Position numbers and translations under genes: made by a program | The notes under the pieces: generated by a model | Databases searched by the model: none | Told to the model about the DNA's origin: nothing | Seen by the model: only the letters and a program-made list of their open reading frames with translations | From: a virus | Lineage: Duplodnaviria > Caudoviricetes | Length of the DNA stretch: 37,322 bases | Direction: 5' to 3' (one strand) | IMG/VR virus record: IMGVR_UViG_3300047279_000044 | Span: 1 to 37,322 of that record | Shown: positions 1 to 37,322 of the stretch, one piece after another | Layout of the letters: each line of letters begins with the position of its first letter | Position numbering within the stretch: the stretch's first letter is position 1

Positions 1-127
1 TCTGGATGTTGCAGGTACTCCTACAGTAGATCCTGAAGCATTCATGACTCCTGATGTTTCATACTTCGAAGCTCCCCCAACTAACACACTATTCCCACCT
101 ATTGAAGCTCCTCCAATAGTTCCTGAG
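1..127. repeat. Terminal overlap, identical to 37196-37322 (circular assembly overlap)
   Basis: tctggatgttgcagg...atagttcctgag occurs at both ends. 127 bp is a common assembler k-mer length, and the reading frame runs through the junction. Confidence 0.95.
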
Positions 128-1273
128 CTACCCTATGTAGCACCTGAGCTTCCTTATGTAGCTCCTGAGTTACCTTATATCGCTCCTGAGCTGCCCTACA
201 TAGCTCCTGAGTCTTTTATGACTCCAGAGCTTCCTTATGTAGCTCCTGAGTTACCTTATGTAGCTCCTCCAACTGATACCTTTTTACCTGCTATTGAAGC
301 TCCTCCGATAGATGTAACGCTACCTCCAATTACAGAAGCTCCAGTTGTCGCTGAAGCTCCGATAGCAACAATACCTGACTATATTGAGCCTGAGTCTTTC
401 ATGACTCCACAAGCTCCTATAGAAGTACCTCAAGCTCCTATTGTCACTGAGGTTCCTGTAGTCACTGAAGCTCCTGTATCAGTAGTAGATAACATCCCTG
501 AGATGATTATTACACCTACTCCTGAACCTGTAGTTACACCTGATGTTGTTGCTGCTAATCCTCCTGCTTTAACTCTTGCAGACCTAGGTATTGATTACTC
601 TTTAAACAATGGTACTCTAATGAAGCCATTGACTGACATGGGTGGCGCTCAAGGTGTACAGCCGGGTACTTCAGCTAACTTACCTGACATGGGTGGTGGA
701 CAAGGATTAACTATTAATGTAGGTGCTCCATCTACAACTCTAGCAGATGCTATAGCTACTCTTGGAGGTGTTAACCCAGCTCCTTTACCTGACATGGGTG
801 GCGCTCAAGGTTTGACATATCAGACGCCTACAGGCTTAGTGACTGAGGGTGGTCTGTTAGCTACAGGTATTGCAGGTACAGCTCCTGCAGTATTAGGCGA
901 GACAGGTATTAATACAGCTACTAATATTGGTTCTAACATTGGTACTGAGTTAGCTAAGATTAACACAGGTATTACTGAGCCTACACCGTTACCTCCAGCT
1001 AGTACTAATCCTTTAAGCAACCTTACACCATCACAAATAGCTAACATCCTTAAAGGTGCTGCAGGTTTGTTTGGTGCTGTCAATGCTTCTAATATGACTG
1101 GCGGTGGAGGTTCTCCAATGAATGTAGGTGCTTTACCTACACAGGGTATTCCTCTGAATAGTCAAGATTATTTCAACGCTATTCAACAGAACTATAACTC
1201 GTTACTACCTGCACTGCCTAGGGATGTTGCTACACCCCTTGCAAACTGGTATAACTCTCAATATGGGGCTTAA
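2..1273 (+). CDS. C-terminal part of an 817-aa Pro-rich virion/ejection-like protein (true start 36015, wraps the junction)
   Basis: ORF 44..1273 is in frame with the open frame starting at ATG 36015. Contains APELPYV, PESFMTP and DMGGAQG repeats and lies in the structural operon. Confidence 0.8.
   Translation: MDVAGTPTVDPEAFMTPDVSYFEAPPTNTLFPPIEAPPIVPELPYVAPELPYVAPELPYIAPELPYIAPESFMTPELPYVAPELPYVAPPTDTFLPAIEAPPIDVTLPPITEAPVVAEAPIATIPDYIEPESFMTPQAPIEVPQAPIVTEVPVVTEAPVSVVDNIPEMIITPTPEPVVTPDVVAANPPALTLADLGIDYSLNNGTLMKPLTDMGGAQGVQPGTSANLPDMGGGQGLTINVGAPSTTLADAIATLGGVNPAPLPDMGGAQGLTYQTPTGLVTEGGLLATGIAGTAPAVLGETGINTATNIGSNIGTELAKINTGITEPTPLPPASTNPLSNLTPSQIANILKGAAGLFGAVNASNMTGGGGSPMNVGALPTQGIPLNSQDYFNAIQQNYNSLLPALPRDVATPLANWYNSQYGA
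122..268 (+). repeat. 21-bp coding tandem repeat (PELPY[VI]A x6, interrupted by one PESFMT unit)
   Basis: cctgagctaccctatgtagca / cctgagcttccttatgtagct / cctgagttaccttatatcgct etc.; units differ mainly at synonymous positions. Confidence 0.9.
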
Positions 1274-1276
1274 CTA

Positions 1277-2248
1277 ATGTCAATTTATCGAGGCCCGGGA
1301 GGTGCTGGTGATGCTACGAATGATGCTAGTAGTCAAGCTTCTTTAGTAGCTCAAAAAGCTGCCGAAGCTACAGCTTCAGCTACTGCGTCTGCATCTTCAG
1401 CGACTGCAGCTGCTAGTTCAGCATCCTCAGCAAGTACCTCAGCCAGTTCTGCAAGTACCTCAGCTACTAATGCAGCTTCAGCTAAGACAGCTGCTGAGTC
1501 AGCCCGTGATGCAACACTGAACTTTGGTAATACTCTTCAGGTTGCAATTAATACGTTAACAGCTGGTGCTTCAGCAACTGTATCCTACAACTCTGCTACA
1601 CCTTTAATTACCTTTGGTATTCCTCGTGGTGATGTAGGTGCTACAGGCAGTACAGGCGCTACAGGTGCAACGGGAGCTACAGGTTCAGCAGGTACTAATG
1701 GAACTAACGGAACCAATGGTACTAACGGTACGAATGGCTCTGATGGCGCTGCAGCTACTATCTCCGTAGGCACTGTATCAACAGGCGCTGCAGGTTCCTC
1801 AGTAAGTATTACCAACGCTGGTACAACAAGCGCAGCAGTCTTTAACTTTGCAATTCCTAAGGGCGATACAGGTGCTACGGGAGCCACTGGAGCTACAGGC
1901 CCTACAGGAGCCACCGGAGCTACAGGTGCAACTGGCGCTGCAGGATCTAACGGTACTAACGGTACTAACGGAACAAATGGAGCTGCAGCGACCATTGCTG
2001 TAGGAACAACTACTACAGGGGCTGCTGGGACTTCAGCATCAGTTACTAATTCAGGAACTTCTAGTGCTGCAACCTTTAACTTCACTATTCCGCAAGGTGC
2101 TACAGGAGCTACAGGAGCCACTGGAGCAACCGGAGCAGCTGGCGCTGGGGTAGCTGCTGGAGGAACTTCAGGACAGTTCTTACTTAAGAATTCAAGCACC
2201 GATTACGATACATCATGGACAAGCACAATTAACGGAGGCACATTTTAA
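1277..2248 (+). CDS. Collagen-like tail fibre protein
   Basis: Ala/Ser-rich coiled N-terminus, Gly-X-Y runs (GAT, GTN), duplicated AATIxVGT..TGAAG..FNFxIPxG module, C-terminal INGGTF. Confidence 0.8.
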   Translation: MSIYRGPGGAGDATNDASSQASLVAQKAAEATASATASASSATAAASSASSASTSASSASTSATNAASAKTAAESARDATLNFGNTLQVAINTLTAGASATVSYNSATPLITFGIPRGDVGATGSTGATGATGATGSAGTNGTNGTNGTNGTNGSDGAAATISVGTVSTGAAGSSVSITNAGTTSAAVFNFAIPKGDTGATGATGATGPTGATGATGATGAAGSNGTNGTNGTNGAAATIAVGTTTTGAAGTSASVTNSGTSSAATFNFTIPQGATGATGATGATGAAGAGVAAGGTSGQFLLKNSSTDYDTSWTSTINGGTF

Positions 2249-3880
2249 ATGGCTACACTTATTACAAAAAATAGCAGTACAGCAACGTCTGTACCTTCAG
2301 CTGGATCACTGGTACAAGGTGAGTTAGCTGTTAACGTTACAGATAAGAAACTGTACTCTAAGGACTCGGGAGGCGCTGTAGTTAAGCTTGTGGGTGGCTT
2401 GGGTAATCAGGAAGCTAACGCTGCAGCTATCACTGGAGGTTCTATCAATGGAACTACAGTGGGAGCTTCTACAGCCTCTACTGGTGCTTTCACTACTTTG
2501 TCAGCATCCTCTACAGTATCAGGCACAGGCTTCTCTACTTACCTAGCAAGCCCTCCTGCTATTGGTGGTACTGCGGCTGCGGCTGGTGCATTTACTACTT
2601 TAGCGGCTTCAGGTGCTGTAACCCTCTCTGGAGGCACTGCTAACGGAGTAGCCTATTTAAACGGCTCTAAGGTTGTTACAAGCGGTTCTGCGCTTACTTA
2701 TAACGGAACAAATCTCAGCGTAGATGCGGCTGGAGCAGGGCCAGCTTATTTAGAAGTAAGTCAACGTAGCCGTTTTGGATATGACGGAACTAATGTATTT
2801 ATCTCTGATGCTGGTACTGGAAAAGATATTGTCTTTACACGCATCTCAGAACAAATGCGCCTAACCAGCACAGGTCTGGGTATTGGTACAAGTTCGTTTT
2901 CAAACGCAAAACTTGTTGTAAGCGGAACAAGCGCAGGAACTGTTGGCGCAATCATGTCTGTTGATACAGCAAGCACAACATCGTTCTTACGAATGGTTGC
3001 TGATTTAGGCTCTCAAAACCTTATCAACTGGCAAGACGGTACAGCACTTCGGTTTGCAACATCTACGCAAGCCTATGGCACGTTCAATGAGCGTATGCGC
3101 CTCGACTCCTCAGGCAATCTAGGCTTGGGAGTTACTCCTAGTGCTTGGAGTTATCGTTCTTTATCAGTTGGAACTGCGGGAACGAGTATTTGGCAAACAG
3201 GTTCTGATTTTGGATTAAGTTCAAACGCTTATAACAATGGTGGTTGGAAATACAATACTACAGGTGGCGCTTCTTTATACGATTTAGCGGGAAATCAACA
3301 TATTTGGTACAACGCTCCCTCTGGCACAGCAGGGTCTACCATTACCTTTACTCAGGCGGCTACATTGACTGCGGGTGGTAATTATTTGGTTGGCGATACA
3401 AGCGATTATTTGGCTTCTCGTATTTATGCCAAAACAACTACTACAGACAATTCAACCAATGCCTTGTCATTAAGAAACTCAGCCTCCACAGAATTGTTTA
3501 GGGTTCGTAGTGATGGATACATATACGCAGGCTTCTATCCTCAAACAACCGCTAGTGCCGCTAACGTAACAATTGCTTCAGGTGGCGATTTGTTGCGTTC
3601 TACATCAGCTTTAAAATACAAGCAAGACATTCGTGACATTGAAGAAATGGACATCGATTTGTTACGCCCTGTTCGTTATAAATCAAAGTGTGCAAATGAT
3701 GACCAAACCAAAGACCATTTGGGCTTAATTGCTGATGAAGCGGCAGAAGCAGGTTTTGAAGAACTTGTTATTCGTGGTGCTGATGGTGAAGTTGAAGGTT
3801 TTCAATACGAGCGTTTAACTGTTGTATTGCTTAAAACTGTGCAGTCATTGCGTCAGCGTGTTGCCGCATTGGAGGCTTAA
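2249..3880 (+). CDS. Tail fibre / receptor-binding protein with C-terminal S74-type intramolecular chaperone
   Basis: N-terminal GELAVNVTDKKLY fibre motif, RMRL..SGxLGxG fibre repeats, autocleavage-like TSALKYKQDIRDI followed by LRPVRY..GLIADE and a coiled-coil end. Confidence 0.85.
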   Translation: MATLITKNSSTATSVPSAGSLVQGELAVNVTDKKLYSKDSGGAVVKLVGGLGNQEANAAAITGGSINGTTVGASTASTGAFTTLSASSTVSGTGFSTYLASPPAIGGTAAAAGAFTTLAASGAVTLSGGTANGVAYLNGSKVVTSGSALTYNGTNLSVDAAGAGPAYLEVSQRSRFGYDGTNVFISDAGTGKDIVFTRISEQMRLTSTGLGIGTSSFSNAKLVVSGTSAGTVGAIMSVDTASTTSFLRMVADLGSQNLINWQDGTALRFATSTQAYGTFNERMRLDSSGNLGLGVTPSAWSYRSLSVGTAGTSIWQTGSDFGLSSNAYNNGGWKYNTTGGASLYDLAGNQHIWYNAPSGTAGSTITFTQAATLTAGGNYLVGDTSDYLASRIYAKTTTTDNSTNALSLRNSASTELFRVRSDGYIYAGFYPQTTASAANVTIASGGDLLRSTSALKYKQDIRDIEEMDIDLLRPVRYKSKCANDDQTKDHLGLIADEAAEAGFEELVIRGADGEVEGFQYERLTVVLLKTVQSLRQRVAALEA

Positions 3881-4365
3881 TGAATCAAGCATTAGTCGCA
3901 GAATACTTTGACCACAAGGATGGTCATTTGTACTGGAAGAAAGTCACGCACCCAAACAAGCAATATCTTGTTGGTCAGGAAGTAGGCTCAATCCATCCTA
4001 CAGGCTATCGTCATGTCACATGGATGGGTAAGCCACACAAGGTTCACAGATTGATTTTCTTGCTTGAGCATGGTTACTTGCCAAAAGAAATTGACCATAT
4101 CAATGGTGACAGACAAGACAACCAACTTGAAAACTTGCGTGAAGCCACTAGAAGCGAAAACCAATATAACAAGGGTATGTGCAAGAACAACACATCAGGC
4201 TTTCGTGGAGTAAGTTGGCACAATCATAGTAAAGCATGGCTTGTCAGGTTATGCGTCAATGGTAAATCCAAGATTATTGGTTACTTCAAAGACTTGGAAT
4301 TAGCAGGGCTTGTCGCTGATGAAGCACGAGCATTACATCACGGCAAATTTGCCAAACAGTTTTAA
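3880..4365 (+). CDS. Free-standing HNH homing endonuclease with C-terminal AP2-like DNA-binding domain
   Basis: VHRLIF..IDHINGDRQDNQLENLREAT..N (HNH motif), then NTSGFRGVSW..W...IGYF..A..AR (AP2-like). Confidence 0.9.
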   Translation: MNQALVAEYFDHKDGHLYWKKVTHPNKQYLVGQEVGSIHPTGYRHVTWMGKPHKVHRLIFLLEHGYLPKEIDHINGDRQDNQLENLREATRSENQYNKGMCKNNTSGFRGVSWHNHSKAWLVRLCVNGKSKIIGYFKDLELAGLVADEARALHHGKFAKQF

Positions 4366-4376
4366 AGGAAACTAAA

Positions 4377-4670
4377 ATGACTACTACTTGGAAAATCTCA
4401 ACCCTTGATCGTGACGTAGCAACAGGCTTTGTCACTACCGCCCATTGGCAAGTTACAGCAGTAGACGGAGAACACTCTGCCTCTGCCTACGCTACTTGCT
4501 CATGGGCTGATGGAACTCCTGCCATCGCCTACACAAACCTCACAGAAGCTACTGTTCTAGGTTGGGTGTGGGAATCAGTAGATAAGACAGCTACAGAGGC
4601 TTCTTTGGCGGCTCAGATTGCTTTGCTGAAGAATCCTGTTAAGGCTACTGGTACTCCTTGGAGTGTTTAA
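4377..4670 (+). CDS. Tail fibre-associated small protein
   Basis: RBS aaagga; W-rich pattern (TTWKI..AHW..Y..LTE..VLGWV..GTPW) of the kind found downstream of phage fibre genes. Function inferred from position. Confidence 0.55.
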   Translation: MTTTWKISTLDRDVATGFVTTAHWQVTAVDGEHSASAYATCSWADGTPAIAYTNLTEATVLGWVWESVDKTATEASLAAQIALLKNPVKATGTPWSV

Positions 4671-4677
4671 GTAGGCT

Positions 4678-4911
4678 ATGGACAATAAAGAAGTTACTCA
4701 TGAGCATATCTATGAGCGTCTGTTAGCTGTTGAAGCTAAGGTAGACAACATAGAGAAGAATACAGAGGATGTAATCAAAGCTTTCAATGCTGCCTCAGGT
4801 GCTTTTATGGTACTTGAGTGGATCGCTAAAGCTGTTAAACCTATCATCGTTATAGGTGCTTTCTTCGGAGCTATTTGGTTAGCTATTGATAATAAACTAC
4901 ACGGGAGTTAA
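4678..4911 (+). CDS. Small membrane protein (coiled coil + C-terminal TM), possible holin/antiholin-like
   Basis: IYERLLAVEAKVDNIE coiled coil followed by hydrophobic IIVIGAFFGAIWLAI. Confidence 0.5.
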   Translation: MDNKEVTHEHIYERLLAVEAKVDNIEKNTEDVIKAFNAASGAFMVLEWIAKAVKPIIVIGAFFGAIWLAIDNKLHGS

Positions 4912-4917
4912 AAGTAT

Positions 4918-5109
4918 ATGAATGGTATGCCAACAAGAGGACAGCGTACAGCTAAGAACAAGACAACTAAGGTTATGAGGGAGTACAAAGAAGGTACTCT
5001 ACATAGCGGTAAGGGTGGCCCTGTAGTGAAGTCTCGTAAACAAGCTATTGCAATTGCTTTGAGTGAAGCTAATATGGCTAAGAGCAAGAAGCCTTCTAAG
5101 AATAAGTAA
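4918..5109 (+). CDS. Small basic protein (DUF6496-like)
   Basis: KVMREYKEGTLHSG..GPVVKSRKQAIAIALSEA motif; very Lys/Arg-rich. Confidence 0.7.
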   Translation: MNGMPTRGQRTAKNKTTKVMREYKEGTLHSGKGGPVVKSRKQAIAIALSEANMAKSKKPSKNK

Positions 5110-5120
5110 AGGACATACAA

Positions 5121-5771
5121 ATGGCTACGTATTTAGACGTTGTGAACAATGTGCTCAGACGCTTGCGTGAGCCTGTTGTATCCTCTGTAACAGATACAGA
5201 CTACTCAGCCATGCTGGGAGTATTTGTTAATGATGCTAAGCGTGAGGTAGAGGATGCCTATGATTGGAATGCTCTATCTGACACTCTAACAGCTACCACT
5301 ACAGCTAACGTATTCAACTATGTTCTAGTAGGATCTCGTACACGTTTCCGTACTATTGATGTCTTTAATGAGACTAAAGAGTTGGAGATGTCCTACAGAA
5401 GTACAGCATGGATGAATAGACAATTCATTATTGTAGATCAGCAGAAGGGTGAACCTACATACTACAACTTCAATGGTGTAGACAGTAACGGTGATACTCA
5501 AGTGGATGTATATCCAGTACCTGACGGTGTATATGATCTAAGGTTTAACTTGACTATCCCTCAGGCTGATCTGGTTAACGACAATGATCGTATCTTAGTT
5601 CCTTCACATATTGTAGCTATGTTAGCCCACTCTAAAGCTATTGCTGAGCGTGGTGAGGACTCAGGAGTCTTGTCTTCAGAGGCTTATCAGATGTACAGAT
5701 TAGCTCTTGCTGATGCTGTAGCTATTGAGCGTAATCACTACGATGAAGAGATGACTTGGGATGCTGTTTAA
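5121..5771 (+). CDS. Head-tail adaptor / tail tubular protein A-like
   Basis: MATYLDVVNNVLRRLRE start, ..YDWNAL, YPVPDGVY motif; 216 aa, directly before the nozzle-sized gene. Confidence 0.7.
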   Translation: MATYLDVVNNVLRRLREPVVSSVTDTDYSAMLGVFVNDAKREVEDAYDWNALSDTLTATTTANVFNYVLVGSRTRFRTIDVFNETKELEMSYRSTAWMNRQFIIVDQQKGEPTYYNFNGVDSNGDTQVDVYPVPDGVYDLRFNLTIPQADLVNDNDRILVPSHIVAMLAHSKAIAERGEDSGVLSSEAYQMYRLALADAVAIERNHYDEEMTWDAV

Positions 5772-7313
5772 ATGTCAGAGCAATTACTAACAACAACTAT
5801 TCAAGCTCCCGGCTTCATGGGTTTGAACCTTCAGGACTCTTCAGTGAGTCTTGAGAATGGTTACGCCACTGTAGCTACTAACTGTGTAATTGATAAGTTT
5901 GGACGTATTGGTGCTCGTAAGGGATGGAGTCCTGCACACTCTCTTCTAGCAGCTTTAACAGGATTTAATGTTAAGGCTATTGGTGAGTTGATTGATAACA
6001 GTGGTAACTCCTACATTGTAGCTGCTGGACATAGTAAGTTATTTAAACTGTCAGGATCTACCCTTACAGAGTTAACCTACGGAGGTGGTGGCACAGCCCC
6101 TACCATTACAAACGATAACTGGCAGCTGGCTCCGTTGAATGGATGCTTATACATCTACCAAGCTGGGCATGACCCTTTAGTGTTCGATCCTGCAGTCAGT
6201 ACAACTACTTATAGACGTATCTCTGAGAAGTCAGGTTACTTAGGTACTGTTAAAAGTAACAATTGTGTAATCAGTGCCTACGGTCGTACATGGAGTGCTA
6301 ATAATAGTACAGACAAGAGTACTGTACAGTTCTCAGACTTACTATCTGGACATATCTTGAATACAGGTACTGCAGGTACTCTGGATGTATCTCAAGTGTG
6401 GCCTGCAGGTTCTGATGAGATTATTGCCTTAGCTGCACATAATAACTTCTTGATTATCTTTGGTCGTAGACAAGTATTAGTATATGCCAATGCTACAGAT
6501 CCTAATAACTTAACACTTTCTGATACAATTACAGGTATTGGCTGCTTTGCTAGGGACTCCGTAGCTAAGACAGGTAGCGATATTGTCTTCCTGTCAGATA
6601 CTGGTGTTAGATCCTTGATGAGAACTATTCAAGAGAAGTCAGCTCCTATGAGAGAGATTAGCTTGAATGTTAAGGATGCTTTAATAGATGATTTAATTGT
6701 TGAGACAGCAGCTGATATTAGATCGGTATATTCAGACAAGGATGCCTTCTATTTATTGTCTCTACCTGCAACTAATACTGTCTATTGTTTTGATATGCGA
6801 GGACAGTTACCTAACGGTGCAGCTAAGACTACAACGTGGGATAATATCACTCCTACAGCTTTCTTTTACACCCGTAATAAGGATTTATTGCTAGGACAAG
6901 AAAGTTATATCGGTAAATATCAGAATTCACTTGACAACACTAGCACTTATAAGTTAAAATACTATACTAATTACTTTGACTTTGGTTCCCCTACATCATT
7001 GAAGATCCTTAAGAAGATTAACATGACCTTTGTAGGTGGTAATGGAGCTGATGTAATTGTTAAGTACGGGTTTGATTTCAGCCCTAGTTATGTATCAAGA
7101 GTAGTTGAACTTGGTAATATCTCAATAGCTGAATACGGTGTATCTGAGTATAACATTGGACAATATACAGCTGGTGTTGTCTACGATAATCAGAAGATTA
7201 ACGCAAGTGGTTCAGGCAACGTAGTACAGCTTGGACTTGAGACAGATATTAATAACTTTGAAATATCATTACAGAAACTAGATTGCTATGTTAAAGCAGG
7301 AAGGACACGATAA
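5772..7313 (+). CDS. Tail nozzle / tubular protein B (P22 gp10-like beta-propeller)
   Basis: 513 aa, beta-rich; ITGIGCFARDSV..GSDIVFLSDTGVRSL motif; position after the adaptor. Confidence 0.7.
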   Translation: MSEQLLTTTIQAPGFMGLNLQDSSVSLENGYATVATNCVIDKFGRIGARKGWSPAHSLLAALTGFNVKAIGELIDNSGNSYIVAAGHSKLFKLSGSTLTELTYGGGGTAPTITNDNWQLAPLNGCLYIYQAGHDPLVFDPAVSTTTYRRISEKSGYLGTVKSNNCVISAYGRTWSANNSTDKSTVQFSDLLSGHILNTGTAGTLDVSQVWPAGSDEIIALAAHNNFLIIFGRRQVLVYANATDPNNLTLSDTITGIGCFARDSVAKTGSDIVFLSDTGVRSLMRTIQEKSAPMREISLNVKDALIDDLIVETAADIRSVYSDKDAFYLLSLPATNTVYCFDMRGQLPNGAAKTTTWDNITPTAFFYTRNKDLLLGQESYIGKYQNSLDNTSTYKLKYYTNYFDFGSPTSLKILKKINMTFVGGNGADVIVKYGFDFSPSYVSRVVELGNISIAEYGVSEYNIGQYTAGVVYDNQKINASGSGNVVQLGLETDINNFEISLQKLDCYVKAGRTR

Positions 7314-7543
7314 TGTCTAATTATACCAAGGCTACTGACTTTGCAGTGAAGGACTCCCTCGCATCTGGGAACCCTTCAAAGCTTGTTAAAGGCACTGAAA
7401 TTGATACTGAGTTTAGTGCTATTCAATCAGCAGTTAACTCTAAAGCTGATAAAGCTAATCCTTCTTTCACGGGGACTCTGACAGCAGTGGACATCACTAT
7501 GTCAGGATCATTTACAGGAACACTTGACGGAGGCACATACTAA
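7313..7543 (+). CDS. Short tail fibre-anchor-like structural protein
   Basis: MSNYTKATDF..GTEIDTEFSAIQSAVNSKAD..PSFTG resembles fibre N-termini; ends LDGGTY. Confidence 0.55.
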   Translation: MSNYTKATDFAVKDSLASGNPSKLVKGTEIDTEFSAIQSAVNSKADKANPSFTGTLTAVDITMSGSFTGTLDGGTY

Positions 7544-8584
7544 ATGGCTTTTGATTGGACAGATTTAATTGGCCCTTTGCTGGGCACTGCAGGTAGCGTA
7601 TACGCCTCTAATCAGGCTGCTAATGCTACCACTAACGCAGCTAATCAAGCTGCACAAGCTGCACAGTTCAGACCTGTAGGAATCACTACAAGGTTTGGTA
7701 AGTCAGGCTTCCAGTATGATCCTGCATCAGGTCAACTCACAGGTGCTGGCTATCAAGTAGCTCCTGATGTTGCAGCTATGCGTGAAGGTTTGATGGGCTT
7801 GGCAGGTACTGGCTTAAGTCAAGCTCAACAGGCTCAAGCTCAACAGGCAGGCATCACTCAAGCTGGTCAAGGTTTATTTAATCTAGGTCAACAGTATGTA
7901 GCTCAGACACCTCAAGGTGCAGCTCAGCAGTTCCTGTCACAGCAACAACAGCTATTGGCTCCCGGTCGTGAACAGCAACTGGCTCAACTGACTAACCAAC
8001 AGCAACAGCAAGGTCGTTTAGGTTTAGCTACAGGTGCTACTTCAGCTGGCTACATGGGTGGCGCTCAAGGCTTACAAGCTGCTAATCCTCAGATGGCTGC
8101 TTACTACAATGCTATGGCTCAGCAGGATGCTCAGTTGGCAGGACAGGCTCAACAGGCTGGACAACAGCAGGTACAGTTCGGTCAAGGCTTGATGACAGGT
8201 GGTTTAGGTCTGCAGAATGCTGGTTATGGACTTCAAAGTTCAGCTTTGGCTCCTTATACTAATTATGTTGCAGGTGCTACAGGCTTAGAGAACCAAGGCT
8301 TGAATGCTTTGACTCAAGGACTTGGACTGGGTTCATCAGTTACAGCAGCGTCAACAGCTGCAGCTAACATTCAGAATCAAGCAGCTCAGCAAGCAGCTCA
8401 ACTACAACTAGCGCGTAACAACGCTATTGTAGGTGGTTTATCAGATCCTATTAGTCAGTTGATTGGTAGTCTTACAGGTTCTACAGCTGCTAGATCAGCT
8501 AATGCTAACACAGCAATCAATCCGTACTTTAATTCAATTGGATATAGTCCAGATAGAACTGGTTACACAGTTGGCCCAGCTTAA
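7544..8584 (+). CDS. Internal virion / DNA ejection protein 1 (Gln/Ala/Gly-rich)
   Basis: Hydrophobic Gly-rich N-terminus, QA-rich helices; first of three large helical genes after the nozzle, as in podoviruses. Confidence 0.6.
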   Translation: MAFDWTDLIGPLLGTAGSVYASNQAANATTNAANQAAQAAQFRPVGITTRFGKSGFQYDPASGQLTGAGYQVAPDVAAMREGLMGLAGTGLSQAQQAQAQQAGITQAGQGLFNLGQQYVAQTPQGAAQQFLSQQQQLLAPGREQQLAQLTNQQQQQGRLGLATGATSAGYMGGAQGLQAANPQMAAYYNAMAQQDAQLAGQAQQAGQQQVQFGQGLMTGGLGLQNAGYGLQSSALAPYTNYVAGATGLENQGLNALTQGLGLGSSVTAASTAAANIQNQAAQQAAQLQLARNNAIVGGLSDPISQLIGSLTGSTAARSANANTAINPYFNSIGYSPDRTGYTVGPA

Positions 8585-8593
8585 GGAGACATA

Positions 8594-9769
8594 ATGGCAA
8601 CACCATCAGTACAAGGTTTATTTGGAGGCATGGGTACTCCTGAGGAAATGCAACGACAAGCTGTGGAGCAACAGGCTCGTCAGTTTGCTACCATGTCTCC
8701 TCAACAACAGACATCCTATAACATTTTTAAGAACACATCTAATCTAGGTCGTGGCTTAGCAGGTGCTATGGGTGTAGATGTACAAGATCCTGCAATGAAA
8801 CGGGCTACTAGACTTCGTCAGTTAGCTTCACAGTACGATACCAATACACCTGAAGGTCTGAGACAGATGGCTCAAGCCTTACAAGGTACAGATCCTGAGT
8901 TGGGCTTCCAAGTGATGCAACGTGCTCAGGCTTTGGAGTTGGCAGAAGCTAAACTAGGCTCTGAGAAAGCCCTTACAACACAGCGTGAGCGTGAGAAAGA
9001 GTCTGCAGATCCTTTCCAGCAATTACTAGCTAAAGGTGTTTACACTCCTGCAAGCCTAGCATTGTACAAAACATCTAAGAATGTAAATGATTTAAAATTC
9101 AAAGATAAAGAGTATTCACCTTCAGAGATTCAGACATTACAGGAATATAGAAAGACACTTATTTCACCAGCTCAAGATAAAGAGATTTCAGAGGTAAACG
9201 CTGTTATTAAAGCAGCCGGAGAAGGTAAGGGAACTAAGATTGTTAATGAAATCCCCGGTATAAAAGGAACTGGTGATATTGTTAGTCTTCGTCAGAATCT
9301 AAACACTACATTGAAGCCATATCGTGATGCTGTTAATGCTGCTGATTCAGCTATAGCATTGGCTGACGATGTTCTTAAGACAAATAACTTTGCTTCCTCT
9401 TCGGCCTTATCACGCCAGTTAGCTAAAGCTGTTGGAGAACAACAAATATCTAAAGCTGACGTAGATGCTTTTGGTGGTGATCCTTCGTTAATTGGTATGG
9501 TATCAGATGTTGCTTCAAGATTAACAACAGGTACACCCACAGCAGATACAACACGTAGATTAAAACAACTTGCTCAGATTATCAAGAAAAAGAATGAAGC
9601 TCTTGAGAAGAATGAGATTGCACAGACACAACGTACAGCTGAATTGTCTGGGCTATATAAACCTGATCAAATTAAAGAGATATTTACACTAAGAGGTAAT
9701 GCACCAACAGCAGGAACTAAACGTACAACTGCAGGCGGTGTTACCTATTATGTTGAAGAAGGGAAGTAA
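8594..9769 (+). CDS. Internal virion / DNA ejection protein 2
   Basis: RBS aaggag; 391 aa, helical; position. Confidence 0.55.
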   Translation: MATPSVQGLFGGMGTPEEMQRQAVEQQARQFATMSPQQQTSYNIFKNTSNLGRGLAGAMGVDVQDPAMKRATRLRQLASQYDTNTPEGLRQMAQALQGTDPELGFQVMQRAQALELAEAKLGSEKALTTQREREKESADPFQQLLAKGVYTPASLALYKTSKNVNDLKFKDKEYSPSEIQTLQEYRKTLISPAQDKEISEVNAVIKAAGEGKGTKIVNEIPGIKGTGDIVSLRQNLNTTLKPYRDAVNAADSAIALADDVLKTNNFASSSALSRQLAKAVGEQQISKADVDAFGGDPSLIGMVSDVASRLTTGTPTADTTRRLKQLAQIIKKKNEALEKNEIAQTQRTAELSGLYKPDQIKEIFTLRGNAPTAGTKRTTAGGVTYYVEEGK

Positions 9770-9772
9770 CTT

Positions 9773-12337
9773 ATGAAATACATCATTAACGGTAAACCTG
9801 TTATTGTAGACAAAGCATTAACAGACGCTGAGATTGATGAGATTGCAGCTGACTTAGGAGGTTCTAGACCTACAAGCGGCCCTCAAGCTATTCCTACTGG
9901 AGGAAACGTTCCAGCTCCTGTAGCTCAGCCTCAGATGTCAGCTGGTGAGCGTATGTTTAACAATGCTTTGATGGGAGCTGCAGCAGTTCCTATTCTAGGT
10001 GCAGGTGCTAGAGGAATACAAGCTTTAACACAAGCAACTAAAGCTGCACCTTACACAGCTAACTTGGCTAAAGCATTCTTGCCTCAGTCAGGCCGTGCTT
10101 TGGCTGCTGAGGGAACTATTGGAGCTGCCAGCGGTTTAGTTGGTGGAGAAACAGGACAACAGGTTGCTCAGAAGTTTGGAGAACCTTATAGAGCTGCAGG
10201 TGAGTTTGCAGGTGGCTTAGGTTCAGGTTTGTTTGCTAACACAGTTACTCGTAATGTTCCTGAGATGGCCTTAGGTGCGTTTAGATCTCAAACTGGTAAT
10301 ATTGTAGATGATGTAGCCAATGCAGCTGGTGGTGTACGTGCTCGTGGTCGCTTAGCTCAAGCTATGGAAGCTAACCCTACACTATCTGATGATCTCTTAA
10401 GAGCTAAGGAAATTGAAGCATCTACAGGTGTTAAGTTACCAGTTACAGCTGCATCTAAAGGAGACACAACTCTTGGTGGTTTGGTTACTTCTCAAACATC
10501 TAGAGGTGAGAATGCTTCGTTCACAGCTTTCATGGCTAATCAAGAGAAAGAAGCTTTAGAGGCTGTTAAGCAAGCACAACGTAGACTTGCTGGTGATCCT
10601 AAGAATGCTGAAGCCCTTGCTGCAGTAGAAGCTAAGAAGGTAGAGCTTGAGAACTTCCGTAGAGAGACAGCTGCTGAGATGCGTTTAGCTAATCAGAATC
10701 GAACACTTGAAACTATAGATACACGTATCAAAACACTAACTGAAGATAATTTAAACGTAGCTACAGATAAAGAAGATATTGGTAATCGAATTAGTAGTCT
10801 GTTGTCTGCTAAGGAGAAGGCTGTACGTGCTGACTTCTCTAAGAATGTTTATGAACCTTTGTTGAACAAAGCTAAGACAGATGGTGTTGAGATGGAGTCT
10901 CAAGTAGCTGCTGTTTTGTGGAACTACATCAAGCAGGAGAAAGCTGGTGATGTGTTTGCTAAGTTCCCCGGATTGACTACACAGGTAGAAAGAGCCTTTG
11001 CACCTAAGAAGACACCTACAAGCAGTAAGTTTGCTGAGAAGTATCCTAACCTTGTACGCTCAGCTGAAGGTACTTTTCAGAATGTATCTGTTACTGATGT
11101 TGACTCTTTAAAGAGAGCTGTTAACAAGGCTATTGGAGACACACAGGATAGAGATCAATCACGTATCTTGCTTGGTTTTAAAAAGCAACTAGACGAAGCT
11201 ATTGGCACTATGCCTGAGTCCTTTTCAGTTCCATATAAGCAGGCAGATAAAGACTTTGCAGCTAAGGTAGGAATGCCTTTTAGTGAAGCTGGTGTAGTGT
11301 CTGTGGACAGGTCAAGGTTTGTTGAGTCTGTAGTTCCAATGCTTACGAACAAGCCATCAGCTGTACGTCAAGTATTAGCAGCTTCTGATAACTCACCTGA
11401 GGCTATCAAGATCATTGAAGATGCTTTCTTGATGCGTATCTCACAGACAGATGGTATTGTTAATAAGAATACACTAGAAGTTAACCCTGCAGCTCTAACA
11501 TCATTCATTAAGAAGAACAGCGCAGCTATTGATCAAGTACCGGGCTTGAAGGAACGGTTACAAAGCTTATCCAACAATGTTGAGGCTCTTCGTACTAATA
11601 GAACACGTATTCTTGATGAACAGAAACAGGCAACAATTGAGAAGTTCTCTAATGTCTGGTCAGAGTCTTATGGCTCTAAAGGTGGCTTTGAAGGCTTTGT
11701 GAACAATGCTTTAAAAACTCCTGAAGACATGAATAGGCTTATTCGTATGGCTGGGTCAGACTCTTCATTGCGTAACGGATTAAAGAGCACTATATTAGAG
11801 ATTGGTTTAAACAGCCCTAATAAAGTAGCCTTCTACACTGATAACGCTAAGGCACTTGACAGCTTGTTTGGTAAGGAACACTCACAAACAGTTAAGGATC
11901 TTTTAGAAGGTGCTGAAAGACTTGCACAGTTCCCGTTGCGTAATAAAGTTAATCAGACACTGACACAGCAGACTGGCTTTGAACGTGAGTTTGGTACAGA
12001 TCCAGCCAAAGCTGCTTCATTGATTCGTCAGCAAGTTCAGAGTACCTTCTATAAAGCATCTACTTTGTTTAGTCGCTTTGTACAGAATAAGGCTACTAAG
12101 TCAGAGGCTGCGGAGATACAAGAGTTCTTAAAGAATCCCGGAGCTGTTGCAGACGCTGCTGAGTTATTAAAAGCTTTGAATGATACCTCTGAACAAGGTA
12201 TTAAAAAGGCTTTGAGTATAGCTGGTAAGTTAGCTAAGAACACAGCTTCAGCAGGTATCTTTGGAGGTCTTGCTCCTGTGATTACAGGTGAGCTTGGATT
12301 GAGTGAAAGACAACCAGTGCAGCAGTATGCTGAGTAA
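9773..12337 (+). CDS. Large internal virion / DNA ejection protein 3
   Basis: 854 aa, helical, with N-terminal Gly/Ala hydrophobic segments; last structural gene before the lysis genes. Confidence 0.6.
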   Translation: MKYIINGKPVIVDKALTDAEIDEIAADLGGSRPTSGPQAIPTGGNVPAPVAQPQMSAGERMFNNALMGAAAVPILGAGARGIQALTQATKAAPYTANLAKAFLPQSGRALAAEGTIGAASGLVGGETGQQVAQKFGEPYRAAGEFAGGLGSGLFANTVTRNVPEMALGAFRSQTGNIVDDVANAAGGVRARGRLAQAMEANPTLSDDLLRAKEIEASTGVKLPVTAASKGDTTLGGLVTSQTSRGENASFTAFMANQEKEALEAVKQAQRRLAGDPKNAEALAAVEAKKVELENFRRETAAEMRLANQNRTLETIDTRIKTLTEDNLNVATDKEDIGNRISSLLSAKEKAVRADFSKNVYEPLLNKAKTDGVEMESQVAAVLWNYIKQEKAGDVFAKFPGLTTQVERAFAPKKTPTSSKFAEKYPNLVRSAEGTFQNVSVTDVDSLKRAVNKAIGDTQDRDQSRILLGFKKQLDEAIGTMPESFSVPYKQADKDFAAKVGMPFSEAGVVSVDRSRFVESVVPMLTNKPSAVRQVLAASDNSPEAIKIIEDAFLMRISQTDGIVNKNTLEVNPAALTSFIKKNSAAIDQVPGLKERLQSLSNNVEALRTNRTRILDEQKQATIEKFSNVWSESYGSKGGFEGFVNNALKTPEDMNRLIRMAGSDSSLRNGLKSTILEIGLNSPNKVAFYTDNAKALDSLFGKEHSQTVKDLLEGAERLAQFPLRNKVNQTLTQQTGFEREFGTDPAKAASLIRQQVQSTFYKASTLFSRFVQNKATKSEAAEIQEFLKNPGAVADAAELLKALNDTSEQGIKKALSIAGKLAKNTASAGIFGGLAPVITGELGLSERQPVQQYAE

Positions 12338-12339
12338 TC

Positions 12340-12630
12340 ATGAGAAAGCTAATATATGTCCTACTAACACTAGGACTGTTAGCTTCTGCACAGGCTCCTC
12401 CCACTAACTGTGCAAGGGAATTCTACCTAATATCTCACTCTATTCATAACCCTGCTGAGAGGCATCAACAACTTCTAAGGATATTGTCGATATACGAATG
12501 TACTACTTATGAGTTGAATGATATATGGAATAACCTAGGTAGTTGGGTAGGGTCTGCAGATAGTGCAGAACTAAGACAGAAGCTTATTCACGAACACGCT
12601 AAAGCTACTCTGAGGGAGTCTAAGAAATGA
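12340..12630 (+). CDS. Hypothetical exported protein (signal peptide)
   Basis: MRK-LIYVLLTLGLL-ASAQA signal-peptide pattern; two Cys in the mature part. Confidence 0.6.
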   Translation: MRKLIYVLLTLGLLASAQAPPTNCAREFYLISHSIHNPAERHQQLLRILSIYECTTYELNDIWNNLGSWVGSADSAELRQKLIHEHAKATLRESKK

Positions 12631-12869
12631 TAGCCTCCTTACATAAATGGTATCCCTTTGTCTTCCCTGATACACACGATGTAAAGTCAATTGCTTTTGA
12701 GAAGAGAGTTGAGAGACTTGAATATGAGTACAGGGAAGCAGTTAAAGCTCAGAAGGTAAGGGATGCTATTGAGGAGCTGGCTTTAGAGTTGTATAACAAA
12801 AGAGCTTATCAAACTACTCTAGAGATAGAGACTTTTAATAATACTAGGCACTTTGATAAATACGTATAG
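12627..12869 (+). CDS. Hypothetical coiled-coil protein
   Basis: ATGA overlap with the upstream gene, RBS gggag; charged helical sequence. Confidence 0.6.
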   Translation: MIASLHKWYPFVFPDTHDVKSIAFEKRVERLEYEYREAVKAQKVRDAIEELALELYNKRAYQTTLEIETFNNTRHFDKYV

Positions 12870-12886
12870 TAAGAAGGAGATTAAAT

Positions 12887-13294
12887 ATGTTTGCAATAGA
12901 TGCACTTTTAAATGTAGGTAGTAAGTTAATTGATAAACTTATACCAGACCCTGAACAGAAAGCTAAGGCTCAGTTAGAACTACAAAGGATGGCTCAAGAG
13001 GGTGAGTTAGCTAAGATGGCTAATGATACTAAGCTGTATGAGACTGAACAGAATAACCTGACACAGCGTATGCAAGCTGATATGTCATCTGACTCTTGGA
13101 TGTCTAAGAATATACGTCCATTGACTCTAGTATTTCTTTTAGCAGCTTATTCAGGCTTTGCAATTGCATCTATCTTTGAGTATGAGACTCGTGGTGCTTA
13201 TGTGGAGCTTCTAGGTCAGTGGGGAATGCTGGTGATGTCCTTCTACTTTGGAGGCCGTACAATGGAGAAGATTGCAGATAGGGTTAAGAGATGA
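12887..13294 (+). CDS. Holin (GTA 3TM-holin-like)
   Basis: KLIDKLIPDP..KAKAQLEL, WMSKNIRPL, SFYFGGRTMEK motifs with TM segments; overlaps the endolysin start. Confidence 0.75.
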   Translation: MFAIDALLNVGSKLIDKLIPDPEQKAKAQLELQRMAQEGELAKMANDTKLYETEQNNLTQRMQADMSSDSWMSKNIRPLTLVFLLAAYSGFAIASIFEYETRGAYVELLGQWGMLVMSFYFGGRTMEKIADRVKR

Positions 13295-13722
13295 CAAATC
13301 TAACACCTCACTTTACCTTAGAAGAGTTAACTCATACAGATCACAGACAGTTTGATAACACACCCAATGAACAAGAACTTGAAAACCTTAAGAGACTTGC
13401 AGCCTTCCTTGAGGATATTAAAGCAGCCCTCGGAGGAAAACCAGTTATCGTTAACTCAGCTTTTAGAAGTAAGCAAGTCAATGACGCTGTTGGCTCTAAA
13501 GATAGTAGCCAGCATCGTAGTGGTTGTGCTGTGGACATCAGAGTACCTCAACTAACACCAGATCAGGTTGTGAGAACTATTATGGATGCTGGTTTACCTT
13601 ATGATCAACTTATACGTGAGTTTGATAGGTGGACGCATGTTAGTATTCCCAGTAGACCTAATGTGGAGCCTAGAAAGCAAGTACTGATTATCGATAAACA
13701 AGGTACTAGAGCATTTGCTTAA
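13291..13722 (+). CDS. Endolysin, peptidase M15A (Zn D,D-peptidase-type)
   Basis: LTPHFTLEEL, SAFRS..VN.AVG....SQH..G.AVDI and WTHVS zinc-ligand motifs. Confidence 0.9.
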   Translation: MTNLTPHFTLEELTHTDHRQFDNTPNEQELENLKRLAAFLEDIKAALGGKPVIVNSAFRSKQVNDAVGSKDSSQHRSGCAVDIRVPQLTPDQVVRTIMDAGLPYDQLIREFDRWTHVSIPSRPNVEPRKQVLIIDKQGTRAFA

Positions 13723-13754
13723 GTATACAGTACTAAGGTTTAAGTATCCAATAG

Positions 13755-13792
13755 AAAAGCCCTTTAGAGTTATTAGCTCTAGAGGGCTTTTT
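13755..13792. terminator. Bidirectional rho-independent terminator between the two arms
   Basis: AAAAGCCCTTTAGAG-ttattag-CTCTAGAGGGCTTTTT: a stem flanked by an A-tract and a T-tract at the convergence point. Confidence 0.9.
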
Positions 13793-13797
13793 AGTTA

Positions 13798-13953
13798 TTA
13801 GTCTAGGATAAACGCTACCGTTATGAATCCTATGTGTAGATAGATCACAGGTACAGGATCCTCAGTCATGATATCATTCTCATCCATGATGAATAGTTGA
13901 TCAGCTTCTAAGCCAAACACTAGACCAGCTTTAGTTTCAAACTCTAAAGTCAT
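13798..13953 (-). CDS. Hypothetical 51-aa protein (not in ORF track)
   Basis: MTLEFETKAGLVFGLEADQLFIMDENDIMTEDPVPVIYLHIGFITVAFILD; ATGA overlap with the RNR stop; fills the gap to the terminator. Confidence 0.7.
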   Translation of the reverse strand: MTLEFETKAGLVFGLEADQLFIMDENDIMTEDPVPVIYLHIGFITVAFILD

Positions 13954-15854
13954 ATTTCACAGACTCCAGCCACACAAGCTAACTGTTGAGCACCTTCAAC
14001 ATTGTCGGTACGTTCAATGAACTTATCCCAGTCAATACCTAAAGGCATCTTAGAAACCATGTCGTGATACTCAAACTCATTCATAGACTCATAAGGAGCT
14101 TGTCGATATGTACCTCCATCCATAGGTAGGAAGCTCACACCTGTAATCTCATCAAAGTTATTCCACACCCAAGCTCCAACTTCAGGCCACTCAGTCTCAT
14201 TCACTGAGATTGTAACTGAAGGCTTATGCTCACAGTAGTGACGCTGAAACAACAACCACAGTCTCAAGTGCTTAATAGCATTCAAGTCCTCACGCAGTAC
14301 AGCACCATTCTCAACTCGCATTGGGAAGCTGAACACCGTAGTACTCTCAGGCTTCATAACACAAGGCTCAGCTGGGAACCCTTGAGCTTTCAAGAAGTCA
14401 GTCAGAGGGTCTTTGTTATCAGACCGTACACGACGAATAAAGTACTGACTGTGCTGAGGATGGATGCCACTAGCAGTGCCTGTAAGCTGAGAGACAGTGC
14501 CCTCGGGCTTAATTGCAGTAATGGCAGCACTTCGATTAATGCCAATAGCGTCAGCAAACTCAGCGTTAGTATCAATAGCCACATTCTTAAGTCCTTCCAA
14601 GATAGCTGGTAATTCAGCGTTATCAGGGTCATTCAACAATACATTATCCAAGATACCTGTCATTGACACACCCAACAAACGCTCATCTTCAGTGTTAGTC
14701 TGCCACACCTTACGAAGGTACGGGAAGTGAGTCATCGTAGATTGAAAAGTCCCCAGAATAGTAGCCAAGCGCACCTTATTCCGTAGAGTATCCACACTAT
14801 CGCTGCTCCGAACAATAACAGAAGACAGATTACAAAATTGATAAGGTCTAAGGATAATCTCACTGCAAGGGTTTGTACCCCACTCTTTACCCAACTCCCT
14901 ACGTCCATTCTTAGCTGCTTGAAGTTCACTTGCATAACGATTAAAGATACCTCGCTCTCCAGAGTGTGATTCATAGATACTTGACCACTCACGCATGAAC
15001 TTACCTACATCAGGCTTAACTTCGTAGATTGCACTGTTGTTAGCCAAGGCACGTTGACCATTACCATCCCACCAGTTACCAGCTTTAGCATGAGCCATAC
15101 GATCATCACTCAAGTCAGACAATGAGATCATAGCCGATCGACGCACTCCACCGACCACCACAACTTCGCCAACTTTGCAGAGGATGTCGTGAGCTTCCAA
15201 GCTTGTAAGTTTTCGTCCCGTAGCAAGCTTGAATTTATTAACAACATACTTGAACAAGTCCTCAAGAGGTTGAGGGCCACTGGCACGTCCACCGAAGGTC
15301 TTGAGTCGTGCACCTGCAGGTCGTACAGCAGATACGTCCCACTTCGGAATCTCGCCAGCATACAGTAAGGCGATAACTTGTCGTAACGCTTTAGCCCATC
15401 CCTCTTTGGAGTCCTTAACATTAATGACAGTACCACTATTGTACAACTCAGTTGGGATCTCAGGTAACTTAGATACATACTTTTGCTCCACACTAAAGCC
15501 TACACCAGTTCCGCATAACAGAATATACATAGCCTCATCAAATGCCTTAGGGTCATCGATAGGTAAGTATGAACAGTTATAACCTGCCACATTCTGTCGC
15601 TCAAGCGCATCACCAGCTGTCATGATACTACGCATTGAAGGCACTACTTCAAGGTTAGTCACAGCAGCTTGTAACTCAGCACGGAGGTCAGCTGGAATGT
15701 CATAGTTATGGTTAGTCTTTAACTGTTTAGTCATGAAGTCGAAGTAACGGGCTGCAGTCTCAGGCCAGTGCTCTCTACGGCCTTTATCATCCAAGTAGCG
15801 TGAATATCTGCTTTTACCGATGTACTCTTGGTATGGTGTCATAGTTGTGCTCAT
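13950..15854 (-). CDS. nrdJ: Class II (adenosylcobalamin-dependent) ribonucleotide reductase
   Basis: YNCSY, GTGVGFSV, VVGGVRRSA, TNPCSEI, CNLS, TAIKPEGTVS, EHKPSVT and C-terminal CVAGVCEI redox pair; no small-subunit gene in the genome. Confidence 0.92.
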   Translation of the reverse strand: MSTTMTPYQEYIGKSRYSRYLDDKGRREHWPETAARYFDFMTKQLKTNHNYDIPADLRAELQAAVTNLEVVPSMRSIMTAGDALERQNVAGYNCSYLPIDDPKAFDEAMYILLCGTGVGFSVEQKYVSKLPEIPTELYNSGTVINVKDSKEGWAKALRQVIALLYAGEIPKWDVSAVRPAGARLKTFGGRASGPQPLEDLFKYVVNKFKLATGRKLTSLEAHDILCKVGEVVVVGGVRRSAMISLSDLSDDRMAHAKAGNWWDGNGQRALANNSAIYEVKPDVGKFMREWSSIYESHSGERGIFNRYASELQAAKNGRRELGKEWGTNPCSEIILRPYQFCNLSSVIVRSSDSVDTLRNKVRLATILGTFQSTMTHFPYLRKVWQTNTEDERLLGVSMTGILDNVLLNDPDNAELPAILEGLKNVAIDTNAEFADAIGINRSAAITAIKPEGTVSQLTGTASGIHPQHSQYFIRRVRSDNKDPLTDFLKAQGFPAEPCVMKPESTTVFSFPMRVENGAVLREDLNAIKHLRLWLLFQRHYCEHKPSVTISVNETEWPEVGAWVWNNFDEITGVSFLPMDGGTYRQAPYESMNEFEYHDMVSKMPLGIDWDKFIERTDNVEGAQQLACVAGVCEI

Positions 15855-16070
15855 TTAGTCTAGTTCCTTTATTAAATATTCTTGTTTCTTTTCAATGATG
15901 TCATCAAATCTTTCGACAAGGTCATCACTCTGGAGTCCTAACAGTTCCACGAGTGTGACCTCATCTAAACGTTTGAGAGCCTCTTTCAGTTCTTCAAATG
16001 TTATGTTTAACACGTTTATTGATCTCTCTGTCAATATACCACTTAGCCTTCTTAAGGTCTTCAATGGCAT
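15855..16070 (-). CDS. Hypothetical acidic helical protein (start may be GTG 16013)
   Basis: ITFEELKEALKRLDEVTLVELL..; its stop abuts the nrdJ ATG. Confidence 0.65.
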   Translation of the reverse strand: MPLKTLRRLSGILTERSINVLNITFEELKEALKRLDEVTLVELLGLQSDDLVERFDDIIEKKQEYLIKELD

Positions 16071-16383
16071 CTTTCTTCAAATCACAGCGCCAGATATATT
16101 TGATTGCATTACCTAAGTTAAATCCCATGTGCTCAGTAACTTGGATACATTCAATACCTGACGGATGTTCAGTGTAGTGTTTAGGTTTATCTACTGGATT
16201 CCACTCTTTATAACCAGCCTCTTCATCTTTACAGTCTACCCATTCTTTAATAGCTTCACTCAGTGGCTTAGAAGCTTCTCGAATGTACATGTTACGAGGA
16301 ACCCACTTATCATAATTGTTACAACTTCTGCAAGGTGCTACATCACCTTCTAGTTCACTATAAAAGCAAGTTTTACACTCCAT
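15994..16383 (-). CDS. DUF3310 / T7 gp1.7-like (nucleotide kinase-like) protein with N-terminal CxxC..CxxC
   Basis: VDKPKHY..IECI..GFNLGNAIKYIWR..K..EDLKKAKWY motif; start refined to ATG 16383 with a ggag RBS. Confidence 0.8.
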   Translation of the reverse strand: MECKTCFYSELEGDVAPCRSCNNYDKWVPRNMYIREASKPLSEAIKEWVDCKDEEAGYKEWNPVDKPKHYTEHPSGIECIQVTEHMGFNLGNAIKYIWRCDLKKDAIEDLKKAKWYIDREINKRVKHNI

Positions 16384-17137
16384 ATCGTTTCTCCAAGTAT
16401 TCAATGCTTAAGAACATTTCATCGAAGTGTCCATCCTGTACTTCATTCATCATAAGTAAACCTCTCCAGTGTCTGTTACTTAGTTGATCCATATAAGACT
16501 CATCGTGTAGATAATAGGAACCAACGATGATAGCACAAATAGGCTTTCCATCAGCACGTTTTCCATATGCGATTTGTTTACCCTGTTGATGTCCTGCAAT
16601 ACAAGACATATGGAGTTTATTAATAATAGCACTAGCAGCACCGGCAGGTCTACCCATCGCACCAACGGGCCAGTAATGATTAAAGCCAACACCATTAATA
16701 AACACAGGGTGTAGAAAACCGTGTACTTCCCAATCTTTCTCATAGTCTAAGTCCTTAGTTGAAATCAAACCCTCTAGAGTTGGATTGTTATTAACAGCTC
16801 TATCGATACGATTCTCATGGTTCCCTAGAGTCATCACCATACGAGGCTTGTATACCTTGTGTTTACCTACTTTCTGTGACCTTTGAAGTTCCCTAAGAGG
16901 AGCCAGTAACAGCTTCATGGCCTCCTTAGCAGCTTCAACGTCCTTCTTGTAGCGTAAACCTTCAAAGTACTTACTTCCTTTGATGTCGTGGCTACTAAGG
17001 CTTGGCATGTCAGCAAAGTCACCTAGATTAACAACTACATCAGGCTTGTAATCGACAATAGCTTTACCAGCCCATGTCAGATGCTCTAGAGGTACGCCTT
17101 CTTTAACTTGACAGTCAGGTATCACTAATATCTTCAA
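16373..17137 (-). CDS. Calcineurin-like metallophosphoesterase
   Basis: VIPDCQ, NLGDFAD, LGNHENR, GHQQ motifs; probable TTG start at 17137 after gaaggag. Confidence 0.85.
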   Translation of the reverse strand: MKILVIPDCQVKEGVPLEHLTWAGKAIVDYKPDVVVNLGDFADMPSLSSHDIKGSKYFEGLRYKKDVEAAKEAMKLLLAPLRELQRSQKVGKHKVYKPRMVMTLGNHENRIDRAVNNNPTLEGLISTKDLDYEKDWEVHGFLHPVFINGVGFNHYWPVGAMGRPAGAASAIINKLHMSCIAGHQQGKQIAYGKRADGKPICAIIVGSYYLHDESYMDQLSNRHWRGLLMMNEVQDGHFDEMFLSIEYLEKRYGV

Positions 17138-17297
17138 GATCAACTCCTTCAACAGTTAGTTTATCACCCCTACGTATGCCAGCTTTGATGGCCTCTAAGA
17201 TACCAAAGCTCAAGAGTGCTTTAGCTTCTTCGTTAGTAAGGTCAAAACTATATGTAGCATCACCGTTCTCATGTTCTTTAATCAGCTCTACGTTCAT
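17115..17297 (-). CDS. Hypothetical protein
   Basis: Strong RBS aaggaggc; ELIKEHENGDATYSFDLT pattern. Confidence 0.7.
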   Translation of the reverse strand: MNVELIKEHENGDATYSFDLTNEEAKALLSFGILEAIKAGIRRGDKLTVEGVDLEDISDT

Positions 17298-17565
17298 TCT
17301 CAGCCTCCTTTAAGAACTCTTCAGCATCAGGTCTGTACATGAAGTACTTAAGACATACAGCAATAGCTTTATTGACTTTAAAGTTCTCCAGAACATCTTG
17401 AGGATCACTGCTAAAACCACCACTGATAGTGTTTAGGTAAGTCTCTTTAAGAGTCTCAACAGTGATAGCGTCTGCTAAGTCATACCAAGCATTCTTAGCT
17501 TCCTGCGAATTCTCAAGTGCTTGTATAAGGTTATTTAACACGTTTAGTTCCTTTCTTAGGTTCAT
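17278..17565 (-). CDS. Hypothetical protein (start probably GTG 17541)
   Basis: Fills the operon gap; aaaggaa RBS before GTG 17541. Confidence 0.65.
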   Translation of the reverse strand: MNLRKELNVLNNLIQALENSQEAKNAWYDLADAITVETLKETYLNTISGGFSSDPQDVLENFKVNKAIAVCLKYFMYRPDAEEFLKEAENERRAD

Positions 17566-17971
17566 TTAACCATGACACAGGAATATCTTTATCAGCGTAC
17601 TTGAACCCATGCTTATCACACCACATACCGTATGTTGTCTGACTTAGCTTTGAAAGCTTAGCTTTAGAGTTACTAAAGACAAACCTAATATCTAACTCAG
17701 GGTACTGCTCTTGAATCATTAGGTGCTTCTGTCTATCCGCTGTTACAAATCTTCCCTTACTTTCAATGATAATACCATTGTTAAGAAGTACAAAGTCAGG
17801 AGTGTACTTTCTAGCCTTGGCAGGTTGAACATAATCAATCACAAGTTTCTCATACTCAAATGGAATACCTAGACTGGTTAAGTTCTCAGCTATCTTGTCT
17901 TCTAAGCCAGATCTAAAGCCATGCTTTAAAGCTACTTGTCTAACTGTAAGTGGCTTCCTCTTGTTGCTCAT
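17531..17971 (-). CDS. Endonuclease I / Holliday junction resolvase (T7 gp3-like)
   Basis: FRSGLEDKIA, YTPDFVL.NGIIIESKGRF...DRQKHL, LDIRFVF, YGMWCDKHGF motifs. Confidence 0.95.
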   Translation of the reverse strand: MSNKRKPLTVRQVALKHGFRSGLEDKIAENLTSLGIPFEYEKLVIDYVQPAKARKYTPDFVLLNNGIIIESKGRFVTADRQKHLMIQEQYPELDIRFVFSNSKAKLSKLSQTTYGMWCDKHGFKYADKDIPVSWLNEPKKGTKRVK

Positions 17972-18255
17972 ACTACTCTAGTCCTTTGGTACTGATGCAA
18001 CAAGGCTCCAAAAGCATCTGTGAACTCTTCATCGTGGTTTAGTTTACCCATTGTAAACATAATGGCATGTACTAACTCATGATAGAAGGTCTGTTCAGTA
18101 GCTTGAGCATTCATCCCACTGCGAATAGATATGGTCTGCTTCTCAGAATCACACTTACCCATATCATCTAAGTGGTTAACAAGCTCTACTGTCCAGACAG
18201 CTCCTGCGAGACTGAAGGTGGTTGCCACATCTGGTTTGGTTTCCTTCTTAGCCAT
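17968..18255 (-). CDS. Small HEXXH metallopeptidase-like protein
   Basis: G.C....TI.I......EQTFYHELVHAI....HDEEF zincin pattern. Confidence 0.7.
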   Translation of the reverse strand: MAKKETKPDVATTFSLAGAVWTVELVNHLDDMGKCDSEKQTISIRSGMNAQATEQTFYHELVHAIMFTMGKLNHDEEFTDAFGALLHQYQRTRVV

Positions 18256-18905
18256 AGGAGCTTACCGTTCTCCAGTACCCTGTCAGTATTGTTGTCATAA
18301 GCTTTGATACAAGCTTCATATAGTTCCCTTTCAGTTGTACAATCTTTTAAGATCTTATCAGCCTTTACAGGGCCAATACCTCTGATACCTTCTATGTTAT
18401 CAACTCTGTCACCTGTCAGTATCTGTTTGTAGAAACTGTACAAGCCTTCAAACTCAGTAACATAGTATTCTTCATCCTTTACAGGATTGTAATGCCAGCC
18501 GGGTAACTGATCTAGGTCTTTATCTACATGCACTATCCAGTAGTTACCTTCAGTGGATGCAATACCTACAGCATCGTCAGCCTCCTCACCGTCTGACATC
18601 TTAGCACCTAGCTTCATTAGATGTTTACGAAGGGCATCGTAGTGCTTAGGCTTAGCAGCATCCTTACGATTCCCTTTGTAAGGAACTGTGGTAGCTACCT
18701 CGAATCTAAAGTTAGTTTTACCTGTAATCCAAGCTCTGTAGTCATCACACTTCAAGCGCATATAGATTATGTCAGTAAACCACTCTGTGAGTCGATTTAG
18801 TGCCCACCGTTCCTCTTCGTCCTCATTGGAGAAGCCAACCTTGTATACTAAAAAGTCAGCATCAACGATGGCTTCTACAGGTCTATCCTGTTTAGAGGAT
18901 GTCAT
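18186..18905 (-). CDS. 5'-3' exonuclease (T7 gp6 / FEN family)
   Basis: IVDADFLVY, YKGNR, EEADDAVG, DKDL, GDRVDNIEGIRGIGPVKA motifs. Confidence 0.93.
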   Translation of the reverse strand: MTSSKQDRPVEAIVDADFLVYKVGFSNEDEEERWALNRLTEWFTDIIYMRLKCDDYRAWITGKTNFRFEVATTVPYKGNRKDAAKPKHYDALRKHLMKLGAKMSDGEEADDAVGIASTEGNYWIVHVDKDLDQLPGWHYNPVKDEEYYVTEFEGLYSFYKQILTGDRVDNIEGIRGIGPVKADKILKDCTTERELYEACIKAYDNNTDRVLENGKLLWLRRKPNQMWQPPSVSQELSGQ

Positions 18906-19323
18906 CCGCAGTCTCTTCCTCAGGTGAACCCTCAGGAGAGTAAACTTTCAACTCAGTGATCACCAACTTCTTAATTGATGGTGCAGCACCGAACTTAGCT
19001 GACATCTTGTGACGGTAAGAAGAGATAATAGCGTGACACTTAGTACCGTTACCCATCAACTTAATATCGACAGGATTACCATCTTCATCTACAGGTGTAA
19101 ACAAATAGGTGGACTTAGCAACAATGAAGTTACCCATGCTCTCTTTGTTCTTGATGTTAATGCCCAGCTCTTTAAGCTTCTCGCAAGCTGCATCACTCAA
19201 GTTACCAATAGTACATTCGTACTTCTTGTTGTCCTCATTGAACTTAGTGTTAAAGGTGTTCATCCAGTTACTCCAGAAGATCTCACCAGCGACTTTAACG
19301 GGTTTAATGTTATCAATACTCAT
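18892..19323 (-). CDS. Single-stranded DNA-binding protein (T7 gp2.5-like)
   Basis: OB-fold-like beta pattern, MGNGTK, acidic C-terminal tail EETADDIL; lies between the polymerase and the exonuclease. Confidence 0.7.
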   Translation of the reverse strand: MSIDNIKPVKVAGEIFWSNWMNTFNTKFNEDNKKYECTIGNLSDAACEKLKELGINIKNKESMGNFIVAKSTYLFTPVDEDGNPVDIKLMGNGTKCHAIISSYRHKMSAKFGAAPSIKKLVITELKVYSPEGSPEEETADDIL

Positions 19324-19347
19324 TTCATTTTCCTTTAATGTTTAAGT

Positions 19348-19506
19348 TTACTCAGCTGTTACAGGGGCTACTTCTTGTTTTGTCTCTTGTGATTGGTACT
19401 GCTCCACAAGCTTCTGATGCAATGGGAATGCACCTGACTCTGTAGGAAGCTGTCCAATTACACGAACAATGAAAGCAGCTTCATTAGGTTCAACGTTAAA
19501 TACCAT
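19348..19506 (-). CDS. Hypothetical 52-aa protein (not in ORF track)
   Basis: MVFNVEPNEAAFIVRVIGQLPTESGAFPLHQKLVEQYQSQ..; RBS agagga. Confidence 0.7.
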   Translation of the reverse strand: MVFNVEPNEAAFIVRVIGQLPTESGAFPLHQKLVEQYQSQETKQEVAPVTAE

Positions 19507-19517
19507 GATAGTCCTCT

Positions 19518-19712
19518 TTAATGTAGCTCGTTTGATTGTGGGTGAGCCGTATTACCCATAGCTAGATCTTCTAAGTATACCAATGTTGAAGCCAACACTG
19601 TATATACCTCTTCAAGATCTAGATCCTCTCCTATCTTAACCTTGAAAGTGTCTCCTTCAACGTTAAATAGTATCTGATTCTTCTCAATGTGTTTGTCGCC
19701 AGTTTGCACCAA
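19518..19712 (-). CDS. Hypothetical protein
   Basis: Fills the gap after the polymerase; start uncertain. Confidence 0.55.
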   Translation of the reverse strand: MVQTGDKHIEKNQILFNVEGDTFKVKIGEDLDLEEVYTVLASTLVYLEDLAMGNTAHPQSNELH

Positions 19713-21402
19713 TTTTATACTCCCCGTCTAGTGGACAACGAAGCTTAAAGTACTCTCCAGCTTCAACAATACTTTTCTTTGCAGCCTCACCTACTATTGT
19801 AGCATATTCCTTAGGAACTTCAAGCTGAAATTCATCATGAACATTAGCTACCAGCTTTACAGGCCACTTATTTGCCTTAGTCTTATCGTGAAATAATACT
19901 AAAGCTTTCTTCATAACTATCGACCCAGCCCCTTGAAGGAGCGAATTGAGGGCAGCGTGTTCTGACCTGACCCATATCTTACGACCATCAAGCCCCGGTA
20001 CAAAGCCCTTACCCGCATACTTGCTAACCGTACTTCGAAGACGCTGTAGGGCAGGTGTGTTCTTAAGAAAGGCATCGATGAGCTTCTGTCCCGCCTTAGC
20101 ATTACCACCGACAATGGAACCAATCTTAGCTGGCCCTGCACCGTATAGGAATGCGTAAATAAAGGTCTTAGCTTGATCCCTCGTTTCAAGGCCTGCAGCT
20201 TTCTGGTTCTGTGTGTGAACATCCGTCCCATCTTTAGAGGATCCTTCCGTGACTGTCTTAACATAAGTTTCATCCTTCATGTAATGTGCAAGCATACGAA
20301 GCTCAAGGCCACTAGCGTCACAACCAACCAATACGTTATCTGTTTCCACAGTCCAACATTCTCTACATTCTTTTCCATAAATACTACCTGAATTAGGAAT
20401 CTGTGCCATATTAGGACTACTGTGTGTCATCCTACCAGTTACAGCTCCATTAGTGATAACCTTACCATGCACTCTACCGTCCTTACCTACAGCTTCTAAC
20501 CAGCTTTCAATCTGAGCTACACGTTTCTGTAGCATCAGGTATTCAGCAATCATCTGAGCCTCAGGAATCTTAGTGACATTAGCCAATACTGTCTCATCGA
20601 CAATAGGTTGACCCTTCTCAGTAAATTCCTTTGGCTTCCATCCTAACTGCATCAACTTCTCTCCGATCTGTTTTCTACTTCCGGGATTGAAAGTATCAAC
20701 GGAATCTTGGATGGGTCTTCCATGGGTCTTGTGGAACCTTGGAGTGATGACTGGAGGCCACCTCTCTTGCATCTGTTCATATATTCCTGCCATCTTTCCT
20801 TTGATGTCAGCAAGTAAGCAGGTTGCGAAGGGTAAGTCAAGTTTGAAGCCATTACGTTCCTGTTCAGCTATGATAGAAGCTACCTTATGTTCAAGATCAA
20901 TGCTTTCTTGTGAAAAGCCCTTCTTAGTGAATTCATCATTAAGATGCTTATAAAGATTACAAGTGACCTCAACGTCCCTAATGCAATAATACTCCAGAAG
21001 AGCCATGTGAGGAACATTGAAGCACTCACCCTTGTACTCCTCTCGTCTTTCCATTAGCCATGTCCATACCCTTGCATAGTCAATCTTCTTCCTTCCGAGT
21101 CTCGTTCCCCAAGCGTCTAAGCTGTGCCCGTTCTCTATTGAGGGATCTAGCAGTCTTGACGCTATCAGTGTATCGTACACTTGGCTCAAGCGAATCTTCG
21201 TAGTCCATAGCCTGTTCAATATCGGAAAATCGAAGCCTATCCCGTTGTGGGCTACTATCAACGTAACGTCCCTTAAATACTCCACGAGGTTGTCTGCTGC
21301 TTTCCATACCTTAACTTCTCCAGTGTCAATGTCCTTAGTGACTACCATCCAGATCGTGTTGTGATCTAATGTTGTCTCGATGTCTAGCACAATACGTCTC
21401 AT
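19684..21402 (-). CDS. Family A DNA polymerase with 3'-5' exonuclease (T7 gp5-like)
   Basis: LDIET, HNGIGFD, YCIRDV (Exo I-III); DASGLELR (motif A), RDQAKTFIYAFLYG (motif B), NVHDE (motif C). Confidence 0.97.
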   Translation of the reverse strand: MRRIVLDIETTLDHNTIWMVVTKDIDTGEVKVWKAADNLVEYLRDVTLIVAHNGIGFDFPILNRLWTTKIRLSQVYDTLIASRLLDPSIENGHSLDAWGTRLGRKKIDYARVWTWLMERREEYKGECFNVPHMALLEYYCIRDVEVTCNLYKHLNDEFTKKGFSQESIDLEHKVASIIAEQERNGFKLDLPFATCLLADIKGKMAGIYEQMQERWPPVITPRFHKTHGRPIQDSVDTFNPGSRKQIGEKLMQLGWKPKEFTEKGQPIVDETVLANVTKIPEAQMIAEYLMLQKRVAQIESWLEAVGKDGRVHGKVITNGAVTGRMTHSSPNMAQIPNSGSIYGKECRECWTVETDNVLVGCDASGLELRMLAHYMKDETYVKTVTEGSSKDGTDVHTQNQKAAGLETRDQAKTFIYAFLYGAGPAKIGSIVGGNAKAGQKLIDAFLKNTPALQRLRSTVSKYAGKGFVPGLDGRKIWVRSEHAALNSLLQGAGSIVMKKALVLFHDKTKANKWPVKLVANVHDEFQLEVPKEYATIVGEAAKKSIVEAGEYFKLRCPLDGEYKIGANWRQTH

Positions 21403-21517
21403 ATTCAGCTTTCAAGTCTTCGTAGTGATGGATGAGTAATTGATACTTATCTTGAAGTTCATAGTACTTCGTTTCTAAGTCAAGCATTCTACCAGCTATC
21501 TTATCTAAGTCAATCAT
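21335..21517 (-). CDS. Hypothetical coiled-coil protein
   Basis: MLDLETKYYELQDKYQLL heptads; ATGA coupling to the upstream gene; 3' end overlaps the polymerase start. Confidence 0.65.
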   Translation of the reverse strand: MIDLDKIAGRMLDLETKYYELQDKYQLLIHHYEDLKAEYETYCARHRDNIRSQHDLDGSH

Positions 21518-21714
21518 TTCTTCATTCCTCGGATGGCGTCAGCCGCTTGTACTGAATAAAATGTTCCTTCACAAGCCTTTGCAGCTTCCTCAAGCACTTG
21601 GTTCCGCTGAGATACAGATACATACACCTCATCAAAGAAGTAAGGCTGTCCTGACTTCATAGCGTTCTCACGCTCAATACGATCGAACTCATCGTCTTCG
21701 TCTGTGTGAATCAT
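21514..21714 (-). CDS. Hypothetical protein
   Basis: DEDDEFDRIERE..RNQVLEEAAK; ATGA overlaps at both ends. Confidence 0.7.
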   Translation of the reverse strand: MIHTDEDDEFDRIERENAMKSGQPYFFDEVYVSVSQRNQVLEEAAKACEGTFYSVQAADAIRGMKK

Positions 21715-22001
21715 TTCTGTTTCCCTCTATAGTTCAACTCAGTACATTGATACACAGGAGCTTCCTTCCAATTAGGACGATAGGTATACTTAATAGCTAC
21801 TCCAGCAGATCCTGATACAGTCTCTAAAGTTTGATTCTTCTTAGCCCTATAAGCTCTCTTGTGTGCAGCTTTGATGTCTCTGTTCCTCTGAGCCCATTCA
21901 CGCTCCTTAATGCGTCTACGATTAGCTCTCTCTTCAATGACTTCTGGAGCAACTCCAATGTCCATCATCCTTTGCATCCACTTAGGTATCGTACCTGTCA
22001 T
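21711..22001 (-). CDS. Hypothetical basic protein
   Basis: Arg-rich helix REWAQRNRDIKAAHKRAYRAKK; RBS ggagg; ATGA overlaps. Confidence 0.65.
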   Translation of the reverse strand: MTGTIPKWMQRMMDIGVAPEVIEERANRRRIKEREWAQRNRDIKAAHKRAYRAKKNQTLETVSGSAGVAIKYTYRPNWKEAPVYQCTELNYRGKQK

Positions 22002-22144
22002 TTTGCAGCCTCCAGATATAGACCCACGTTACCTAGTGCATAACCTACAAAGGCTATACCTAAGCCAGTGTTACCTTTAACGAGTAGGTCAATAGCCACA
22101 ACAGTGTAGACTATTCCTACAATTGCAATTAAGATACTACTCAT
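21998..22144 (-). CDS. Small two-TM membrane protein, 48 aa (not in ORF track)
   Basis: MSSILIAIVGIVYTVVAIDLLVKGNTGLGIAFVGYALGNVGLYLEAAK; RBS aggag; overlaps both neighbours. Confidence 0.75.
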   Translation of the reverse strand: MSSILIAIVGIVYTVVAIDLLVKGNTGLGIAFVGYALGNVGLYLEAAK

Positions 22145-22298
22145 CTTTAGTCTCCTGTTCACGTTTATCTAACTCTTTATCAAATTCAAAGTCACGCTCT
22201 TTATCGCCCTTATCACGACCGAAGATCATATCCCATCGAGCCTCGTACTGTTCCTGAGCTACACTGAAGGGTCTAGGTGTACTTCCTTTGCCTGTCAT
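22137..22298 (-). CDS. Small hypothetical protein (GKGSTPRP..WDMIFG)
   Basis: Start refined to ATG 22298, overlapping the primase stop (ATGA), with a ggagga RBS. Confidence 0.7.
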   Translation of the reverse strand: MTGKGSTPRPFSVAQEQYEARWDMIFGRDKGDKERDFEFDKELDKREQETKDE

Positions 22299-23920
22299 AA
22301 CGTATCCTCCTGCATCTCCATCATACGTCCAGTTTCCATGTTGTACTTCAAAGTACATGCTGGGCCTGTATAACCATTGTAGCGATTCTTAGCCACTGCT
22401 ACCTTAGTCTGGTGTCTCTCATCATCATTCTCAGCCATGCTGTTACGCTCCAATGTAATCACAGCGTCTGACAGCTGAGCAATAGATCCTGATCCTCTGA
22501 GCTGAGACAGAGATACTGACTGTCCATCCTCATGACCTGCGTTACCTTGAGGCCTACGAAGATGGCTTACACAGATCAAAGTGATCTCCAACTCTTGAAC
22601 CAGTGTACGAAGCTTCGTCATCATGTTATCAATGGCCTTGCGTTCATCACCATTGTCCTGACCTGAGATAACAATACTAATGTGATCTAGAAAAATAACT
22701 TTGCAGTCACATGCTTTCGCCATATACCTAATACGGTTTGCAATATTATCCACGTCACTGCTGCCAAAATGGTCAAAAAGATAAACCCTATTAGTCCCAA
22801 GAGTAGCATCGAAAGCATCTTTAAGTTCCTGTTCATTTGTTGGTGTATCGGGTAAGTGCAACAGCTTATTAGCGTGCAAAGACATAATACTTCTAGCTGT
22901 CTTACGAGTTGACTCTTCGAGGAATAATCCTCCAATGTTCCACTTCGTAGTGTTCAGAATGTTAAACAATATTTCACGTAAGAATTGACTCTTACCTAGA
23001 CCTGAGCCTGCTGTCACAGTCACTAACTCCGAAGGTCTCATACCATAAAGAAGCTTATTCAAGCCCTTCCAAGGGTACATAGCCTCAGCCTTAGCCTCAG
23101 GTTTAATAACTTCCTCCCACAGTGATGCAGCATTGATGATCCCATCTGGAATGTAAACCTCAGCTCTCCACCACTCATTGACAAAGTCTTTAGTTCCTCC
23201 TGACATGAGATAATCACAAGCATCCTTACAGCCACTTAAATGCTTCATGATCTTAGCCTTCTGTCCGAACAGTTCAGCTACCTCTTTAGCGGCCTTCCTA
23301 CCCGGTTCATCAGCATCGAAGCAGATAACAATGCTATCGAATGTGTTTAACCACTCGTATTGAGCCTTGCAGTCCTTTAAAGCGGCCTGTGCACCATTTC
23401 TGACTGACACTACAGGGTAGAGGCTACCATTCATCTGAAAAGCTGCTAGAGCGTCAAGTTCTCCTTCAGTGATGGTGACTGCTTTGCCACCAGCGTGAAA
23501 GAGCTGCTGTCCGAAAAGCCTAGCATTCGTGAATGTTCCAAGAATGCTGAAAGTTTTGTCTGCCACTCGTCTAAGTTTTGCTGCGACAAGTGTTCCGGCA
23601 TCATCAGTGTAAGGATAAAAGTGCTGTCCATTTTCTTGAGTTACTCCATATTTCTCACAGGTTTGTTGGGTAATACCTCTATCAGGTATCGCTTTAATCT
23701 GGCCTTTGATGTCTAGCATCTGAGTTTTCCTCGGTTTAACTGCATCTTGCTTAACTGTGAAGTCATCATATTCATTATCATGGTGAGTTTCATGGCAGTT
23801 AAAACAATAGGTATGATTATCATCGTATAAAGCACCAGCATCTGAGCTACCACAGTACTCACAAGGTATGTGCTTTACAAACTTTGAATAAACTTTCTCT
23901 TTGCGGACGATGCTAAGCAT
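22295..23920 (-). CDS. DNA primase/helicase (T7 gp4-like)
   Basis: CEYCGSSD..YCFNC Zn finger, TEGELDAL and FDADEPG (TOPRIM), AGSGLGKS (Walker A), IFLDHIS, LRGSGSIAQLSD, KNRY.G.TG. Confidence 0.97.
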   Translation of the reverse strand: MLSIVRKEKVYSKFVKHIPCEYCGSSDAGALYDDNHTYCFNCHETHHDNEYDDFTVKQDAVKPRKTQMLDIKGQIKAIPDRGITQQTCEKYGVTQENGQHFYPYTDDAGTLVAAKLRRVADKTFSILGTFTNARLFGQQLFHAGGKAVTITEGELDALAAFQMNGSLYPVVSVRNGAQAALKDCKAQYEWLNTFDSIVICFDADEPGRKAAKEVAELFGQKAKIMKHLSGCKDACDYLMSGGTKDFVNEWWRAEVYIPDGIINAASLWEEVIKPEAKAEAMYPWKGLNKLLYGMRPSELVTVTAGSGLGKSQFLREILFNILNTTKWNIGGLFLEESTRKTARSIMSLHANKLLHLPDTPTNEQELKDAFDATLGTNRVYLFDHFGSSDVDNIANRIRYMAKACDCKVIFLDHISIVISGQDNGDERKAIDNMMTKLRTLVQELEITLICVSHLRRPQGNAGHEDGQSVSLSQLRGSGSIAQLSDAVITLERNSMAENDDERHQTKVAVAKNRYNGYTGPACTLKYNMETGRMMEMQEDTL

Positions 23921-24116
23921 GTTTTAATGCCTCCCGTAGCCCTTCAATGGTCTTTAGAGCTGTTTTATCGAGGTATCCATAGTAGATGTCACCCCTGAGC
24001 TGAAAAGCTGTGAAATCCTCCATCATCGATAAGGTCTCAGCCAATGCCTTCAGACTTGAATCACCCGATAAAGGTACAGACGGGAAAGGCCACGGTTTGT
24101 TTGGGTCAATGTCCAT
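23913..24116 (-). CDS. Hypothetical protein
   Basis: Same-strand operon packing; overlaps the primase start. Confidence 0.65.
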   Translation of the reverse strand: MDIDPNKPWPFPSVPLSGDSSLKALAETLSMMEDFTAFQLRGDIYYGYLDKTALKTIEGLREALKHA

Positions 24117-24178
24117 TACTTACTCACAATCAGTTTAATTAAAGTTACTATGAAGACAAATATAGCCATCATCATCAT
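24116..24178 (-). CDS. Putative 20-aa hydrophobic micro-peptide
   Basis: MMMMAIFVFIVTLIKLIVSK; ATGA overlap upstream and TAATG overlap downstream. Confidence 0.5.
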   Translation of the reverse strand: MMMMAIFVFIVTLIKLIVSK

Positions 24179-24375
24179 GGTGAGACATCATCAGCCGGTA
24201 AGACATAACCTTCACCTAAGCGTTTAAGCACAGTTTCAGCTACATCAGCCATTACCTTATCACGACCATTGTTCATGATTAAGTCAGCCATACTGTCAAT
24301 GACAGACCAATACCAACATTCATACTTAACGACATCAAGTTCATCATCTTCATCATACATCACTTCAATAGACAT
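24175..24375 (-). CDS. Hypothetical acidic protein
   Basis: RBS gaaagga; first gene after the promoter at 24544. Confidence 0.7.
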   Translation of the reverse strand: MSIEVMYDEDDELDVVKYECWYWSVIDSMADLIMNNGRDKVMADVAETVLKRLGEGYVLPADDVSP

Positions 24376-24515
24376 AAATTATCCTTTCAATGGGTTTATT
24401 GTCTAACTTTCATCCACTTTAAAGTTACTTTATAAGTATATTACTTAAATAATACTTATATAGTGTATTTAACTTTAATGAATCATCCTAGGTACTCTGT
24501 AGTTACTTTAAAGTA

Positions 24516-24544
24516 AGGGTAGCATACTTTAAAGATATTGTCAA
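24516..24544 (-). promoter_or_regulatory. Sigma70 promoter for the replication operon
   Basis: TTGACA-17 bp-TACCCT with a TGn extension on the - strand, in an intergenic gap. Confidence 0.7.
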
Positions 24545-24547
24545 GTG

Positions 24548-24775
24548 TTATTTAAAGTCCACTTCCTCCATAGGGTTAATATCATCATTGTCCTCAGCAC
24601 TGTCGTCAATGTCATCCTCTGAGATTAGGTCTCTCCTATCCTTTGTAGGTAGGTTAGCGTCAGCTTGTACACTTTTAAAGCATTGTTGGCATAGGTCTAT
24701 AAACACACCAGTCACAGCGTGCTTACGGGTAGCTTCGAAGTCAGTCAATAATCTATCGCAGCATAGGCATTTCAT
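24548..24775 (-). CDS. Small zinc-finger protein (CLCC..CQQC) with acidic tail
   Basis: Two CxxC pairs; RBS gggagga. Confidence 0.7.
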   Translation of the reverse strand: MKCLCCDRLLTDFEATRKHAVTGVFIDLCQQCFKSVQADANLPTKDRRDLISEDDIDDSAEDNDDINPMEEVDFK

Positions 24776-24921
24776 ACGTCCTCCCTTACTTCAATCAAGT
24801 CCATCTCTTCAGGGTCATAGCCTAGTTCATCATAGACAAGCCCTTCAGCTTCATCCTCATTACTGGCATACACCCATACTGTCTTTGTAGGGCTTACCTG
24901 ATAACAATATTCATGTTTCAT
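24772..24921 (-). CDS. Hypothetical 49-aa protein (not in ORF track)
   Basis: MKHEYCYQVSPTKTVWVYASNEDEAEGLVYDELGYDPEEMDLIEVREDV; ATGA overlap with the next gene. Confidence 0.7.
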   Translation of the reverse strand: MKHEYCYQVSPTKTVWVYASNEDEAEGLVYDELGYDPEEMDLIEVREDV

Positions 24922-24926
24922 GTGTA

Positions 24927-25133
24927 TTACTTCCTTTTGTATGGTTTAACTGTTGCCCATGCTTGCATGTGCACTGGGTTTCCATCCACATCATAGCAGA
25001 GACTGTACATCCCGTCTACATGTTTGAACCATAACATCCCAGCCAATGTCTTAACAGGTGTCTCATTAGGGACATCGTGTAAAGGCTTTGAAGGCTGTTC
25101 AATCCAATCTTTTAAGTCAATTTCTGATAACAT
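24927..25133 (-). CDS. Hypothetical early protein
   Basis: WFKHVDGMYSLC pattern; RBS-like aaggggtagg. Confidence 0.7.
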   Translation of the reverse strand: MLSEIDLKDWIEQPSKPLHDVPNETPVKTLAGMLWFKHVDGMYSLCYDVDGNPVHMQAWATVKPYKRK

Positions 25134-25146
25134 GGCTACCTACCCC

Positions 25147-25431
25147 TTAACGTATGTGAAATGAAGGCTTAGAGAGGCCGTATATGGCCTTCAAAGGGCT
25201 TTCTAGATCATAGTCAATGGTCTCTTGTTCAACTAACTCCTCTTTGTAGGACTTTAAAGCATCCCATTCAAGCTCAGTCCATTGATTGTCAGACAGTACA
25301 TCAAAGACACTATTACCTTCATAGACCACATCGGTGAAGTCAACATAATCGTCATCAATGTCAATTTCACATGTGACAGTGACCAAAGCCCTACTATCAG
25401 CCAATAGCGTATCAAATTTATAATTAACCAT
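25147..25431 (-). CDS. Hypothetical acidic early protein
   Basis: RBS aaggaa; Asp/Glu-rich. Confidence 0.65.
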   Translation of the reverse strand: MVNYKFDTLLADSRALVTVTCEIDIDDDYVDFTDVVYEGNSVFDVLSDNQWTELEWDALKSYKEELVEQETIDYDLESPLKAIYGLSKPSFHIR

Positions 25432-25434
25432 GGT

Positions 25435-25584
25435 TTACTTTTCCTTCCTAGTTATGACAAGTTTATAAAGGTTAGCGGGTTGACCCTCAAGATTATTATT
25501 ATCTTCTAACCATTCCTGAGCGAATGATAACTTATTGAAGGTTGCAACTACAATCCCTGAGGATATACTTACGATTTTATACAT
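25435..25584 (-). CDS. Hypothetical 49-aa protein (not in ORF track)
   Basis: MYKIVSISSGIVVATFNKLSFAQEWLEDNNNLEGQPANLYKLVITRKEK; TAATG overlap with the upstream gene. Confidence 0.7.
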   Translation of the reverse strand: MYKIVSISSGIVVATFNKLSFAQEWLEDNNNLEGQPANLYKLVITRKEK

Positions 25585-26003
25585 TATTGAACCCTTTCAA
25601 CGGTTGCAAGCTTGTTTGTCTGTTGTTTGTAGAATTTAACTTCAAAGTCTGCCTGATCCTCAGAAAAGACAGTATTTATTAGCTTACCTGAATCTTTATC
25701 GTATATTTTCCACATCTCTCCACCATCTAAGCGAATCCACTCAGGTAAGTATTCCTGCTTTTTAACGTCAAATATAGACACACTTTCCCAATGTGTCAAT
25801 TCATCGTCACAGTCAATGACTAGTTCATAATCCCTTGATCCAATTCTTAGGTAGTTATGATTGCGCTCGAAGCTTCCGTGGCCAATGTCTCCACTGGCAT
25901 ATTCCCCGTGCTTAGGAAATAATACATACCAATGATTGCGTTCAAGATCGACAATCAATTCTAGATTGTGTTTATATACTTCAACGTTAAAGTGTTTAAT
26001 CAT
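25584..26003 (-). CDS. Hypothetical early protein (possible internal start at 25715)
   Basis: ORF track; RBS agagg. Confidence 0.7.
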   Translation of the reverse strand: MIKHFNVEVYKHNLELIVDLERNHWYVLFPKHGEYASGDIGHGSFERNHNYLRIGSRDYELVIDCDDELTHWESVSIFDVKKQEYLPEWIRLDGGEMWKIYDKDSGKLINTVFSEDQADFEVKFYKQQTNKLATVERVQ

Positions 26004-26436
26004 TTAATAACCTCTTTGCTCTAATTGCTTCATCGCCTATTGTTTGTGGATCACCTTCAAAGACGGCCTCAATGAGTGCCTTCAAAGCCTGTTTTAATTG
26101 TGCACTAGTGACAGCCTTAGGCTTAGCCTTTGCAGGTGCTTCAACATAATCAAGGTCTAATTCCTCCAAGACCTCAGGGCTTGAACTGTCATACATTGCA
26201 GGGACATACCAAAGATTGACACATGAGTGACCGCATTCAATCATTCGCTTATTCTCATTGTTCCTGATGTATGCCCTCAAATAAGCCTCAGTGGTCATTG
26301 TAGGGTTCCATTGAGGGTATCCCCTGCGCTCTGTCACTGCGCGAGTCTTTGGAGGCTTGTCAATGGCTTGCCGGTATTGCATAGCCCTCTCAGGCTTGCA
26401 TTTGATTTTGATGCCATGGTGTACAAATTCAATCAT
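25996..26436 (-). CDS. Hypothetical early protein
   Basis: ORF track; operon packing. Confidence 0.7.
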   Translation of the reverse strand: MIEFVHHGIKIKCKPERAMQYRQAIDKPPKTRAVTERRGYPQWNPTMTTEAYLRAYIRNNENKRMIECGHSCVNLWYVPAMYDSSSPEVLEELDLDYVEAPAKAKPKAVTSAQLKQALKALIEAVFEGDPQTIGDEAIRAKRLLND

Positions 26437-26462
26437 GTTACTGTTTCCCTATATAGTACAGA

Positions 26463-26783
26463 TCAACGGCAATTCCAAAGTTCTTCAAGGGCATCATCAA
26501 GGCCAATATTGTCAGTGAATGTTGCCTTGCATGAATCAGCCCACCAATAACCTTCCACGGTGTTTATACGTGTGTTAACCCAGATATTAGGCCCACCAAA
26601 GGCCACCAGTACACGTGCACCTAAATATTCACCCTTACCATTGACAATATATTCGATGTCTAAAGCATCTTGAAGGTAGTCAAAGGCTGTCATTGACTCA
26701 CCATTGACATTCAATTCATCTTCATCGAATCCATTGGTGAGAGTGTCAGCAATGTGTTGCACAAAGTTAGTTTCTGTTATCAT
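26463..26783 (-). CDS. Hypothetical early protein
   Basis: DYLQDALDIEY..YLGARVLVAFGGPNIWVNT..VEGYW looks like a folded conserved domain; RBS aaagg. Confidence 0.75.
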   Translation of the reverse strand: MITETNFVQHIADTLTNGFDEDELNVNGESMTAFDYLQDALDIEYIVNGKGEYLGARVLVAFGGPNIWVNTRINTVEGYWWADSCKATFTDNIGLDDALEELWNCR

Positions 26784-26827
26784 GGTTTAACCTTTAAAGA
26801 TTAGGCCGTGGCCTCTCCCTGCAACAT

Positions 26828-26868
26828 TGCAGGCCATAGCATCCTACCATAGGACGCTACAGTCTGCA
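26828..26868 (-). promoter_or_regulatory. Long intergenic RNA hairpin, possible RNase III processing site
   Basis: - strand UGCAG-a-CUGUAGCGUCCUA-ugg-UAGGAUGCUAUGG-c-CUGCA; the inner-stem mismatches are G:U on this strand; no U-tract. Confidence 0.55.
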
Positions 26869-26871
26869 GAG

Positions 26872-27063
26872 TCACTTAAGAGACAAGCCTAAGAGTACAT
26901 TCTCAATCTCTTTGAATTGTGAAGGCTTGATATTGAGCCACTTTGTAGACCTGCCATCGTCTGACTTGATCTGGATTTTAAAGAACTGCCTGTCCTGTAC
27001 AGGAAATGGGCAGACGTTGATCAGTTCTTGATTGATATAATTGAGAGTTGTTTTATCTAGCAT
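26872..27063 (-). CDS. Hypothetical early protein (start refined to 27063)
   Basis: MLDKTT..GRSTKWLNI; RBS aaagg. The upstream extension in the ORF track overlaps another gene. Confidence 0.65.
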   Translation of the reverse strand: MLDKTTLNYINQELINVCPFPVQDRQFFKIQIKSDDGRSTKWLNIKPSQFKEIENVLLGLSLK

Positions 27064-27074
27064 GATAATAACCT

Positions 27075-27170
27075 TTACTTTGTGAGGACGTCGAAATAAG
27101 ACAATAAACCCATGCACAGACATAAACCCAGTGCAATTGCAAACAATACATCTAATATTTTATCTTTCAT
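27075..27170 (-). CDS. 31-aa single-TM peptide (not in ORF track)
   Basis: MKDKILDVLFAIALGLCLCMGLLSYFDVLTK; RBS aagggg. Confidence 0.7.
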   Translation of the reverse strand: MKDKILDVLFAIALGLCLCMGLLSYFDVLTK

Positions 27171-27171
27171 T

Positions 27172-27396
27172 TTAAACCCCTTTAGCATAGTTACGTAAAG
27201 ACTTAATATATCCAAGCTTGTCAGACTGAGCTTGAATGTTACCTTGCCAAGCCACCACTACAGTGCCTGACTTCTTAACACCTAAGAAGCGACCTTTATT
27301 AGACTTGTCGCCTGCGTAGACCATCTGACCGGCTTGAACGTGTTTGAGAAGGTCTACAGGCACAGACCAAATATTGAACATTGATTGATATTTCAT
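27172..27396 (-). CDS. Hypothetical early protein (start probably 27396)
   Basis: VQAGQMVYAGDKSNKGRFLGVK..VVAW; RBS aaggaa. Confidence 0.7.
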   Translation of the reverse strand: MKYQSMFNIWSVPVDLLKHVQAGQMVYAGDKSNKGRFLGVKKSGTVVVAWQGNIQAQSDKLGYIKSLRNYAKGV

Positions 27397-27409
27397 GACA
27401 TGTATTTCC

Positions 27410-27664
27410 TTATTCAAATGTTTCATCTACTGATATGTTAGCTTCACGTAAAGCTTTAACGACCGCCTTTGGAAGACACCAGTAACCATCATAATCTACA
27501 AGGTCAAGCCTGCCCCCATCTAACATCTCAAACCATAACCCGCCGCCCTCTGAGCCATCTTTGTGATCCCAAGCCCCATACAAAGCCGCTGGGTCAATCT
27601 TGACATCCCCGTACTCTGTAGAGTTGCCCCAAGGGTGTAGTGTGATTGTGAAATTGTAGGCCAT
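27410..27664 (-). CDS. Hypothetical early protein
   Basis: EGGGLWF..LVDYDGYWCLPKAV; RBS aaggag; TAATG overlap. Confidence 0.75.
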   Translation of the reverse strand: MAYNFTITLHPWGNSTEYGDVKIDPAALYGAWDHKDGSEGGGLWFEMLDGGRLDLVDYDGYWCLPKAVVKALREANISVDETFE

Positions 27665-27846
27665 TATGAATTCTCCTTTATGCCAAATTTGATGATGAAA
27701 TACTCAGGGAAGGTTTGCGAACGGTAGCAAATGCCATCCTTGATAAGGTCTAAAGCCGCATGCAGTTCTCTAGCACGGCTGTTCAGAACAGTGGCTGAAC
27801 CGTAGCGAGCGATCCAGTTCAGCAGGTCTCTAGTGGTGTTGTTCAA
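27664..27846 (-). CDS. First early gene, hypothetical (TTG start)
   Basis: RBS aggagag before TTG 27846. Confidence 0.65.
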   Translation of the reverse strand: MNNTTRDLLNWIARYGSATVLNSRARELHAALDLIKDGICYRSQTFPEYFIIKFGIKENS

Positions 27847-27895
27847 GTGTCTCTCCTAGTGGTTGACTGGTTGGCTCCTTGCCTTCCATGACTCT

Positions 27896-27904
27896 ATTAT
27901 GCCA
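27896..27904 (-). promoter_or_regulatory. Probable early promoter (extended -10 TGGCATAAT)
   Basis: About 50 bp upstream of the first early gene; no good -35 element. Confidence 0.4.
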
Positions 27905-28062
27905 TCATGAACCCTGCTGACTGTCACATTGGCGACAAACTACCAATTATTTAACAACTTTAAACCCTAATAGGGTAAACCCTTAGACTACCTGAGACAG
28001 AATCGATTAGAGGCCCTCAGAGGCGTTTGAGGGTGTAGTAGTACCTTACCCCTTGCCAAATG

Positions 28063-28181
28063 TTATCCACACCAGCTTTAGTACTTATCCACAATCTTAA
28101 CTCTTATATAAGACTTTGCCTGTTAATAACTTATACCCCCGACAGTAGCTTATCCACAGCCTGTTGATAACTTGTGCATAA
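28063..28181. promoter_or_regulatory. Cluster of DnaA boxes
   Basis: TTATCCACA at 28063, 28085 and 28150 (+); TTATGCACA at 28173-28181 (-); TTATCAACA at 28162-28170 (-); degenerate TTATTAACA at 28121-28129 (-). Confidence 0.85.
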
Positions 28182-28186
28182 CTATT

Positions 28187-28279
28187 AACCTTGTACTTTG
28201 TAGGGTCTTTAGTGTATAACCTTAGTATTTCAAGGGTCTTTATAGAATAGCCTTAGTACTTCAGAGGGTACTACAAAGC
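28187..28279 (+). repeat. Three degenerate 31-bp direct repeats
   Basis: aaccttgtactttgtagggtctttagtgtat / aaccttagtatttcaagggtctttatagaat / agccttagtacttcagagggtactacaaagc starting at 28187, 28218 and 28249. Confidence 0.75.
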
Positions 28280-28297
28280 CCCTCACATTGCTAGATC

Positions 28298-28320
28298 TAA
28301 ATAGGAATCATTCTCATTTA
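28298..28320. promoter_or_regulatory. Fur-box-like palindrome
   Basis: TAAATAGGAATCATTCTCATTTA; the - strand reads AATGAGAATGATTCCTATT. Confidence 0.55.
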
Positions 28321-28404
28321 GACTACTCAGTCTACTTAGTGACTACTCAGTACAGATTGTGACTACAGAGTCCACTTAGTGACTGCTTTGACTATAAAGT
28401 GACT
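28321..28404 (+). repeat. 20-bp-period degenerate tandem array (about 4.2 units) ending at a G6 run
   Basis: GACT recurs at 28321, 28341, 28361, 28381 and 28401: gactactcagtctacttagt / gactactcagtacagattgt / gactacagagtccacttagt / gactgctttgactataaagt. Confidence 0.8.
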
Positions 28405-28505
28405 GGGGGGTATGCCTGCTTAGCTGTGAATACTATTGTGGGAGCCTACAAAGTACACAAAAAAGTAAAACTAAAGAGATTAATTAGGGACAGATCAAAT
28501 AGACA

Positions 28506-28518
28506 TAAGTAGTTGATC
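28506..28518 (-). promoter_or_regulatory. IHF-like site
   Basis: - strand GATCAACTACTTA versus consensus WATCAANNNNTTR (one mismatch). Confidence 0.4.
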
Positions 28519-28644
28519 TACAAAGTAAAACTAACAAGAACTACAAAGTACCTTAAATGCAGTGTAACGATAGTATGAATGCTATGTAAGAATTAGAGTG
28601 TAGACTCTAAAGTGAAGATAAAGTAAGAATAAATAAGAAAAGAC

Positions 28645-28673
28645 TTGACAAATAGACAAACATAGTGTATAAT
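28645..28673 (+). promoter_or_regulatory. Perfect-consensus sigma70 promoter upstream of the terminase operon
   Basis: TTGACA (28645-28650), 17 bp, TATAAT (28668-28673), with an A-rich UP-like tract upstream. Confidence 0.9.
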
Positions 28674-28956
28674 ATTCTACATAGGATATAATTGTGTTTA
28701 CTAAGAAGCCTGACCCCACTTCTTAGGTTAACTTCTAAGGCTAATCCGTACACCCTAGTAGGGGAACATAGAAGTTAAATACACTATTAAAGATAATTAT
28801 TATAAGTTATTACTGTTAATGTTACTTATAAAGTAATTAATATTAATAATACTTATATAAGTACTTATAATATTTATGTCTATGTACTGTTAATGTTAAT
28901 GTCTTAGTACTCTATAGTACTATATGTTAAAGTCTCCCCTATAGAGGATAAAGACG

Positions 28957-29343
28957 ATGGAAGTAAAAGATGATGTCTCAAGGATTGTGTCTCCTAAACT
29001 CCGTGGTAAGGGCAGACCTCCAAAGAGTGATCTACAAGCTGTTAAGAATAGAACTAAGAATAAGGTAGGTAGACCTGTAGGTGATGCAGGAAGGCTTCAA
29101 GAGTTTAAGGAGAGGTTATTAGCTACAGGCGGTACTAGGATCCTCGATAAGATGATTCAGATAGCCTTAGATGATGAACACCCCGGACAGATGGCAGCTA
29201 TCAAGTTAGCTATGGATAGGATCTTACCAGCATCAGTGTTTGATACAGCTAAGAGTGGTGGTAGTATGCCTCAGATCAGTATTAACATTAGTGGACTTAA
29301 TAGTCCTATGGTTAGTACAAATGATGATGTTATTGACGTATGA
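28957..29343 (+). CDS. terS: Terminase small subunit
   Basis: KGRPPK / VGRPVG motifs, helical core AAIKLAMDRILP, QISINISG tail; overlaps the TerL start. Confidence 0.75.
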   Translation: MEVKDDVSRIVSPKLRGKGRPPKSDLQAVKNRTKNKVGRPVGDAGRLQEFKERLLATGGTRILDKMIQIALDDEHPGQMAAIKLAMDRILPASVFDTAKSGGSMPQISINISGLNSPMVSTNDDVIDV

Positions 29344-30596
29344 CAGAACTTAACTTTCAGTTACTTAAATGGCAACAAGAAGTCTTTAAAAACACACATC
29401 GCTTTAAGGTAGTTGCAGCTGGTCGTCGATGTGGTAAGTCTAGGTTATCGGCAGTGTCTTTGCTTATTGAAGCACTTAACTGCCCTGAAGGTTCGGCTGT
29501 AATGTATATTGCCCCTACTCTGGGACAAGCCCGGTCGATTCTATGGGATCTATTACATGACATTGGAAGACCTGTAATTAAGTCTAGTCACGTTAACAAC
29601 TTGGAAATAACACTTGTTAATGGTCGTAAGATTCTAGTAAGAGGAGCTGATAACCCTGATTCTTTGCGTGGTGTCTCGCTAACTTATGTGGTTCTTGATG
29701 AGTGTGCGTTTATTAAGCAGGACATCTGGGAAAAGGTTATACGAGCATCGCTATCGGACAAAAAAGGTAGGGCTTTATTTATTAGCACCCCGTCTGGTAG
29801 AAATTGGTTTTATGACATCTTTAACCTTGGTAAAGAGCAGGATGAAGAGTGGAAGTCATGGCACTTCACAACACAGGATAACGAGACTATTGATCCTAAA
29901 GAGATTGAGGCTGCAAAGCGTACATTGAGTTCCTTTGCATTCAAGCAGGAATACCTGTCTAGCTTTGATACCTCAGGTGCTGATGTCTTTAAAGAGGACT
30001 GGTTTAAACTATCTGAAGAACCTCAACACGGTAGCTACATTGTAGCCATCGACTTAGCAGGGTTTGAGGAGGTAGGTAAGAATGCTGGGGCATCTAAGAA
30101 GAGATTGGATGAGACAGCTATTGCAGTTGTTAAGCTAAAGGACAATGGTGATTGGTGGGTAGATAAGATACAGCACGGTAGGTGGGACATTAGAGAGACT
30201 GCTGTAAATATCCTGAAGATCATTAGAGACTACCAACCAACTGCAGTAGGGATTGAGAAAGGTGCATTGAAGAATGCAGTTCTACCGTACCTGACTGACT
30301 TGATGAGAAAGAATAATATCTACTCACACATTCAGGACTTAACTCATGGTAACAAGAAGAAAGTAGATAGAGTTGTCTGGAGCTTACAAGGTCGTATGGA
30401 ACATGGAAGGATCTCCTTCAATGAGTCAGAGGATTGGAGTGAGTTTAAGGATCAACTAATTATGTTTCCCACAGCTGGCGTACATGATGACTTAGTAGAT
30501 GCTCTAAGTTACATTGACCAACTAGCTATAGCTTCCTATAACAGTGATTATGAAGAGGAAGAGTGGGATGTTTATGACAAGATAGCAGGATATTAA
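29340..30596 (+). CDS. terL: Terminase large subunit
   Basis: AGRRCGKS (Walker A), VVLDE (Walker B), ISTP, IDLAG and HDDLVDAL nuclease motifs. Confidence 0.97.
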   Translation: MTELNFQLLKWQQEVFKNTHRFKVVAAGRRCGKSRLSAVSLLIEALNCPEGSAVMYIAPTLGQARSILWDLLHDIGRPVIKSSHVNNLEITLVNGRKILVRGADNPDSLRGVSLTYVVLDECAFIKQDIWEKVIRASLSDKKGRALFISTPSGRNWFYDIFNLGKEQDEEWKSWHFTTQDNETIDPKEIEAAKRTLSSFAFKQEYLSSFDTSGADVFKEDWFKLSEEPQHGSYIVAIDLAGFEEVGKNAGASKKRLDETAIAVVKLKDNGDWWVDKIQHGRWDIRETAVNILKIIRDYQPTAVGIEKGALKNAVLPYLTDLMRKNNIYSHIQDLTHGNKKKVDRVVWSLQGRMEHGRISFNESEDWSEFKDQLIMFPTAGVHDDLVDALSYIDQLAIASYNSDYEEEEWDVYDKIAGY

Positions 30597-30610
30597 AAGG
30601 AACTAACATC

Positions 30611-30781
30611 ATGGCTAATGGTTTGTATGCAAATATTAATGCTAAACGTAAACGTATCGAAGCAGGTTCAGGTGAGAAGATGAACAAGGTAGGCTCTAAA
30701 GCTGCCCCGTCTAAGATGGACTTTGTTAACTCAGCTAAGACAGCTAAGAAGCCTACTAAGACTACTAAGAAGATGTACTAA
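30611..30781 (+). CDS. Small basic protein, 56 aa (not in ORF track)
   Basis: MANGLYANINAKRKRIEAGSGEKMNKVGSKAAPSKMDFVNSAKTAKK..; RBS aaagga. Confidence 0.8.
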   Translation: MANGLYANINAKRKRIEAGSGEKMNKVGSKAAPSKMDFVNSAKTAKKPTKTTKKMY

Positions 30782-30782
30782 C

Positions 30783-31040
30783 ATGAAAGACTCTAGACTT
30801 GAAAGAGCTGGTGTAAGTGGCTTTAACAAGCCTAAGAAGACACCTAGTCACCCAACTAAGAGTCACGTTGTAGTGGCTAAAGAGGGTGATCAAGTTAAGA
30901 CTATTAGGTTTGGACAGCAGGGTGTCTCAGGTAGTCCTGACGGATCAGCTCGTAACGAAGCCTTTAAAGATCGTCACGCTAAGAACATTGCCAAGGGTAA
31001 GATGTCAGCGGCTTATTGGGCCAACAAAGTTAAATGGTAA
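30783..31040 (+). CDS. Small basic protein, 85 aa (start refined to 30783)
   Basis: NKPKKTPSHPTKSHVV..KTIRFGQQG..FKDRHAKNI..SAAYWA; ATG follows the upstream stop after a 1-bp gap. Confidence 0.8.
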   Translation: MKDSRLERAGVSGFNKPKKTPSHPTKSHVVVAKEGDQVKTIRFGQQGVSGSPDGSARNEAFKDRHAKNIAKGKMSAAYWANKVKW

Positions 31041-31055
31041 TAAGGAACATGTAAT

Positions 31056-33068
31056 ATGGATGATATTGGTAAAGACAGTCCCTTTGAGGAACCTACAGAG
31101 TCTGAGAAGGAACTAACCTCTTGGATTGTAGACCATACAGATCGTTGGCGTGACCACCGTGATGCTAACTACATTGAACTGTGGGAAGAATACGAGCGTA
31201 TCTTCCGTGGTCAGTGGTCTTCTGGAGATAGACAACGTGAGTCAGAGCGTTCACGTATCATCTCTCCAGCCTCTCAGCAAGCTGTGGAGACTCGCCACGC
31301 TGAGATCATGGAAGCTATCTTTGGTCAGGGTGAGTTCTTTGACATCCAAGATGACGTTAAAGATGTCAACGGTAATCCCTTTGATGTTGAACAAATTAAG
31401 ATTCAACTTCACGAAGACTTCAAACGAGATAAGATTAAGAAAGCTGTTGACCAGATTGAGTTGATGGCTGAAATATACGGTACAGGTATTGGTGAGATCA
31501 TCATCAAGACTGAAAAGCAATACATCCCCTCTACTCAAGCTATCCCCGGAATTAGTGGAGCAGCTGCTATTGGTGTTCAAGAGAAGGATCGTGTTGCAGT
31601 TAAGATTAAACCTGTCAACCCTAAGAACTTCCTTATTGACCCAAATGCTGATTCCATTGATGATGCCTTAGGTGTTGCCATTGAGAAGTACGTATCCATT
31701 CACAAGATTGTTGAAGGTATTGAAAATGGTATCTACAAGAAAGTAGACATTACGCCTCAGTACGATGATTCTACACTTGAAGCTACTCAAGACCTACGTA
31801 ACTTTGAAGATGATAAAGTTAAGTTGTTAACTTATTACGGATTGGTTCCTCGTGAGTACTTGGAAGACATGGAAGAGGGAGACAGTGAGGTTGAAGACCT
31901 GTTCCCTGATGACTCCGTAGCTGATAACCATTCAGACTTGGTAGAAGCTATTATTGTTATTGCTAATGACTCAGTTCTTTTGAAGGCTGAGGCAAATCCT
32001 TACATGATGAAGGATCGTCCAGTCATTGCCTACCAAGATGATACAGTACCCGGACGTTTCTGGGGTCGTGGTACGATGGAGAAAGCATACAACATGCAGA
32101 AGGCCATTGATGGGCAGCTACGTGCTCACATGGACTCCTTAGCGTTGACTACAGCACCTATGATTGCCATGGATGCTACAAGACTACCTCGTGGTGCTAA
32201 GTTTGAGATTAAGCCCGGTAAGGCTATCTTGACCAACGGCGCACCTTCTGAGATCTTGTTCCCCTTCAAGTTCGGTCAAACTGACGGTAACTCAGCAGCT
32301 GCAGCGCAGAACTTTGAGCGTATGCTGCTACAGGCTACAGGTACAGTTGACAGCGCAGGTATGCCATCTAACGTACCTCGTGACGCTGGCGCTGGCGGTA
32401 TGTCCATGGCTATGGCAGGTATCATCAAGAAGTACAAGCGTACCTTGAGTAACTTCCAAGAAGACTTCATGATTCCATTCATTAATAAGGCTGCCTTCCG
32501 TTATATGCAGTTTGATAGTGAGCGTTATCCTTCCGTTGACATGGTATTTATCCCAACAGCTACTTTGGGTATCTTGGCACGAGAGTTTGAACAGCAACAG
32601 ATGATTGGATTGCTGCAGACACTTGGCCCTAATACACCAGTATTGCCTTTGATCCTTAAAGGAATCCTACAGAATAGCTCCTTGTCTAACCGTGGTGAGT
32701 TGATGCAGGCTTTAGATCAGATGTCACAGCCTAATCCGCAGGCTCAGCAGGCTGAACAGGCTCAACAAGAGGCTGCAATGCAACTGGCACAGGCTCAGGT
32801 AGCAGATCTGCAGTCTAAGGCTCAGAAACAACAAGCTGAAGCCCAGAAAACTATGGTTGAAACTCAGATGATCCCTGAAGAACAGCGTGTAAAGCTAGTT
32901 CAAGCTGCATCTACTAACCTAGATAACGGTGGTGACTTTGAGAAGCGACTGAAACTGGCTGACATGATGCTTAAAGAGAAGCAAGTTAACCTCAAAGCTG
33001 CTGATATTGCCTCAAATGAGCGTATTGCTACACTTCAAATGATGAATAAGCAACAAAAGATACGATAA
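31056..33068 (+). CDS. Portal protein (P22 gp1-like, with C-terminal Gln-rich barrel)
   Basis: 670 aa after TerL; YGTGIG, NPKNFLIDP, FWGRG..QKAID motifs; Q/A coiled-coil tail. Confidence 0.88.
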   Translation: MDDIGKDSPFEEPTESEKELTSWIVDHTDRWRDHRDANYIELWEEYERIFRGQWSSGDRQRESERSRIISPASQQAVETRHAEIMEAIFGQGEFFDIQDDVKDVNGNPFDVEQIKIQLHEDFKRDKIKKAVDQIELMAEIYGTGIGEIIIKTEKQYIPSTQAIPGISGAAAIGVQEKDRVAVKIKPVNPKNFLIDPNADSIDDALGVAIEKYVSIHKIVEGIENGIYKKVDITPQYDDSTLEATQDLRNFEDDKVKLLTYYGLVPREYLEDMEEGDSEVEDLFPDDSVADNHSDLVEAIIVIANDSVLLKAEANPYMMKDRPVIAYQDDTVPGRFWGRGTMEKAYNMQKAIDGQLRAHMDSLALTTAPMIAMDATRLPRGAKFEIKPGKAILTNGAPSEILFPFKFGQTDGNSAAAAQNFERMLLQATGTVDSAGMPSNVPRDAGAGGMSMAMAGIIKKYKRTLSNFQEDFMIPFINKAAFRYMQFDSERYPSVDMVFIPTATLGILAREFEQQQMIGLLQTLGPNTPVLPLILKGILQNSSLSNRGELMQALDQMSQPNPQAQQAEQAQQEAAMQLAQAQVADLQSKAQKQQAEAQKTMVETQMIPEEQRVKLVQAASTNLDNGGDFEKRLKLADMMLKEKQVNLKAADIASNERIATLQMMNKQQKIR

Positions 33069-33081
33069 GTTAACAAAAGAC

Positions 33082-33110
33082 TTGACAAAGTGTTGTTTTT
33101 ATGCTACAAT
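33082..33110 (+). promoter_or_regulatory. Sigma70 promoter for the scaffold/capsid operon
   Basis: TTGACA-17 bp-TACAAT with a TGn extension; shares AAAAGACTTGACAAA with the promoter at 28645. Confidence 0.85.
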
Positions 33111-33148
33111 AATGCTTATGCAAGTTACTTTATAGAAGGATAAGCCAA

Positions 33149-33382
33149 ATGGCCCCTGATTTACAGAAATATTATGAAGAAACCTTTAATACCATGAGTA
33201 CTAAGGGTTGGGAGTTCCTCATAGAGGACTTCGAAGAGATTAAGGCTAGTTTAAACAATCTTTCTACTGTCGACGATACACACACATTATTTTATCGTAA
33301 AGGACAGCTAGATATTATTGAATTAGTTTTAGGGCGTAAGGCTACGTGTGAGAAGGTATTTGAGGATCTACAAGATGAGTAA
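33149..33382 (+). CDS. Small head-module protein
   Basis: GWEFLIED..LFYRKGQL; helical gene between portal and scaffold; RBS aagga. Confidence 0.75.
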   Translation: MAPDLQKYYEETFNTMSTKGWEFLIEDFEEIKASLNNLSTVDDTHTLFYRKGQLDIIELVLGRKATCEKVFEDLQDE

Positions 33383-33623
33383 TCGTCTATATGATTTTAT
33401 ATGCCCTAACGATCATGTAACTGAATCGCTGGTTGATAGCGAATATACCACAGCTAAATGCAAGGTATGTAGTAAGGACGCTATCAGGGTTGTATCCTCC
33501 CCAAGGATAAAGCTGGATGGTTGCTCAGGCGATTTCCCTTCAGCTTCCGATAGGTGGGTACAAGTAAGGGCTGAAAAGCTCAGACAAGAAAAGAAACAGA
33601 ACGCATCTCATGTAGGTGACTAA
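33375..33623 (+). CDS. FmdB-like zinc-ribbon protein (start refined to 33375)
   Basis: YDFICPNDH..E......CKVC...A.RVVSSP; RBS gagga. Confidence 0.75.
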   Translation: MSNRLYDFICPNDHVTESLVDSEYTTAKCKVCSKDAIRVVSSPRIKLDGCSGDFPSASDRWVQVRAEKLRQEKKQNASHVGD

Positions 33624-33680
33624 CTCTGAATTCATTTATAACACTCCTAAAACCCGTACAGGGCAGGACGAAAGGTAGGT

Positions 33681-34463
33681 ATGGCTCTCATTGACCAAGA
33701 AGAATTGGGACAAAGCGAATTTGATGCAGTAGAAGAACAACAAGCAGCTCGTAGTAATACAGCTCCTGTAGCCCCTCAAGAACCAGTCTCTAATGTTCCC
33801 GACAAGTATCGGGGTAAAAGCTTAGAAGACATTGTGACGATGCACCAAGAGGCTGAGAAGCTAATTGGTAGGCAAGCACAAGAGGTAGGTGAAGTTCGAC
33901 GACTAGCAGATGAGCTTTTGAAACAGCAACTCTCCCAAAAACAAGTACAGCCTACACAAGTAGAGAATGAGATAGACTTTTTTGAAGATCCTCAGTCAGC
34001 GATTCGTAAAGCAGTTACAAATCATCCTGATGTATTAGCCGCTAAACAAGCTTCACAACAGCTTAAGCAAATTCAGACACAAGCAATGCTCAATAAGAAG
34101 CATCCTGACTTTGCAGACATTGTACGTGATGTTGAGTTTCAAGAATGGGTAAGAGCCTCTCCTATGAGACTTAATATCTATGCAATGGCTGATGCTAATT
34201 ATGATTTTAATGCAGCTGATGAGTTGGTTTCAACATTTAAACAGATCCGTACGTCTAAGACACAACAGACAACTGATGCCGGAAATGCTGTACGCAAGCA
34301 AAACTTGTCAGCAGCAGCTGTAGATGTTGGAGGGACTGGTGAATCATCTAAGAAAGTATATCGTCGTGCCGACCTTATCCGGCTACGTATGACAGACCCT
34401 AATCGTTATGAAGCTCTTGAACCTGAAATTCGGGCAGCTTATAACGAAGGACGTGTGAAGTAA
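33681..34463 (+). CDS. Capsid scaffolding protein
   Basis: Acidic N-terminus, PDKYRGKS, coiled coil, C-terminal AYNEGRVK; directly before the capsid gene. Confidence 0.85.
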   Translation: MALIDQEELGQSEFDAVEEQQAARSNTAPVAPQEPVSNVPDKYRGKSLEDIVTMHQEAEKLIGRQAQEVGEVRRLADELLKQQLSQKQVQPTQVENEIDFFEDPQSAIRKAVTNHPDVLAAKQASQQLKQIQTQAMLNKKHPDFADIVRDVEFQEWVRASPMRLNIYAMADANYDFNAADELVSTFKQIRTSKTQQTTDAGNAVRKQNLSAAAVDVGGTGESSKKVYRRADLIRLRMTDPNRYEALEPEIRAAYNEGRVK

Positions 34464-34521
34464 CTCACACTAAAGGGTTAAATAACTTTTTAAATTAATT
34501 AAATTCTTAGGAGAATTAAAA

Positions 34522-35445
34522 ATGGCTTTAGGTACAGATCACGTCACCCGTGCAACGGCTGATAAATTCATTCCAGAAATCTGGAGCGACGAAATTGTTG
34601 CAACATACAAGAAGAACTTGGTGTTGGCAAACTTGGTTAAGAAGATGACCTTCAAGGGTAAGAAAGGTGACACCGTTCACATTCCTTCACCTACACGTGG
34701 CAATGCTTCAGTTAAGTCAGCTTCAAATCAGGTTACACTGATTGCAGCTACTGAGACAGAAGTTGTAGTCTCTATTGATCAGCACTATGAGTACAGCCGC
34801 TTGATCGAGGACATCGTCGAAGCTCAAGCTTTGTCTTCACTGCGTAACTTCTACACTGAAGATGCAGGTTATGCTTTGGCTCGTCAAGTGGATACATCAT
34901 TGATCCAAATTGGTCGTGCCGTTCAAGGTGGTGGCGGTACAGCTGCTTACTCCGGTGCTTTCTCAGGCGCTGACGGTACTACAGCTTATGTTGCTGGTGC
35001 TAACACTGGCTTGGGTGCTATCACTGATGCAGCGATTCGTCGTAGCATTCAGCGTCTTGATGACAACGATGTTCCTATGGACAATCGTTTCCTCTCTATC
35101 CCTCCTTCAACTCGCAACACTTTGATGGGCTTGGCTCGTTACACTGAGCAAGCTTTTGTTGGTGAAGCAGGTAATAACAACACCATCCGTAACGGTGAAA
35201 TTGGTAACTTGTACGGTGTTCCCGTGTTTGTTACTTCTAATGCTGATACTACTTCCGGTACTACCGCTTGCCGTATTGCATTGTTGGGTCATAAAGACTT
35301 TGCAGTGTTTGTCGAGCAAATGGGCGTTCGTTCACAGACTCAGTACAAACAAGAGTACCTCGGTACATTGTTCACTGCTGATACTTTGTATGGCGTGAAA
35401 GAACTGCGTGACGGTTCAGCAGTTGCTTTGGCAGTTCCAGCCTAA
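34522..35445 (+). CDS. Major capsid protein (HK97 fold, P22 gp5-like)
   Basis: FIPEIWS, GDTVHIP, AGYALARQVD, G.IGNLYGVPV..S, D.LYGVK.LR; strongly biased codons; followed by a terminator. Confidence 0.93.
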   Translation: MALGTDHVTRATADKFIPEIWSDEIVATYKKNLVLANLVKKMTFKGKKGDTVHIPSPTRGNASVKSASNQVTLIAATETEVVVSIDQHYEYSRLIEDIVEAQALSSLRNFYTEDAGYALARQVDTSLIQIGRAVQGGGGTAAYSGAFSGADGTTAYVAGANTGLGAITDAAIRRSIQRLDDNDVPMDNRFLSIPPSTRNTLMGLARYTEQAFVGEAGNNNTIRNGEIGNLYGVPVFVTSNADTTSGTTACRIALLGHKDFAVFVEQMGVRSQTQYKQEYLGTLFTADTLYGVKELRDGSAVALAVPA

Positions 35446-35454
35446 GTGATAGAG

Positions 35455-35484
35455 GGTTCCCACTGTAAAGGTGGGAGCCTTTTT
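35455..35484 (+). terminator. Rho-independent terminator after the capsid gene
   Basis: GGTTCCCACT-gtaaa-GGTGGGAGCC-TTTTT. Confidence 0.85.
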
Positions 35485-35525
35485 CATACGCTATTAATAG
35501 ATAGCTTATAAGAAAGGTACATATT

Positions 35526-35702
35526 ATGAAATTTAAATGCAAGACAACTAATCTTATTTATAACTTTGAGTTTGAGGTAGATATTGCTTCTATGCTTAAA
35601 CACCCTGACTATGAGCAAGTTATTGATAAGGAAGAAGTTAAGACATCTAGCAAGAAACAAATTAAGGTAACATCAAATGAAAGCAGTATCGACGGGGAAT
35701 AA
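35526..35702 (+). CDS. Hypothetical 58-aa protein (not in ORF track)
   Basis: MKFKCKTTNLIYNFEFEVDIASMLKHPDYEQV..; RBS aaagg. Confidence 0.7.
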   Translation: MKFKCKTTNLIYNFEFEVDIASMLKHPDYEQVIDKEEVKTSSKKQIKVTSNESSIDGE

Positions 35703-36009
35703 TTTAGTAGCTAACACTACTACTACAATCTTTACCGTTCCTAAGGGATACTACGCTAAGTGTATTCTACTGCATACTTGTAATACATCCCCAAGTAAAC
35801 ACATTTCATTTAACTGGTATAAAGCTTCTACAGCTACAAATATTAATATTGTAGCTGAGCAGGTATTATCAGCTAGAACAACATTAGATTTACTAACTAA
35901 TAGCCAGTGTTTTGTACTTGAAGAAGATGATTATGTTACAGCCTTTTCAGAAGCAGGGGCTACCATGTCAGTTATTACAACATTTGAGTTATACAGAAAA
36001 GGCGAGTAA
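35677..36009 (+). CDS. Small beta-rich structural protein
   Basis: TTIFTVP.G...LEEDD.V jelly-roll-like pattern; lies in the structural operon. Confidence 0.6.
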   Translation: MKAVSTGNNLVANTTTTIFTVPKGYYAKCILLHTCNTSPSKHISFNWYKASTATNINIVAEQVLSARTTLDLLTNSQCFVLEEDDYVTAFSEAGATMSVITTFELYRKGE

Positions 36010-36014
36010 CAGTA

Positions 36015-37322
36015 ATGGCTATTTTTAATAGAAATAACATGCTAAGCGACTTCGCCTTTGAAGACATGGGCGGTGATAGCTTATTTGATACTGGCTCATT
36101 CAATCTTCAAGATTTATTAAATTATTCATCAATTCCTGAGCCTTCCTTTGTAGCTCCTACGCCAGCTCCTGTGTATACCCCTGCTCCAGTATTTACACCT
36201 GAGCCTGTGTATACACCCCCAGCTTTTGTATCACAACCTACAGTCGATTACTTTGCACAGCAGTTTGCTCCTGAAATGTTTACTCAAGCACCTGCACCTG
36301 TGTATCAACCAACGTTTACACCTGAGCCTGTAGCAGCTCCTGCTTTACCTCCACAAATGATGGAGTCATTGTTCATGGGACAACCTGTAGGGGCTGTTAT
36401 GCCTACACCTGAGTTTGTTCCTGAAGCTCCTATGGCTCCTATGGCAGCTCCTGTACAACAACAACAAGAACAACCTAAAGTAGAGAACAAACAAGCTGTT
36501 ATTGATAGCCTTACCAAGCAGATCCTAGGCTCTAGTGACTCTTCTAAGTGGCAAGGTGGTGTAGGTGCTGAACAAGCCGCTAAAGACATGGCTAAGATCA
36601 TGGCTGGCATTGGCATCACAGACATTAGCCAATTTGGTAAGGTTACTCAAACTGGCTTGCAAGAGGATGTAAGACCTGATGGTCGTGGTGGCTATGTTAA
36701 CCTTAAAGGACAGCCTGTAGATCCTGCTGGTGTTACTCCTTTGGAGATGGATGGCAACATTGTCGGCTACTCCTCTCCTACTGGCACACAAGAGACTTAT
36801 GGTAACAAAGCAACAGGACAGTCTGTTCCTTTGACATACAGTGAGAGACAGACTGGTAATGCCTTTGGTGGTACTTTTGAAGGTAAGGGCAATACAGGCT
36901 ACAGAGTTGATTTTGATGCTTCTGGTAAGCCAGTGTTCTATACGACTGGTGCATCAAGCTCAGACGCTGCCAGTGCTACTCCATTCATTCAGATGGCTTT
37001 GTTAGCTACTGGTGCAGGTGGCTTGTTAGGTAATGCTCTATTAGGGTCAGGTGCTTCACAAGTAGCTGCTAATGCTCTTGGTGGTGCTATCCTTGGTGGT
37101 GGTACTGCAGCTATTACAGGTGCTGACATTGTTAAGGGAGCATTGATGGGAGGTGCTGGAGGTGCTTTGTCAGGTTACTTAGCTCCTGAGTTACCTCTGG
37201 ATGTTGCAGGTACTCCTACAGTAGATCCTGAAGCATTCATGACTCCTGATGTTTCATACTTCGAAGCTCCCCCAACTAACACACTATTCCCACCTATTGA
37301 AGCTCCTCCAATAGTTCCTGAG
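36015..37322 (+). CDS. N-terminal part of the 817-aa Pro-rich protein (continues through the junction to 1273)
   Basis: Hand translation from ATG 36015 (MAIFNRNNMLSDF..) has no stop before the window end; absent from the ORF track because it wraps. Confidence 0.85.
   Translation, partial: MAIFNRNNMLSDFAFEDMGGDSLFDTGSFNLQDLLNYSSIPEPSFVAPTPAPVYTPAPVFTPEPVYTPPAFVSQPTVDYFAQQFAPEMFTQAPAPVYQPTFTPEPVAAPALPPQMMESLFMGQPVGAVMPTPEFVPEAPMAPMAAPVQQQQEQPKVENKQAVIDSLTKQILGSSDSSKWQGGVGAEQAAKDMAKIMAGIGITDISQFGKVTQTGLQEDVRPDGRGGYVNLKGQPVDPAGVTPLEMDGNIVGYSSPTGTQETYGNKATGQSVPLTYSERQTGNAFGGTFEGKGNTGYRVDFDASGKPVFYTTGASSSDAASATPFIQMALLATGAGGLLGNALLGSGASQVAANALGGAILGGGTAAITGADIVKGALMGGAGGALSGYLAPELPLDVAGTPTVDPEAFMTPDVSYFEAPPTNTLFPPIEAPPIVPE
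37196..37322. repeat. Terminal overlap, identical to 1-127
   Basis: Direct sequence identity. Confidence 0.95.

Follow-up and report, generated by a model that had tools for sequence, protein, structure and literature searches.

A patchily distributed block of DnaA boxes and an SdhR-type operator in the early/late gap of a 37-kb phage: a possible decoy for host regulators

The DnaA-box cluster and its setting

The window analyzed here, a stretch of 37,322 nucleotides, is a circular assembly of a 37-kb freshwater phage with a terminal overlap of 127 bp, and the gap between its early and late genes holds six DnaA-box-like 9-mers packed in 119 bp (28063..28181). About half of the relatives lack this block and many others carry it inverted, which points to an optional decoy and not to a replication origin. 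Our best reading, held with less than even confidence, is a non-coding decoy that would titrate DnaA and metabolic repressors as phage genome copies rise.

Three boxes with the perfect consensus TTATCCACA lie on the plus strand at 28063..28071, 28085..28093 (22 bp past the first) and 28150..28158. The third opens a triple of one box opposed to two (> < <, spacing 12/11 bp), whose other members, on the minus strand, are TTATCAACA with 1 mismatch (28162..28170) and TTATGCACA, which fits TTWTNCACA (28173..28181). A degenerate minus-strand box with 2 mismatches (TTATTAACA; 28121..28129) faces the first pair across an SdhR-type site, and aligned relatives have a closer consensus match at this position. 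Every box was found where the first-pass annotation had placed it, and the spacings given there, 22 bp (28063/28085) and 11 bp (28162/28173), are correct. Five boxes at ≤1 mismatch, three of them perfect, were observed within 120 bp; 400 first-order Markov simulations yielded at most 3 boxes (≤1 mismatch) and 1 perfect box per 120 bp, and 0/400 reached the observed values. The scan for TTWTNCACA against background that had been proposed gave a divided answer: the clustering exceeds the simulations, but the total count is ordinary, with 5 genome-wide matches against 4.2 expected and, for boxes at one mismatch, 11 against 9.85 expected, neither above chance. The genome-wide box total, not above shuffles, was dropped as evidence. 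No perfect box was found elsewhere in the window, in line with the claim that it holds no other such cluster. The cluster is real and apparently under selection, and the boxes in 28063..28181, whose position is conserved among relatives, are very likely real DnaA sites.

The minus strand encodes Pol A (19684-21402) and a T7-type primase-helicase (22295-23920), both within 19684..23920, which bears out the statement that the phage brings its own replisome; it also encodes an exonuclease, an endonuclease and a class II ribonucleotide reductase. Terminase, portal, capsid, tail and lysis genes are encoded on the plus strand. No RNA polymerase gene was found among 63 ORFs scanned in the window, and no close cultured relative by TerL, portal or primase-helicase. 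The two gene blocks diverge at the gap 27847-28956, in which we found no credible ORF and no Rfam match, so the non-coding setting first described stands. On the early side, the gap is bordered by the first early ORF (27664..27846, minus strand; 60 aa, without a family hit), and on the late side by a probable terminase small subunit (28957-29343, also without a family hit), which precedes the terminase large subunit (29340..30596, plus strand). Alignment with relatives predicts a first early promoter on the minus strand (27896..27937), with its -10 hexamer at 27896-27901 and a 16-bp palindrome (27922-27937) in place of the -35 box, and a perfect sigma-70 promoter on the plus strand (28645..28673) faces the terminase genes. 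The gap between these two divergent promoters is the only stretch predicted to be untranscribed. Elsewhere, a long Pro/Glu-rich repeat protein without a family hit spans the assembly join (36015-37322 and 1-1273).

An optional block and its SdhR-type partner

Relatives were taken from a pool of 80 TerL-anchored loci, 119 loci found through a conserved G-run motif and the window; 105 pooled loci had the G-run with a left flank of 600 bp, and dereplication reduced these to 95, loci without the G-run or with a shorter flank being excluded. Perfect boxes lie left of the G-run in 51/95 relatives (132 boxes in total), and the 600 bp to its right hold 0 perfect boxes in the same 95. Other phage DNA contained 1 perfect box in 516 kb against ~5 expected. 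A consensus box is lacking in 41/95 relatives, 39 of which hold at least one other operator-like motif. On the TerL tree (FastTree, 82 rows; 13/95 left out for short TerL) the boxes were gained or lost no fewer than 24 times, and their presence can differ even between rows whose aligned TerL is identical. The alignment of relatives that had been recommended thus shows a slot conserved in position but boxes lacking in those 41 genomes and layouts that vary, with 23 orientation patterns among box arrays. Common box spacings include 19, 35, 11, 22 and 30-32; with 19 and 35 also common, the helical phasing noted for the window is not a family-wide trait. In 48/49 cases, the distance between the called first start codon and the box nearest to it is 95-365 bp.

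The block adds ~140 bp to the leader, which measures 531 bp with at least two boxes and 390 bp without boxes (43 vs 37 genomes, p=2e-7), while other sites number 1.84 per box-free genome and 1.93 per genome with boxes (p=0.96). Because box-bearing leaders are longer and box-free leaders hold no extra other sites, the DnaA block is an optional insert in the leader and not a substitute. Patchy presence and fast exchange would also fit a near-neutral passenger, acquired once and recombined among the phages of one host without benefit, as would the finding that no early gene family tracks the block (best p=0.04 uncorrected, 25 families). However, in aligned relatives box positions are held fixed while spacers diverge, consensus boxes are kept in all of the many layouts, and host genomes offer no such tandem pair to copy (tandem perfect DnaA-box pair in 0/5), and we regard a passenger as the least probable of the explanations weighed here.

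Between the second and third box lies a feature overlooked in the first-pass annotation, the palindrome TCTTATATAAGA (28101..28114), which forms the core of an SdhR-type operator. It matches the 12-bp core of the operator palindrome published for SdhR (PMC4494728), the outer arms being absent in the window. The 20-nt form of this motif occurs in ~2300 stretches of the genome collection, and nearly all matches listed are betaproteobacterial. At 25 host loci hand-picked from 120 listed matches, the motif lies beside aceA, mdh, icd, acnA, acs or a GntR/HutC regulator in 23, and copies stand ahead of each of these genes. By its sequence, the site paired with the boxes is an operator for a GntR-family protein that regulates central metabolism; SdhR itself functions as a repressor. 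Among phage SdhR sites, 28/34 accompany DnaA boxes, and 27 of these 28 lie at 16-20 bp from a box. Under phylogenetic control the association is weaker (median p=0.07), and the DnaA-SdhR link may reflect one transferred block.

The box-box-SdhR pattern was found in 56 viral contigs, from the window's group and from a 70-83 kb group, and the same DnaA-DnaA-SdhR core recurs in two unrelated cultured phages, Limnohabitans DC31 and Curvibacter P26059A, in both upstream of small genes. What the window shares with them is the pair 28063/28085 plus the SdhR site. Relative to the G-run, 16/29 loci carry the core back to front (no G-run was seen in 27/56), and in P26059A it is reversed relative to the early genes. 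The main text of the DC31 paper (PMC12195039) mentions neither DnaA nor termini. From the core shared with DC31 and P26059A and from the host SdhR contexts we infer a Comamonadaceae-type host. The five comparison genomes, selected via the SdhR motif itself, contain 10-18 perfect boxes per genome together with 3 perfect SdhR cores.

Replication origin, early promoter, genome end or decoy

The first-pass annotation labelled the cluster oriC-like and offered a host-primed origin as one of three options. The basal unwinding system of bacterial oriC consists of DnaA boxes, trios and an adjacent AT-rich tract in a fixed layout; the window resembles it in having several DnaA boxes within ~120 bp, but differs in having no trios, adjacent AT-rich tract or fixed layout. 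A DnaA-assisted origin, at which DnaA would open the cluster DNA for the first rounds of phage replication, would accord with multiple high-affinity boxes, some of them head-to-tail at 11 and 22 bp, with the absence, among the ORFs scanned, of a phage RNA polymerase that could open an origin, and with a cumulative GC-skew minimum at 28348. The skew minimum, however, tracks the strand switch and lies 15 kb from the cassette in DC31, and GC skew was dropped as origin evidence on these grounds. Under a strict pattern that weak trios could escape, DnaA-trios stand behind a box in 0/57 arrays, whereas a host oriC-like control was positive; this control (L397, G004:C4:18000-22000), located before minC and probably a Comamonadaceae oriC, has several DnaA boxes with trios and an AT-rich run behind them. 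The flanks of the cluster have 44% and 33% GC with no adjoining AT-rich element, and the block is invertible. With trios in 0/57 arrays, no adjacent AT-rich tract and 41/95 relatives box-free, we find no support for the oriC-like label or the host-primed option, and consider an origin at the boxes very unlikely.

An AT-rich tract of 17% GC (28780..28930) does exist in the window, apart from the boxes and ~600 bp across a predicted terminal repeat, so that in a linear genome it would sit at the opposite end. In 67/86 relatives the 100 bp richest in A and T begin 200-499 bp to the right of the G-run, and the tract at 28780..28930 may be a better origin candidate than the boxes. The region 28645-28930 combines the sigma-70 promoter, a short hairpin and the 17% GC tract, conserved in position, and resembles a transcription-opened origin. 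In two Comamonadaceae genomes (L394 and L398), repeated DnaA boxes and IHF-like sites were seen upstream of priA.

Motif identities were checked for DnaA, SdhR and NtrC only, the last by host context; the names Fur, TetR, NrdR, parS, HexR, LexA, IHF, OmpR and sigma-54 are labels that we presume to be appropriate. Aligned relatives share the window's -10 and leader yet swap the upstream element. Across the family the early promoters vary: a sigma-54-type element (sense) occupies the early slot in 28/95, an OmpR-type repeat in 16/95, and other elements are found elsewhere. NtrC-type palindromes occur in 22/28 relatives with the sigma-54-type element vs 15/67 others (independent pairs: median p=0.03, range 0.03-0.22) and lie 90-200 bp upstream of it, and NtrC-like palindromes precede host glnA and amtB (2/5 inspected sites). 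Given these varied activator-type promoters in the gap, the phages probably wire early transcription to host activators. The promoter palindrome of the window (27922-27937) sits at an activator-like position; a search of 5 host genomes found neither its pattern nor the OmpR-type repeat (0/5 each). A further palindrome in the gap, TAGGGTAAACCCT (27971..27983), is a probable host regulator site with copies in Comamonadaceae, occurring in 3/5 genomes, where 8/9 inspected copies lie 30-150 bp ahead of an ORF. In the sigma-54-type relatives, which include L001, L027, L042, L400-L404, L411, L425 and L445, two NtrC-type palindromes spaced by ~30 bp lie at enhancer distance from a -24/-12 element, and promoters of this kind hardly ever occur together with those of the OmpR or TAGGGTAAACCCT type.

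Such promoters lend some plausibility to another of the original options, a growth-state sensor, in which DnaA and SdhR bound upstream would tune the first early promoter to host growth state, as one kind of lytic deferment. One sub-group has its boxes 37-110 bp upstream of the sigma-54 element, between that element and the NtrC-type sites, and the binding of CtrA to phage promoters has been shown experimentally (PMC9437464). The block, however, is independent of promoter type, boxes being equally frequent with all types (p=0.26; independent pairs p=1). Furthermore, their distance to the promoter varies and their orientation goes either way, in the window ~160 bp separate the predicted -10 hexamer from the nearest box upstream, and none of the window's leftward sigma-70 matches falls on a box. 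Examined as for a host-regulated promoter, box position proved fixed within sub-groups and variable across the family. Plausible host-activated promoters thus remain of the sensor option, while the boxes do not follow them, and we consider gating of the promoter by DnaA and SdhR unlikely.

To the right of the boxes, a conserved motif A (28271..28286, plus strand) and the conserved G-run (28405..28410, plus strand) are the predicted inner and outer boundaries of a terminal repeat at the early genome end. Motif A, whose pattern was constructed after the sequences had been seen, is present in 42/95 relatives, with 0 occurrences right of the G-run. Contig starts fall within 300 bp left of the G-run in 15/26 cases, and 5/17 distinct contigs (+2 by eye) start 1-20 bp before motif A, although strain variation also breaks assemblies at the gap. 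In contigs over the gap no genome end was seen, and one unitig spans 27369-29070. From the contig starts and by analogy with phage LUZ24, which has a 184-bp terminal repeat in the same slot and a record beginning with a C-run, motif A to G-run is predicted to be a terminal repeat of 100-250 bp, ~150 bp in the window (~28260-28410), and the box block would lie between the first early promoter and this repeat. Sites are zoned accordingly in the 42 genomes with motif A: Fur-like (16), TetR-like (30) and NrdR-like (9) sites lie inside the predicted repeat vs 0 outside, whereas DnaA boxes (58 vs 3), SdhR (22 vs 0), parS-like (6 vs 0) and TAGGGTAAACCCT (15 vs 0) sites lie inward of it vs inside. The box block is one element in a wider mosaic of sites resembling host operators, which the first-pass annotation also overlooked. 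In the window the predicted repeat contains a Fur-box-like palindrome (28300..28318), with a related pattern in 1/5 host genomes, and three imperfect repeats of 20-bp period (28316..28395, plus strand); TetR-like AGTGAGYRCTYACT was found in 0/5 host genomes. Two to three imperfect 31-bp direct repeats (28186-28260) separate the boxes from motif A. An IHF-like site is present at 28506-28517 in the window, 80-160 bp right of the G-run in 33/95 relatives and left of it in 14/95, and a dif-arm-like 10-mer (half site), absent from the window's gap, lies right of the G-run in 25/95.

This position suggests that host DnaA might bind the first-entering 230-350 bp and anchor, pace or shield the DNA until the host's RNA polymerase captures the first promoter. 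The boxes lie at a median of 260 bp from the G-run, on the early side only, and where motif A is present (42 genomes) 58/61 perfect boxes are just inward of the predicted repeat; a membrane-DnaA stop has been proposed for T5 (bioRxiv 10.1101/866236). parS-like sites occur in the same zone in 10/95 relatives, Pseudomonas phage REC (L520 1-700) has a parS-like palindrome in its first 450 bp, and triple-box clusters are near TerL in 18/42 loci. On the other hand, a coat made of any binder predicts compensation in box-free genomes, and none was found, which weakened our early reading that any host protein coating the end would suffice. Boxes outside the predicted repeat would be carried by a single end, and with no gene before the boxes a stop-and-release of the T5 type cannot apply. 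Moreover, the box pair of phage LIT1 adjoins the right repeat, LUZ24 has an equal layout and zero perfect boxes, and the first-entering end is itself assumed from T7. We therefore consider docking at the genome end somewhat unlikely, though a shade less so than promoter gating.

Of the three options first offered, the DnaA sponge fits best: the block is optional, tolerates either orientation and loose distances, is not compensated for when absent, has boxes of consensus quality, and faces few host sites. In the decoy model, host DnaA and SdhR would be captured by an optional, invertible 119-bp block in the early/late gap, whose consensus sites would come to outnumber those of the host once phage genome copies build up. 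With DnaA titrated, fewer rounds of host replication would start, and with SdhR titrated, TCA and glyoxylate genes would be derepressed. In favor of this model, 132 boxes in one slot are position-specific and recurrent and behave as an add-on, the SdhR operator is the partner site in 28/34 genomes, host site numbers are low, and the block lies in the only stretch predicted to escape transcription. In E. coli, extra plasmid-borne copies of datA impair initiation (PMC5742627). A decoy, however, needs no fixed place, yet in many phage types box clusters are found close to terminase genes, and in T5 and LIT1 close to mapped ends. One incoming genome brings only 3 perfect boxes, so that titration would act only once replication has begun. 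T7 breaks down host DNA with nucleases whose families, an endonuclease and an exonuclease, are also encoded by this phage, and with such nucleases a late derepression of host genes could be pointless. Decoy, docking and gating are not mutually exclusive.

It is possible, though doubtful, that lytic phages of freshwater Betaproteobacteria more generally trade host-operator cassettes as copy-driven decoys, a kind of 'auxiliary metabolic DNA'. Such trade would include DnaA, SdhR, Fur-, NrdR-, HexR-, LexA- and parS-like sites, in or inward of the terminal repeat, and the cassettes would block host re-initiation and unlock carbon and nucleotide pathways without any phage protein. If the decoy model is true, host takeover by non-coding DNA forms a layer invisible to gene-centred phage annotation, and host-operator motifs of this sort also aid host prediction.

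Comparison with known systems

Clusters of this general kind are not confined to the window's family. The triple-box pattern occurs in ~580 IMG/VR stretches, with 67/78 inspected non-coding and 4 with an SdhR site; TerL (five PHROG families) lies within 4 kb of 18/42 triple-box loci, each tested through one or two large ORFs. Isolates with box pairs or clusters are the T5-likes, LIT1 (beside the right repeat) and Lactococcus phage 949, in which seven perfect DnaA boxes (L524 2950-3450) fall within 1 kb of DNA that holds no genes. No end cluster of perfect boxes was found in PaP1 (first 32 kb) or REC (first 31 kb). LUZ24 resembles the window in having no annotated RNA polymerase, in its converging gene blocks and similar late promoter, and in a terminal repeat placed between early promoters and terminase, but has zero perfect DnaA boxes.

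Even for T5, whose box region is essential and hard to mutate, DnaA boxes close to the end of a phage genome have only a proposed function. The window's block is naturally optional, so that sister phages with and without it exist; with these sisters and the core in two cultured phages, whose lake-dwelling hosts are harmless, the decoy, docking and gating models are directly testable. For the T5 boxes, located in the terminal repeat at the injection stop signal, a function is proposed but not shown in the portions of the account drawn on here (Davison, bioRxiv 10.1101/866236). Like the window, T5 is a lytic phage with its own replication genes, and in those portions its consensus and near-consensus boxes, of the same variants, are clustered in non-coding DNA near a genome end. 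T5 boxes, however, form co-oriented pairs 12 bp apart at 6.1 and 9.4-9.5 kb in a 10-kb repeat, sit behind the pre-early genes and are present in all T5-likes, whereas in the window the boxes come before any gene, stand on both sides of an SdhR-type site and form a block that is optional and can be inverted. Measured against the T5 stop signal, the window has no gene between its predicted end and the boxes, and its predicted repeat is ~150 bp.

E. coli datA is likewise a non-origin box cluster, described as lowering DnaA activity through its dosage (PMC5742627), and in both cases co-oriented boxes flank the site of another protein, 65 bp apart in the window and 67 bp in datA. The middle site of datA, however, is for IHF and that of the window SdhR-type (no IHF consensus was seen between the window's co-oriented boxes), the 65-bp spacing is not kept in DC31, and the block is phage-borne and optional. 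The triple 28150/28162/28173 resembles the cores of E. coli DARS1 and DARS2, described as one box opposed to two (PMC5742627, PMC6868365), but is spaced at 12/11 bp and not at the 14/12 bp of both DARS cores; the window's triple recurs in only 9/95 relatives, and none of the 95 has a 14/12 bp triple.

The CtrA arrays described in lytic phages of alphaproteobacteria, to which 'lytic deferment' has been ascribed, also place sites of a host regulator in terminal or gap regions (PMC9437464). That system, as described, uses one regulator acting at promoters, whereas the window's family carries a swappable mix of sites; for DnaA sites, the excerpted text of the study reports no positional bias in its phages (PMC9437464). 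Arrays of host-protein sites near phage ends are therefore already known, with published precedents in the T5 boxes and the CtrA arrays.
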